From: Cladosporium halotolerans
Taxonomy: Eukaryota
Length of the DNA: 64,000 nucleotides
Direction of reading: 5' to 3'
Assembly: GCF_011745625.1 (NCBI RefSeq)
Contig: NW_027191468.1
Span: 186,001 to 250,000, forward strand
A program made the translations under genes and the position numbers. This document shows positions 1 through 64,000 of the stretch, in pieces. Every line of letters starts with the position of its first letter. Position 1 is the first letter of the stretch. The notes beneath the pieces were generated by a model. The model saw only the letters and a list, made by a program, of their open reading frames with translations, was not told the DNA's origin and ran no database searches.

Positions 1-981
1 CCAAGGCATGCTTCGAGATCCAGAGCCAGCAGCAATCTCTGCGTGTTCTTGCTCCATGCCAACTTTCATGATGAAAAACTCCTCGCGGGCCTCAATGCTT
101 GAGGTGCCTCTGATGCGCTTCCAGACCTTGAAAGCGTCGAGGACGCGACCTTTGTGCAACAAGTAACGGGGCGACTCAGGCATGTAGAGCATGCCAATGC
201 CCATGATGGTCGAGAAAAGCAGGGAGCTGCCAAGGATGTAGCGCCAATTGCCCTCTACCCTGATGAAGATTGCAGCCACCACGTAGCCAAGGACTTCACC
301 GAGGGCAATGTTGACCTGGTAAAGCGACACCAAGTTACCACGGATCTTGCGCTCGACAGTCTCAGCAACGTAAACAGGGACAGTGCCACCCTCGAGACCA
401 ACACCAGCGCCAAGGATGAGACGGGCGACAACGATCATTGCAAAGTTGATCGAACCAGCGCAAAGGGCGCCTCCAATGGTGTAGAGGATGCAGGAAATCA
501 GGATAGCCCAGCGGCGACCAAAAAGTTCGTTGCAGGGAGAGATAAGCAGAGCACCACCGATAGCGCCGAGAGGCATGGCTGCGTTGACCAAGCTGTTTTG
601 ACGTTCATCCAGACCAAGATCGTCAGGAAGGAACAAGTTAGCGCCAGAGATGAGAGACTGGTCGAGACCGGAAAGGAGACCACCCATGGAGGCGAATGTG
701 ACGAGGAACCAGGTAAAGTATTTGGGATTGGCGAACTCGATGTCGAAAATGCCTTTCTTCGCGCCTTCTCTTTCGACTTCTTGCTCGAGCTCTTTGATCA
801 ACGCATCTGCTTCCCAACCACCATTTTTGGCAATGTCGATGGCGTCCGCGGTGTTGGTGACGTGAGCTGTGCTGCCTGAGCGCACTGCCATTTGAATATC
901 CTCGCCATTCTTGACAATGCTGGACCCGCTGTCCTCGATGTTCTCGGTGTGAGCATCGGCCTTGTGGTCGGTCTTCGACAT
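1..981 (-). CDS. MFS sugar porter (polyol/myo-inositol transporter-like), 3' end runs off the window
   Basis: Minus frame open from ATG 981 to the window edge: MSKTDHK...FASMGGLLSGLDQSLISGA...ELFGRRWAI...VPVYVAETVERKIRG...MPESPRYL, which carries the sugar-porter motifs. ORF 154..879+ is its antisense shadow. Confidence 0.93.
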   Translation of the reverse strand, partial: MSKTDHKADAHTENIEDSGSSIVKNGEDIQMAVRSGSTAHVTNTADAIDIAKNGGWEADALIKELEQEVEREGAKKGIFDIEFANPKYFTWFLVTFASMGGLLSGLDQSLISGANLFLPDDLGLDERQNSLVNAAMPLGAIGGALLISPCNELFGRRWAILISCILYTIGGALCAGSINFAMIVVARLILGAGVGLEGGTVPVYVAETVERKIRGNLVSLYQVNIALGEVLGYVVAAIFIRVEGNWRYILGSSLLFSTIMGIGMLYMPESPRYLLHKGRVLDAFKVWKRIRGTSSIEAREEFFIMKVGMEQEHAEIAAGSGSRSMPW

Positions 982-2957
982 GATGGAAGGTTAGGCGCTT
1001 TGGCCAAGATTTAGGAGGTAGGGTAAATGGGCAGATCGGATGAGAGAGCACAGGAAACCTGCCTGACGAGCGCCACCTGCAACTCTTTATACCTCGCATC
1101 CGCACACAGTGGGAACAGCGTGACACGCTTCCGGGACCTCCACCGGCACGCTCCACCCTCCGGGTGCTCCAGACGCTCCAGACGCTCCAGCGCGCTCCCC
1201 GCGGGCAGCATCGTGCGGGATCCCTCGTGTCGTTGCCAAACGTGCCGTCACCCTACCGTGACTGGCCGAACAATAGGCGTCGCGCCACCTGATAGTGGGC
1301 TCCACACCAAGCTTTCGGACCGATTAGAGTGTGGAGCTTGTTTTTGTTAATCTTGCTTAGCGCGTTCTTCGCTCTTCTTAGTGTCTTCCTTGATGTGCCG
1401 CCACGAGCTTGCGGGCTTTCTGGGAGCTTCCTTGATACTGAAGCACTCGTCATCGTGGCCAGCCACAAGCCAGACGCGTCCAGATGACACTCGGCGAGAT
1501 GAATCTAGCTTATGCCCGGCTCATGCGGCAACGTCCATGGACGTCGAAAGAGGCTGATGACATGCCGACGTTTCAACGTGCCGCAAGCGAAGCCGGTGCC
1601 GGGGATCGTTCAGCCCTGCCCACTTCCATTGGGCGACGCGTCTGACGGCCGCGAGAACATCGGCTTCCGGCTTCCATCGCGCGTTCACCAAAGCATCGGA
1701 CATCCAAGCTTTCGCCGCTCCGCTGCCGGACGTCGAGCTACCAACCTCAGTAGCCACTTGCAGAGCCGCCTCCGACGACAGTAATGGTCCATGCACACAC
1801 CTCCATGTGCTCCATTTCCGTTGGGGATGGAGATTCATGGAGAACTCCACAGAATCTGGGCACGGCTGGCTTGTCACGCTTGTGTCTTTAACAAGGGAGG
1901 CTTGGCTGCAGGCTTGTGTCGGGTGTCCACTACGCCACTGAGGCATCGGTCGTCTTGGTGCGTACAAGCAAGACACGGGCAGAGACGGCGCATGGCCGCA
2001 CGGATCTGGCACTTGCGACCCGGGCAAGAAACAGGAAAAGTTTTGTGACCGCTATCCGATCTAACCCGGCTAGCGATACTAAATACAGCTTTTCATTGTC
2101 TAGTCCCTCGGAGCAGGCCATTGTTGCATGCTTTGGTCCTGAACTGCAAGTTCTTGCAAACCGCCTCAGCTAGCGGGTAGAGTGGGATGAACCCATGCCC
2201 TCTGCAGCTTCGTCATCAAATCGCGCGATCATCAGAAGAAGACCACCAACCCCCTGGTCGACTGTAAGAGATTCGGCAGAGCCCGATGTGGACGATCCAG
2301 ACGCAGGTGGAGTTCATGCCTGAGTGACGAATATGTGATGGAACCCGTGAACAACGGGCCATCGTGATCGATCCACCGCTTAACCAAACCCATGTGTCCC
2401 GTAGCCCGTGACTCTCCGAGGAATTGTCATTCTCATTGACATGAAGGTGGAGGTAGCTCGTCATATTGCCTGACATATCTCGAGATGCCTGTAAAAGGCT
2501 ATACAGACGTCCGTCGCGTCCTGCTACATTCTGTCGGCGCGAGCGATTAAACATCGGCCTTGCCGTCATATGAAATGCGCCACAGACTCCCGAATGCGTG
2601 GCGATTTAGTAATCTCAAATCCTGCTTTGCACCAACAGACCGAGAATGATGCCTTGTGGCAGTGCTGCTGGATACAACTGAGATCCAGCAGAGTTGCCCA
2701 CTGGCGTTTGCTCCTTCCACCGCTCAGATTTTGAATCGCATGCCCTTGCGATCCATCGCGGGGTCGTCCCCATCTACCCTCGCAGCGATGTCTCTATAAG
2801 CTACATCGGATCTGCTTCAGCCAGTTCAGCCTCCGGCACTAGTGGACGCATTAGACGACCGGCGCGCGCGCCATGATATCGCAATCATCCCGGATTGTCG
2901 TGAGCGGCGCTGAGCAAACTTTTCTCGCCCAAAATTGAGGTCCTGACTGCTGTAGCC

Positions 2958-3288
2958 CTACCGACCTCGAGGTGGCGTGTTTCTAGACTCCGATTTTGAT
3001 GCCACTTGATCGATCTTGGCTTGGAGCTCGTCTCTCCTGCGAGCAAGCTGATCGCGACGTGTCTCCATCTGCTGGAGCTTTTCGCTCACGGACGCTTCCC
3101 TAATGACCTCCTTCTCCTGCAAAAGAGTCAGTGGAATCCTTTACAGCAGGTTCTCATTTTGGCCTCACGTGATTTCTCTCCTGTTGGGTCTTCAATCCAG
3201 CTCCATACCACGTTCCTGTAGCAGTAATAGCGGCCACTGCACCTGTCAAAACAAATCTGCGCGTTTTCGTTGCGCCTGCAGCCGACAT
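2958..3288 (-). CDS. Small 92-aa protein with one hydrophobic segment and a coiled coil; not in the ORF track
   Basis: Exons 3288-3169 and 3116-2958, intron GTGAGG...CTGAC...CAG. Translation MSAAGATKTRRFVLTGAVAAITATGTWYGAGLKTQQERNH|EKEVIREASVSEKLQQMETRRDQLARRRDELQAKIDQVASK...RGR*; frame is kept across the splice. Confidence 0.8.
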
Positions 3289-3577
3289 TGTGGTCTATTA
3301 AAATTAGTGATAGGTAGGTAGCAATTAAAACAACGTTATGAAGAAACGCATCTAGACGCAAGCCTTCTCTTGAGCGCGCAAGCGGGAAACCTTCCTAACT
3401 GGGAAGCGGGCTTCCCCTCACAATAAACATTGCGCTTGCTACAACGCGCCTGCACCAAGGTATCTCGGATACTTTCACGGACCACAGCACGCTGCTGTAA
3501 GAATCTTGAATCTCTGCAGCTCCAGCCCCTTACATTTGAACAAGGCTTCATAAATCAAAGAGGTGCGCTTAGTCTCT

Positions 3578-3965
3578 ATGATGGCCCTCCACCCTCGTAC
3601 ACCAAGTGCAACGCACGCGCACACGCACAGCAGCTCGAGGCTATCTACCGTCCCAACTTCGGCTTCAAAGACCCGACAACTGTCGCACTTGCATGCTCAG
3701 CTTGCGCAACTGACAGCAAACATGAGTGATATGGAGAACCTTCTACGCATGACTGCAGTGCAAGCTGAGGGCATGAGGGGTCTTGGGGGATATGCTGGTG
3801 GCATGTGAGTTACGCCTGAATTGCACAAGGGTACTGTGCGGAGTCTCTCAAGAGTTTGGGCTGACCAATGTCTGTCATAGGTTCATGGCTGCATCCAAGG
3901 TCCTCGGCGAGGAGACAGTCAATGGCGCCAATGCTGCCGACGGCTCGCAATCGAAAAGAGGCTGA
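3578..3965 (+). CDS. HSK3: DASH/Dam1 kinetochore complex subunit Hsk3
   Basis: Exons 3578-3804 and 3881-3965. KTRQLSHLHAQLAQLTANMSDMENLLRMTAVQAEGMRGLGGYAGGMFMAASKVLGEE matches the fungal Hsk3 pattern as I recall it. Confidence 0.85.
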
Positions 3966-4715
3966 GTGAAATGTAACCACTCCGAAGATGACACGAAATC
4001 CCGAGCAGCCTTTTCAGACGCATCATACTCCTCCAACAGGTGTCACGTCTGTGTCAACCCGAACACATCTAAGGAAACCCAGCTATTAATTGCTGCACCG
4101 CCTCTCATTCGAAGGTCTGTTACGCATGACAGATACTGTGTGTTTTCCAGTGAATCTGGAAAGCCAGGGTCTCCGAGTGGAAGTCCGATCTTGAAAGTCC
4201 AGAAAGGAAGATAGCACGTTACGCGTTCACTCACTTTGCGAGAGCTCGGAGCCTCGTAAACAAAAGGTCTAGGCCAGTGGGCTGCGAGAGGAACAATGCA
4301 ACAAGATTAGCTCGAGCTATGAAACATGGGGATACTATGGCGACGCTGAGCTGGATACTGGCAAGGTCGTATCGGCGAAGTGCTTGACCGAACGAGACAG
4401 ATCGAGGAAGAGAATGGGGACTGGGGGTAATTCGTTACATGAGACCTTCCGCCGCTGAAAGGGAACATGCCGCGGTTGAAATCAATGCCCTGAGGCCATG
4501 AAGTTTGGCTATCATATACCTGATTCAAGCCAGGGTCAGAATTACACAGCATAGAATCTGAACTGTCTGATTTCCTGGCCTACCCTGTCACATTAGAATG
4601 TGTCAGGTCCAGAGTTCGCGATCCTGCCGGAAACAAGTCTCCTCTCATTCAGATGTTGGCTTGGGTCACATATCTAGCTCTATATGCCGACTGATCTTTG
4701 TTGAGCCAATAAAAA

Positions 4716-4811
4716 GCATTGGTGGTTTAGTGGTAAAATTGGCCGTTGCCATCTGAGGTCCATCAGACCTTCTATGTCGGCCAGCCCCGGGTTCGATTCC
4801 CGGCCGATGCA
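4716..4811 (+). tRNA. tRNA-Gly(GCC) with a 25-nt intron (4752-4776)
   Basis: Acceptor stem GCATTGG/CCGATGC plus A, anticodon stem GGCCG/CGGCC, loop TT-GCC-A^T, T arm CCGGG-TTCGATT-CCCGG. Mature length 71 nt; TTTT Pol III terminator at 4812-4815. Confidence 0.96.
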
Positions 4812-5143
4812 TTTTGCTCTGCTTTTTGCTATTCTTGCTGTGCGACACGATACCGGAATATGGTTTTTTTGATCCTCGGGCCACTGACGATGCAGAGAGC
4901 TTGACTCCATGTGGCGGAGTGACAACGTTGGTCGACAGAGGACTGAACTTGATCCTCTCCTAGGGCAAACGCAAGAGTCCATCAAGATTTCCCACCCACA
5001 ATGGAAATCATTCTCTCTTTCAACTCGTCGTTTCACACGAGTCCACCCATAAGTATAAGGTATTTCATTCTAGAGGCATATCGTAACGCGGCCAAAACTG
5101 ATACGAAGGATTGGAATCAGCATAGCCAGCATAAAAACCCCTC

Positions 5144-5660
5144 TCAAGCCGCATGCTTCTGCTCAATGCCAGAGATTGCGGGAGTGCTAGCTGGCCTGTC
5201 CTTGCAATATATCTCCTGTACGGGGATCGCTTGATTCAAGGCCTCCTCATCGTCGATCGTACCGGTCTTAACAATTTTCACGCCGGCGAGCGATTCCACC
5301 TTCGCCCACATAATGGTACCGCACTTCGCGCAATTGTGGTTCGTAACATCCTTGCCGCTGTCACCTTTGCGAACAAACGTCCGGTCAGTACCCGACAGCT
5401 GCTTGTACTGGAGAGTTCTTAGCCGCAGACGAGTGTTGAGATCCCATTAACTTAGGTAGCTTACCTGATTTTCCGAGACCACTGCATTGGTGCTACCGTT
5501 AATGCCAGCGAGTTTCCTACAAGGAACACAATGGCAGAAGAACTGAGGAACGTGTCAGTATGAGACGGGCGTGTTGCAATTATAGACCTACTGTGGCTAC
5601 AACAGCATCGCCTTCGTACTGGTAGGTCCACTCCCCGCAGACGCAGCTTCCTTTGACCAT
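5144..5660 (-). CDS. GFA/CENP-V (Mss4-like) zinc-binding protein, 136 aa; not in the ORF track
   Basis: Exons 5660-5592, 5542-5465 and 5407-5144. Motifs GSCVCG, CHCVPCRK, GDSGK...HNCAKCGT and QEIYCKDR are the GFA cysteine pattern. Confidence 0.9.
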
Positions 5661-6187
5661 TTCTGTAATTCGGTTCGATCGTGGATTTCGACTTCAGAAT
5701 CTGTACTTTCCGGTAACCATCCAAGCAAATACACGCAGCTGGACCGAGTAATCGGGATCGTTACTATGGCAGCTTATTATTCAAGCTGCCCAGAGCGGGG
5801 TGCTACATGCCACAGCGCCCTTAGCCATCTCCAAAGCGCCATTGTGAGAACGTGGCTTGTGGTGGAACCACCGATTTGTGAAGGACAGCTGAGTTTCTAT
5901 CACACCACGGAATTATTAGATTTGCGCTATGGCAGTGCTTATCTAGCGATTACATACTTACGATTTATTCGTCGCGTACGCTGAAATAGCAAAGTCGCTG
6001 GTCCCTCCAATCGCACAAGAGAAGAGAACAAAACCACGCATAACGTACACTTCATTAGTCGTGAAAGGTCTCCACGCTCTGTTGTTCCCTCCACCAATTT
6101 CAGGCGCCTCGCTTACAAGAATGCTGCTCATCCATGAGTGTCATTTTATCCGAGATCGAAGAAGTGAGCAGAGCCTCGGCCGGCCGC

Positions 6188-7105
6188 TCATACGCTCCTG
6201 TAGCTGTCGGGACTGTATTCGACGTATCTCTTCGGCTTAGTCCTTCGGGGCCGTTCATCATGCCGCCGGCGAGGAGGCAATGACTCGTCGTCTCTTGAAA
6301 GTTCCGAGAATGGTGAAGAATCGCGCCGACTCGCATAGCTTCTGTCTCGGTCCTCATATCGCCGTCTATAATATCTGTCATCGTCCTCTCTCCGCCGTTG
6401 GGTTCTCCCGTCCTGCTTGCGACGGTTCCTCTCATCAAAACGTTCACCAGCAGTTGCGCCGATTCCACCTGCGATCGCGCCTCCAATAATCCCCAGCGCA
6501 CCTTTGTTGACCAGCTTGCGGCCTAGGAACGCCCCCGCGGCAGTTCCTAGCAGTGCTGGACCCAAGTCTTTCGCACCTTTCTCGAGCTTCTCGTCAAAAT
6601 CCATCTCGGAACGAGTGCTGTCCCGGCGTTCATGGTGCCTAGACTTCGCGCGACGCGCCCGACGAAAATCCGCGTATTCCAGGTCATCCTCGTATGATCT
6701 ACGTCGCCTCTGACGGGGAGAGCGTTCATCTTTCCGCCTGCTTTGCTGTGGCAGTGGCGTGTTCGTAGGAACATGCGCGGGCTCTTGGCCGTATGCGCGG
6801 TTCCATTCGGCCCATGCTTTCTCGTCGTCGTAAGGCGCAAGCTGGTTCTGAGCTTCGAAGTTCCCGGGACGCACCTCGCTTTCTCGTCTAGCGTCTGCGC
6901 CTGCGCCTGCGCGAGGTTCATTCGCGCTCTGTTGGCTCGCCCATGGTAGATCCGAGTAAGGCACGTATTCTGTGCCTCTCGGTGATACAGATCTTTCTTG
7001 CGAGCGACGACGCCCGCGCTGCGGCTGATGACGAGGTGTTGCTTGCGCGTTGTAGTATCCTTGTCCTGGCGGAGGTAGCCCTTGCGGGCCGTAGTCCATA
7101 GACAT
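6188..7105 (-). CDS. Hypothetical 305-aa protein with a glycine-zipper segment and R/D/S-rich flanks
   Basis: Intact ORF containing LLGTAAGAFLGRKLVNKGALGIIGGAIAGGIGATAG (GxxxG repeats). Confidence 0.75.
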   Translation of the reverse strand: MSMDYGPQGLPPPGQGYYNAQATPRHQPQRGRRRSQERSVSPRGTEYVPYSDLPWASQQSANEPRAGAGADARRESEVRPGNFEAQNQLAPYDDEKAWAEWNRAYGQEPAHVPTNTPLPQQSRRKDERSPRQRRRRSYEDDLEYADFRRARRAKSRHHERRDSTRSEMDFDEKLEKGAKDLGPALLGTAAGAFLGRKLVNKGALGIIGGAIAGGIGATAGERFDERNRRKQDGRTQRRREDDDRYYRRRYEDRDRSYASRRDSSPFSELSRDDESLPPRRRHDERPRRTKPKRYVEYSPDSYRSV

Positions 7106-7611
7106 TTCTCGGGATTAAGTAATTAGGTAGTTCGAATAAAGAAAACCTGAGATTGCAAGGTATGTAAGGAGTGCGCGCAAGGAAATACTTGTATGCCAAC
7201 TTTGCGGCGTCATACTTGTCAGTGGCGCTGATCGGCAGCATGGGTCGCATGGGGGTGTGTCGCGCGCCTAGACAATTGGACAGCAACGCGCGAGAAGGCT
7301 GAAACACATAGGGAGTCATATGCATCTATCAGAGTCCAGAGGCTGCCTCTGTCGCATATGGAGCGGCCGGAAGGAGGCAGTGCAAAAGACTAGCGCACCG
7401 TTCTCCCGTCCAGGCACCACGACGGAGAGTAGACCGTGGAACACAACCTCGTGAATCGCGGTCAAATAAGGCGCGATCCGATGATCAGACATATATGCGA
7501 GCATGATGAAGCGATCCGAGTATTCCATACAGTAAACATTATCGTTTGGGTATCTTGAGCAAACTCTGGTCATTCACAGCCGCGCGTCTCGTGACGCCGC
7601 TCGCTTGTCTT

Positions 7612-7856
7612 TCAAGCGGGCGTGGTGTGCTTGCCAATGATCCACCTGCAGCGATCGTCAGAACTGCATTCAACGGCATGGAAAATCCAGACTCTGTCTC
7701 ATACCACGCGTGGATAACACCGGGAATCCATCCCAGGATGGAAAGACCAATGTTGATGATAAGGTCTGAATTGCAGCCGGTTTTCAAGAACACTGAAAGC
7801 GGCGGCAAGAAGAGCGCCAGGAAGTAAAGGCAGATGTCGGAGGTGGAGGACGGCAT
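7612..7856 (-). CDS. PMP3: Pmp3-family plasma membrane proteolipid, 61 aa
   Basis: Exons 7856-7705 and 7645-7612. LALFLPPLSVFLKTGCNSDLIINIGLSILGWIPGVIHAWWII is the Pmp3 signature. Confidence 0.9.
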
Positions 7857-8783
7857 GATGTCTGTGGCTGAGGGAGAGGCGTAAGGCTGAGCGTGAGGGT
7901 CTGCGTCGGTCGAAATGTGTGGAGGAGTGGATGTGATGATGATCAGAAGAAGTGGAAAGTGTCAGCCCTACGAGATTATTTGTATGGTTCCTTTGAAACA
8001 CGTCCAAGAGCTAACCCTGTCCCGGGTTTTCCAAAGATAGAGCACCCGAGCGTCATCACCGAAGCGATGTTCTCCGCTCGCATCGTCGGTACCTGAAAAG
8101 ACGCTTATCTGACGCCTTTCAAGCATGTCCAAACACGTGAGTTCATGTTGTGTGCTACCATCGCCCTCATTAGACTAACGTTAATATCACCTCCGGGCAT
8201 AATCATCAGCAGCATGGCCACAGGCTTTCGCACAATCGGTAGGCAATCAATCCAACTAACTATTCCTTCCTAGCCGGGCCGTTATTACGTGTTCCTCAGC
8301 TGCCAAAGTCCAGGCACCGAGCGCACCGCGCGGATACTGCGGCCTGCTCTCGAGAAAAGTGATCTGTGCTGCGGGGTACTTTCTGCGCCCAAGGCGGTAA
8401 AGGTCTTTTGAGAGGCGATAATTAGGCAAGAGTGGCAACGTCAAGCTTGATGTCCAAACTCTACTATTCAAAAGCTATCAGGAACCTAATCGGTAGATCT
8501 CACCGGCAGCCTCCGAAGGCCTTCAAAGGAGTCTAGAGTCCTCTGCTTCATCAAGTAGTGAAATATAGTAGGGTGCTATCCCCACTTTACACACGCAAAA
8601 ATCGGTCTTCCAACCAACGAGGCTGTGTCCTGGAAACGGTTGGGATATCTAATACACAGTATAGTACAATGAATATACAATCAAATGACGTTACTCTCGG
8701 ACAGCACACAGGGCACCACAGCCTCCCTAAGTCGATGCCATTTTGAGTGGCGGGCAGCTTAGGGTGATTGTTGCAAGGCGAGC

Positions 8784-10307
8784 TTAGGCCTCTGGCTCAG
8801 ACTCGAGCTCACTCAATTCGCTTTCAGCAGCATCATGCTGTTCCTCGCCACCACTCACGTCCGCTACGTCCAAGTCGTCGTCGGATTGACTATCGGCGCC
8901 TGCAGCCTCTCTCGCCTTCTTCTTATCCTTGGTGCTTCCGCCACCCTTCTTTGCGCCGTGGCGCTGGACAATATGCTCGATGGGACAGCCCTTGTCCCAG
9001 TCTGCGCTAGTTTGGCCAGTGATGGCCCTGCACCTTGGACAAGTCTTGCCGTGCTTGATGAGCAATTGATGGAGCGGGTACTTGAAGTCATCCGGAATGC
9101 GGACATCACAGTGACTGTAGGCTGTGTTGCGATCCACTTTCGGCTCGCCCTTCTTGGGCTTCTTCGGCAACCAGCCGAGATACTGGCAGAGACGGAAGAC
9201 GTGGGTATCGACAGCGAAGCTTGGGCGTTGGAGGCAGAAGAGTGCGACGCACGATGCAGTCTTCGGGCCGATTCCTGGATATGTGAGCATCTTCTCAATG
9301 GCATCGTTCGTGCTCAAAAGGTGAAGATGGTCAAGCGAGATGATGTTCTGCGAAGCCTTCTCAATCTCGGCATTCTTTTCGGCTGTGGCTTCATTATCCG
9401 CGCCGGCCGGATTGGTAGACAATGAGAGCAGTTCGGATTTGCGAGCCTGGTTTTCTTCGTAGGCCATTTGCAAGATCTCTTGAATCGATTTGGATTTCAC
9501 GTTGGCCAGTCCACCACGTTCAATAGCTTTGAAGACCTCCTTCTGTGGAGCACGGCGAACTGCGTCCCAGTCGACACTTCCTTTTCCAATGCCATCTTTG
9601 ATCACCCCAAATCGCTTCACTAACCCCTGGAAGGCCGTCGAAGAGTTTTTGTTCGTGGTGTTGGCACTGAGTCGGGTGCGGATCAAAGCATCGAGGACAG
9701 AAGGCACTTCTCCACAACCGGCGACGTCAAGTGAAGGTGGCGGAACAGCTTTAGGCACAACGACCTTTCCGTGGACTTTCTCCAACAAGCGCACAACCTC
9801 GGCGCATTCCTCTGGCGTTGGCCGCATATAGTCGGGATATGGTGAAATACCAGGCGTCAGTCCATAGCCAGTCTTCTTCGCTTTCGGCGTTTTCTTTGGC
9901 TCTTCATCCTCGTCCTCAAGTTTGACATCTTGGTCGGTAGCGGGCTCGCTTTTGGCAGATTTTCTGCTGCGCTTTTTTGGTGGTTCCTCTTGATAAGCCT
10001 CGCCGTCATCGCCACCGGGCGTGGGAAGAGCGGTGCCGAGGTTATGAGGCAACGAGTTGATGTCGCCATCATCATCTTCTTGCTTCACTTGATGATGATT
10101 AGAACGCTTGCGACCCTTGTTAGCTGGCGTTGTAGGCGCTTTACTTTTGATAGCCGATGATGCCTTGGACTTCGAGGATGCCTTCGACGCCGCCGGTCCG
10201 GGCGTTGCTGGTGGACTTGACAGCTGCGTGGCGTCTGTTGGATTTGCACGCTGATTGCGCAAAGGCGAAGCTGGTTTCGCGGCAGATGATCTGGTTGTTC
10301 GAGCCAT
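8784..10307 (-). CDS. HhH-GPD base-excision DNA glycosylase (EndoIII/DEMETER-related)
   Basis: HhH motif MLTYPGIGPKTA, catalytic AVDTHVFR, Cys-rich HGKTCPRC...GCP and a basic disordered N-terminus. First ATG is at 10307 (MARTTRSS). Confidence 0.9.
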   Translation of the reverse strand: MARTTRSSAAKPASPLRNQRANPTDATQLSSPPATPGPAASKASSKSKASSAIKSKAPTTPANKGRKRSNHHQVKQEDDDGDINSLPHNLGTALPTPGGDDGEAYQEEPPKKRSRKSAKSEPATDQDVKLEDEDEEPKKTPKAKKTGYGLTPGISPYPDYMRPTPEECAEVVRLLEKVHGKVVVPKAVPPPSLDVAGCGEVPSVLDALIRTRLSANTTNKNSSTAFQGLVKRFGVIKDGIGKGSVDWDAVRRAPQKEVFKAIERGGLANVKSKSIQEILQMAYEENQARKSELLSLSTNPAGADNEATAEKNAEIEKASQNIISLDHLHLLSTNDAIEKMLTYPGIGPKTASCVALFCLQRPSFAVDTHVFRLCQYLGWLPKKPKKGEPKVDRNTAYSHCDVRIPDDFKYPLHQLLIKHGKTCPRCRAITGQTSADWDKGCPIEHIVQRHGAKKGGGSTKDKKKAREAAGADSQSDDDLDVADVSGGEEQHDAAESELSELESEPEA

Positions 10308-10653
10308 TGTCGATTGTGCAGAGTGATCTCGATTGACGACAGGAAGAGAGAACCGTGATCTCGCCCTGAGACCTCGCAGAGGCAATAGTGACCGAATCGC
10401 CAGCGGGAGCTGAGAGCAAACGAGATAAGACACCTTAGCTGACTGAGCCTCGAGGTACCGCAAGATTGTCGACGGAACTCACTTGTGAAGGCTGGTACTC
10501 AGTAACAGTGAGGCTGGTGGTGAAGGTACGCAACGAATAGGAACGCAGCTATCGAAGTCATGACGTCGCTGCTTCGATTTGTTACACGGGAACTCCCGCG
10601 GCTGCAAGGTACCCGTGATACCATCCACCACTAGTGTGGCATCACAGTTTCCG

Positions 10654-10937
10654 ACTCTCTGTGGTAACACTGAATCTGCAAGCTCTACAGCAGATGGCAA
10701 CACCTCGAACTCGTGTCTCGGCTGCGGCACTCTCCGGTTGACATTGAGCTTGCAAATTCTATTGTAGATGGCAGCACCTCGAACTGGCATCTTGGCTGCG
10801 GCACTCTCTGGTCAACACTAAGCTCGCACATTCTGTAGGAGATGGTAGCCCCTCGAAGTCGTATCTTGGCTATAGTACTCTCTAGTTAAAATTGAGCTCG
10901 CAAATTCTACAGGAGATGGTAGCACCTCAAACTCGTG
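10654..10937. repeat. Degenerate tandem repeat, 74-bp period, about 3.8 copies
   Basis: Units starting GATGG(C/T)A(A/G)C(A/C)CCTC begin at 10693, 10767, 10841 and 10915, exactly 74 bp apart, with a partial copy from 10654. Confidence 0.9.
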
Positions 10938-11821
10938 CTACCTTCTACTCAAGCTATTGAAAGCGAAGATTCACTGGTAGATTGTTTCTGTGATGCCAGT
11001 CCGTGACATCGGACGACATTATTTTACGACCTCGTGATGGCTGCCTGTGAAACACAGTTCTCCAGATGTTTAGAAGACGGCGAGGTGCTACTTTCTTAAG
11101 CTATTGAAACCGATGCACTGCTGGTAGTCCGCGTGCTTTTCAACCTGGTCCATGGCTTTCTCGGTTTGCCGAGTCGTTGGCGATTCCGGTGTGTTGAGTA
11201 TTCTTTTTGAAAGCTGAAGCCACCACTTATCGAAAGATACCGAAAAGTCACCTTTAGACACGCACGTGTCGGAGCGAAAGCAGTACGGTGGTACGTACTC
11301 GTCTCGGGAACAGCTTCTCTCACCACCACCAGGCGTTTGGGAAGCACCTCTTATCAGATTTAGGAGGTGGGACAAAAAGCCGGGACACAGGTGATGAGCT
11401 TGGTTACGCCGTAGTTGTCCAGTATCGCTTCCATTCCAGCGTAAGCTGGGTATCGTTCGCGCGACCGACGAGATTCACAATCTCGGCCAGTCGGCTCGCG
11501 ATGTGTGGTCCTTCCGCTCGATAAGGCTGCGTATACTGGATGTGGGTATCACGTGGGTAATGATAGAGAGAAAAACCTCGCACTCAAGCGCTATGCATTT
11601 CCGATTCTCTTCGAATGACGACAAAGTCGAGGTCAGGATCTGTGATTGGGCGATTGGCCATTCTCAATACGACTGCACCGTACCAACTGTCATGCGACCT
11701 GAGGTATTGTCTACATTGCTGGATTGTCCCATATGTCATCGGCAGCAATCGATGAATGACCATTTTGGTTCAATCTCTCCCGCGTTTCGACGGCAATCTC
11801 AATGTCTAGCGATAGATCTGC

Positions 11822-13118
11822 TCATTTCAACATAATCTCAATAACCTTCTCGACAGCACCGTCGACATTCCAGATATTGTTGACCTCGAGCCCATCAACG
11901 CTCTCGATCAAGCTCCTCCAGTGCTTCTCTCGCCGTTCTTGAGCTGAATGACAACACATCATGATCATGTCCACAGACGTCTCGAACCATCCAGCACCGA
12001 CTTCCGGGATGATGATCTCGTTCAGCAAAATCCGACTGTGTCCAGCTTGGAGACTTGGCTTCAGATTGGCCAGGATCTGCTTGCATTGCTCGTCTGGCCA
12101 GTCGTGCAACACCATCTTCAGATAGTACACCCTAGCACCGGTGACCTTCTCCGGTGTGAAGAAGTCGTGCTCTTCAGCCTCAATGCCTTTCGCTGCCAGC
12201 TCTCCGGCAGCGTTTGCCGCGCGGATGGTCTCAGGCAGGTCTTGCAGTACCAAGCGACCCTTCACATCAGGGTGTGCAGCCCGAAAGCTGACGAGATCGT
12301 GACCGCTGCCGCCGCCCACATCGATCATCAGGACCTCGTCGTTCTTGGCTTGATAATCCCCGAAAACGCTCTCCACAATGCCTGGCATCTCGTGCCATTT
12401 CAAGCCCAGCGTCTTGAAGCGCATGTGGTTGTAGAAAGCCTCAGCCTCAACCTCGCGGCCAGGCCTGCTGATGTACTGGAAGTAAGGATCTTGAGTGCCC
12501 ATGCCGTACATGAAACCTGTGTCGCTTTTGTCGGTTGGGTTTTGATACTTTCTTTCCTTGAGGAAGGCCGGGAATTTGGAGCCTACAGCGAAGGTTTGGA
12601 ACATGTCAACGATCACGCCTTTGCCTTCTGGTGTGCTGTCGGAGAAGAGTCAGCTTGATAAATATGGTGCGACCTTGAAGAAGGGTCCACGGTTTGTTTG
12701 TTTGAACACTCGACACGAGCAGGAACACTCACGCGACTTTGTCAGTCACCCCATTGGCAGTGTATTCGTCCGGCCCAATCTCTTGCACAAACCCCTGCGT
12801 ACAGGCATGCTTGAGCAGTCGACCGAGCAATTCACCGTCTGCGCCCGTCCTCTCTGCCAACTGAGCAACGGTGACTGCATCTTTCTCGTCCGAAATGATT
12901 TTGAAAATGTTGAGGTCGACAAGGATGCGGACGGCCAAGAAGAGGTAGATATCAGGGTAGCACATCCGCGCGATGCGCTCTGATGGTGTCTCGATAGCCC
13001 TCATGAGCTCGGTCGTGCTTTGGAGCATCTTTTGACGCTGACTCTCATCCCCAGACTTGTATGTGGCGACTTGTTGGTGCAAGCGTTCGCACAATTGAGA
13101 GACCGTGTTGTGATCCAT
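11822..13118 (-). CDS. SAM-dependent O-methyltransferase (Methyltransf_2 type), 399 aa
   Basis: Exons 13118-12733 and 12635-11822. Motifs IDVGGGSGHD, LQDLP, HDFF and VLHDWPD. Confidence 0.93.
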
Positions 13119-13836
13119 GTTGTATGAGATTTTAAAAAGGTAGCGCAACTGGGGCAAACCAACGCATTTGAAAGTCAAGATATCAACAAGCATTTTATAT
13201 TGGATCTTGATGCTGACAGACTTACCCAGCCGCAGCTGAGCTTCGAGAAGCTTTCGTGGCTGTAGCTGAGCTGAGGAGCGGCAGGCACACGAGGGATCAT
13301 ATGGAAGCTCACATTGGAATATGTGTCACCTGAAGCATATAATGACAACATTGTGATGAGGTTAGATCAGCAACGAAAGACGGAACCTTGCGCAACTGCG
13401 TCAATGGGCAATTGAACCTACGATATTTACAACATGGCGAAAAGACGGACCGTTGCCGACACAGGCAGATCTCTGCTAACCCCGCGCGCGCCACCACGGC
13501 TTCAGGTGGTGTGATGCTTGCCACAATGTCCATATACTTTCCTTAGCTTTGCACGTGGACTTGCGCCACTGCACATGGGCTATGGTCTGGATGGCGCCTG
13601 CCGCAGACCTCTTTGCCAGACCTGCACGTTGTTCAGTGTTTGCCCCCACTTTGCGATATTAGCTGATTCTTGTCTCTGTCCTGAGCTGTTGCCGCCCGAC
13701 TTGGAATGCTCCAGGATTGTACCCGGTACGTACAACTGTCTCGAATCGTGTCATCTAGAAGAGTTATGAGTAAAATCTTAAACTAGATACGCGATATTTG
13801 CGTGCAATCATTGATGGGGTTGTCTTTTTTGCTAAA

Positions 13837-13867
13837 TTCGCCGCGGCGAAGGTGCTCAAATTCGCCG
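13837..13867. promoter_or_regulatory. Perfect 14-bp palindrome TTCGCCGCGGCGAA plus a repeated half site; candidate Zn2Cys6 binding site
   Basis: Palindrome at 13837-13850; AAATTCGCCG occurs at 13834 and again at 13858. About 720 bp upstream of the OMT start. Confidence 0.4.
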
Positions 13868-14759
13868 TAAAAGAAGCGGGGAAGTCAAGCGTTGAGTGCT
13901 AACGAGCAGACCAAATTGGAAAACCAGCGATTCGACTGGGCTGCGTCGGCGAACGGATCTTCCGCCCCCAACTTGCCCGCGGCTGGTTGCTCCCTACAAG
14001 CTCAGCCAAAGCCTAGCGGTTCGAGTCTGATGTTGCCCAATTTCTGGCGCTGCATCTTCACAGCTGGAAATTCAGAGTTCCCATTGAAAGAATATCATCG
14101 TGAGCACCTGTGATTGCAAAGACTCAGAAATCCAGTTTAGACCGCAGTGAGTCTTTATAGCAGAATTGTGCACGTTGTTTGCTTAAATCTGCATGCAGGG
14201 AAGCACCTGATTCTAGTTCGTACCGCGAGCGCTCTCACTCACCGGCGTCCAAAACTCGTCTGTCGGCTAGTATGCTAGTTCTGTCTCCGCCGTATGCGCA
14301 ATCAAGTCTGTCTAGCACACCATTCGCAGGCATAGCGAGCGACCTTGACTTTCGAAATTCGACAACCCAGATCTGTCTAGGGTTTACCATGAAACGGGCG
14401 CGCCGCAATTCGTCGGGTTTTTACTTCGCCCTCATCTCCACCAGCAGCAGCATCCCCAGTCTAACAGCTGCTGCTGGTCAATCAATGGTTTGGACGAGCT
14501 TTGAGTGAGATACACGAACTAAACTAGCTGGATAGGTTGCTTTAACGATAGTCGAAGAGTCCATTGGCGTTCATGTCCTCCGAATCTGCTAAACGAGCCA
14601 GTCGTAAGCGGCCGCAAGTTTGAAAAACCCCCTTCGTTCAATGATGCTGAGATCGTGCAGAAACGCAATTTGTATCGGCAAAAGGAGTTCGTTGCGCAGT
14701 CATTCTTACGCAATCATATTTTCTACGTGTTTACAAGAGCAGCTTCATCTTCTACGTGT

Positions 14760-15689
14760 TCATAAGAGCATGGGAAACTGCTTGGCCTTATTCTGCTCCC
14801 ACCAACCCTCGTCATGCGCCGCAATGAGCTCCACCCGCCCATTAACTATCTTCTCCAACTCTTGCAACCTTGCAATGCTCTCTGCCGCCGCTTCTTTGTC
14901 TAGATGAATACACAGCGTGTTTCCTGCAGGTCCGGGCCAAGTGCCGATGTCCTTCTCGCCAGTCAACAGCCTGCGATCATGGAACGCGTCGCCGCACAGA
15001 CAAAGCCAGCGGTCTTTCGTCCGGCAAAGCAGATTGACATGCCCTGGTAGATGTCCTGGTGTGTCGATGACATACACTGAACCATCATGGAACAGATCGA
15101 GGGCTGCTGTAAAGGGACCAAGGGGTTTCCAATCACTACCTTTGGGATCAGAGAGCTCACTCGATCGCTCGTCTGGTAGTGTGTCAGGTACGAAATGCTG
15201 ATGCGAGGCAATACCGCCCAGGCCGTTCTTCAATACGTTGAGAGCGCCCCTGCCGACCACGAATTGAGCATTTGGGAAGTCCTCGGGATCGCCGTGGTGG
15301 TCGTAGTGCACATGGCTAAGCATCACAAGATCGATGTCTGCCGGATCGAGCCCACCGGACTTCAACTGTGCGGCAACACCAGGTGGTAATTGATGCGGTG
15401 CTCGACCGTCGATGTGGCGTTGTAGTTGCTCTGGATAGCGCTCTTTCGCTCGACGTAGCCCGAGGTCGAACATCATTCGAAATGGTTTGGCAGCATCCGC
15501 GCCGAAAGCTGATGTTCCTGGGTGAGTGACGAGGAATGTGAGGGACGGCACTGTTCGTTTGGCATCTTGTGTGGCGGGCGACACAAAGAATTGCTCAGCG
15601 AGTGTTATGTATCCGCCGGCTATGGGCGAGACCGTCACGTATGTCTGGTCGGAAGTGGGAGGTGGAAGCGGATGAATTTTGGATGGCAT
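14760..15689 (-). CDS. Metallo-beta-lactamase-fold hydrolase (AHL-lactonase/lactamase-like)
   Basis: HxHxDH motif SHVHYDHHGD, plus TPGHLPGH, GDAFHD and AAHD. First ATG is at 15689. Confidence 0.92.
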   Translation of the reverse strand: MPSKIHPLPPPTSDQTYVTVSPIAGGYITLAEQFFVSPATQDAKRTVPSLTFLVTHPGTSAFGADAAKPFRMMFDLGLRRAKERYPEQLQRHIDGRAPHQLPPGVAAQLKSGGLDPADIDLVMLSHVHYDHHGDPEDFPNAQFVVGRGALNVLKNGLGGIASHQHFVPDTLPDERSSELSDPKGSDWKPLGPFTAALDLFHDGSVYVIDTPGHLPGHVNLLCRTKDRWLCLCGDAFHDRRLLTGEKDIGTWPGPAGNTLCIHLDKEAAAESIARLQELEKIVNGRVELIAAHDEGWWEQNKAKQFPMLL

Positions 15690-16295
15690 TTTGCGGGTGC
15701 GAGGATGTGAGCAGAATATAGGAGAACGCGGTGCGTTCGGATGCGTGCGCTGCTGCGAAAAGACCAAGGTAAAGGTGAACAGGATCTAGAAGTACGTGAT
15801 GTGCAATCTGAATACGGAATGGGATTAAGGAGACGCGTGGGCAGTATATCGGAAAAGCTTTGCGCCCAGTCGCGAAAGAATTGCAGGAGTCCGACACTAT
15901 TAATCGAAGAGGTGTTGCTAGCTTATACTTGACCAGAGCCCATACTGACATCGTGATAGACACCGGCACCGTACAAGGGATCGACGAATCAACTCCGATG
16001 TCGTCGGTGTTTCTTCAAAGCGACCCCTCAATTCCAGCTCGACCCCGCAATCGCCATCTCGAGACGACCGAGATCAGGGTAAAGCTACGACGTCGGTGCC
16101 GTACGCGCGATGACAGCTGCCGGCCGATAACGCTCCATGATGTGCTTCTCTGGGGAGCTCCCGTGTTGCCCCGATCATAAAGATCATAAAGCGACACGAC
16201 CTCGGTCTATGCGACGAGACTTCTGTAGAGCACTCTCGTAAGCCACTCTCCCTCGACATTTACTGTGTCCATCATAGGTCCGACCCACCGCAACA

Positions 16296-16792
16296 ATGGC
16301 CGCCAACTACAGCGAAGAGGAAGTCAAGAAAGCACATGAGATCCTCTTCAATGAGGGTCTCAAGATGCGATACCAGGTAGCAGGCAAGGAATATGTTGAC
16401 AATGCTCTCAAGAATGGGACTGGTTCCTTCGCAGGCGCCATGCAGGAAGTAAGAAACAGTTCTGCGAACCGATCTCGACAGAGGCTGTCACTGACCTCAT
16501 CACCTATCAGTTCGTCACCGAGTCATGCTGGGGCTCAATCTGGACTCGACCTGGCCTCGAATTGAAGACCCGCTCGTTCCTCAACATTGCCATGCTCTGC
16601 TGCCAAAACCGCTCGTCTGAGCTCGCGACACACATCAAGGGCGCCCTGAACAATGGAGCTTCAGAGGATGAGATTAGGGAGGTTATCTTACAGGCAGCAT
16701 GTTACTGCGGTATGCCCGCAGGTATTGAGGGATTCAGGGTGGCAACCAAGGCTGTGGACGAATGGAAATCAGGACAAGGAAAGAAAGCTTGA
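16296..16792 (+). CDS. Carboxymuconolactone decarboxylase (CMD/AhpD-like) family protein, 144 aa
   Basis: Exons 16296-16448 and 16511-16792. WGSIWTRPGLELKTRS...ELATHIKGALNNG...EIREVILQAACYCGMPAG is the PcaC-like pattern. Confidence 0.92.
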
Positions 16793-16916
16793 AGTGGGGA
16801 GCTTTCATGAGATGGGGCTTGTGAAGACAGCTACACAGAGAGGAAACGGACGGAATCCGGACGCAGGAATATGATGACAACAGATAGACGGGTATTATGG
16901 ACAAGACGGGTTACCT

Positions 16917-18095
16917 TCAACCTTCTACTGCAGAAGTGACGTGATCCGACTCGTTCCTGCCTTTCAACTCTTCGAGCCTCTCGCCAACGCTGACGCCGTT
17001 CCAACGCTCTGCCTCATCCGATACTGCAGCACTCGTCAACCTTGGCATTCCGACCTGCTCAATGCAGAAGCTAGCAGCGACACTTCCCCAGCGAGCGGCC
17101 TCAATGACATCAAACCCTGTTCGGACGAGTCCAACAGAAAGACCACCAAGAAAGCCGTTGCCGCCCCCTGTTGGATCAATGACCTTGGTTTGGTCTGTAT
17201 GATAGGCAGGCAACCAGCAGTTGCTCTTATCCTTGCTGGAGTGCGCGATGTAGCATCCTTGCTTCCCCGACCTTACTACAATGACGCCTTCGCCTTTTGG
17301 CCCAATGCCGCTTGCTGCCAACTCAGCCGCATGCCTTTCAACAGCATCTCGTTCTACACCATTCGAATGCTCAAACCCAAACAGCGCACCAAGCTCCTCA
17401 TGGTTAGGACTGAGCACATCAATCCGGCTCAGAGCAGCTTTCGTATTCTCCAGCTCGTCCGGCACACATAGATCAGGAACTGGCTCCCAGACGATGATCG
17501 CTTCTGGAAGATCCTCCCCGAATGCCTCAGCACGCCTCTCCTTGATACGTTGCGCGAGTTCACTACATCGTACCGCCGAGCAGATGAGGTGGAAACTTTT
17601 CGAGGCCAGAAGTTCCTCGGTGAGATCCTCAGCGGTGAGGCGCTTTTTCTCGGTCAGGTATTTGAACGCGCGGTGATCGTTCTCGCCATAGCCATTCCAA
17701 CCGCGTGTGGTGAGGGCATCGCGGGGCCGAAACAGCACGCCTGTTTCCCATGAGGATACCGTTTTCCGCAACTCGGAGGGAAAGTCTGTTCCTGCGTCGA
17801 TGACCCAGCCAACAGATTTCGACTGTGGTGGCGGAGAAAAGAGCCGAGCACCAACCGCAGAGAATGTTCCGGCACCACCAATGATGTTGATCTGGGGTGT
17901 TTGATCAGGGGCTGAAGGAGGCGGATAGATGTCGTCTGCCGCCCGTTAGCGGTGAGCGGCAGTAGAGTCGTGCTCCGGGTAGCAGCTTTGGTGAGTCGTG
18001 AAGCGTGTTTTCAGACCAAGTGCTGATAAGAGTAGGATGTGAGATGATGATGAGCACCTACCTATGATGAACATGCCAAGGGTACAGAAATCCAT
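16917..18095 (-). CDS. PfkB/ribokinase-family kinase (Mak32-like), 350 aa
   Basis: Exons 18095-18062 and 17935-16917. MDFCTLGMFIIDDI, GGAGTF, WEPVPD, SPNHEEL and VIDPTGGGNGFLGG. Confidence 0.9.
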
Positions 18096-18555
18096 GATGG
18101 CCGACCGTCTAATACTCTATAGCCTTGGACCGGAACCCGCCGAAGGATATCGTCTTTGCGTGCAGATAGACGGTGTTGAGGCAGCCTCAAACATTTGCGA
18201 TCTGAGGCACGTCATTCGAGCTTCAGCTTCTCCGGGGTGTGGCGTTGGAGCGTTCGGCGTTGCACGCGCGGACTGGCGCATGCTGGAGGCTAGGCTTCGG
18301 GAGCTTCCTGGCCATCAGCATCGACATCTCCTGCCTACAAGGCTTCCGTATTCCATACCAAACATTATACACCAGGCATTCGCCAGCTTTGTTCCAACTC
18401 CCCTGCTCCTTCCTTCTTGAACGAGCTCGGATCTGCATCGAGACAACTTCCGACGATCTCCCCGCGCACGCTTTACGCAACATCAGACGATCCCTTGCGG
18501 GTCTGACGGTTACGTGCAGACACGTCGCAGCGTCTCGTGACCGCAGAGACCAAAA

Positions 18556-20474
18556 ATGTCCGACCACATGGCAGGCCCGAGCCAGGGCCAGGGCATGAAC
18601 AACCTGACCACTTTGATCAAGAGGTAGCTCTTCCCCCATCACTAACCCCTACCAATGCTCCTCCAATCCCCCCTCTACGCTTGATACGTCTGTACCACAA
18701 TGGCGAAGAACGTCAACTACAGCGCCGGCTCGGGGCCTTCAACGCCTAACAGCAATGGAAACAATCCGCTCACAGCTATCATCCGCAGGCTTGAAGCTGC
18801 AACCTCTCGCTTAGAGGATATCGCCTCGACGTCCACGAGCTTCGAATCTCTCGACAATGGCAAGATTGGACAAGCCAATGCGCCCAGGGCCAGCGCGCCA
18901 AACCTCCCTGGTACTGCGGTGGCAGGCGGTTCGCCCGCAGAGGCCCAGAAGACTTCTGCGCCGGAGCTCCCTCCTGCGATCAAAGAGATGGACGAGCTGA
19001 TTGATGGGGATGTCAAAAAGTTCGTAGAGGCGAGCAAAGGCATAGACCCCTTGGTTGAGGGACAGGTGCGTGAGAACGGATAACACATGGGAGGAGGGCG
19101 TTTCGCTGACGTACAAACAGGCGGAGACTACCGCCAAGGCGTTCCGTGACCAGAGGCGCTTCATCGTTACTTCGACCAAGGCCAAGAAGCCCGACATGGC
19201 CTCTGCCGGTTTCTCGGAGTTGATCAAGGATCTCCAGCAAGATATGGGCTCGGTGGGAGACGTGAGGGACACCAACAGAGCGTCGCAAATGAAAGATCAC
19301 ATGGCCATGGTCGGTGAGGGTATTGGTGCGCTGCAGTGGCTCATCATGGATGGCAAGCCTGCGGACTTTGTCGGCGAGGTCATTGGTGGTGCGCAGATGT
19401 ACGGAAACCGTGTGCTGAAGGCTTATAAGGAGACGTGAGTAGCTGCGGTCCTGCGCATGCGCCTTCATTTGCTAACTCCTCGAAAGCGACCAGAAGCACG
19501 TCAAGTACGTCCAGGCGTACTATGCCCTTCTGAAGGCCCTCCAAAGCTACATCAAGAAGCACTACCCGACTGGCCTCACTTGGAACAACAATGGCGTTGA
19601 TGCCACTCAAGCATACCGCGAGGCCGATGACAACAAGACCCCTACAGCTCCTCCAGCGCCTGCGCCAGGCGGTGGCGCACCTCCTCCTCCGCCGCCTCCT
19701 CTCCCCAACTTTGACAACAACCCGCCTCCTCCGCCTCCGCCTGGCGGTGCCCCTGCGCCTGCGAAGGGTGGCGCTGGCGACATGGATGCTGTCTTCTCCC
19801 AACTGAACCGCGGCGAGGAAGTCACCAAAGGCCTTAAGAAAGTCGACAAATCGCAAATGACACACAAGAACCCGGCTCTCCGTGCTCAAAACAGCGGCGA
19901 CAACATTTCGCGCTCGCGCAGCCGTGGCCCGGAGACCAAGCCCAAACCTGCTTCCATGCGCCAGAACAGTGCCGCCAGCACGCCTACGAAGAAGGAAGGC
20001 AAGAAAGAGCTGGACGGTAACAAATGGCTAGTCGAGAACTTCGACTCGCCCTCTGTGCCCATTGAGGTCGAAGTCAGCCAGACGCAGAGCATCCTAATTT
20101 CCCGCTGCAAGAACACCACTATCATCCTCAAGGGCAAGGCCAACGCCGTCAGCATCGACAACTGCCCTCGCTTACAGATCCTGGTCGACACCCTGGTCAG
20201 CTCCGTGGACGTGATTAAGAGTCCCAACTTTGCTATTCAGGTCACTGGCACTCTGCCAACTGTCATGCTCGACCAGGTCGACGGCGCATCGATCTACCTC
20301 GGCAAGGAGAGCTTGAACACAGAAGTTTACACCAGCAAGAGCACAAGTGTGAACATCGTCCTTCCTCCCGCGAACGATGAGGACGACAGCACGGAATGCC
20401 CTCTGCCGGAGCAGCTGAGAACTTATATCAAGGACGGCAAGCTCGTCACCGAGATTGTCGAGCATGCTGGTTGA
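18556..20474 (+). CDS. SRV2: Adenylyl cyclase-associated protein CAP/Srv2
   Basis: Exons 18556-18623, 18789-19065, 19121-19434 and 19487-20474. NLTTLIKRLEAATSRLED (RLE motif), polyproline tract, WH2 LKKVDKSQMTHKNP, CARP domain ending EIVEHAG. Confidence 0.96.
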
Positions 20475-21520
20475 AATTGGCGTTGCATAGACAAGCCGTC
20501 ATTGTATGATTTGAATCAGACGGGAGGGGGTGAGAAAAGAGTTGAGATAGATGTATGATCGTCATCGTTGGAGACTCGTATGAAGTGGAATTGTAGCATT
20601 CGTCTAATCTCTTATCCCCGAATTGCTCAGCCAACTTATCGTCTCGGCTGCTTGCGCGCGCGTTAAGACCGACGGCAATCAGTCTTCTCTAACATTTCTG
20701 CAGGCATCGCACCATTCTGTCAGATGACGGGTGCCCTGCATAGATGGACTGTTTGTCTACGTGTAGACCTAGTTATGACCCTTAAGGGCTCGATCGTGGC
20801 ACAACTACGTTGATACCTCGTCCTGCAACGGGGCATGCGGCATCGGATCGCTTACAGATCAGTGAGCTGTCAAAATTGCTTCCCTGTCCAGCTCCACTCT
20901 ACGGTACAGTACCAGGCAGCCGTCGTGTGACAGCAAACAGCTGATACTTTGTCGCGATGTTGCCATTGGATGCGACGATGGTCCGAAGAAGAAACGGTGT
21001 CAGCAAACGGATTGCTGAGTAGTGGCACTGCAGGGTACTGGCAAGAGACCTGGTGAGATTAGCCCACCGGCTCTGGATCCACAGCGTATCCGACCGGTCT
21101 TAGAGAGACGTTTCAGAAGGTCGGCCTTCGCCAAAATCGCGTGATAGTAGCCCCGAATCTCCGGCTTTGAGGGTCGGAGACAACACAGGATTTTGCCTGC
21201 TCCAATCGATGTGCGGCTTGCTGAATGATGACGTCGTGGTCAACGCGACTCATACGGATGGCGGGCACTTAGCTTCCGAGTGCCCTGCCATGATGCTTTT
21301 TCAGTCTAGAGCCATGTGGGCAGGGCGGTAACTGCTGGGAATAGCGTGAGAGAAGTCATGCGGTGATGTGGAGAGGGGTTGAACAGGTTGCAGGCAGGGG
21401 GATGGGAGGCCGTATATTTGAGTCGTTGGGGTGGCCGTCGATGAATGAGAAGCGCCCTGAAAAAATCGAATCAACAATTCTCTTGTGTGAGACACTACAC
21501 ACGCAATTCACAAGCCTACC

Positions 21521-22683
21521 ATGCCTCACTCAGAACCTGTCAACGGAAGCTCGACCAATGGACCCAGACCGGAGCGCCGTGGAGTCTACCTCCTCACGCA
21601 TCCGCGCTCGGCGTCCAACCTATTCCAGAGGATGATGGAGGCGCAGCCGGGCGTCCAGGGCTCGGGTTATCAATTCTTCAATGCAGCCTTCCCGATGATG
21701 ATGTCGATGGAGAAAGGTCCTCTCAGCAGCTTTCCTGAGGCGGAGCGGGAAGCGTTGTACGCGCCGTATCAGGAAGCGTTCGAAGCAGCCAAGGCAGAGT
21801 TGTACGGCGCCAAAGCAAAGGTGAGCAAATTTCGCATCCTGGAGAGAATATGCGTGCAAAAAACTTTGGACGAAGTAGAAAAGAGAAGTGAGGTTGTGTT
21901 TTGCTGCATTGAGGCTGTGGACTCGCGCCTATATTTAACGATTGCGTGCTCAACCAAGCTTCTTGCGACTCCGGAAACCACCACGCTAACTGCCGACATC
22001 CTCACCAGGGTCTCCAGGTATTCGTCAAAGAACATGCTTGCCTTCTGGCAAGCCCCGATAAGCTGTATGCTTCTGTCTACGAGGCGGACCGCAATGGCAA
22101 GGAGCCTTGGGTGCTGTGTCCTGAGGATGCGCACACCAACCCCTCCTTTCTCCCAGATGACTTCCTGCTCTCGATGCAGCCAATCTTCCAGATCCGCCAT
22201 CCGGTAGCGATGTTTCCTTCACTCGTGCGCACGCAGAAGAAAATCTTTGCAGACAGCCGTCCGAGCAATGCTAGATTTGTCGCTCTGCTGACGCTGCGCT
22301 ACTCCCGTGCTCTGTACGATTGGTACTCCACCCACGAACACGGCATGGCGCCAAAGGTGATCGATGCCGACGACATCATGAACAACCCGGCTGCGGTGCG
22401 ACAGCTCTGCAATGAAACCGGGCTCGACCCCAATGCTGTTCAGTATGAGTGGGAGACGCGTGAGGAGGCAGATCCGATGAAAGTACACTTCTTGTCAACC
22501 TTGAACGCCTCCAAGGGAATCAAATCGGGCTTGCAGGCCCGCGACCTCGACATCGAGACGGAGAAGACGAAGTGGGTTGAGGAGTTTGGGCAGCAAGATG
22601 CTGATGATCTGGCCAAGACAGTATATGAGGCGATGCCGGATTACGAGTATCTGCTCAAGCGCCGCGTGAAAGGCTCGCAGTAG
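21521..22683 (+). CDS. P-loop sulfotransferase-like protein, 324 aa
   Basis: Exons 21521-21820 and 22009-22683. THPRSASNLF resembles a 5'-PSB loop; also VKEH, FQIRHP...FPS and VIDADD. Confidence 0.8.
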
Positions 22684-23334
22684 AAACGTTGACGATGCTA
22701 GCTGATGACAAGAAATCAATCTTAATTTCCCCATGTATCTGTTATAGTACAGCGGTGCTCCTTGCAAGTAATGTTGCCGTTTTTCACGGTCATCCTAGGA
22801 TGGTCCTTGGCTGATCAGTCTATGGGTGAAACCTCATGTGCTTGAGATGTGACAGTTGATGTATCGGGATCGTACAAGATGCTACCGAGAAAGTGGGATG
22901 CTGTTTTGCTGATGGTCAATGTTCACTGATCGACAAAACACAATTTGAAGATATTGTATTGCCCAGGGGGCAATTCTTGCTTCATCGGTCACACGACATC
23001 CCCACCGAGTGTGTCTCACCGCGCACGGCAAAGAATCTGGGCATTTGCCTTGCTGTACTCGCATGCGCCACACGCCACACAAGCTGACTCGCCGATCTGC
23101 GGGGGAGTTGGTGGAGGAGGCGCAGCCCAGCTATCCACGAATACTGCAGCCTGATCAACACAACCTTGCCTTCTTCACCTCCTGTCGACCTCTTCACCTG
23201 TGCAAACCTCTTACATTTCTTGGGCACTGTGAGGGCACTGTGACTAAGGACGCAGGAGTCTTCTGATCGTGGAAATTCTCGGCTCGGAGCTCTCTGTGCT
23301 GACTCGAACGCCCACGCAAGGGCGGGTGGCAAAG

Positions 23335-25244
23335 ATGCCTGCTGCGGCGGTCAAAGGTGAGTTGCAGTGCACGAATATGACGATCTGAGACGGTTCAAAA
23401 ACTCCAGAGATGCTGTTCTGTGTTCAACACTCTGGAGTCCGTGACCACGTTCATATACATTACATACCGATGTACATAAGCACAAAGCTAACGCCATGGC
23501 TCTAGGTATCATCATCTCCATATCCATAATCACCGCTCTCGGCATCGCCGTCCTCGAGAACCCGCAGGTACAGCAATGGCTTGAAGAGCAGCGTCGCAAT
23601 CTCGCCGAGCTCCTTCGGACCATAGGTCCTGACCTCGACCCGCAATCTCGCCGTGAAGCCGAAGCCTTCGCTTTCGAGGGGCGTACGCCGAGCAACGATG
23701 AGGCTATCAGGCGGGAAATGCAAGCCAGCCGTGATGCGGCTGCTGTAGCAACGGGTCGATCTGCTGTCTCCCCCTCGAACACTGTGAGGAGGATACCGGT
23801 CCGTGGCCCGGAGGACGACGAAGCAGCGGAGGAGAGACGACGCCTGGGAAGAGAGTATCTGGCTAGGAGGAATAGAGACATGCTCGAGCTGCAAGAGAAG
23901 AGAGGCATAATCACCAGTCCTACCACGGAGACGCCGCCCATGTCGCCAACTAGCTTCGATGCTATGGTCGATAAGGAGGGCAAATTGAGGTCAAGTGATG
24001 CAGCCTTACCAACACCGCCACAGGCTGAATCAGAGGTGAAGCCGCAGGAAATGAGCGAAGTCGAAAAGCCTATTCCCGTTGGCGAGACTTCTAGCCCTTC
24101 TGTTGCGGCGAGTGGGTGGCAGATGGGTGCGGCCCTCGCAAACCCATTCGGTGATGAGTTCGAGATGGAGAGGAGCATTACCCCAAAGCCGCCTGTTCCA
24201 CCCAAGATCAAGCTCGAGAAGAGACCTCAGCCAACGCCAGAGGCGGTTCAAGAGCAACAGGTACCGGAGACCAGGCAAGAGGAATTGTCTTACGAGGAGC
24301 AGCTCGCCATCGCCCTTTCCTTGTCCGAGTCGGAAGGCTCCAAGCCTTCAGCTACTGTGCGTCGAGGTACTCAACAGGAATACGATGACGACCTTCGAGC
24401 TGCTATTGAAGCAAGTCTGCGCGACATGGATGGCCAGCAGGCTGCTCACGCCGTTGCCAATGCTGCACCTGACACGCCCCGTATCGCACCGAGTCAACAA
24501 CAGCCACTGGTCGATTTGACGCCCGATCCTCCGACCTCTGCACCGCAAGACCTCCCTCAAGGTGATTGGAGATCACTCTTCGATCATGCAGTCTGGACAG
24601 AGGAGCAAAAGGCTGCGGACCCACCTGTCAGCGTGCCAACACCGGCGGTAATCGCTGATGAGGACGATCTTTATAGCGTGACGCCTCAGCTCACTCGGGC
24701 CCGCTTGGCCGTACACGATACTGCACAGGGCAGCTCTCGGTCATCCAGCCCCAAGAAGCCTTATGATCCTGTGCACGAAGCGGCATCTTCCCAGCAACAG
24801 CAGCAACCACAGCCGCTGGATGCCAGCTTCTATTCTGCGCAGTCTCGATCCACTTCCCCGCCTACATCTCACACGGTCTCTCACGGCTCCACACAGCCCC
24901 AGCTCATTGACGTCTCAGAAGCAACTCCGTCTGTTGCAGAAGAGCAGAGCGTCACCTCTCGCTCCCGAGCCTCTTCCTTCACCTTCAGCAACGCCTCAGG
25001 TTCTGAAGCATTTGCGTCCTTCCCTGGCACATCACGCGAGCAGACCCCATCTCAGCAGACTGCTAGCGCGGCCCGCAGTGAGTTCTCGGATGTGGAAGTC
25101 ATCGACGTCGTCGAAGACAGCGACGTCGACATGCTCTCCGAGGAAGGCGATGGTGTCGCGACTCCGGACAGCTGGACCGAAGTTGGGAGCCAGGATGGCG
25201 ACAGCGAGATCAGCCGTGAGGATGCCCCTGTGCTGACACACTAA
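23335..25244 (+). CDS. Uncharacterised N-terminally anchored protein with two ubiquitin-interacting motifs
   Basis: Exon 1 23335-23356, intron GTGAGT...GCTAAC...TAG, exon 2 from 23506, giving MPAAAVKGIIISISIITALGIAVLE. UIM-like EEQLAIALSLSES and DDDLRAAIEASLRD. Confidence 0.85.
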
Positions 25245-25660
25245 ACTTTACCTCTTTGGAACCGCTACACATCGGCGAAGATTGTCTGATTCTTGTTCGA
25301 AAACTCGGCTTTGGGCATGCGGACTGGCGTTTGGTTGGGAAGTGGGATGGCTGTGCTAGACAGTGCCTGTCAATGTGATACCTATGCTACGTTTTTGTCA
25401 CTCACTTTCAGATATTCCACACCTTTGCTGCTGAATTGAACGTGCTGATGTTTATCCGGACCAATCCAAAAATTCACCAACGAAGCTGGGATGTCGGATC
25501 AATCAGGATAAGGCGTTCTGGAGCACAGCAGGATGCAACGAACGGCAAAGGAAAAGCACGTAGCCTCAGCGAGGAGCATTCTAATAAAGCCACAATCTGC
25601 GGTGAATTTCTGGAACCCGAGTCTTTCCATGACGCTCTGCACTGGTGCTGCCAATTTTCG

Positions 25661-25687
25661 CTCTCTCTCTCTCTCTCTGTGTGTCTC
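25661..25687. repeat. (CT)9 microsatellite followed by short GT/CT
   Basis: ctctctctctctctctct-gtgtgt-ctc read directly from the sequence. Confidence 0.85.
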
Positions 25688-26431
25688 GAGAGTTGGAGCG
25701 GGTCAATAGCGTTCAATAGTCCTGGAGGCAAGTGCGCCCAATCAAGCTTTTTATCACCCAGTAGCATCTATCACACATCCTGTCATCCAGGCATGTTTCC
25801 TTTCAGGTATTCAGGCAACCAATGTGAACAATATTTGATACCTAAATCCGTCATTCTAGCGAGGTCTAGATTGATGGCTGAAACGTTGCATGGTGTTTGC
25901 GGGGTGGCGAAATTGGCTGGATGGCGCCTGGGAATTCAGCCGCCTCTCGTCCCCTGTTGGCCCAGTCCGCTCCAGAATCACGATGCCCACTGCTCACGGC
26001 CTGCATTCCCTTGCGGCTTCAAGCGAAGTGGCATAAAGTGGCTGTCTTCTGAATGTGAGGGCTTGTCTGGAACATCGTCCAGCAGCTAGCGTCGACGCGG
26101 CGGAAGCCAATTGGAAAGCACAAAGATACCTGCTATGGCAGGTTATTGAGGCGATGACGCCCGGAGAGTTGTAACTGGCGATTAAGAGACAGCAGGCACC
26201 ATCTAGGCAACGTTAGTGAAATGCTTCTTCATTAGCCTGCCTTGACCTATGAAAATCATCTCTATCAATCGAATGGGACTTACTTTCGTTCTGCGCATGC
26301 ATTGGTGCCGAACAGCTGTATCTTTCGACCTGATTCTTGTGTCTCCTATCTGTTACTTATCGAACCGCAGAGGAGGCAATGAAAGAAAATGTACATAGAG
26401 CATGCCTCAGCATACAGCAATCATAGCCAGC

Positions 26432-28213
26432 TCAACACTCGATCATCTCGGATTTTTTCGTCTCAAGCGAGCTCAGGCCCACAAAAAGCGCCAGTCTTCG
26501 TATCGTATGCCACTCGCGTTTCTGAAAGGTCTCTAAGACAAGCTTCAATCGCGTGAGCTTGGATAGGTCCGACCACTCCCAATGGTACACGTGGTGTGTG
26601 TATGACCTGGCCTCTTGGATCACCTGGCGCCAATTGCAAGACGCCCGCCAGCTTGTCCACCCAAGACCCGAGAATAGCAAGAAGATTATGGCTGTTACAA
26701 CAAATCCCCAGATGCTATGACCTGTTTCATTGATCTCCTGTACGTTCATGCCGTATAGTGACGAAGCTAAATTGATAGGAATGAAGACAAAAGCGAGTAC
26801 GGTGACTACGAATTCCAAAACGTTAACAGTAGGAAAAACATAATTCTCAGAGTAGCAGACTTACCTGCGATAGCGCTTCGACTCTCATTGATTGCCAATT
26901 CGGCTGTCTGGATGTTTTTCTGCTGAATCTGCGTGTCGAGCAAGGCTTGTATGTCTTCTGCAATGGCCTTGCTTTCGGCATCCAGCCGCTCGAGCATGAG
27001 CTTTGCCTCCTCGTAATCTCCCAAAGGCGAGTTAGGACGGTTCCTCTGGAAAGCATTGACTTGATTGATATCAGCTTGTAGGGTTACACGCAATGCCCGT
27101 GCGTCTGTCGAAAGATCATAAAGCCTTCCGCGATCGCTAAGTTTCTGTAGCTCCGACCAGCTCGTAACTATGCTGTCTAGCTCCCCAGCACGTTTTATTG
27201 CTTCCATGTGGATCAGTGAAGTGAGCCAGTGACCGGCCGGTGCATCTTGTGTAGGCCTAAGGTGTGACTTCAAGCAACGTCGTAAGACGTGCGTGAAGAA
27301 GAAGATCGGAGTCGAATATGTCTCTTGTCTGCAGTCCAAAGGGCTGTCCATCCAATCAGAGAAAAGTGGAGGATCCCAGATATCGCTGGGAGTGAGCCAA
27401 GCGGACGATTGCCACGCGTAATTACAAGACGAAAAATGAACCACAACTACGGATAGTTAGCCGTGTCGTTAAGGCCATCGCATGAGTCGAATACTTGCCA
27501 ATGTTCGGTTCGCCTTTGCCCAGCTTTCTTGGACCAAGGTCTGCAGCGATAATCGAACTTTGACCCTTTTCAATGCGCCCAAACGAGACCACGCCTGCTC
27601 TCAACGGGGTTCGACGAAGTGCGGGAATCTTTTCCTCAAAGCCGCTCATGCGCGCAAGATTGCTAACGTCTGCTGGGCGCAGATTAAGCTCGACGCCCAG
27701 GATGTGACAGAACAACAAACTCGCAACAGCTTCGCAGTCTTCGCGAACATATTCACTGTAGAAAACAATGATTCTTGTATTGACATCCGGCTCACTCTCT
27801 CGAAGACGACCCAAGAAGTTGTCGACATGTTTGGGCACTGCATTTCCACTTCGCGGTCTCAGAATGGCTGCGACTGTCAGAGGTTTGCTGATGCTTCCTG
27901 TGTCGTTTTGGATGTCCCAAATCTCGGCGGCGGAATGCATGAGCTCAGGCCTCGTCTCGCCTGACATAGGCGTGGTCTTCACCTTGTCCGCGAGACCTCT
28001 GAGATGTTGCTCAAGAACTCGAACTTCGTGCCATTTGCTTTTGAGCGCGCCAAGATACTGCAGGTATGGCGCTTGATGTGTTGCGAAAACATGACCCGCA
28101 CTTTCAGGTGAGTTCGATCTGGTCATATTTCGGTCGTGCTGGATAGACTTTGGGACATGGAAGGAAAGCGGTAGGGTCGAACCAAATCCGAGGTCAAATA
28201 CTTCCGCGATCAT
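26432..28213 (-). CDS. Fungal CorA-like transmembrane domain protein (GMN motif)
   Basis: Three ORF pieces joined by a GC-AG intron (27498-27447) and a GT-AG intron (26864-26806). Coiled coil, then VTVLAFVFIPINLASSLYGMNVQEI and a second TM helix. The start could instead be ATG 28126. Confidence 0.8.
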
Positions 28214-28589
28214 GACAGTGGCGCTACGATGATGCGCGAAGGCAGCCAGTACTGCCTACGATGTGCTCGGCTGCGGAATATGAGCGTCTCTGCATGTCTC
28301 GTATGACGTTTAAGCCTCGTATGCCGTGTGTTGAAAGATCTGATTGGATTCATCTGCAATAAGCGCTTGGGTGTTTCAACGCCGCACATCCTTCTCGCTT
28401 ATAGAAACGGCGCGTCGACGCAAGCGCTGCGACAACATGTCAACATCAAATTTACCATACACGTTCGGGTTAATAGGTTCATGGTTTACTGCATAAACAG
28501 AACACGCGCTGTCCGATTGTTCGCCTATGACTGATCACTGGTGGTTGTTCCGATTGAAATGCTAGGTTGGAAGGACTATCAGTAGGGAT

Positions 28590-31500
28590 CTACCAATCGT
28601 TATCTTGCCCTCCACTCATAGCTTTCTGTCTCGCCTTCAAAGCCTCAGCGAGGCCACCTGCAAGACCGCCGGCGGCCGGTCCATTTTGGCTAGATGGCGT
28701 GGCTGCGCCACTGCTGCCATTTGCATACCCGCTGTCTCGGGGTGGAGTATCTGGCCCTGGCTTACGTCCTGCGGGTCGCTTCGCAGGTGGTGCGGGCGGA
28801 GTGGGCTTGGCCCTTGCTGCGCCATTCGTTCCCGGCGTTGGTCTCGCAGCAGCTGGTGCAGGTGGAGGCGGAGGACGCGATGCCGCCGGAGGAGGGGGCG
28901 GCGGTGCTTGTTTGACCTCTTCAACATAGGCAGCGGGCACCCAACCAGAGGCACTGTGATCGAGGCGCTTGCCGAGCCACCATCCTAAAGAGAGGATTAG
29001 CTTCGTCTACTCGACGGATAACGAATCACGTACCGTTGTTCTCTTTCTGAGTGATGAGGATGACTTCATCCTTTCTCAGGCTGAGCTCGCCGCTTGTCTG
29101 GCCAGCAAAGTCATACAGTGCCTTGAAAGTAGGATCTTGCGGCGGTGCCGCAGGAGCAGCAGGAGCAGCAGGAGGAGGTGGCGGAGGTGGAGGCGCACGT
29201 CCCGAAGATGACGAAGGCGTCCTTGCGTGAGTGGGCGCCTCGTTCCGAAGTGAAGTTATGGGGTGAGGCACGGCTTGCGGCTGCGGCACGATTCTCTCCT
29301 GTCTGGGCGGCTCTGCGTATCCACCACCCGGCAGAGGTCGAGCTTGCGGCGGTGGCTTCCGTTGTGCTGCTTGCTGCGATAGTTTGCCGCCACTCTTCTT
29401 CAACAGCTTGCCGGTAGTAATAGGCTTCGCAGCAACCGGTTTGGCCTTCGGCGTCTCCTTAGACTCCGAGTTCGGTGGTTCTCCAGGACCTGTCCTGATC
29501 TCACTACTCTTGTAGACGTCGTCCCGGCGCACGGACGGGTCTTTAGTGACCTTGACGGTCGCAGCTTTACCTCCCTTCTTGTTGTATTGGATTTTATCAC
29601 CGAACTGCACTTGACCGCGAATATTTGCGAGCCGATCAAGCTGCGCAAAGAACTCAGTCTTGAAAACACAGTTGATCAAAGGATCAGCTTCTTGCCCGCT
29701 ACCAACACAGATTGCGAACCAATCATCCTTCAAATTACTGGTGCTGATGGATTTGATTGACCTGACGGGAATGGTACGTTCCGCAGATATTTGGAGCCGC
29801 TTTTCCGCCATCGCTTGTTTGATGATGTAGACGTTGATCGGTTGCTTTCTGTCCTTGTTTTCAGTGACAACCAAGATGCGGGCTTCCGGTTTACTCGAGC
29901 GTCCAATCTTAGACACCAATACTTCGCAGCGGCTGGAAAACGCCACCCATTCGTTCTGGCCAACCGCGCTCTTGCGGAGGAACTCTCCTGTACCGCCGCT
30001 GCCATCGTGCGAAGGATCCATTCCGAGATAATCACCCAAGAATCTTCGGGATCCAAGGAGTGAGAATCTCCTGCGTTCTTTCCGTCTGCCAAGAAGATCC
30101 GCACCCTTGTTTCTGAGTTTGAGACCAGGATCACCACCTTTCTTCTTTTTCCACATGAGTTGGATGCGAGTAGCAGCCTCGACGCGGTATCGCAGATAGT
30201 TCCTCCAGGCTCTCTGTATGCGAATCGCCATGTTGTGCCAGTAACGGTCTCTCATTGTCTCGAGCGCGAACAGTGTCTCAGGAGTCTTGATGAAGGCCTT
30301 CGTGACACCCATCTGCCACTCCTCGGCCGGAATAGAAGTGTCCTTGAGGATCTGCCGCACACCAGACTTGGCGTCTCCCGTCCAAGTGTACTCACCAGCG
30401 TAGCTACACTTCGGCGAAAGCAAGTAGAAGCGCTCGACGAACTTCTCGAATGTTTGACGGTAGGCGAAACCAGCACGGCGAATGCGCACGTTCTCTTGCA
30501 GACCGAGGTACTTGATTTGATGGAGGACGTTGCCGTCGTTGTACTCGGTGGGGCTCTTGTTCTCGTTCGGCTTGATGGTGCGGATGTAGCTGGGCGTGCA
30601 CTGCATGAGAGTCGCAACGAGATCGTTAGCAGACGCTTTGATCTTGTCACCAGCAGTGGGAGGACGGCGCTTGTCGTCCTGGTTGACATTGTCCGGGAAG
30701 AGAGTGTGAACGAAGTTGTTCGAACTCTGGCCAGCGAGGTTAAGAAGATCCTTCAGAAGCTGGTCCTTGTTCTTATCGGTCATGCCGTCAATCGCGTAAT
30801 TGACATCGCCAGCGTAATGCTTGATCACGAACTGTCCTTGCCTAGGAGCGAAGTTAGGGTTGCTCAGCGCATTCAATCTTTGCGCAAAGGTGCCGTCGGC
30901 GGCGCTGGGGTCAGCGTGTGCTGTCGCACAAGCGTCGTTCAGCGCTGCAAAGACTCCGGGCGGGCGCTTCTCTTCGATAAGCTCGCATACGACCTTGTTG
31001 TCGAAGTATTTGATGGGTGTCCACTGAATCTGCTCCCTTGCGTACTCCTCTTGCTCAGTCTTCAGCGTTAACTGAATGAAGATCTGCTGTAGCTTCTCGT
31101 TGACGTAGTTGATGCAAAGCTGCTCAAAGGAGTTTCTCTCGAAGATCTCGAAGCCATAGATATCAAGGATACCGATGCTGTGCTTGACAGCCTGACGGGC
31201 TTGCAATGACTGGTTCACTCGCTCAACAATCCAATCGAACATCCTGGTGTAGATGCCCATGCTGAGAGCGTCGCGGGAAGCGGTCGCCTGCGCAATGTTG
31301 AGCGGAACATCGTACGCAGACCCTCTTCGGCCTCCTCTAGAAGTTTCGATTGTGCGAGTGGTCATGGCCTTGTTCACAGCACCCGAATCCACCTCAAGCA
31401 GGTATGCGACAAAGTCGATCACTGACTGATCCGCGACCTCTGCATTGCCCTCATCGTTCTCCCTGTATGAAATGTTGCCAATCCAAAGAATTGCTGCAAG

Positions 31501-32458
31501 CATGCGGAAAATCTCATCCTGCTCTCCTTGTGACATGCCAATCACCTTCATGGCATTGATCGTGTCCCTGAAGTCCGCGATATCGTCGATTCCATTCACA
31601 TCGTAACACTTGCTCCTGCTCGTGTAGGAATATCCGGTCGGAGGCTGAACGCCAAAGTTTGTGCGATAGGTCTCGCTGGCGGCCTTGGTAAATTGGTAGA
31701 AGATGTGGAAGTTCCTCTCGTCTTTGACCTGGCCAACAACTCTGCTTTTTTCCAGAAGGTAGTTCCTAATATTGGCACCGGCGGGCTCGCCCTGATTGTT
31801 GAATTGAATCTCGAGGTATTTGCCGAAGCGCGAGCTGTTGTTGTTTCGCAGCGTCTTCGCGTTTCCGAAAGACTCGAGAAGAGGGTTCGTGGCCAGCACC
31901 ATGTCCTTCGTTTCCTGAATAGAGCTGCTGCTTCCGCCAGAAACGTTCGCGATGTATTGCATAATCCGCTTCGCCGCCTCTGTCTTTCCCGCTCCTGACT
32001 CGCCTGAAATGATGACACACTGGTTCTCCTTGTACGCCTTCATGTTGTAGTATGTGCTCTCCGCAATCGCGAAGACGTGGGGAGGCACTTCCAGCCTGTT
32101 CTTGCCTTGATAGCTTTGCAACACCTGGTCGGTGTAGATTCCAAGGTCCCGGAAAGGGTTGACAGACACCAGCACATGTCCAATGTAGGTGTAGATCTCG
32201 CCATTCTCGAATCTCTTCTTCAAGTTGTCGTTGATCGCATCGTTCGAGATCTTGCTAATAAGCGTCAAATCAGACACGCCAACCTCCTTCTTCTTTGACG
32301 TCTCGTATGCGGCCTTCCGAATCTGAGGTTGACCGCTACCGTCCGCAGCCTGGGGTTGTTGGGCGGCATCCTTCTTGCGACCGGCGCGTTTTGTGACCGC
32401 CTGTTCACAGGAGTCAGCAAATACCTAGACTCTGTACAGACAGTCTTGACCTTACCAT
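28590..32458 (-). CDS. myoA: Class I myosin (MyoA/Myo3/Myo5), about 1254 aa
   Basis: Exons 32458-32456 (ATG only), 32400-29034 and 28984-28590. [27 protein letters not shown] site RRGSAY, IQ motifs, TH1, SH3 (ALYDF...GWW...WVPAAYV), C-terminal DNDW. Confidence 0.98.
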
Positions 32459-33535
32459 TCTTGCTACTGTCGCAAATCAGTATCGCCCGCTCACAGGGCC
32501 AGCTGTTTACAGCCCACCAAGCGGCTAATCCGGATCTATCGTCTGCCGTGAAATGAGCGGCGCTTCAAAACCGCAGTGTATGCGCTCGCACGTGAGATGG
32601 TATGAGAAAACGCAGCAAAAGCGCAATTGAGCAAAAAGCGTTCGCAGAGAGCGGGCAGGGCGAGTTTACCTTTGGCTCGGGTGCAACGTCAGAGTACATC
32701 CGTACCCGCCAAGCAGCCGACCCTCCCTCGCCCTCGTTTCGCCATCATCCGTGCCCAGCCAGGCGCTGCGCCACGCCTCGCAGGGCTGTCCGCGCCAGCC
32801 GAAACGTCGGATTTCTTCACGACGACGCGCAAGCCATTTCAGGCACCCATTATCATTGCAACCGAAGTCGGTGACAACCTTTGCTGAGACCGAAAGGCGG
32901 TGATGCTTACACTTTCATTTCCCTCGCTGCTCTGACAGGACCAACCGCAGCGGTCACGTGCAAGTATGACTTAGATTTTAAATACTGAAATTCATTTTCC
33001 GATGATGGACAAAGAGGCGGACCATACCTTGCAAATCTTGTGCCATTGGAGTCTTCGTGAATGCGAAAGTTTGTGAAGCGTGAAGCCAGACGGCTTGAAG
33101 CCGCGACAAAATGCAGGCTACAATCACCGTGTCACGATAGGCGATCATATGATTAAGTCTTTGATTGGTTCATAATCTAATGTGAAGATACATCAAATCC
33201 GCAATCAGATGTCGTTCAATTCATGGGTATCTCCGCTTCTCACCACTCCCTCGCGTCTCTTCACCATCTATCATTAGAAATGACGTCTTTTCCAATTCTA
33301 CCACGGCTCTCGCTCAGCGGCTCATTCGAAGGTGTTGCGAGTACCAGCTACTTTCTGCGTCCACGACGTAGTTGCAGCATTGTTCTCTTCCTCTGGGACG
33401 CTCGCAGAATATGGTCCCTTCGACAGACGCCTTTCGCCTTCCCCCACGCAGAGGCCTCGGCCAGCCTCCTCGGTGTTTCATCTGCTGCGGGCCGCACCTC
33501 CAGGCCCTTCGCGGGCAGCGCGTCGATTGGCACGG

Positions 33536-34891
33536 CTAATCTTTCTGGCGCAGGATTTCTTCGAAGGGGGTTCAGTCAGTCTCAGCTCTTGCGGTGGGAA
33601 TGGCACATCGGATATCTCAGTAGAGGCCCGTGTCCGTCGTCGACGAGATCGAATTGAAGAGGAAGAGGCTTTGCGCACCTGTGAGGAATTCCTCGCTGTT
33701 GTCAAACACTGTCAGCAATCTTGCCCACCTGGCGTGCTTAGAAAGTGAGCATTCCAACTTACAAGCTCAATGTAATGTACCCGTCCCGGTCGTCGTCGTA
33801 CCGCTTGAAAACGTCCGTCATGCGCTTCAGACTGATGCACGCCTGCACGAACAGGTCGAAACTCAGCCCCTTCTCCCGGCCCTTCAGATCGTCGCCCCGG
33901 CCCCGAGTGTTCTTCGCGTACGTGTTGAACAAGAGCTGCACGAACTGCGGGCTCAAGCGGTATCCGAACGCCACCAGCGCATCCGTGAACTCTTGCAGGG
34001 AGATCATCCCGCTCCTGTCCGTGTCGAAGCGGTCGAACAGCCCGCGCCACGCGGAAAGGAAGCCCCAGAGGCCGCAGAACTCGTCGAAGTTGACGGTCCC
34101 GCTGCGGTCTGTGTCGAACATCCGGATCATCATTTTGACGGTGTGCGGGTCGAACGCGGTGTAGTCGCCGTTGACGAGAGCGCGGCGGAGCTCGTTTTCG
34201 GAGAGTTGGCCGGAGCGGTCTTTGTCCACTTGCATGAAGAGGGACCAGAGGCCATCACGGTCGTTCTGGTCGCGAGGAGGTGGGCCCACGGTGGGAGGAC
34301 GTTGTTGTTGAGGGATGGATGGTCGATTGTGAGGGCCTGACGGAGGGGGACCATGGCCGTAGCTGGCAGGCGGAGGAGGGGATGTGAAAGACGGTCGCTG
34401 TTGCTGTGGTGGTGGCTGCGAATACTGCTGACTGTTGTACCGTGATGGTGGTGGCTGAGGATTGGAGTTGTAGGAGGTGTTGTAGCGAGTCTGTTGGTCC
34501 CAATCTTGTTGAGCAGGCGCCGGGTTCGAGGAGCCGTATGAGCCTGGTATAGGACCGGGAGACTGGAAACCCTGGCTCGGCGGAGGCCTGTTGCTGTAGC
34601 GATCGTCAGGGCGCTGGCCCTGTTGCGGAGGAGGAGGCATGGGTTTGTTGTACTGGGGTGCTGAGGACCCGCTGGCATGGCGGTTAGGGCCCATCATTTG
34701 AGCCGCCTGTTCGGGCTCAGCATGTCTAGAATGAGACGAACGGGTCAGCCGAGAATCGCGAGGCCAGTGAACGTGGTGGGGAGCGGGCATGGGATCGCGA
34801 ATAGGACGTGCGATCGTGCGAAGGGAAGTGAAGAAGATCTCGACACATACGCTGGAAGAGCATCCGGGTTGTATCCACGATTGTAGGCCAT
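33536..34891 (-). CDS. PEF1: Penta-EF-hand calcium-binding protein Pef1 (ALG-2/peflin-like)
   Basis: Exons 34891-34851, 34725-33763, 33695-33679 and 33558-33536. P/Q-rich N-terminus; EF loops DKDRSGQLSENE, DTDRSGTVNFDE, DTDRSGMISLQE and DDDRDGYITLSFEEFLTEILRQKD*. Confidence 0.93.
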
Positions 34892-37466
34892 CTTTGCTGA
34901 GGGAGGGTGTCCGTTCGACGAGGTTCGCCTGCGCTAACGGAGCCTACGGCTTCCCTGTCGCGCCGGGTGTTTTCTAGAATCTTTCGCAAGACTCACGCGC
35001 TAGTGGCGGATGAGAGCGCTGACTACGCAATCGCGGGACCCGGGATGTCGGCGTAAGCACGCTCGAGGGTGGAGGTCGCGAGAGATGTGCGCTCGAGAGG
35101 CGCTGTGTGAGTCGGCGGGCTGGAGGGCTGGTGGTCTGCGCGCTGGGGGCTGAAGTCAACGGGCAGGACCCGCGATTTGTGCAGCTCGAGGACTCCGGTG
35201 AAGGCGCGCGGTGAGAGTTTGCTGCTTCGGGCTCCGTCGGTCTTACGTGCTGGGCGCAAAGGCAGCGCGAGGCAACTCGTTCGCTCTGCCGGTGCGATAT
35301 GGCGGCGATTTGCAGTCGGAGGCAGGGATGACATGTTCACAGCCGCAGCGTCATGAGGGGCCGTCGCAGTTCGCGCGACGCCCCGCCGGCCATGCCACCG
35401 CCACCATCTGATCTGCTGCCTTTTTGCTGGCGTTTCGCATCACTGCAACCCAATATCCACCGCCGCCGCCGGCATCAACCTTGAAGGCTTGGGCATCACA
35501 GACACTACTCACTGCTCACGAATTTATTCTCGGGCATTGAGCCGATGATGTGTGCCTCGATCACCAAGCTAAAAACCATCGGATGATTGGTGGCCAATCA
35601 GTATGGCCAATTTACATACTCTGATATGGATGCAATACTCACACGCTGAACAATGTGATCATGACCTCTCGCAAGGCGCGCTACTGTCATGATGCTCTCA
35701 GCGGCTTTACCTCAACACGTGTAGTTCCATCATCTATCGGACTGTACAACGCTATCCAATTCTCATGAAAGTTGCAGAGCGAATATCTGGACTGACCCTG
35801 ACCTTTCTGGATCATCCTCTATGAGGGCCTTCATCTTTTGATCAGTCAGTTCTTGTAATATACAAGGAGAGGTGCTCCGTGAATGGTTTCATCGGTCTCT
35901 CCTTGCGACAGCTTCCGCTACACATACACGACAGGAGATCTCTCCGATTGGTGAGCGTCTCCTTCTCTGTGCCGTGTGATTCTCCAAGTCTGTGATATGA
36001 TCCGATCGCAGTCCTTGATTACTAGCATCTTCAGCTTTGATGGTATTGACAACAATTTTCTTTGCACATTTTGTCCTTGTTATTTTGCTACTCTTGTGTG
36101 AGCATTGGACGGACACCAAAACCTCTTTAGCTGAGCTCGAAAAGGACCCTCAATTGATCGCTAGAGCGGTGTACATTTTGGAAGCATGCCATGCCAGAAT
36201 TCGTCGTGAGCTTAAAGCTAGGACAAGCTGAGATTTTGGTTATGCTGTCTTTGATATATGACCGTTAATCGCCGATGAGTAGCACGTAAACCGGTGCAAT
36301 TCAGTCGCACAGTCACTCACTGAGGGCTATTCCATCAAGTCACACTTTTATTGTCCGAGATAGCACCAGTGGTTCCTGTTGTTGGCAAAAGTTTTAGTTT
36401 TGCTAAGGCTGTGAACACTGCGTGATATGCCTCGTAGTCTTTTGGCAGGACACAGTTCAGTACTCTCGTTGTCTCAATGCCACATCGAGATGAGAGCTGC
36501 AGAAATATTGCGATCGATCAAGATGGATTGACACTGGAGATGCGTCTTCTAAGAGGAAGTGTCTCTCTCTCCGAGGGCACTGGAACAGATGAACGCCATG
36601 GAGCTGTTTGGCAGACGGGCCGCATATACTTCTTTGAGGGTTCAAGAAGATCTGTTGTCGTCGGCTTGATCGGCGAATGGAGACCTCGGGAACAGATACT
36701 CCGAGCACTTCGGGCTCTGCTGCACACGGCAAGAAGTCCCGCCCGCAATACCCGCTCGCGATGGGGCTATGGGCTTCGCAAGCGGATACCAACACCGAAA
36801 GCAAAGACACTCTGTTGAAGCAAGCCAGAGAGCGCAAGAAACGACGGAGATGCGCCTCGAAGAGCATGTGGTCATCATAGACCAGAAGAGGAATAGAGCG
36901 AGACTCCAGCCTTTCACATGCTGCCACCCTCTCGCTGCCCGTCCCCGCAAAGGCCAGGACGGCGCCCCGTGACCAGCGCAGGCCCGTCATGTGAGCCGCA
37001 TTTCGGATGACCCGCTGGCATGTGAACGCCTCGGTCCACGCGAAACGCAGGAGACAGCAGCCTCGCCCACGCAGCACGCAGCTTGCAACCCGCATCAGCT
37101 GCCGAGCACGCAGCTCATGTCGGTGTACATATATTCAGATATCTACTCTCTCATATTCCAAGTGAACCCCCTCCCTCCCGCAGTCGGCAACATTTCACGG
37201 GAAGATTAGCTTTGCTGCGCACGCCACCAGCCCGCGCCGTCGCAGCGTCTCCACGACCCCGGACGCGCTGACCATCCTCTCGTCCACCTCGGCATCTCTC
37301 CTCCGCCCCAGGCCACCCAAGTCTCCGACACCCTGTCCTGCTGCCGACCTGTGGGCCGAGTTCTTATTTCCAGACACCTCGTCCTTCTATCTACACCGTC
37401 TACCCAACACTCACATCTTTCTTTTTCCTTTCAACACATCCTTTTGCTCTTGAGATACCCCACAGA

Positions 37467-39539
37467 ATGCCTCCCCGCGTTATTGTCGTTGGCGCTGGCC
37501 GTACGTATTGCCCAGCAACAGCCCGAAACAAAGCATTGGAACTGACGTTGATTGCACAGTCTCCGGCCTCAGCGCTGCTCACACCATCTACCTTGCCGGC
37601 GGCAATGTTGTCCTCCTCGACAAGAATAGTATGCGCTCTCCTCCACGCTGACCCCAAGACGTCCGGCTAACGGCTTCTCCCAGACTTCATGGGCGGCAAC
37701 TCCACCAAGGCCACCTCCGGTATTAACGGTGCTTTGACCCGCACACAGGTTGACGAGAAGATCGCCGACAGCGTCAAGCAATTTTACGATGACACCCTCA
37801 AATCTGCGAGAGAAAAGGCTCGCCCCGACCTCATCAAGGTCCTCACATACAAGTCCGCCGCGGCCGTGGAGTGGCTGCAGGACGTCTTCAACCTCGACCT
37901 GACTCTCGTTTCGCGACTTGGGTATGTAAAGCAATGGCGTGGCCCCCGAAAACGTAATGCTAACGAATGCCTTAGCGGTCACTCATACCCTCGAACACAC
38001 CGTGGCCACGATGCCAAGTTCCCCGGCATGGCCATCACATATGCGCTGATGCAGCGTTTCGAAGAGCTGGCAGAGAAGGAGCCTGAGCGAGTACAGCTTA
38101 TCAAGAAGGCCAAGGTCAACAAGATCAACACGGATGGAAACACCGTGACTGGTGTGACCTACGACTTCAACGGCGAGCAGACTGTTGCACACGGCCCGGT
38201 TATCCTTGCCACTGGTGGCTACGCCGCTGACTTTGGCAACGACTCGCTGCTGAAGAAGCACAGGCCGGATACCTTTGACCTTTCTACCACCAACGGTGCT
38301 CACGCGACCGGTGATGGCCACAAGATGCTCATGAACATTGGTGCCAATGGTATCGATATGGAGTCCGTCCAGGTCCACCCGACTGGTCTGGTCGACCCCA
38401 AGGACCCCACTGCAAAGACCAAGTTCTTGGCCGCAGAGGCGCTCCGTGGTGAGGGTGGTTTGCTGCTCAACTCCAAGGGCCAGCGCTTCACCGATGAGCT
38501 TGAGCACCGTGACTACGTCTCCAACAAGCTGTGGAAGGAGAAGGAGAAGGGCCTGTGGCCCATTCGTCTCGTCCTGAACAGCAAGGCCTCCAACGTTCTC
38601 GACTTCCACACTCGCCACTACTCTGGCCGCGGTCTCATGAAGAAGATGACTGGCAAGGAGCTCGTGGCCGACATTGGCTGCTCAGAGAAGGACCTCGAGA
38701 AGACCTTCAACGACTACAACACCTACGCCGACGGAAGCGCCAAGGACCCTCACGGCAAGAAGTACTACCACAACGCACCTTTCCACCTCGACGACACCTT
38801 CCACGTTGCCATCATGGAGCCCGTGCTTCACTTCACCATGGGCGGTATCGAGATCAACGACCAGGCCCAGTGCCTGAACTCCAACGGCGAGCCCTTCGAC
38901 GGCCTCTTCGTCTGCGGTGAGCTCGCGGGCGGCGTCCACGGCGCCAACCGCCTCGGCGGCTCCTCTCTCCTCGGCTGCGTCGTCTACGGCCGCGTGGCCG
39001 GCGACAGCGCCAGCAAGTACCTCTTCCAGCAAGTCCTCAACAACGGCGCCTCGACCGCCGCCCAGCGCCTGGGCCAAGTCAGCCTGCACATCGACCCCAA
39101 CACGCCCGGCAAGATCTCCGTCGAGTGGGCGAACGGCGTCGGCGCCTCCGACGAGACGCGCCAAGCAGCGCAGAGCCAGCAGTCCGCGGGGCCCGTGATG
39201 CCCACGTCCGGCCGCAGCGGCGACTCCTCGGACCCGGCCACCGTCTCCAAGCCCAACAGCCTGGAGGCCTTCAAGGTGCCGGACGACGAGTACACGCTCG
39301 AGGAGGTGGCGAAGCACAACAAGAAGGAGGACCTGTGGATCGCGGTCAAGGGCGTGGTGATGAACGTCACGGACTGGGTCGACGAGCACCCCGGCGGCCC
39401 GCAGGCGCTGTTCTCGCACATGGGCAAGGACGCCAGCGAGGAGTTCGAGATGCTGCACGACGACGAGGTCATCCCCAAGTACGCGGCTGGCATCGTCATC
39501 GGCCGCGTCAAGGGCCAGGAGGTTACGCTGGAGTACTAG
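37467..39539 (+). CDS. OSM1: FAD-dependent fumarate reductase (Osm1/Frd1-like) fused to a C-terminal cytochrome b5, 634 aa
   Basis: Exons 37467-37500, 37560-37628, 37684-37921 and 37976-39539. VVGAGLSGL, GGNSTKATSGING, QVHPTG, EALRGEGG, HFTMGG and HGANRLGG; b5 domain with EHPGG. Confidence 0.93.
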
Positions 39540-39957
39540 ATTGACGAAGGGTTGGTTAAAGGGCTCCATATGCATGGGCTTCCCGTTTTTATGTGCTTGT
39601 ACTCACGAGTGATGGGGCTTTGGGCATCAGGCGTTCAAAATGAAATTATTCATACTCTTATGTGAATCGAAATTGATTCGTACAAGTTCACAGTTCTACT
39701 GGTGTATCCTCGTCCCGTGAGATAAATTCATGCGCGACATGAAGAAATCAAGAGCTTAATCAGGATGAGTTGCATCCAAATCGGGTAGTCACGGTCTATC
39801 ACTTGAATTAATAATAAAGTAGGATATGGACATATATCAAGAGAGAAATGTACAGCTTTCGTCGCAGCTCCGCGAGCCTCAGAACGCCACGCTGATCCAA
39901 ACAATCCAAGAGAAATGAGAAAAGAAAAAAAAAATGGTAATTAGTGTCCCACACCGC

Positions 39958-41898
39958 TCACGCAGCCGCCTTCTCCCCCTCACCCATCTCCAAATCCTTC
40001 GCGCGGCCCTCAGGCACAGGCGGCACGCCCTGGCCGTCCGCCAGCGTCTCGCCGCTGCCCAAGCCCTGCGACGTCCTCGGCGTCACCGGCCGGCTGCCCT
40101 TCTTGCTCGCGCGCCGGGCCTCCTTCTCCGCCGTCCGCGCCGCGGCGTTTTCCTTCTCCGCCGCGAGGCCCGTCTTCGTCTCCTCGTGCTGCTTGCTCAG
40201 CTTCTTCTTCTGGATCAGGAAGGCCGCGAAGAAGCCGACCGCCGAGAAGGCCACGTACATGATCCACATGGGCTGCAGGCTGTTGGCGAAGGCGACGCGC
40301 ACGACGTCGCGCTGCTCCTGGGGCAGGGCTTGGATGACCTGCGTGTTGGCGCCGGCTTCGCCGCCGGAGAGCTGCATTGCGCGCTCGGGGCCGAGGGCGG
40401 CGACGAGCTGGGGCGTTTTGGCGCTCATGCTGTTTTGGAAGACGACTTGGCCGATGACGACGGAGGTGGAGGTCGCGAGCTGGCGGATGAAGCCCAGGGT
40501 GGCGGTCGCGGTGCCGATGTCCCGCGGGTTGATGTGGGCTTGCAGGGCGATGATGGGGGCTTGGAAGAGTGGGCCGACGCCGATGCCTGCGATGATTTGG
40601 TAGAGGGCGAGCTTGGCCCAGTTGGAGTTGGCGTGGAAGTCGACGAAGAGGCCGTAGCCGAGCGTCATCATGAACATGCCGAACCAGATGGGTGGGAGGA
40701 AGGCGCCGACTTTGCGGACGAAGATACCAGTGCCGATGGAACCGGCGGAGAGCGCGAGGGCTGTTGGGAGGAGGTAGACGCCGGAGAGGATGGGGGTGGC
40801 GTTGCGCACGGCTTGGAAGTAGAGCGGTAGGTAGTAAGATGCTGAGATGAAGACGACGCCGTGGATGAATACCACGAAGAGGGTGGCGACGTTGGTGCGA
40901 GAATTGAAAAGACCGAGTGGCATGACAGGATACTTGGGGACTTTCCATTCGTACAGAACGAAGAGGACGAAGGTCAAGACGCCGAAGACGATAAGGCAGA
41001 CAACGGTCGCGGAGTCCCAAGGGTACGTCTCGCCACCGTATTGAAGGCCAAAAAGGAACATGAGAGTCGCGCCGACGATGAGCAGTGAACCAACCCAGTC
41101 GATAGCTTTGAGACCTTCGATGAGAGGCGTACGCGGTGTCTCGACATCCAGGAAGAAGAGGAGGATGAAGAACGCCAGTCCATCCAAAGGCAGATTGATG
41201 TAGAAGCACCATCTCCAGGAAACGCTCTGGGTGAAAGCACCTCCGATGATAGGGCCGATTGAAGATGCGATAGCCCAGACGCCACCGATGACACCGTAGA
41301 AGGCGCCTCGCGTACGCAGACTGAACAGGTCTCCAATCGTGATGTTGACGAGGATCACAAGTCCACCGCCTCCCAGACCCTGGACGGCGCGTGCTGCAAT
41401 GAGCATTCCGATGCTGTTAGCCAGAGCTGCTACCAGTGATCCGACCATGAAGATCACGTTCGCCAGTAGCAGCATTGGTTTCCGGCCGAAGATGTCGCTG
41501 ACCTTGCCCCATGAAGGAATGGAGGCTGCGTTTGCCAGTAAGAATGCTGAACCAATCCATGTATATCCTGATGCGGAGCCAAAGTGTTCGGTGATGGTAG
41601 GCAGAGCTGTGGTGACGATAGTGACATCCAAGGCTGCGAGGAAGACTGCCATGCATAGTGCCAGCATGATGAGTGCTACTTTGCCCTTGGATCTCCCATT
41701 GTAGGGATCCTCTTCCTTCGGTTTCTCATCTTGGGCCTTCTCGTCGCCAGACTTTTCGTTGGAATCGCTGTCGTGCAAGCCATCTGTTCGTGATGCCTGG
41801 CCTTCAGTGTGTGTGACGTTCTCCGGCATGGCTGGCGTGTTGGTGGCACCTGGTCCTGCCTCTGCGGCGGGCTCGTCTGTGACGACGCCTCTACTCAT
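39958..41898 (-). CDS. MFS DHA2 (14-TM) drug/toxin efflux transporter
   Basis: FLAALDVTIVTTALPTI, WGKVSDIFGRK, IGPIIGGAFT...WRWCFYINLP. First ATG is at 41898. Confidence 0.95.
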   Translation of the reverse strand: MSRGVVTDEPAAEAGPGATNTPAMPENVTHTEGQASRTDGLHDSDSNEKSGDEKAQDEKPKEEDPYNGRSKGKVALIMLALCMAVFLAALDVTIVTTALPTITEHFGSASGYTWIGSAFLLANAASIPSWGKVSDIFGRKPMLLLANVIFMVGSLVAALANSIGMLIAARAVQGLGGGGLVILVNITIGDLFSLRTRGAFYGVIGGVWAIASSIGPIIGGAFTQSVSWRWCFYINLPLDGLAFFILLFFLDVETPRTPLIEGLKAIDWVGSLLIVGATLMFLFGLQYGGETYPWDSATVVCLIVFGVLTFVLFVLYEWKVPKYPVMPLGLFNSRTNVATLFVVFIHGVVFISASYYLPLYFQAVRNATPILSGVYLLPTALALSAGSIGTGIFVRKVGAFLPPIWFGMFMMTLGYGLFVDFHANSNWAKLALYQIIAGIGVGPLFQAPIIALQAHINPRDIGTATATLGFIRQLATSTSVVIGQVVFQNSMSAKTPQLVAALGPERAMQLSGGEAGANTQVIQALPQEQRDVVRVAFANSLQPMWIMYVAFSAVGFFAAFLIQKKKLSKQHEETKTGLAAEKENAAARTAEKEARRASKKGSRPVTPRTSQGLGSGETLADGQGVPPVPEGRAKDLEMGEGEKAAA

Positions 41899-42308
41899 GT
41901 TTGTCGACTGCGATCCTGCGAGGTCGTGGGTGGCAGGCTCAAAGAAACCCTTGACTTCTAGGATATACCTGGTTGCCACAACAAGTCAAAGAGTGACCGT
42001 TACCGTTGCGAGTCAACCAGATGTCTGGGGTAGGTGGAGAAGCTGAGCCTTGAAGATGATAGGAATGACGTCCGAGACAAAAGCTTGTGTTTTGCTGGCG
42101 GCTGATCCAGTCGAGCCAGGGTACAAATTCTCCGATCCGACCTTTGTTGTCAAGGGGAAAGGTCCGTGGTGTTTGGCAAGGGAGTACCATGTAAATATGA
42201 TGCTGTGAAAGGATTTCAGGAGATTCGGAGTTTAGCTGTCAGATCTTGTACGAAAGAATAATCGCGAATCGATGCGTAAGGCTAATCGTCCACGCGCTGA
42301 GATCGGGC

Positions 42309-42337
42309 TCGGGCTTTCACGGCCGCTGAAAGCCCGA
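42309..42337. promoter_or_regulatory. 11-bp inverted repeat TCGGGCTTTCA-N7-TGAAAGCCCGA upstream of the efflux pump
   Basis: Arms at 42309-42319 and 42327-42337, flanked by extra CGGGCT and GAAAGCCC copies; about 410 bp upstream of the ATG. Confidence 0.4.
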
Positions 42338-43963
42338 AAGCCCATGCGGCAGCCACGCGCAAACGCGAGCCGCATGTTGGGATGACTGCGAGATGCCAGA
42401 TTGTGTTTTCGCTTGCTGGCTCACAAGAGAACTGTCAGATTTCCTAAGCACCTTTGCTCTATGGGCGAGGATGCTTCGGCCGGAGTGAAACGATGGTTTT
42501 CGTTGTACCTGCTTGCGATTATCAATACGTCCCTTGTCTTATCTCACAGAACCCGACAGGATCTATGGCGATAGCTACCTAGGCTTTTCTGATTACTGTC
42601 AAAGCGCGTTGATTGGAGATGGCCTTCCCAGCCCTACGGTGATGAGTTTCTTTTCACGTTGTCGGTGCCAAGGCCAGCTGTTAGCGAGGCCTCATCGTCT
42701 CCTCGACGGCGCAAATAGATGCGTTGACCGCCCTGAGCTACCCAGATCGCAAGAGCTTATCTGACGGACCAAAATAATATTCGGGCACCGATTTAACAAC
42801 AAGAGTCCGACATGGCCATGTACTGCGCCTAATGCAGGTCGCGTCGTCCAACTCGGCCAACAAACTTTCATGAGTCTCGCATCGTCGGGCAGTCGGATTG
42901 TCGCAGGTTCATTGCACGTACAAAATCCTCCATTTCGAGGAGCCATTACTATGTGGGCGGCCACGTCCTGTGATCATACAAGCACTTCAGTCCTTGTGGC
43001 TCTGGTTCGGTCCGAGCAGGCGAATTGTCCTGGTCTCTGTTCTCGGGCTGCTACAATCTTGGCCTCGGCATTTGTCGATAGATGGTTGGGTGTAGTTGTT
43101 GGTGATTCAGGTCTCCACTATACCGATAGATGTGAGCCGGGCAAACCTGGTCGCGCAATCTTTGAACATGGTGGTCCGAATTGGGACCTTGCACTGTTTG
43201 AGAGAGAAGAGGCAACTGCTATCCGTGAATTGAATGATTTTCGGGAGACGAAGAGCCTCAAGATCTGATTTAAGGAATGCTTGGATCCGTTCACTCATGG
43301 CACCATTAGCTCTCTGGAATTTTATCTCCACCTCACACGTCGCTTACCCTCCATCGCAGGTCCTCTAGACGTCGACAACCCACAGTGGTGTTTCAAACCC
43401 ATTCAAAATCTAAGTTGGATGCTTCGAAGAGTTCCATTGAGCGCGCTGTGGGCCAAGATGGGAGGGAAAACGCCCATGCGGTTTGCTGGAGAGAAGCCAG
43501 CATATCGTAATGAAAGGCGCCTTGTCCGATCACAATGTGTGCGTCCTCGTTTGCTCTGTATCATGACCTGGTTCTACAAAGGAAGAAAGGCACCAGGTAA
43601 AACGAGTCCTCAGTCTCGTGATTCGCATAGCACGCGCTTTCGAGGCCTCGCTCTTTCCCAGTCAGCGTTCTTTCCTCACACGTCGGCTAAGCACGGTTTG
43701 TTCCCAATTGAGAAGACTGTTGATAACTCGCAGCTTCACATTTGCACGCGGCGTGTCGCATCACACGCGTCACATGAATTCACCGACTTTACCTCGACTT
43801 CCTTCCAAGTTCACCTGACCTTACTTCACCTCCTTGTAACTCGTCAAGCTTTGCACAAAACAGTCATTTGGACTTCTCACAACCTCATTTCCTCGAACAT
43901 AACAGTACTCCCAGACACACATCAGCAACCCAGTAATCAACAAGCGTTTATTCTGCCGCCGCC

Positions 43964-46548
43964 ATGTGCAGGGTTGAACTCCACTTGCACACGTGCGGCC
44001 ACACGACAGATCATTCCACCAGGTGTGAGGACGCTGCACCATACGGCCCTTTCTTCAACAGAATCGGTTGTGTGAATTACACGTCGAGAAACAGCCGTGC
44101 GACATATCAATGTGGAGAACATCGCTTCTACTGTGCGAAAACTCACGACGGAGCCATCCTCGATTCATCCTACAGCCTTCTGAAATTATTGAGAAACAAG
44201 CTTTTCGAGATCCATGATCAGCTCAAGGAGGTCATGGCTACTCTGCAATCGGAACTCCAACAGACTGCCAAAAGCGAGGACATGCATACTAACCACAGAA
44301 TCGAGGCCCTCGAGCTGCACAACGCGTCGCTTCTCAAGGAACGCATCTCAATCATCGCCAAAGCCAGAGCGCTTCAAGACGCGATTCGATGGGCTTTCCA
44401 GGAACGTCATTTGCTCATGCCCGACCCTAGCAGACCTGGATATGACGGCTTTCGTTTTGATCCCGGCAAGTCACGCTTGCCGGCGAACATTCTCATCCCC
44501 TTACTACAAATCCTGGCAGGGCAGGACTGCAGTGAAAGCCTGCAGACTGAATCGAACGTTCCGAGCATCGCCGTTCAATCTCAGCACAAAACAACTCCTG
44601 GATATTCCGGGGCGCCTGGTTGTAATGCGACAGGAAAAATTGCACCTCATGATCAAAAGCCCATGCATTCAAATACCCCTGTGAAAGCACGCAACAGGTT
44701 GGCGGGCACCGCTGTTCGAAGCACACCCCTGAACCATGCGATATTCAGAGGGAACTCGCCACTGAATGAGTCGCGTGCGGAAAAAGCACACCGCCTTCGA
44801 GCAGAGATGCAAACCAAGCAAAATCAGAAGATCGCAGAGTCGATGGCTCGGCAAGGGTACGATGTAGAGAAGAACGGTATTCGACCGCCAAGCAGGGCAG
44901 GACGTAAGTGATAATCATCTTGGTAATTTCTAGCCTCACAGGTACTAACATGTCTGCAGGTCCGCGCCCAGGCCCGATCAAGGCCAGTCCGAGCAAGAAA
45001 CAATCAAGCCCCCAGCCATCATCCAGCGCTCAAGCCGTGTCACAGAACGTACGGCGTAGTGCGAGGACTCGCAACAGCAAGCCAAAATACGCTGAAAGTT
45101 CGGGCGGCTCGTCTTTGGGACTCAGTTCTCGGGATGCATCACCAGCCAAATCTGATGCAGCTTGGAATGAATCTCCAGGCAAATCAGAAGGCTCATCATC
45201 ACCGTATAGGCCGACGAAAAACGATCGGAGCCACAAGAAAAAAGTGGCTGCTTTGTCCCCGATCAGTAATCCAACTCATCGGCAGAAGTCTCTAAGCAAT
45301 AAGATTTCAGAGTATGGACAAAGCTTCGAAAGGGCAGAAAGCAATACTACTGTCTCGATCGAAGCTGCCACATCACAGTCTGATGCACGACCTTCTGGTT
45401 CCACCAGCACTCAGCCACGAGCTCTTGCTGGTTTCAAGGACGATTCGTCTACCCCTGTTGAAGCATTTCCTGGTTACATGCGCAACCGCTTTACGGGCGG
45501 TTACTCTGGCCTCAATCCCACCGCATCCACTGCTTCTGGAAATGACAGAATTCAGGACTCCTCGCTGCAAGCCAACCAGCCCGAGAGTCTGACTCTCGGA
45601 ATTCAAACGGCTCCAGAGAGTTATGGAAATGCAACGACGAGCCCCATGTTCGCCTATCATGGCCGGAACCTGAGCACACCAAACAACATGGCATACCCTC
45701 CATTAGTTCGGAAATCTTCACAAGGCGAGAAGTTGTCACCTGCATCGTTACAACCTACTACACAACGCTACCAAAGGAACTTCACCGAGCCCGCCAATAT
45801 CTTCCATCGCAACTACCAGCAGGCCATGGCTAGCCATGCTGCCCTTCCAAGTGCATTCGTTGGCGGCAATAGGTCTATTGGTCGCAGTGGCTCTAACAAC
45901 ATCATCGGCACGTCTGGCGGCGACAACAGCTCAATGCCACTCTTGACTTCAAGCTTCAACCCGAACCCAAATACTCAACCTGATTACACACGTATGCATC
46001 GGAGCTTCAGTTCAGCGGCTGACCTGACGCCGGAAACTTTCCCAGGCGCCGATCTACATCTCCACAGTTTTGAGCCGCTGAAGCGCACAATGCCTTCCGC
46101 TTTTCCGAGCATGGCCTCCTTCAAGCGCCCACGTCTTGATAACAGTGGCAATTACGGGGCTTCAGCTCTTGTGCCAGACAGATCTCGGCTTTGCCTTGGT
46201 TCGCCGATTGACATGCCGTCGACGAGTGCCGCTGGCTTCTATCAAGGTAACGAAGCGTTCGACGACTATCCGAGCCAACTTTCTGCAAGCGCAAGTGACC
46301 TAGCTGCACCCTCACTTGCTCCAAACTTGCAGCATCCTTCTTCCTCCTACCAGACTATGCATGACCCGGCCCGTAACCATGCTTATCTCACGATCCCTGA
46401 GACCACATCTCAGCAGGTCCATGAGTTATCAAGACGCGATTCTCACTACGATCATTTCCAGGACGCTGGACAGAACGCCCAGTTTGAGACCAAAGATCCA
46501 GTCTCGGAGCCTGATTGGGGCTTTGTCGACGAAGAAAACATGGTTTGA
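43964..46548 (+). CDS. Hypothetical protein of about 840 aa: N-terminal Cys/His cluster, coiled coil, long S/P-rich disordered tail
   Basis: Exons 43964-44903 and 44960-46548; intron GTAAGT...TACTAAC...CAG joins the two long ORFs in frame. Confidence 0.75.
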
Positions 46549-46979
46549 AGGACATTCTGCTTCTCGCCAAGAGCCCTTGCTTCATGAAGGGATTTTGGAT
46601 TCAAACACCCACGTGTAAAATGACCTTGACTGTGGAAAGTACAGGATTCGGTCTCCCTGCTGGTTGAGTTGAGGCGAAGCTTGCTGTACGCGGATGTCAC
46701 TTTGTTTCTGCAGAGCCAGCGGTTGATTTTGCAGAAATCTGGACGTCGGCAAGGAACGTGAAGCTTCACTTGCTTGAATGGTTATGGTTTTTAACTGGGT
46801 TTTGATTTCTTGTGTTAGGCGTTAAATCGAGAAAATGAAAAAAAAATCGGCGGGATTTTTGCTCGTTCCTCATGTAGCTGTATGACCACCAGTAATCTAT
46901 GTCATCTTTGTCGCGCAGTGTCGCAAGAACCCAAGGACTCAGCCGCCCAATGCCATGATCAGTCATGTCCTAGTCCCTT

Positions 46980-48284
46980 CTAACGTCCCTCGCCGTTCAG
47001 AAATACAGTCCGCGCCTCAAATTCCTGCATCACAGGTGGCTCCCGCAACCACTTCGCCCCCCTGACGACCCTCACCTCCGCAGCCTTCGTCAGCCTCAGA
47101 TGCCTCAACGTCTCCACCTCCTCTTCCGAGCCATCGTGCTTCTCGCTCTCCCAAGCCTGCGCCTCCTTCTCGTACCTCTCCGCCGTGTCCTTCAACACCG
47201 CATGCATCGAAGCAAGCACCTTCTCCGCCGCTTTCGCCAGAGGGAGGTCCTTTGGCGCAACCTCGTCAGGGCTCAGCCAGCTGCGTTTCTCCAGAAGGTG
47301 CGCCTCGGCAGCCGCTTGACGCAGGCGCGACACCATCAGCGCGGCGAACATGTCGCCCGTGCCGGAGAAGAAAATGGGAAGCGAAGGCACGGTGATCCGG
47401 AAGAGGCGCGGTTTGTTGTCTGAGGTGCGCGTGCTGCCTACTACCGAGAGCTTAGCCGTGGCGGAGAGATCTTGCTCTTCGCTCGAAGGCGTCGCAGACC
47501 CAGAAGGCGGTAAGCGGATGGATGTCACGAGGACGTGAGGGAGCTGGTGCTTCGTGTGCAGCGACTCGATCGCGGCGTGCATGGAGTGCAGGTCGCTGAT
47601 CTTGACGTCCGAGAGCAGCTCGGCTTCGAACTGGTTGGGTAGAATCAAGTCGGCGTCTTCGAGCAGGTTCTTGTACATAGGCACGGTGTCCTCGGCAACG
47701 TAGATGCGGCCGTTGTCGCCCATGACGGGATCCAGGACCCAGAAGAAGCTCCCTGGCTTGCCTTTGCTGGTGGCGTTGGAGCGTAGCTCGCGGCCGATTT
47801 TGCCGACTTCTTCGACGAGGGCTGCTGAAGGACAGTAGCCGGAGAGCATTACGTCGAAGTCATTGAGACGGGCGTTCTTGAGGCCTGCGTATAACGATGC
47901 GACTTCTTCTGGGGTTGATTTGCGGCCCGAGAAGCGCTTGTAGGCTACGTGGTTGCCTGGTCATATACTCGATTAGTTGACCGTCTTTTGCAAAGATAGG
48001 AAATTGCCGATAGATCCTACTGTAGTTCACGGTATTGATAGCAGAGACTTCGCATCCCAGTGTCTGCATGCAGAACGTTGCCATCGTATTGCCAACATAG
48101 CTGGTTGGGTCTTAGTCATGTGTCTTCATTGATTGACGCAACACATCTTGAATCGGTCCAGACTCACCCTGACGTGACCTTTTTCGTTTTTGTTAGTTTT
48201 CACTACGTCTTATCGGTATTGGAGAGAACCCACATGACTGGCAACAGCCAGGACGTGAGTCTCCGGCACCTCTATTTCAGCCAT
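46980..48284 (-). CDS. BUD16: Pyridoxal kinase (Bud16/PdxK)
   Basis: Exons 48284-48234, 48178-48168, 48100-48021 and 47956-46980. VLAVASHVTSGYVGN, NTVNYSNHVAY, LDPVMGDNG, PNQFEAE and FSGTGDMF. Confidence 0.93.
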
Positions 48285-48680
48285 TGACACCGGAAGACTT
48301 GACAGCCTATAAAAACTCAATCTAAATTTGTGAAAGCGAGGAACTGATTGCAATAATTATGGTTGTAGATATTCCGTACTGCCCATGATGCCTGCCTGCA
48401 ATTGCTGTCACAAAAAGTGGAGGGCGAAGTCAAATCCAAGAGCCGACCGCCGCCCGCGAGCAAGCTCGCCGAACTGTCGTGGTCCCTGGCCGCTTGATCA
48501 ACAACTTCGCGACGTTCCAAACAAGCTGTTCGCGTTCGGTGCTACCCACGAGCTTGGTCTGAATTTCAAGAGGTTGGCCATTTTGCGGACTGTTACACAA
48601 ACAATCAAGCCGACTCTTCGTGTCATCCCTCCCTAAAGTACAACACAATCACCGCCGAACCCCAACATCTGCACCTCTAA

Positions 48681-49880
48681 ATGGCCGCACCCTCCCGCCT
48701 CGCCGCCTTACCAGGCTTCGATACCGCGCCCGACGTGTACGAGACGCCCGAACTGACCGACGACACCTCAACCACCCAACACACCGCCTCCGCGCCCTCA
48801 GAAGAAGACGACTCCGAGACCTCCACATCCGCAACCACAGACTCCGAGGATGACAGCGGGAGCGAGAACGGCGTGGTTTCGAGACGGCGGCTGAAGCCCA
48901 GCTCTGCGCGCGAGAGGTTCACGAGGGAGGGACAGGGCGTTGAGATTAAGGGCGGGAGGTTTGGAGACCGGGTTGGTGGGTTGGGTGGCCGTGGGTATCG
49001 CGTTCGGGCTTTGGGTAGAAGGGAGGAAGAGGAGAGTTTGGGTGAGAGGGTCGCGAGGCTTAGGAGAGAGGTGGAGGAGTGCAGAGTGCTGGCTGAAAGT
49101 GATGCGGCGGGCGAGGCTGTGGGAGAGGGAGAGATGGAAGGGCTGAAGAGAGTATTGGAGGGATTGGAGCTCAACAAATCGAGGGATACGAAAGTTTCGC
49201 GGAGCGAGGTCGAAGACGAGGGCAGGGGTGAGGATGTGAGCAAGGGCGTAGCAGAATTTGATGCACGCCTCAGCGTGCTGGAGAAGAGCTTGGGACTGTC
49301 GAGCCTGGACACTGGGTCACCCGAGACGCCATTGCTGCCGTCTCTGGCTTTGCTCGACCGACAATTTGGTGCTCTTATGACGGCATCGTCGCTCGCCAGC
49401 CTCGAGGCTGCAAGCGACCGGATCAAGAAGCTCAAAGAGGAAGCAGAGCAACTTTCTATGGTATCCTCGAACCCGGCGGAACCCCCGCCAGAACAATGGA
49501 GTAGCGGCAACGGCACGGCCACACCTCAAGCAGAAACCGCAGGACCTTCGCTCGCTGCAGTCGACATCGAAAAACTCCGCTCCCTCCACGCGCTTCTGCC
49601 TACGTTACAATCATTGACGCCTACTGTACCAGCACTGCTCGACCGCCTCCGTAGCCTACACACTCTGCATTCAGGCGCAGCGAACGCAGCAGGCGAGATG
49701 GAAGATCTCGAGAGGAGGCAAGACGACTTCGAAAAAGAGCTCAAGGAGTGGCGCGAAGGCCTTGAAAAGGTGGAAAAGGCGGTCAGAGAAGCCGACGAAG
49801 CGAACGGTAGAAACGGCAAGGTCGTCCAGAGCTGGGTGAAAGATATTGAGGGGAGAGTAGGCAAGTTGGGTTCGGTTTGA
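48681..49880 (+). CDS. Dynactin subunit p50/dynamitin
   Basis: LPGFDTAPDVYETPELTDD N-terminus, ESLGERVARLRREVEE, FDARLSVLEKSLG and VPALLDRLRSLHTLH. Confidence 0.85.
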   Translation: MAAPSRLAALPGFDTAPDVYETPELTDDTSTTQHTASAPSEEDDSETSTSATTDSEDDSGSENGVVSRRRLKPSSARERFTREGQGVEIKGGRFGDRVGGLGGRGYRVRALGRREEEESLGERVARLRREVEECRVLAESDAAGEAVGEGEMEGLKRVLEGLELNKSRDTKVSRSEVEDEGRGEDVSKGVAEFDARLSVLEKSLGLSSLDTGSPETPLLPSLALLDRQFGALMTASSLASLEAASDRIKKLKEEAEQLSMVSSNPAEPPPEQWSSGNGTATPQAETAGPSLAAVDIEKLRSLHALLPTLQSLTPTVPALLDRLRSLHTLHSGAANAAGEMEDLERRQDDFEKELKEWREGLEKVEKAVREADEANGRNGKVVQSWVKDIEGRVGKLGSV

Positions 49881-50242
49881 ATAGCTCTATACCCTTCAGC
49901 ATCTTAATCGCGAATGCAATTGAACTTTTGAGGGCACGCAACCCATTCTTTTTTTTCAAACTTCACCGTCGGATGAATTATGGTATCTCTGATCTTAATC
50001 GGTTCTCCAAGTACGTCTGTGCTATCGTGCTAGAACGGCCTGATCGATAAATGTCAGGGGAGCAATGGGTACGTGCCCCGCCACTGCCCGACTTCACCCC
50101 ACAAACAAACGCCTCATAAACTCGCAACTTCAATCAAATACAAGAAAATCAAAAGTCAGCCCGTGAGGGTGCACCACCAAGGAGAAAACAAAGCAGTACA
50201 CAAAAAAAGACTAAGATCCGGGAAAAGGACGACTCGCCTAAA

Positions 50243-51550
50243 ATGGCAGAAACCTGCCCCATCCCCCCCGTCGCCTCCTCCCTGGAATCCTACATCCTGG
50301 CCCGGCCCACCGTCTCATCAATCCGGCAATCCCTGCACTCGCACCTCGAGCGCCAGCTGCGACTCGAAAATTCCCAAACTCTTTCGCTCGCAAATCTCAC
50401 CGACCCGCCTCTTACGCAAACTCTGCCAGAGCCGCCCGCGAGCGTGACGGGCGTGCGCAGAGCGTACTGGCGCGCGCTGCGGGCGCATCAGGTCGCGAGG
50501 GAGAGGTATGAGGGGTTGAGGGCGGAGTTAGACGTTGTTGGCGGAGGGAGGGGTGAGGGGGAGGTTGGTGGGGAGAGAGAGGGAGCGGGGAGGGAGTTGT
50601 TGCCTTTGGTCCGGGCGCGGGAGGCGAGGAGGAAATTGGGGGCCGTGGAGAGGGCGCTGGAAGCTGTTGAGAGGCAGGGTAATGGCGTGTTGGGGCTGAA
50701 GATTGATGAGATTGTTAGGAAGGCGGTAGGTGAGGTGCCTGCTTTGCCGGGCCAGAGGGGTGGAATGGGTGGTGGCGGTGGTGGGAGAGAGGAGGGTGAG
50801 ATGAGGCTGGTGGAGCTGAAGAAGGCTGTGCTCGGTGCGAAGGCTACGATTCAGAGATGCTCCAACGAGGAGCCTGGTTCTCGTGTCTCGGCCAAGGGCG
50901 ATCCGGAATTGTATGCTCTGCAGCAGGCGAGAAACGAGCTGATCGGCTGGATCGAAAAGCAACTGGCGCTCATCGGCGACGCGCAGGCCGACGGCGACGA
51001 GACTCCATCACCCGAAAAGAACGGAGTAGAGAACGGCCACGTTGTCTCCAACGAAGAAATCGCGCAGCTCTACGAACGCTACCTGGTCGCTCGACGCACC
51101 CTCCTCGACACCGTCCAAACACCACAAGACATCTCACCCTTCGCTCCCGTTCCAGACTCCACCAGACCCACCCGCTCACCCCAAGACGCCGAAACCACCG
51201 CCTCATCAGCCACCACTGTCCTGCCCTTCATCGAACCCCTCCTCGCGACCAAAGACGAAGAGCAAAACCTGATCCACCAAGCGGCCTATGTCCGCCGCCA
51301 GCTGACCGCTGCTGAAGCCGGCTCCGAGCGACTCATGAGACGGTTCGCTGACGAAAGCCACCTCGTGCACCCCGGTGCCTCCAGAGGGCGCGACTGGGCT
51401 CTTGCAGCGGAAGAGGCAGCCGAGACGACGAAGGAGTTCGTCCTGGCGAGGGCTGCGGCAGGGGCGACGGCTTCGAAAGAGGCAGAGGGAACGCTTAGGA
51501 AGGTGGAAGGGGCTCCGGAGGGGTTGGAGAGGTTGGCAGGTCAGGCGTGA
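50243..51550 (+). CDS. Hypothetical coiled-coil protein, 435 aa
   Basis: Intact intronless ORF with helical segments (VRRAYWRAL, ALQQARNELIGWIEKQLA); no family recognised. Confidence 0.75.
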   Translation: MAETCPIPPVASSLESYILARPTVSSIRQSLHSHLERQLRLENSQTLSLANLTDPPLTQTLPEPPASVTGVRRAYWRALRAHQVARERYEGLRAELDVVGGGRGEGEVGGEREGAGRELLPLVRAREARRKLGAVERALEAVERQGNGVLGLKIDEIVRKAVGEVPALPGQRGGMGGGGGGREEGEMRLVELKKAVLGAKATIQRCSNEEPGSRVSAKGDPELYALQQARNELIGWIEKQLALIGDAQADGDETPSPEKNGVENGHVVSNEEIAQLYERYLVARRTLLDTVQTPQDISPFAPVPDSTRPTRSPQDAETTASSATTVLPFIEPLLATKDEEQNLIHQAAYVRRQLTAAEAGSERLMRRFADESHLVHPGASRGRDWALAAEEAAETTKEFVLARAAAGATASKEAEGTLRKVEGAPEGLERLAGQA

Positions 51551-51898
51551 GGATGAGAAGTAGAATCAATAGGCTTGAATGTTGGGTGTAATCACAATGT
51601 AATACCGCAGAACTGGCAGGCACTCATCACTATCCGCTCTGTGCATTATCCACAACATGCTCGCATCAGTCTCAGGGACCACGAGTGCTCGTTTTGCCCA
51701 TCTTGTCTCAGGTCAACTCATTCTCCCATCGAAGTCCCGCAATTTACTTCGCCGGCCCATGCATGCGTGCGTCTCATTCAATCGTGTCAATGTTCGTGCT
51801 AGTAATCATCCATCATCCGTCATCCGTCATCTCCCTGTCCGCAGCCGAAACAAAGGGTGTTCGTCACAAGCAAACGCCTTGCTTGCTTGCTCGCTCGC

Positions 51899-53129
51899 TC
51901 AAAGATCGTTGTAGCCCAAAATGCGCTTGTCAAGCCCCTTGTCTGCGACGGCCCACGACCAGGCGCGGCCCGCCTCGCCGCCGAACAAGCTCTCCGGGCA
52001 GGAGGACTTCTCGAGCATGCCGTCTTTCTCCATGGACTTCATCTCGTGGCCTGTGGTGTACGTGAGGAAGTGTTCGAAGTCCTTATCTTCGAGGGCGAGA
52101 GCGTTGCCGGTGATGCCTTGTGAGGTGTCAGTGTTCTGAAAGGTGGTATGGAGGTTTGGAGGGACGTACCGTGACAGAGGCATGGTTCTTTGGTAAGGAG
52201 TCCACGCTCCTTGACGCATTCTCGGCCACTGGCAATCGCTTTCGTGATCTTCTCTTCCAGATTCGGGAAATATTTCTTGATGCTGACCAAGCTGTTGACA
52301 ACGCCTGGTGCACCATGGCAGACCTGCACCAAACGATCCTTCTCCGGCGGTATGCTGCTGGGCCAATTCCCAGTTTCATACTGGTACGTGAGCAGTACCG
52401 CGAGGTCTGCTTCCACCTTCGGCGCGTACTTCTTTGGGTCCGTGAAAACCACCTGAGTGATGATGCCGATTGCGCCGTGGATCGCGCCGACGTAGGTCTT
52501 ACCGTGCCATTTCCATGGCCGCGGGGAATCCAGGATCGCGTCGATAACATCATCTTGGGTGTCCGTGATCAACTGTAGCGTCTTTTGGTCGTCGACAAAT
52601 GACGTTTTGACCATTCGTAGCAGATACAAATAGCCAGCTCTGCCGTACAAAAACTCGTTCTCCGTCTCCGGCTCCAGCGCCTCCGCCGAGTAATCGCACA
52701 GGTTGCCGACCATATCCACATCCTTGCTCGTCGCAGCACCAATGGCGAGCAACGCCAAAATATCGTCCGTGATACCGCACTTGCCCGGCTTCGGCCCAGG
52801 GTAGTCTCCTATGGTATCTTGGGCCTGCTTCAAGTATGCGGCAGACCATGTGCCCAATAGTTGCCCTTCAACCTCCAGATCTGGATACATTTGCTGGAGG
52901 ATGAGGAGAGTGTATGCAACACTGACGGGGCCTTTGAAAAGACCGCCGCCCGGTTTTATGCTTGCGGGAGGGTGGTCGTTGACGAGGCGGTTCAGAGAAG
53001 CCTTGAGTTGTTTGTAAGGGTCTAGTAGCGGTCAGTCGGCAACCAACATCGAACAAGCTGCACAAAACGCAAAGCGGATCACCAACCTCTGCTCGCCAGT
53101 GGCGCGTCATTTTTGAAGTACCGCGGCAT
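51899..53129 (-). CDS. LanC-like (lanthionine synthetase C-like) protein
   Basis: Exons 53129-53087, 53021-52170 and 52116-51899. EFLYGRAGYL, GAIHGAIG, VQVCHGAPG and CLCHGITGNA carry the Cys/Cys/His zinc ligands. Confidence 0.9.
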
Positions 53130-55316
53130 CCTCGAAGTACGTTTCGTGCTGTTGCCGACCTAGAAGGGCGGCAGAGAACAGTCGCTGGCTCAGAGCATTA
53201 GAGGCGGTGGGCAGCTTCGAAGCCAGTCCGAAGGTGTGTTGTGTCGCGCGCGGGTTGCGCGGGGGAAGGAAGGATACTGTGCTGCCGTCTCGTGCTCTGG
53301 GCAGCTGCGATATGCACGAGGCTCATTCAGTCATCCACGAGGCCGCGGTGCATTCGGGAATTTGTCTCTTCACAACAAAGCATGTGTGTAGCCCCACGCG
53401 ACCGTTAGTGGGAACTTCGAGGTGGAGTGACGTCGCAGGGTTCAAAGCGCTCGGCTCGGGCGGCAGCGCTTCGGCCCAGGCCTTCTCTGTGGCGCCCTTT
53501 GCTCCAGAGCCAGGCTGTTTGAGGGATGTGCTCGCCGGGAGGAGCTCCGAAAACAAGACGCACCCTTCTGCACATGTTCAATTCACTGCTCGACCAATAC
53601 TCGGGCTGGACGCAGTAATGTCCGCGGCGCTTGAGGCACTATTGAGCACATAGTCTAATACGTGGCTAGGCATCGATGCAGGTGAATGACTCGCAGATGC
53701 GGAAACCCTTTGGGCCATCCTGTCATGCAAAATGGCCGTGGTAGCTGTTGGGCAGCCAACCTTGGGAATACACGTCTCAGATCGACCCTGCGATCTCAGG
53801 CTTCACCGTGGTTGGTCGTATAAGGAGCAAGCGACACGCTGAGACACGGCAATCTCTGGCAGGGGAGCCGATATGCAGCTTGACGGATTGCAGTCAGCCT
53901 TGCATGTCATCTCTCACGACACAATAGGGTAGGAGAATGAGGATTGGAAAACGACTCAGGAGATTGCTGCGCTGGAGGTGATACCCACTGCTTCAACGTC
54001 AAAGCTCACAATGATGAATGCTCTTATGGAGCTGGAAGCACTGGTACAAGGCAATGGCGTAGGGCTGATACGCAAGCACAGAGAACGGAAATGATTCAGC
54101 CAGTTCTGCGCTTGCCGTACCTACTACTGTCTGTGCGTGTGACGTGGAAGGCATGCTGCTGTATCAGCGAGGCACAACGATCACTATTTCGCGAACGGAC
54201 CGCATGTGCAACGATGGGCTGAATCTGTCGATGATGAAGGAAAATGCTCTGATGGACAGGAGATGTGGTGGAGGGCCATGACGAAAAGGCAGCGCACGTG
54301 GCAGCGAATGTTGCGTCGCACAACGCGTGTCCGGGCGTGTGGTCGGCACGTCGGGAGGGAGGCTGGCATGTATCAGAGTGATGGCCGTCGCGCCGTCGCG
54401 AACGCTTGAGCCGTGCGTGACGGGTGTTTGTAGGCTGTTGCGTCTGTTCCACCAGCGCCTCTGCGTGCCTGCTTGTGCAATGATAATGGTACAGCCGCGT
54501 GCACGGCGAACGCCGGATGCAGGCGGGAAGCGCTGCCTCCGCTCGTTCGAGCCATTGGGATTTGCCTTTGCTGGAACCTTGAAACTTCCGGACCTTGCGT
54601 CTTGTGGCTTGGGACATTTCCACCGCCAAACCCTGCACGAGCGTTGAGCGAGGTGAGTGGTGAGCGGACGGGCGTGGCCTTGATTTGGTCCGCCACGACA
54701 GCATCACCGCCCGCCACTCAGGCCACCCGCCGCGGGTCGCCCGCCAGGACCACCACCGCCAGCATCACCGTCTTCAGCAGCGTTGGCCCGAGTGGGAGTG
54801 GCAGACGCAACCGCAGAGCAGCACACGCAGATCGTCCCGGCACGCCCAGCGCCCTCTCCCGCGCCTCGTCAACTCTCGCGCGCATCCAGCTAAATAAAGT
54901 ACGCTAGGGGCCCATCGTCCGAGCTTCCCCACAGTGCCAGCCCGTGGCTGGATCGCCACGCAACGAGCTGCGCAATCGCCGCCGTATGCCCACGCATCCT
55001 TCACCACCGCCTTCCCACCCGCAGTGTTTTTTACGTCCATAGTCCGCTCCTGCTCCCATCGCGGATTTCCTCCCAATTGCACGACACCACACACACATCC
55101 ATTGTTACGCCGCGCCTGTCAATCCCGTGCGGCATCCACTACCACCGGACCCTCGCGCACTAACGCTCGTTCAATCCCAACGTCCGCTCCACAGAAACCC
55201 GCTGAACCGGCCACCGCGTCCGCTCGTTCCCTGCAAGACGCTGTGCCATCACTGCTAGCCGCGGAGAGCCAAGAGGAGGACCGAGATCCATCAGCGTATC
55301 GATAATCACCAGCGAT

Positions 55317-56711
55317 ATGGATTCTGCGACATCTCCCAGAGCGCGCCCGCGATCTCGCGGTTTCAGCTTCAAGAGCGACCGTAGTAACGGCTCGCGTAGC
55401 AAGGCTGAACATCTGACGGAGTCGCCGGATGAGAAACAGCGCAGGGACAGCATTTGGAAGAACTCCAGCAAGGCGAACCCCAATGCCGCCATCACCGAGG
55501 CTCAGCCGGGAGGTGAGTGACCTACCCTGCTTATCGCCCGTTCCGTCTCTTGCACTGCCACTCTTCCTCGACTTGATCTCTCTCTGCTTCTTTCGTCTCT
55601 GCGTTACCTACACATCATTATGCCTCCCAAATTCGAAGGTGTCAATGCCGAGGGCCTTGCTGACCCGACCGTCCAACCTTCAGATGCCCAGCTTCTCGAA
55701 CAGGCAACTCTCGGCTCGCTGCGCAGCGGGCAACACGTTGACGCCAACGGCAACGTCATTAGTAAGTGCAACGATCTCGGCTCATTCGTGCAACAATTGC
55801 TAACCATGCCGCAGCTGACCCAGATCTTTCCAACCCGACGCGACCTCGCCTTGAGCGGCCACTCGACACGATCCGGTCGTTCGAGAAGGCCATCGACAAT
55901 GGCTACAAGAGGAGGAATTCGATGATGCGCAGTGGTCCGTCCTCGCGCCCTCCAGCTTTCCACTATTAGTACATAGCTCTAACGATATACCCTAGAATCG
56001 CACGACCAGAATCAACAATATCAAAGCAGAAGAAACAGCTCCTTTGGTGCTGGTGAGTTTCCCAATGCTTCAACCCGCCTCAATGGCCGCGGTTCAGGCG
56101 CCAACAAGATCTACCATTCAGGTTACGAATCCAATCGCTACTCCCAAGGTGGCGCCGGCATGGGCGGTGGCTACTACGGCAACCGCCGCCCCGACTCGTA
56201 CGCCGAAGGGCCTCGAGGCAACCGCTACAACTCTCGCGGCAACGGCTACAATGGCAACGGCTACAATGGCAACGGCATCTACAACCAGCAGCACGGCCAC
56301 CACCAGTCTTACGACACCGTCAACTCCGGGCAGACCTACGGCTCCGACTCCACCGGCCCGTGGGCGAACGGCACCGACCCCAGCAGCGAGAATAGCTCCC
56401 TCGACCGCATCAACGCCACTTCCAAGCCGCAGCCCGACGGCATGTACGGCGGACAGAACGGCTACGGTGGATATCCGCGCCCGATCCCGGAGGATGGCGC
56501 GTACACGCCGCAGCAGCAGAATGGCTACGGTGGCGGCCCCGTGCAGCCGCCGGGTGGGCAGAGGAGGCCGATCCCTCTGGGCGGCAGCGGAGAGCCTGGC
56601 CTGTCGGCCGCCGCCGCCGCGCCGCCGAGAGGCAGCCTTCCGTCCACGGCGCGCCCGGAGCCGGAAAAGAAGAAGGGCTGGCTGAGCAGGCGGTTCAGCA
56701 AGAAGGACTAG
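55317..56711 (+). CDS. DUF2406-family protein (yeast YMR295C/YGR273C-like)
   Basis: Introns 55513-55683, 55762-55814, 55935-55995 and probably 56053-56121. KANPNAAITEAQP...DANGNVITDPDLSNPTRPRLERPLDTIRSFEKAI, then a G/N/Y-rich tail. Confidence 0.85.
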
Positions 56712-57589
56712 ATCCGTTCGCTTTCCGCGGCGCAATAGATCGAAAGACCGCTAGGATCTTGTAAGGCAGCGGCGCTTGGATTTTCTCAATTCTACGGCTC
56801 GCTTATCCTGCTTCTTCGCGCAGCTCGCGATGGGGCGAAAAAAATAATGCTAATGACTTTTTTTTTGACGACGACGACGGGGGATTCACGCCACGCCAAC
56901 ACGCTGGGGAAGGAAACAAGAACCCCGAAACGAACGACACTGGGAGTCACAGTACAACCACGATCAGGAACGGTGGGGGTTGCGAAGGGCAGTGGGGAAC
57001 GAGTTCTCAGACTCCGCATTCCTCTTCACTCCTATCCTTTTCACGCAAGGCGCTACGGGGGATCAACCACAGGTTATGTTTTAGGATTCGGCGCGCTAGG
57101 CTCGGGCAGGGAATCGGATCGGACACGGCGGGACGAACGATGACCTTTTTCGGGTACCGATTATTGTTGCGAGGAAATATTTTGTGTGCTTTTTTTTTTG
57201 GGTACTGAATTCATGTAATGGCTTTCGCTTCGCCTTTTGTCCTGCTTCGCTTCCGTGAGTTTGTTTCGCTCATTTCCGGAGACTTTTCGTGCTCAGTGCC
57301 GGAATGGGTTCTCACAATCGCTAGCCTGAATTCCTGTGAGACCGTTTCCAAAGCCAACTCTCTGTCGCCCCCTGCCACGTGAAGCTGCGTGCAATAAGAG
57401 TAGCAGTTATTCAGCGTGCCGCAGGCAGGCTCCAATTCTATTCTGCATCATCCCCCCTTTCGTGATGGCCTTGCAAAGCGGGCAGGGTTGCGTCAATAGT
57501 GCGGATAGCGGTGCGCGTGAGCGCATTTGAAGGGGCATATCGAGAACGACAGAACTTTTAGACAAAAACACTACTGTTACCCGACACCG

Positions 57590-58069
57590 CTACTTGTCTT
57601 TCCTCCCTTCGGCCGCGTCGGCTTCGCGCTCGGATTTGTCGTCGTTGAAGGCCACGACTACGTACGAGAGCAGCACCACGTTGGCTACGACGGCTGCGAG
57701 GGCGCCGGCGTAGGTTGAGTTGCCTGTTTGAAGTTTAGCCATTTGCTCTAGTCTAAGAGAGTAGAATAGGCCCATGTCACGGAAAGGGAGGTTCGAGGAC
57801 GTACCGCCGAATAAAGCGTTCACGGAGAGGAAGTAGGAGCCAATAGGGAGGGTGATCATGGCTACGGTGAAGGCGAGAAGTTTGAAGATGATGGATCTGA
57901 TTGATCATGCCTTGTCAGCATTTCTTGAACTACCAGTAGATCGCCACTATGCCCCAGGGACGACGTACGAAGGGACAGCCGGAGCGATGTTGGACTCGGG
58001 CCCAGACTTGGTGTCATCTTGGTCGAGATGTGTCTTCTCAGACGTGTTGATGCGGCGTTGGGTGGCCAT
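57590..58069 (-). CDS. VMA21: V-ATPase assembly factor Vma21
   Basis: Exons 58069-57969, 57896-57805 and 57723-57590. IFKLLAFTVAMITLPIGSYF...GNSTYAGALAAVVANVVLLSYVVVAFNDD. Confidence 0.92.
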
Positions 58070-58526
58070 GTTCGTCAATGTTGTGGTAGGCCCGTCAGTA
58101 ACTTCCTTTCCATATACAATCCAACAATGGTCTTTGTCGGCTGCCTGAGTCTTGCAGCGGCGGGCACAGATGTCGTCAAACGCGTGCCAAAGGGTCTAAT
58201 TGCGCACAGACCGCGACTGTGAATGCCGCAGCCACTTGACACCGGTCGCGTCAAAGCCCGCGTCTTCCATCATTGAAGTTTTGCCCGCCCTCGATCACTG
58301 GCCCGCTCTACACGACTTCGACGACACTTTGGCGGTTGCTTTCACGCGACTTTTGTTCTGTATGTTTCCGCGTCGCTTGTGAACACCTGAACGTGCCGGG
58401 TTTCTTTCGCTTGATTTTCTTCCCTGGCAGGACGGTCCGTAGTGAACGGCAACTCATCTCACCGCGTACCCATCCGTCACTCAGCAACCATACTGTCGAC
58501 TCTCACAAGCATTTGCACAAGCGATC

Positions 58527-61500
58527 ATGGCCGACAGCGACCCAATTTCCGACCACACGCCCGCGAAGAGGAGAAAGATCGACCACTCGTCGAAGCCATG
58601 GACCGAGGACAATGACAGCGGCGACGATCTATTCGACCACGACACCATTGCAACTCTCCCAACAACCGCGCCTCAACGTCCCGCGCTCGGCTATTCGAGC
58701 AAGCAATTCCACAACGATTTCAACACGCTATCCAACAACGTCACGCAGCCTACGCAGCCTCTGTCGCAGGCTAACAACACCTATGCCACCCAGCCAACAC
58801 AGCCGCTCAAGCGCCCAAGCGCTTCCTCAGACGATGTCCAAGTCGAGCGCTCGTCGCCGCCTGCGCCCACGCAGCCACCTCCGATCAAGCAAGCGCCTTT
58901 CGCAAAGCCCAGGAGTTTCCTCGCAAGCGCAATGGCCCCGCCGGGCACCTCTTTCCGCAAACCGCCAGGCATTCAGTCGAAGCCGCCAGCCATTCCCCTA
59001 GATGACAGCGACGAAGATCCGGAAGTACACCACAGCTCGGACGAAGAGGCGGAGGGGCTGAAGTCGAACATCCGGCCGACAATATTCACAAAGGGTGGCC
59101 GCGGTCTCAACTCAAGTCCAAACCAACGGTCGGCGAGCCGGGAGGAGGCGGTGGTCAAGGAGTCGCCGAAGAGCTCGAACCCTCCGAAGCCTCAATCCAC
59201 TCACCCCAACGGATTTCTCTCGTTGATGGCCGACTTCTCGTACAAGGGCTCTCCGGATAAGAACAAGAGGCCTGCGGACGACATGGCGAGCGCGTACGGG
59301 AGTTCGTCGCGGGCGCCAAGGCCTCCGAAGCAGACTGCTCCCGCGCGGCCACAAGATTCAGAGATCTATAAGAGTTTGGACGATATTGAGGACTACGGGA
59401 TGCGCAAGGCGGTCGAGGCTATGATGAACGTTCTCGGAAAAGCCCACAGCATCCAGCGCTATGTCGACGCGCTGATCCGCAAACGCGGCAACCAGCAAGA
59501 CGCCATGGACTGGCTTGTGGAAACATCCGAAGAGACCGACCGCGACGAGCTCGCGCCCACCCCCGTCAGAGCTGGCCCGAAAGGCGTTGCCCGGAGCGTC
59601 CACCAGCCAAGCAGTCAGGCGTCGCAGCCTGCGCGGCCGTCTGCCAGGGCGGATGTTAAAGTGCAGGCGAAGAGTATCGCGGAGAGGTATGCGGCGTCCT
59701 CGCAAGCGGCAGCTAGGAAGCCTTCGCAGCCTACAGCGCCTGCTGCAACGACGATACCAGACGATGACGAGGAAGAGGACGTAGCACCGCGGAGGAAGGG
59801 TAGGCTGATCCAGCGCGGTCGGCCCGTGCGATCGCCTTCTCCCGTTGCCTCGCCGCCAAAACCTGCGGCCAAGCCTTCTAAGAAAGCGGCCATCACCATC
59901 GACTCGGACTCGGAGCCGGCAGAGGAATCTGGCGATGACTCTGAGCAGGGAGAGGTTGAAATCGTCGAAGAGAGCTCGCATGAGGTTGAGCTGCTCAAGT
60001 TCTTCAACGAGGCTTCTCTCCGTGAGATTGCAGATCTTGCTGCTTCGTCGGAGTCGGATGTTCAGCTCATCCTCGATAAGCGGCCTTTCAACACGCTTGA
60101 GGAGATCAGAGTCATCACCAATGCTCCCGAGTTCACGAAATCCGGCAAGAAGTCCAGGGTCAAGCCGATCGGTGACAAGATCGTGGACTCCTGCAGCGAC
60201 ATGCTGAAAGGCTACAATGCTGTCGACGATTTGGTCACAGAGTGTGAGCAGATTGCCAAACCGATTCAAGACGCTCTCAAGAACTGGGGCGTCGGTGACA
60301 ATGGCAGTGGTGAACTGCAGCTCATGAATCTGGAGGAGGCACATGACTCTGGGATTGGAACTCCGGCGAGCTCCACGGATGATCTGCCATCTTCTAAGGG
60401 TCTCACTGGTAAGGGTAAGAAGGGCAAATTCCTCGGACAGCCTGAAAACATGAATCCGGACATCCAAATGAAGGACTATCAGCTGGTCGGCTTGAATTGG
60501 TTGAACCTGCTTTGGTCAAAGAAGATTTCCTGCATACTTGCCGATGACATGGGGCTTGGCAAGACATGTCAGGTCATCAGCTTCTTGTCTCAGCTGCAGC
60601 TGGAAGAGGTTGACGGAGTGCATCTTGTGATTGTTCCAGGCTCGACATTGGAAAACTGGCTGCGCGAGTTTCAAAACTTCTCACCTCAGCTCAAGGTGGT
60701 ACCATACTACGGATCTCAGGCCGAAAGGCCAATGCTGCAGGACACCATCGAGGAGACATTTAATGAGATCGACGTCATCGTCACCACTTATGATATGACA
60801 ACCAAGCCGGACGACAATCGCTTTTTGCGCAATTTGGGTCCTTCGGTCTGCGTGTACGACGAAGCCCACGCTTTGAGGAACCCCAACTCGGACCGCTACC
60901 GCCAGCTCATGCGCATTCCCGCCGACTTCAAGGTCTTGCTCACTGGTACGCCCTTGCAGAACAACCTGCAGGAGCTCATCGCCATCCTCGCCTTCATCAT
61001 GCCTGATCTTTTCTCGTCCAAGGCGGAAGACCTAAACTACATTTTCCAACACAAGGCCACCACGAAGGACGCAGATCACGCCGCGCTGCTCTCGGCTCAG
61101 CGCATCGCCCGTGCTAGATCAATGATGACTCCCTTCATCCTCCGCCGCAAGAAGCAGCAGGTGCTGTGGCTGCCAGCCAAGCACAGTCGTGTGGAGTACT
61201 GCGAGATGACAGACTCGCAGGCGGCCATGTACCAGGACGAGATGGACGCGGCCCGTCAAGTTTTCGAGGACAAGGCGAACGGCAAGAAGGCGCCCGCAAA
61301 GGCTAGCTCGAACGTCCTCATGAACTTACGCAAAGCCGCTATCCACCCTCTGCTCTCCCGTCGGATTTACGATGACAAGCGACTTACCAGAATTCAGAAC
61401 GCGCTACTCAAGGACGTCGAGTTCGCAGGCAACCCTCCGGAGAAGGTATGGAAGTACCTCGTCGGCGAGGGCCCGCAAGTCATCAAAGGCGGCGACTTCG

Positions 61501-62201
61501 GCCTCCACCGCTTCTGCGCGGAGCGCCCCTTCCTCTCCAAATACGAGCTCAAGAAGCAGGAATGGATGGACTGCGGCAAAGTGCAGAAGTTCAAGGAGCT
61601 CGTGCAGGGTTACGCGAAGAACGGCGACCGCGCGCTCGTCTTCTCGCAGTTCACGACGCTCATGGACATCCTCGAGGCCGTGCTGGAGACGATGGGCGTG
61701 CGCTACATGCGCCTCGACGGCAGCACGCGCATGGACATCCGCCAGGACATGATCGACAAGTTCTCCTCCGAGCAGGACATCACGGTCTTCATGCTGTCGA
61801 CCAAGGCCGGCGGCGCGGGCATCAACCTCGCGGCGGCGAACAAGGTCATCATCTTCGACTCGGGCTTCAACCCGCAGGATGACATTCAGGCGGAGAACCG
61901 CGCGCATCGCGTCGGGCAGACGAGGGATGTGGATGTCGTTCGGCTGGTCACGAAGGGGACGATTGAGGAGCAGATCCACGCGCTGGGCGAGAGCAAGCTT
62001 GCTCTCGACGAAAGAGTCGCGGGCGAGGGTGCGACTGCGAGTGAGGATAAGGCCAAGGAGAAGGAGGGCGAGAAGGCGGTTGAGAAGATGTTCATGGAGA
62101 GCTTGAAGGCGAAGAAAGAGGGCGAGGGCGAGGGCGAGGGAGGCGATCTAAAGGATCAGTTCAAGAAAGGCTTGTCGGAGGCCGGACTTGAGGTTTCGTG
62201 A
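58527..62201 (+). CDS. FUN30: SNF2-family chromatin remodeller, Fun30/SMARCAD1 subfamily
   Basis: LADDMGLGKT, DEAH, LLTGTPLQNNL, FSQF, LSTKAGGAGINL, FNPQDDIQAENRAHRVGQ; CUE-like segment in the N-terminal region. Confidence 0.92.
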   Translation: MADSDPISDHTPAKRRKIDHSSKPWTEDNDSGDDLFDHDTIATLPTTAPQRPALGYSSKQFHNDFNTLSNNVTQPTQPLSQANNTYATQPTQPLKRPSASSDDVQVERSSPPAPTQPPPIKQAPFAKPRSFLASAMAPPGTSFRKPPGIQSKPPAIPLDDSDEDPEVHHSSDEEAEGLKSNIRPTIFTKGGRGLNSSPNQRSASREEAVVKESPKSSNPPKPQSTHPNGFLSLMADFSYKGSPDKNKRPADDMASAYGSSSRAPRPPKQTAPARPQDSEIYKSLDDIEDYGMRKAVEAMMNVLGKAHSIQRYVDALIRKRGNQQDAMDWLVETSEETDRDELAPTPVRAGPKGVARSVHQPSSQASQPARPSARADVKVQAKSIAERYAASSQAAARKPSQPTAPAATTIPDDDEEEDVAPRRKGRLIQRGRPVRSPSPVASPPKPAAKPSKKAAITIDSDSEPAEESGDDSEQGEVEIVEESSHEVELLKFFNEASLREIADLAASSESDVQLILDKRPFNTLEEIRVITNAPEFTKSGKKSRVKPIGDKIVDSCSDMLKGYNAVDDLVTECEQIAKPIQDALKNWGVGDNGSGELQLMNLEEAHDSGIGTPASSTDDLPSSKGLTGKGKKGKFLGQPENMNPDIQMKDYQLVGLNWLNLLWSKKISCILADDMGLGKTCQVISFLSQLQLEEVDGVHLVIVPGSTLENWLREFQNFSPQLKVVPYYGSQAERPMLQDTIEETFNEIDVIVTTYDMTTKPDDNRFLRNLGPSVCVYDEAHALRNPNSDRYRQLMRIPADFKVLLTGTPLQNNLQELIAILAFIMPDLFSSKAEDLNYIFQHKATTKDADHAALLSAQRIARARSMMTPFILRRKKQQVLWLPAKHSRVEYCEMTDSQAAMYQDEMDAARQVFEDKANGKKAPAKASSNVLMNLRKAAIHPLLSRRIYDDKRLTRIQNALLKDVEFAGNPPEKVWKYLVGEGPQVIKGGDFGLHRFCAERPFLSKYELKKQEWMDCGKVQKFKELVQGYAKNGDRALVFSQFTTLMDILEAVLETMGVRYMRLDGSTRMDIRQDMIDKFSSEQDITVFMLSTKAGGAGINLAAANKVIIFDSGFNPQDDIQAENRAHRVGQTRDVDVVRLVTKGTIEEQIHALGESKLALDERVAGEGATASEDKAKEKEGEKAVEKMFMESLKAKKEGEGEGEGGDLKDQFKKGLSEAGLEVS

Positions 62202-62917
62202 GCGTGATGACAGCCATGTATGATATGTAGCTCCATTGGGTTGGATGTCAGTTACCAATCAGCGATATTGACCGGCTTTATTGGCCGGCTAGAGGAATAC
62301 AGATTTGCATGATCAAACAATCGCAATTGCCCTAGCGTATCTCAAACGGTGACACTACAGTAGAGAAGGGCCTCGAAAGGCGGGGAATAAGTAGGCCTGC
62401 TACCGTGGCTCGCGATGCTAGGCTAAGGAACGATAGGCCCCTGTCTCAATGGCAGTGTTACCCACAATAGCCGAGCATCGTAGATAGCACGTGTCCAGAT
62501 CACGGAAGTGAATGTGAGCACTTGCGGCTACCGTTCGCTATACGTAGACTGTATGCACGAGCATCGATCGCACGTGACGGCGGCAATATAAGAGGAACAT
62601 GAAGATTATGGAGACCCTAGCCGATTAGTCGAATTGAAGATGTACAGCCGGCCAGGCACATGGGCAGTGAAGAGCGCACGGGCGCGGTCGGCAAGCCAGC
62701 GCGCGAAGCTCTCCCCGCCGCCGCCTCTAGCGCTGTCGTAGCTCGCCATTCCCGCCAGCTGTTCTGATTTCACCCGCCGCGCATCACGGTCCCCTGCTAT
62801 AAACGAAGGCCGTCCACGCGCCGGGCAAACTGTCCTCTTCACCAAGCACTCCACCACCGACACCTCCCTCCCACAAAGCAGCCCGAGTGTCTCCTCGCTG
62901 CACACACACCGCCCACC

Positions 62918-64000
62918 ATGCGTGCCGCTTCGCTTCTTGCTTTCGGTGCCCTGGCCGCCGTCGGGCAGTCCAAGGATGTCCTGGACGACATTGACGACTC
63001 CGCTGCCGAGGCCTCGAGCTCCGTCGCCTCCGCCGTCGAGTCTGTGACCTCTTCTGCTGTCGAGAAGCCCACCTTCACCGTGAGTCTCGCCGCTGTTGGT
63101 CTAAGTAAAAGCCAATGCTAATGTCTCCCACCAGCCCACAAACCTCAAGGCTCCCTTCCTTGAGCAGTTCACCGACGACTGGGAATCCAGGTGGAAGGTC
63201 TCGCACGCGAAGAAGGAGGGTACTGAGGAGGAGTGGACCTACAATGGCAAGTGGTCCGTCGAGGAGCCCACCGTGCTCCGCGGCATCGAGGGCGACAAGG
63301 GTCTCGTCCTCAAGGACAAGGCGGCCCACCACGCCATTTCCTCCAAGTTCGACAAGCCCATCACCAACAAGGATGACACGCTCGTCGTGCAGTACGAGGT
63401 CAAGCTCCAGGCCGGCCTCGAGTGCGGTGGTGCCTACATGAAGCTCCTCCAGGACAACAAGGCCCTCCACGCCGAGGAGTTCTCCAACGCCTCCCCCTAC
63501 ATCATCATGTTCGGCCCCGACAAGTGCGGCTCCACCAACAAGGTCCACTTCATCTTCCGCCACAAGAACCCCAAGACCGGCGAGTACGAGGAGAAGCACC
63601 TCAAGAACACCCCCATGGCTCGCATCACCAAGCAGTCTTCCCTCTACACCCTCATCATCAAGCCCGACCAGACCTACCAGATCAAGGTCGACGGCGAGCA
63701 GGTCCGCGAGGGCTCTCTCCTCGAGGACTTCCTCCCCGCCGTCAACCCGCCTGAGGAGATCGACGACCCCAAGGACTCCAAGCCCGCCGACTGGGTCGAG
63801 GAGGCCAAGATCGCCGACCCCGACGCGACCAAGCCGGAGGACTGGGACGAGGACGCTCCCTTCGAGATCGTCGACGAGGACGCCGAGAAGCCCGCCGACT
63901 GGCTGGACGACGAGCCTGAGATGATCCCCGACCCCGAGGCCGAGAAGCCTGAGGACTGGGACGACGAGGAGGACGGTGACTGGGATGCGCCTCTCGTCCG
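62918..64000 (+). CDS. CNE1: Calnexin, 3' end runs off the window
   Basis: Signal peptide, intron 63080-63134, [20 protein letters not shown] and P-domain repeats such as [14 protein letters not shown]. Confidence 0.96.

Follow-up and report, generated by a model that had tools for sequence, protein, structure and literature searches.

A putative second N-terminal coding exon conserved within the first intron of the CAP/Srv2 gene of Cladosporium halotolerans

The CAP/Srv2 Locus and Its Two 5' Coding Exons

The window, a stretch of 64,000 nt of Cladosporium halotolerans DNA, contains a gene that is identified as CAP/Srv2 by three Pfam domains, CAP_N-CM (PF01213, E = 7.9e-10), CAP_N (PF21938, 1.6e-29) over exon 3 and CAP_C, the CARP domain (PF08603, 7.1e-63), over exon 4 (Table 1). 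The gene has two 5' coding exons, each with its own ATG and both in one frame with a common exon 2. Exon A is translated from ATG-A at 18556 to MSDHMAGPSQGQGMNNLTTLIKR and is followed by intron 1 (donor GT at 18624-5, acceptor AG at 18787-8), whose 165 nt correspond to 55 codons. Exon B is formed by the last 89 nt of this same intron: an ORF starting at ATG 18700 stays open across the acceptor, in the frame of exon 2, and reads MAKNVNYSAGSGPSTPNSNGNNPLTAIIRR-LEAATSRLED, with 30 codons running into exon 2. Isoform A would have 548 aa (by count) and isoform B 555 aa, and the difference between them is confined to the first 23 (A) or 30 (B) residues. On the B form, CAP_N-CM matches residues 25-79 (39.3 bits against a cut-off of 19), which means that the profile begins within exon B. 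We consider it probable that the CAP/Srv2 gene uses these two alternative 5' coding exons to make two proteins that differ only at the extreme N-terminus.

The first-pass annotation of this DNA had described exon A, the 165-nt intron and a second start at ATG 18700 in a strong context behind a C/T-rich tract, and all of these sequence statements are correct. The context is ccacaATGGcg, downstream of a tract that is 70% C/T, the frame is stop-free to LEAATSRLED, and unspliced read-on from exon A meets a TAG at 18625-7 straight away, as had been stated. The second start is not hidden as had been thought, since the NCBI protein of C. halotolerans (P0003, 555 aa, 100% identity) already begins at ATG 18700 and omits exon A.

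TABLE 1. Features of the CAP/Srv2 gene, with positions given in the window.
Feature	Position	Strand	Basis
Isoform-A 5' UTR (shortest 5' end observed)	18529..18555	+	X1 contig begins at 18529
Exon A, coding: ATG-A, 22 codons and 2 bases of a split Arg codon (MSDHMAGPSQGQGMNNLTTLIK-R)	18556..18623	+	Spliced to 18789 in X1, X3, X6
Intron 1 of isoform A, 165 nt, GT..AG	18624..18788	+	165-nt skip in 3 runs
5' part of intron 1, C/T-rich, fast-evolving; candidate isoform-B 5' leader/core promoter	18624..18699	+	Composition, length, identity
Exon B (putative): ATG-B, 29 codons and 2 bases of a split Arg codon, abuts exon 2 (MAKNVNYSAGSGPSTPNSNGNNPLTAIIR-R)	18700..18788	+	Annotated N-terminus of P0003
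CTCAC, candidate branch site for A-splicing; Leu-Thr in B	18769..18773	+	15 nt before AG
CGC AG/G, 3' splice site of intron 1; Arg-Arg in B	18784..18789	+	Sequence and RNA-like joints
Exon 2, common to A and B; start of the LEAATSRLEDIA helix (CAP_N-CM motif)	18789..19065	+	Pfam, RNA-like contigs
Intron 2, 55 nt	19066..19120	+	Joint in X1, X3, X6
Exon 3, CAP_N helical folded domain	19121..19434	+	Pfam, RNA-like contigs
Intron 3, 52 nt	19435..19486	+	Joint in X1, X3, X6
Exon 4 up to the stop codon: proline-rich region and CAP_C/CARP domain	19487..20474	+	Pfam; collinear with P0003

Expression of Isoform A

Expression of isoform A is supported by the joint 18623/18789, a 165-nt GT..AG skip that was found on contigs of all three RNA-like runs (X1, X3 and X6, from three studies; that X6 is RNA is a guess). 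The X1 contig is an RNA-Seq cDNA of 1773 nt with 0-1 mismatches from which introns 1, 2 and 3 are all spliced out. Its 5' end lies at 18529 and is preceded by 21 extra non-matching letters, which resemble the tail of a template-switch oligo, and the contigs of X3 and X6 extend up to 18452. Transcripts that begin upstream of ATG-A, with one 5' end at 18529 and others at or before 18452, carry exon A and splice 18623 to 18789. The exon A N-terminus is also present on spliced contigs of close relatives (P0004, P0005). Exon A has a dN/dS of 0.37 in a set of 13 Cladosporium-like sequences (window included, DNA approximately 78-80% identical), in which the residues of its helix are invariant; exon 2 has 0.065 in the same set.

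Starts among the 250 relatives retrieved are 105 of the A-type, which ends in NLTTLIKR and occurs across Pezizomycotina, and 137 that are B-like. That ATG 18700 is the sole true start and exon A spurious or a mere upstream ORF agrees with the NCBI model, but is contradicted by the exon A-exon 2 joint in the contigs of three runs, by the spread of the A-type N-terminus and by its invariant helix residues, and we give this reading almost no credence.

Two Versions of the First Helix Turns

The approximately 40 N-terminal residues of CAP form a heptad-repeat oligomerisation domain that in yeast suffices to bind adenylyl cyclase (PMC7543520), and in Magnaporthe oryzae Cap1 no longer binds Mac1 once its N-terminal domain is deleted (PMC3435248). 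The parallel between NPLTAIIRR of exon B and NNLTTLIKR of exon A that had been pointed out earlier is real. In the B protein, the last eight codons of exon B would supply NPLTAIIRR instead of NNLTTLIKR for the first two turns of the coiled-coil at the N-terminus, and NPLTAIIRR would retain the hydrophobic heptad positions of the oligomerisation/cyclase-binding helix. Among the 137 B-like N-termini, position -7 is L/V/F/I/M in 136, -4 is L/I/M in 123, -3 is L/I/V/F in 129 and -2 is R/H in 82. An AlphaFold model of the B N-terminus, which is used for helix boundaries only, has a helix at residues 23-44 and no secondary structure in residues 1-22 (mean pLDDT 60.6). The tail of B contains P-x-[ST]-P, proline-directed Ser/Thr sites, in 13/13 Cladosporium-like sequences. 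That A and B each restore the opening turns of the conserved N-terminal helix is supported. The suggestion that the isoforms have different cyclase-binding ends is overstated: only the first ~8 helix residues and the disordered tail differ, and the core helix (RLEAATSRLEDIA...) is common to both.

Conservation of Exon B

Comparisons drew on metagenome loci and protein matches; the loci are related to each other, and the counts given here are not independent events. A frame-0 ORF of at least 10 codons that starts with ATG and extends to the acceptor is present in 50/53 distinct related introns, against 8/53 and 3/53 for the two control frames. The comparison of intron 1 among relatives that had been proposed earlier thus recovers both the ATG and the frame, with an in-frame dN/dS of 0.27 (see below). 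The three introns without the ORF (L036, L039, L053) are all 59 nt long and represent one lineage that has lost B, which is therefore dispensable there. In the window, intron 1 is 2-3 times as long as introns 2 and 3 (55 and 52 nt).

There is a purine at -3 of ATG-B in 37/44 distinct loci, in a surrounding tract with 32% purine, and a G at +4 in 29/44; from its context ATG-B looks like a used start codon.

In the Cladosporium-like set B is 89 nt long with zero indels in 13/13 sequences, whereas the upstream part of the intron varies from 67 to 130 nt, a spread of 63 nt. Mean pairwise identity is 0.44 for this upstream part (18624..18699) and 0.80 for B, and blastn alignments stop in the upstream part and resume at 18694-18700 in 9/15 relatives. 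Its C+T content is 70% in the window and 69-79% over the 13 sequences. A second DNA haplotype (X2) has 29 deleted bases, all of them within 18636-18675 and none in B. Within B, the in-frame dN/dS of 0.273 compares with 1.30 and 1.53 for the two remaining frames, variable sites are distributed 14/9/21 over the three codon positions, and 0/1000 column shuffles reach the in-frame value. In an independent Pleosporales-like set dN/dS is 0.283, which is reached by 2/500 shuffles. The opening residues of B are only loosely fixed, with V>L, N>H and Y>H at 18712, 18715 and 18718 in close haplotypes. These comparisons support purifying selection on both exons, and exon B appears to be an ancient, conserved alternative N-terminal exon rather than a chance ORF.

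Splice Signals Within the Coding Sequence of Exon B

The last eight codons of B would also have a role at the RNA level, as they hold the probable branch site CTCAC and the YAG/G acceptor for isoform A. Across the 13 Cladosporium-like sequences CCG CTC AC is invariant, also at third codon positions, which means that constraint at the nucleotide level adds to the conservation. CTN-ACN occurs at the same place in 43/50 of the B-bearing distinct introns listed, and on this basis CTCAC at 18769-18773 is inferred as the candidate branch site. Another candidate, CTAAC at 18746-18750, was rejected as specific to the window. The loose branch consensus is YTNAY, and Leu-Thr, always encoded by CTN/TTR-ACN, suits it; the last two codons must further be NNY-AGG. 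Conservation of the peptide is therefore partly imposed by splicing. The first-pass proposal that the branch/acceptor region doubles as coding sequence is supported, and the stretch would be a clear example of sequence jointly constrained by coding and splicing.

This overlap also raises the possibility of an annotation artefact, in which B is untranslated and the 3' end of the intron merely mimics coding sequence, chosen by predictors that miss the short exon A. The branch site would force Leu-Thr and the AG/G acceptor the final Arg; C/T-rich sequence is poor in stops, and 88/1000 column shuffles are stop-free in every sequence. ORF callers that are unaware of introns can only report B, so the count of 137/250 B-like starts is inflated, and X1 and X3 show A-spliced RNA as the sole form. 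However, the low dN/dS is specific to one frame and repeated in a second clade, it is still 0.30 in codons 1-21, which lie outside the splice signals, and the ATG is kept together with its purine at -3. Position -2 is R or H in most B forms although any NNY codon would satisfy the acceptor. The absence of indels next to a neighbouring part of the intron that varies in length, and an intron 1 that exceeds introns 2 and 3 save where B is absent, likewise argue against mimicry. We therefore regard an artefact as improbable, and retain exon B as a putative coding exon.

Source of the B mRNA

Isoform B would be made from RNA that retains 18700-18788 joined to exon 2. The run data are contigs, from which transcript starts, levels and absence cannot be read and rare forms have dropped out. 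Of the three RNA-like runs, only X6 shows B contiguous with exon 2, with contigs at 18709-18769 (depth 9.8) and 18739-18799 (depth 2), the latter unspliced across the acceptor. A single listed X6 contig spans introns 2 and 3, both of which are spliced out of it, and the two introns have no cover in this run. The B contigs fit intron retention or an internal start site equally well. X1 and X3 have no cover over 18652-18783, where contigs cannot show absence. X6 has none over 18624-18695, which would be consistent with an internal start or with divergence beyond the 10% filter. A second indication comes from a relative in the Helotiales: the 544-aa B-type protein P0121 is encoded on a 1783-nt JGI contig that lacks three introns found in four related genomic loci, and this contig is probably a spliced B-type mRNA. 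Other proteins considered as cDNA-like evidence for B mRNA (P0027, P0029, P0037, P0042, P0063, P0073) were set aside because their contigs of 4-85 kb are genomic, from species without the downstream introns, and P0100 was likewise discarded as genomic since its intron 2 is read through in frame.

The most likely source of B would be transcripts that start in the C/T-rich 5' part of intron 1. Such transcripts lack the donor, and B can therefore not be spliced out of them. We infer a putative internal promoter for B. The first-pass annotation had proposed two promoters that produce two isoforms; the two conserved N-termini support the second half of this proposal. As to the second promoter, no transcript 5' end was seen within 18624-18699, where no listed contig starts with an adapter, and X6 cover begins near 18709. 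Upstream ATGs in the 5' part of the intron number 16 against 19.7 expected, a count without the depletion seen in leaders. CCAAT boxes at 18652 and 18663 were rejected as a promoter sign as only 3/12 Cladosporium-like relatives have them.

Alternatively, a single promoter could serve both forms, with B translated from intron-retaining transcripts in which the A frame acts as a 23-codon uORF (ending at TAG 18625) and ribosomes reach 18700 by reinitiation or leaky scanning. How efficiently a weak donor is spliced would then determine the A:B ratio; the donor here, GTAGCT, is without the G that is usual at +5. Among the types of alternative splicing in fungi, intron retention is the most frequent. 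The A frame ends directly after the donor in the window and before ATG-B in 33/46 distinct loci, and two lineages (L058, L068) have 62-nt introns with a 12-codon B, which leave scant room for an internal start. In P0220 and P0063 a single ORF extends from the region of exon A across the intron and on into B, although these may be genomic. On the other hand, the unspliced A frame passes ATG-B in 13/46 distinct loci, where reinitiation is impossible. ATG-A has an A at -3 and is followed by a conserved second Met, both of which would make leaky scanning inefficient. Lastly, the donor at 18623/18624 is bridged unspliced only in the DNA-like X2 and by no listed contig of the three RNA-like runs, among which rare forms drop out. 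On balance intron retention seems a possible but rather unlikely source of B, and transcripts that start within the intron are preferred here.

Age of the Arrangement and Origin of Intron 1

The A/B arrangement occurs in Dothideomycetes, Leotiomycetes (Helotiales) and Sordariomycetes (Diaporthales). Proteins annotated with a B-type start come from Meristemomyces, Friedmanniomyces and Recurvomyces, and further ones from Lachnellula, Mollisia, Acephala, Hyphodiscus, Amorphotheca, Coleophoma, Chlorociboria and Diaporthe. Judged from this distribution, the arrangement is old. The best named match of the short-intron lineage L058/L068 is 47% identical, too distant to assign this lineage to the Eurotiomycetes.

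The similarity between the ends of A and B recalls the creation of introns by tandem or segmental duplication, in which the intron begins where one copy ends and closes at the corresponding point of the second, as it may do here (PMC3265369, PMC4974935). When an intron lies between the matching ends of two similar copies, splicing takes out exactly one copy and the frame is restored. Intron 1 holds a copy-like ATG and helix start, and exon B may be a copy that survives from the tandem duplication by which the intron arose. In comparison with the duplication-born introns described in these two sources (PMC3265369, PMC4974935), the similarity between the copies is weak here. Over the eight codons before Arg, A and B share 163/368 residues and 529/1104 bases, a level that fits very old homology and convergence on one helix equally well. 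Exon A ends in AG/GT and B in AG/GC, so that AG/GT is not present at both copy ends. Recent gene conversion between A and B was considered and rejected, as third-position identity (77/163) carries no signal of it. To our knowledge, the internal copy has not been reported as a maintained alternative coding exon in the published cases of duplication-born introns. If the interpretation is correct, intron 1 is a possible record of an intron's birth.

Implications

CAP/Srv2 links Ras/cAMP signaling to actin turnover, and several fungal pathogens require it for morphogenesis and virulence (PMC3435248, PMC12153005). Its N-terminal helix makes the contact with adenylyl cyclase and determines the state of oligomerisation. 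If both N-termini are made, the second would provide a different first heptad and a longer disordered tail, and the A:B ratio would divide one CAP pool between adenylyl-cyclase activation and actin turnover. Alternatively, mixed A/B oligomers could form with altered affinity for the cyclase. Since the coding sequence of one isoform would be the splicing signal of the other, their outputs would be mechanically coupled. The whole scenario, with a two-isoform CAP/Srv2 that predates the split of Dothideomycetes, Leotiomycetes and Sordariomycetes, a duplicated exon, control through the A:B ratio and coupled outputs, is put forward tentatively.

There are also practical consequences. Public gene models are divided between the two starts, and alignments of CAP orthologues therefore mix non-equivalent sequences at the N-terminus. 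A conserved second N-terminus would mean that past knock-outs and tagged constructs may have mixed or lost an isoform. Because ATG-B is intronic for A, B can be removed while the A protein remains unchanged, which provides a clean genetic handle.

Comparison With Known Systems

Lower eukaryotes are said to possess only one CAP in a review of the family (PMC7543520). In the openly accessible main texts searched, we found no report of a fungal CAP gene with two N-terminal isoforms. The main text on M. oryzae Cap1 does not contain the words isoform, alternative, start codon or intron (PMC3435248), and in the study on Aspergillus fumigatus CAP the terms isoform, intron and splic- occur 0 times (PMC12153005). 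Yeast Srv2 and M. oryzae Cap1 share the family and domain order with the gene described here, and the N-terminal heptad-repeat helix is the part at stake in each (PMC7543520, PMC3435248). Studies of these proteins deal with one N-terminus per gene, whereas here there are two sets of first helix turns and two tails. Vertebrates (CAP1/CAP2) and C. elegans (CAS-1/CAS-2) have two CAP forms per organism, as proposed here, but those are paralogous genes that differ over their whole length, while a single gene with a difference at the N-terminus only is involved in C. halotolerans.

Fungal alternative first exons and transcription start sites offer a likeness at the level of gene structure, as they too combine two ATG-bearing 5' exons with a common body and a changed N-terminus (PMC9604717). 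What sets exon B apart is that it lies wholly within the intron of exon A and directly abuts exon 2. It is similar to the exon that it replaces and carries the acceptor and the candidate branch site of the intron, and its own start site is putative. SKI7/HBS1 is likewise a rare fungal gene that gives two proteins through a long-conserved alternative transcript structure (PMC3597508). There, alternative splice sites lead to functionally distinct proteins (PMC3597508), whereas the CAP/Srv2 gene would use two N-terminal exons to provide two versions of the same domain.

Gene Model and Public Records

The CAP/Srv2 gene is encoded on the + strand at 18556-20474 and is an ordinary member of the CAP family; in its product Pfam recognizes the CAP N-terminal motif (E = 7.9e-10), the helical CAP_N (1.6e-29) and CAP_C (7.1e-63). 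The first-pass annotation had claimed a second in-frame N-terminus inside intron 1, and its coordinates proved exact in the window sequence: ATG 18556 (ATG-A) opens the start exon, exon A, the intron measures 165 nt, unspliced reading from exon A meets TAG at 18625, and an ORF from the intronic ATG 18700 (ATG-B) crosses the acceptor into exon 2. The spliced product, isoform A, reads MSDHMAGPSQGQGMNNLTTLIKR-LEAATSRLED, and the product of the intronic start, isoform B, reads MAKNVNYSAGSGPSTPNSNGNNPLTAIIRR-LEAATSRLED. We refer to the intron end from ATG-B to 18788 as exon B.

Coordinates of the CAP/Srv2 gene model in the window
Feature	Position	Strand	Details
Exon A, coding part	18556-18623	+	ATG, 22 codons + two bases
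Intron 1	GT at 18624, AG at 18787-8	+	165 nt
Exon 2	18789-19065	+	
Intron 2	between exons 2 and 3	+	55 nt
Exon 3	19121-19434	+	
Intron 3	between exons 3 and 4	+	52 nt
Exon 4	up to stop at 20474	+	

Isoform B as protein query matched a 555-aa NCBI Cladosporium halotolerans protein (100% identity, 100% query coverage). In the deposited annotation this protein therefore begins at ATG 18700 and leaves out exon A. The next-best matches, proteins of 548 and 544 aa on contigs of 1950 and 1732 nt, have the exon A N-terminus fused to LEAATS and therefore represent spliced transcripts of close relatives. Among 250 relatives, 105 N-termini were of A type (ending NLTTLIKR), 137 were B-like with at least 11 residues and 8 were other or truncated, but the A and B counts are biased, since B-type sequences served as queries and an ORF caller that does not model introns can find only B. 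CAP gene models of Pezizomycotina are inconsistent, the annotated start varying between sister species of one genus or order: Diaporthe australafricana has the A start and D. amygdali, D. ampelina and D. helianthi the B start, and likewise Cadophora has A and Lachnellula and Mollisia have B.

RNA Evidence

Contigs of four public sequencing runs were compared with the window; X1 is on record as RNA-Seq cDNA, X3 and X6 are RNA by our guess, and X2 is DNA-like. A 1773-nt contig of X1 (0-1 mismatches), beginning at 18529, skips 165, 55 and 52 nt, all at GT..AG boundaries, and so confirms the splice of exon A together with all other parts of the gene model. The 165-nt joint recurs in X3 and X6, which come from other studies and whose contigs extend up to 18452. 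Position 18529 is preceded in the X1 contig by 21 loose letters that resemble a template-switching oligo tail; if they are one, a capped 5' end would lie 27 nt before ATG-A. A separate + strand contig of X1 (1808 nt; window 18300-18363) ends at 18363, so the transcript of the upstream neighbour seems to stop about 90-165 nt before the CAP 5' ends (18452, 18529), and the promoter of isoform A would have to be very compact.

Two X6 contigs lie inside exon B or at its end, at 18709-18769 (depth 9.8) and 18739-18799 (depth 2), the latter unspliced across the acceptor. These contigs are the only direct hint that some RNA keeps B attached to exon 2, and they fit an internal start or intron retention alike. 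Introns 2 and 3 are both spliced in the only X6 contig compared that spans them.

Exon B as Coding Sequence

JGI metagenome contigs were scanned and yielded 80 loci, which with the window made 81 sources: 53 distinct introns with a recognizable exon A and GT donor, 18 duplicates, seven in which A directly adjoins exon 2 (spliced transcripts or intron-less lineages) and three without detectable exon A, two of which have too little sequence upstream. In 50/53 distinct introns an ORF with its own ATG and at least 10 codons, in frame with exon 2, runs up to the acceptor, against 8/53 and 3/53 in the other frames. The three introns without it are 59 nt long, and their exon A matches the Aureobasidium pullulans protein P0030. 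B-bearing introns span 62-219 nt, mostly 120-195, compared with 55 and 52 nt for introns 2 and 3 of the window.

The 13 distinct Cladosporium-like sequences (window and 12 loci) have a DNA identity of about 78-80%. Exon B is 89 nt with zero indels in 13/13, while the donor-to-ATG-B part ranges from 67 to 130 nt, and mean pairwise identity is 0.80 in B vs 0.44 in that part. Blastn alignments to the window stop after the donor and resume at 18694-18700 in 9/15 loci. Run X2, which covers all three introns and behaves as DNA of two related strains, has in one strain 29 deleted bases, all within 18636-18675 upstream of ATG-B; the B stretch has substitutions only, three of them non-synonymous near the B start.

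In the Cladosporium-like set the Nei-Gojobori dN/dS of B was 0.273 in frame vs 1.30 and 1.53 in the other two frames, with 14, 9 and 21 variable sites at the three codon positions; for comparison, exon A gave 0.37 and exon 2 0.065. Column shuffles of the alignment, which preserve the tree and per-site variation, had a median of 0.82, and 0/1000 were as low as observed. A separate Pleosporales-like set of five loci gave 0.283, reached by 2/500 shuffles. Around ATG-B, a purine stands at -3 in 37/44 distinct loci (32% purine in the surrounding tract) and G at +4 in 29/44, although a binomial figure for these counts is no true probability because the loci share kinship. Aligning intron 1 in relatives, as the first-pass annotation had proposed, yielded a conserved ATG, frame and synonymous bias. 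The observation of a second N-terminus is confirmed and lies well beyond chance; B is well supported as a maintained coding exon and may be translated in C. halotolerans.

Double Use of Splice Signals and Helix

The last nine codons of B in the window are AAT CCG CTC ACA GCT ATC ATC CGC AG|G. CTCAC at 18769-18773, 15 nt before AG, is the likely branch site, and the acceptor is CGC AG|G. CCG CTC AC is invariant in the 13 Cladosporium-like sequences, third positions included, and CTN-ACN occupies the same place (Leu -7, Thr -6) in 43/50 B-bearing distinct introns; the conservation of 'Leu-Thr ... Arg' is therefore partly imposed by splicing. Splicing gives no reason for the hydrophobic residues at -4 (123/137 B-like N-termini) and -3 (129/137), nor would it require Arg or His at -2 (82/137), as any NNY codon would suit the acceptor. 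The fixed register is likewise not explained by it, and neither is the coding signature of codons 1-21 (dN/dS 0.30), which fall outside the splice signals. The proposal that the branch/acceptor region doubles as coding sequence is supported. The parallel drawn between NPLTAIIRR and NNLTTLIKR stands: in B, residues -7, -4 and -3 carry on the heptad pattern of the LEAATSRLEDIA helix that comes next, just as NNLTTLIKR does for isoform A. With 28 B-type sequences as input, an AlphaFold model places a helix at residues 23-44 and shows no secondary structure ahead of it (mean pLDDT 60.6, to be read for boundaries only).

The B tail contains a P-x-[ST]-P motif at 18736-18747 in 13/13 Cladosporium-like sequences (L001-L014, L020; PSTP in the window; PSTP, PSSP or PASP in relatives), and S-P occurs at a similar distance before the helix in many Mycosphaerellales-like tails. 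It may be a candidate proline-directed phosphorylation site or, the tails being Ser/Thr/Pro-rich, a product of chance.

Possible Routes to the B mRNA

If B is expressed, its mRNA could arise in two ways, and both may operate together. Firstly, the start of transcription would lie within the C/T-rich 5' part of intron 1, giving RNAs without the donor that encode B only; we put the chances of such an internal start, from a putative promoter of its own, at roughly even. The donor-to-ATG-B part is 69-79% pyrimidine in all 13 Cladosporium-like sequences. A 544-aa B-type protein, P0121, lies on a 1783-nt JGI contig without the three introns found in four related genomic loci; this contig probably represents a spliced mRNA for B whose UTRs add up to less than 150 nt, which may lean to an internal start. 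Upstream ATGs in the 5' part of the intron are not depleted (16 vs 19.7 expected), and the window has CCAAT motifs that most Cladosporium-like relatives lack (present in 3/12); neither lends support to an internal start.

Secondly, intron 1 could be retained, with the A frame acting as a short upstream ORF, which we consider the less likely of the two routes. It would agree with the weak donor, with the A frame stopping at once in the window and before ATG-B in 33/46 distinct loci, and with two lineages whose introns are too short for a leader; however, the unspliced A frame overruns ATG-B in 13/46 loci, which argues against retention as a general route.

A 9-codon upstream ORF (ATG ... TGA) at 18655-18684, in frame with B, ends 15 nt before ATG-B, and 6/12 Cladosporium-like relatives likewise have an ATG 43-67 nt before ATG-B; the ORF could be a small leader ORF of a B transcript, or chance.

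Distribution and Apparent Loss

B-type N-termini ending ..NPLT.L[IL][RH]R are annotated in the Dothideomycetes Meristemomyces, Friedmanniomyces and Recurvomyces, and Pleosporales-like forms (..HILGR.G.I...D.LLT.MVRR) are found on numerous contigs. Starting from a metagenomic locus, a further search showed a 20-residue B (MDDKV[VL]PT[VI]SR.[ED]LTAII.R) annotated in the Helotiales genera Lachnellula, Mollisia, Acephala, Hyphodiscus, Amorphotheca, Coleophoma and Chlorociboria, and three Diaporthe species are annotated with the form MAPVVVSSDTNQRVTNLLHR. The A type appears in sister records from these orders. The arrangement therefore covers at least three classes of Pezizomycotina.

Exon B appears to have been lost in Aureobasidium pullulans-like contigs (L036, L038, L039, L053), where intron 1 is 59 nt without in-frame ATG; the presumed Aureobasidium-like L040 retains a 23-codon B in a 150-nt intron. 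In four relatives (P0027, P0029, P0063, P0073; contigs of 7-85 kb) the ORF from ATG-B is uninterrupted to the stop, so introns 2 and 3 are missing there, and sister records show exon A and intron 1 (for example P0071, an A-type protein, in Hortaea, and L024 for P0063). Intron 1 thus seems to survive where other introns were lost, which may just be the usual retention of 5' introns. In P0220 (451 aa, 1842-nt contig), L058 and L068 the unspliced frame from exon A is stop-free through a 62-nt intron into exon 2, so that retention would add about 21 residues and not switch the N-terminus. The short-intron lineage L058 and L068 has a 12-codon B, and its best named match is 47% identical.

Possible Origin of the Intron

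Intron 1 begins where one copy of the helix start ends and closes at the corresponding end of a second copy, with an ATG and an N-terminal tail in its interior. Tandem duplication can give rise to introns according to the model of two papers (PMC3265369, PMC4974935), and we infer only that this layout would be expected if duplication of the gene's 5' end had made the intron. Over eight positions the A and B copies share 163/368 amino acids and 77/163 third positions, and the downstream junction at the B end is AG|GC, not AG|GT. The copies are now too diverged to prove such an origin.

Comparison With Known CAP Biology

The N-terminal ~40 residues of CAP form a heptad-repeat oligomerization domain that suffices for adenylyl cyclase binding in yeast, and lower eukaryotes have a single CAP, according to sections of one review (PMC7543520). 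In Magnaporthe oryzae, according to sections of one study, CAP no longer binds the cyclase Mac1 once its N-terminal domain is deleted (PMC3435248). The words 'isoform', 'intron' and 'alternative' are absent from the main text of that paper, as are 'isoform', 'intron' and 'splic-' from the Aspergillus fumigatus CAP paper (PMC12153005). Searches of open-access full texts and bioRxiv gave nothing relevant on fungal CAP/Srv2 with alternative first exons, start sites or N-termini. We class the arrangement with the alternative first exons, a known kind; what is new is a conserved second N-terminal exon that is nested in intron 1 and has bases in common with the splice signals of the first isoform.
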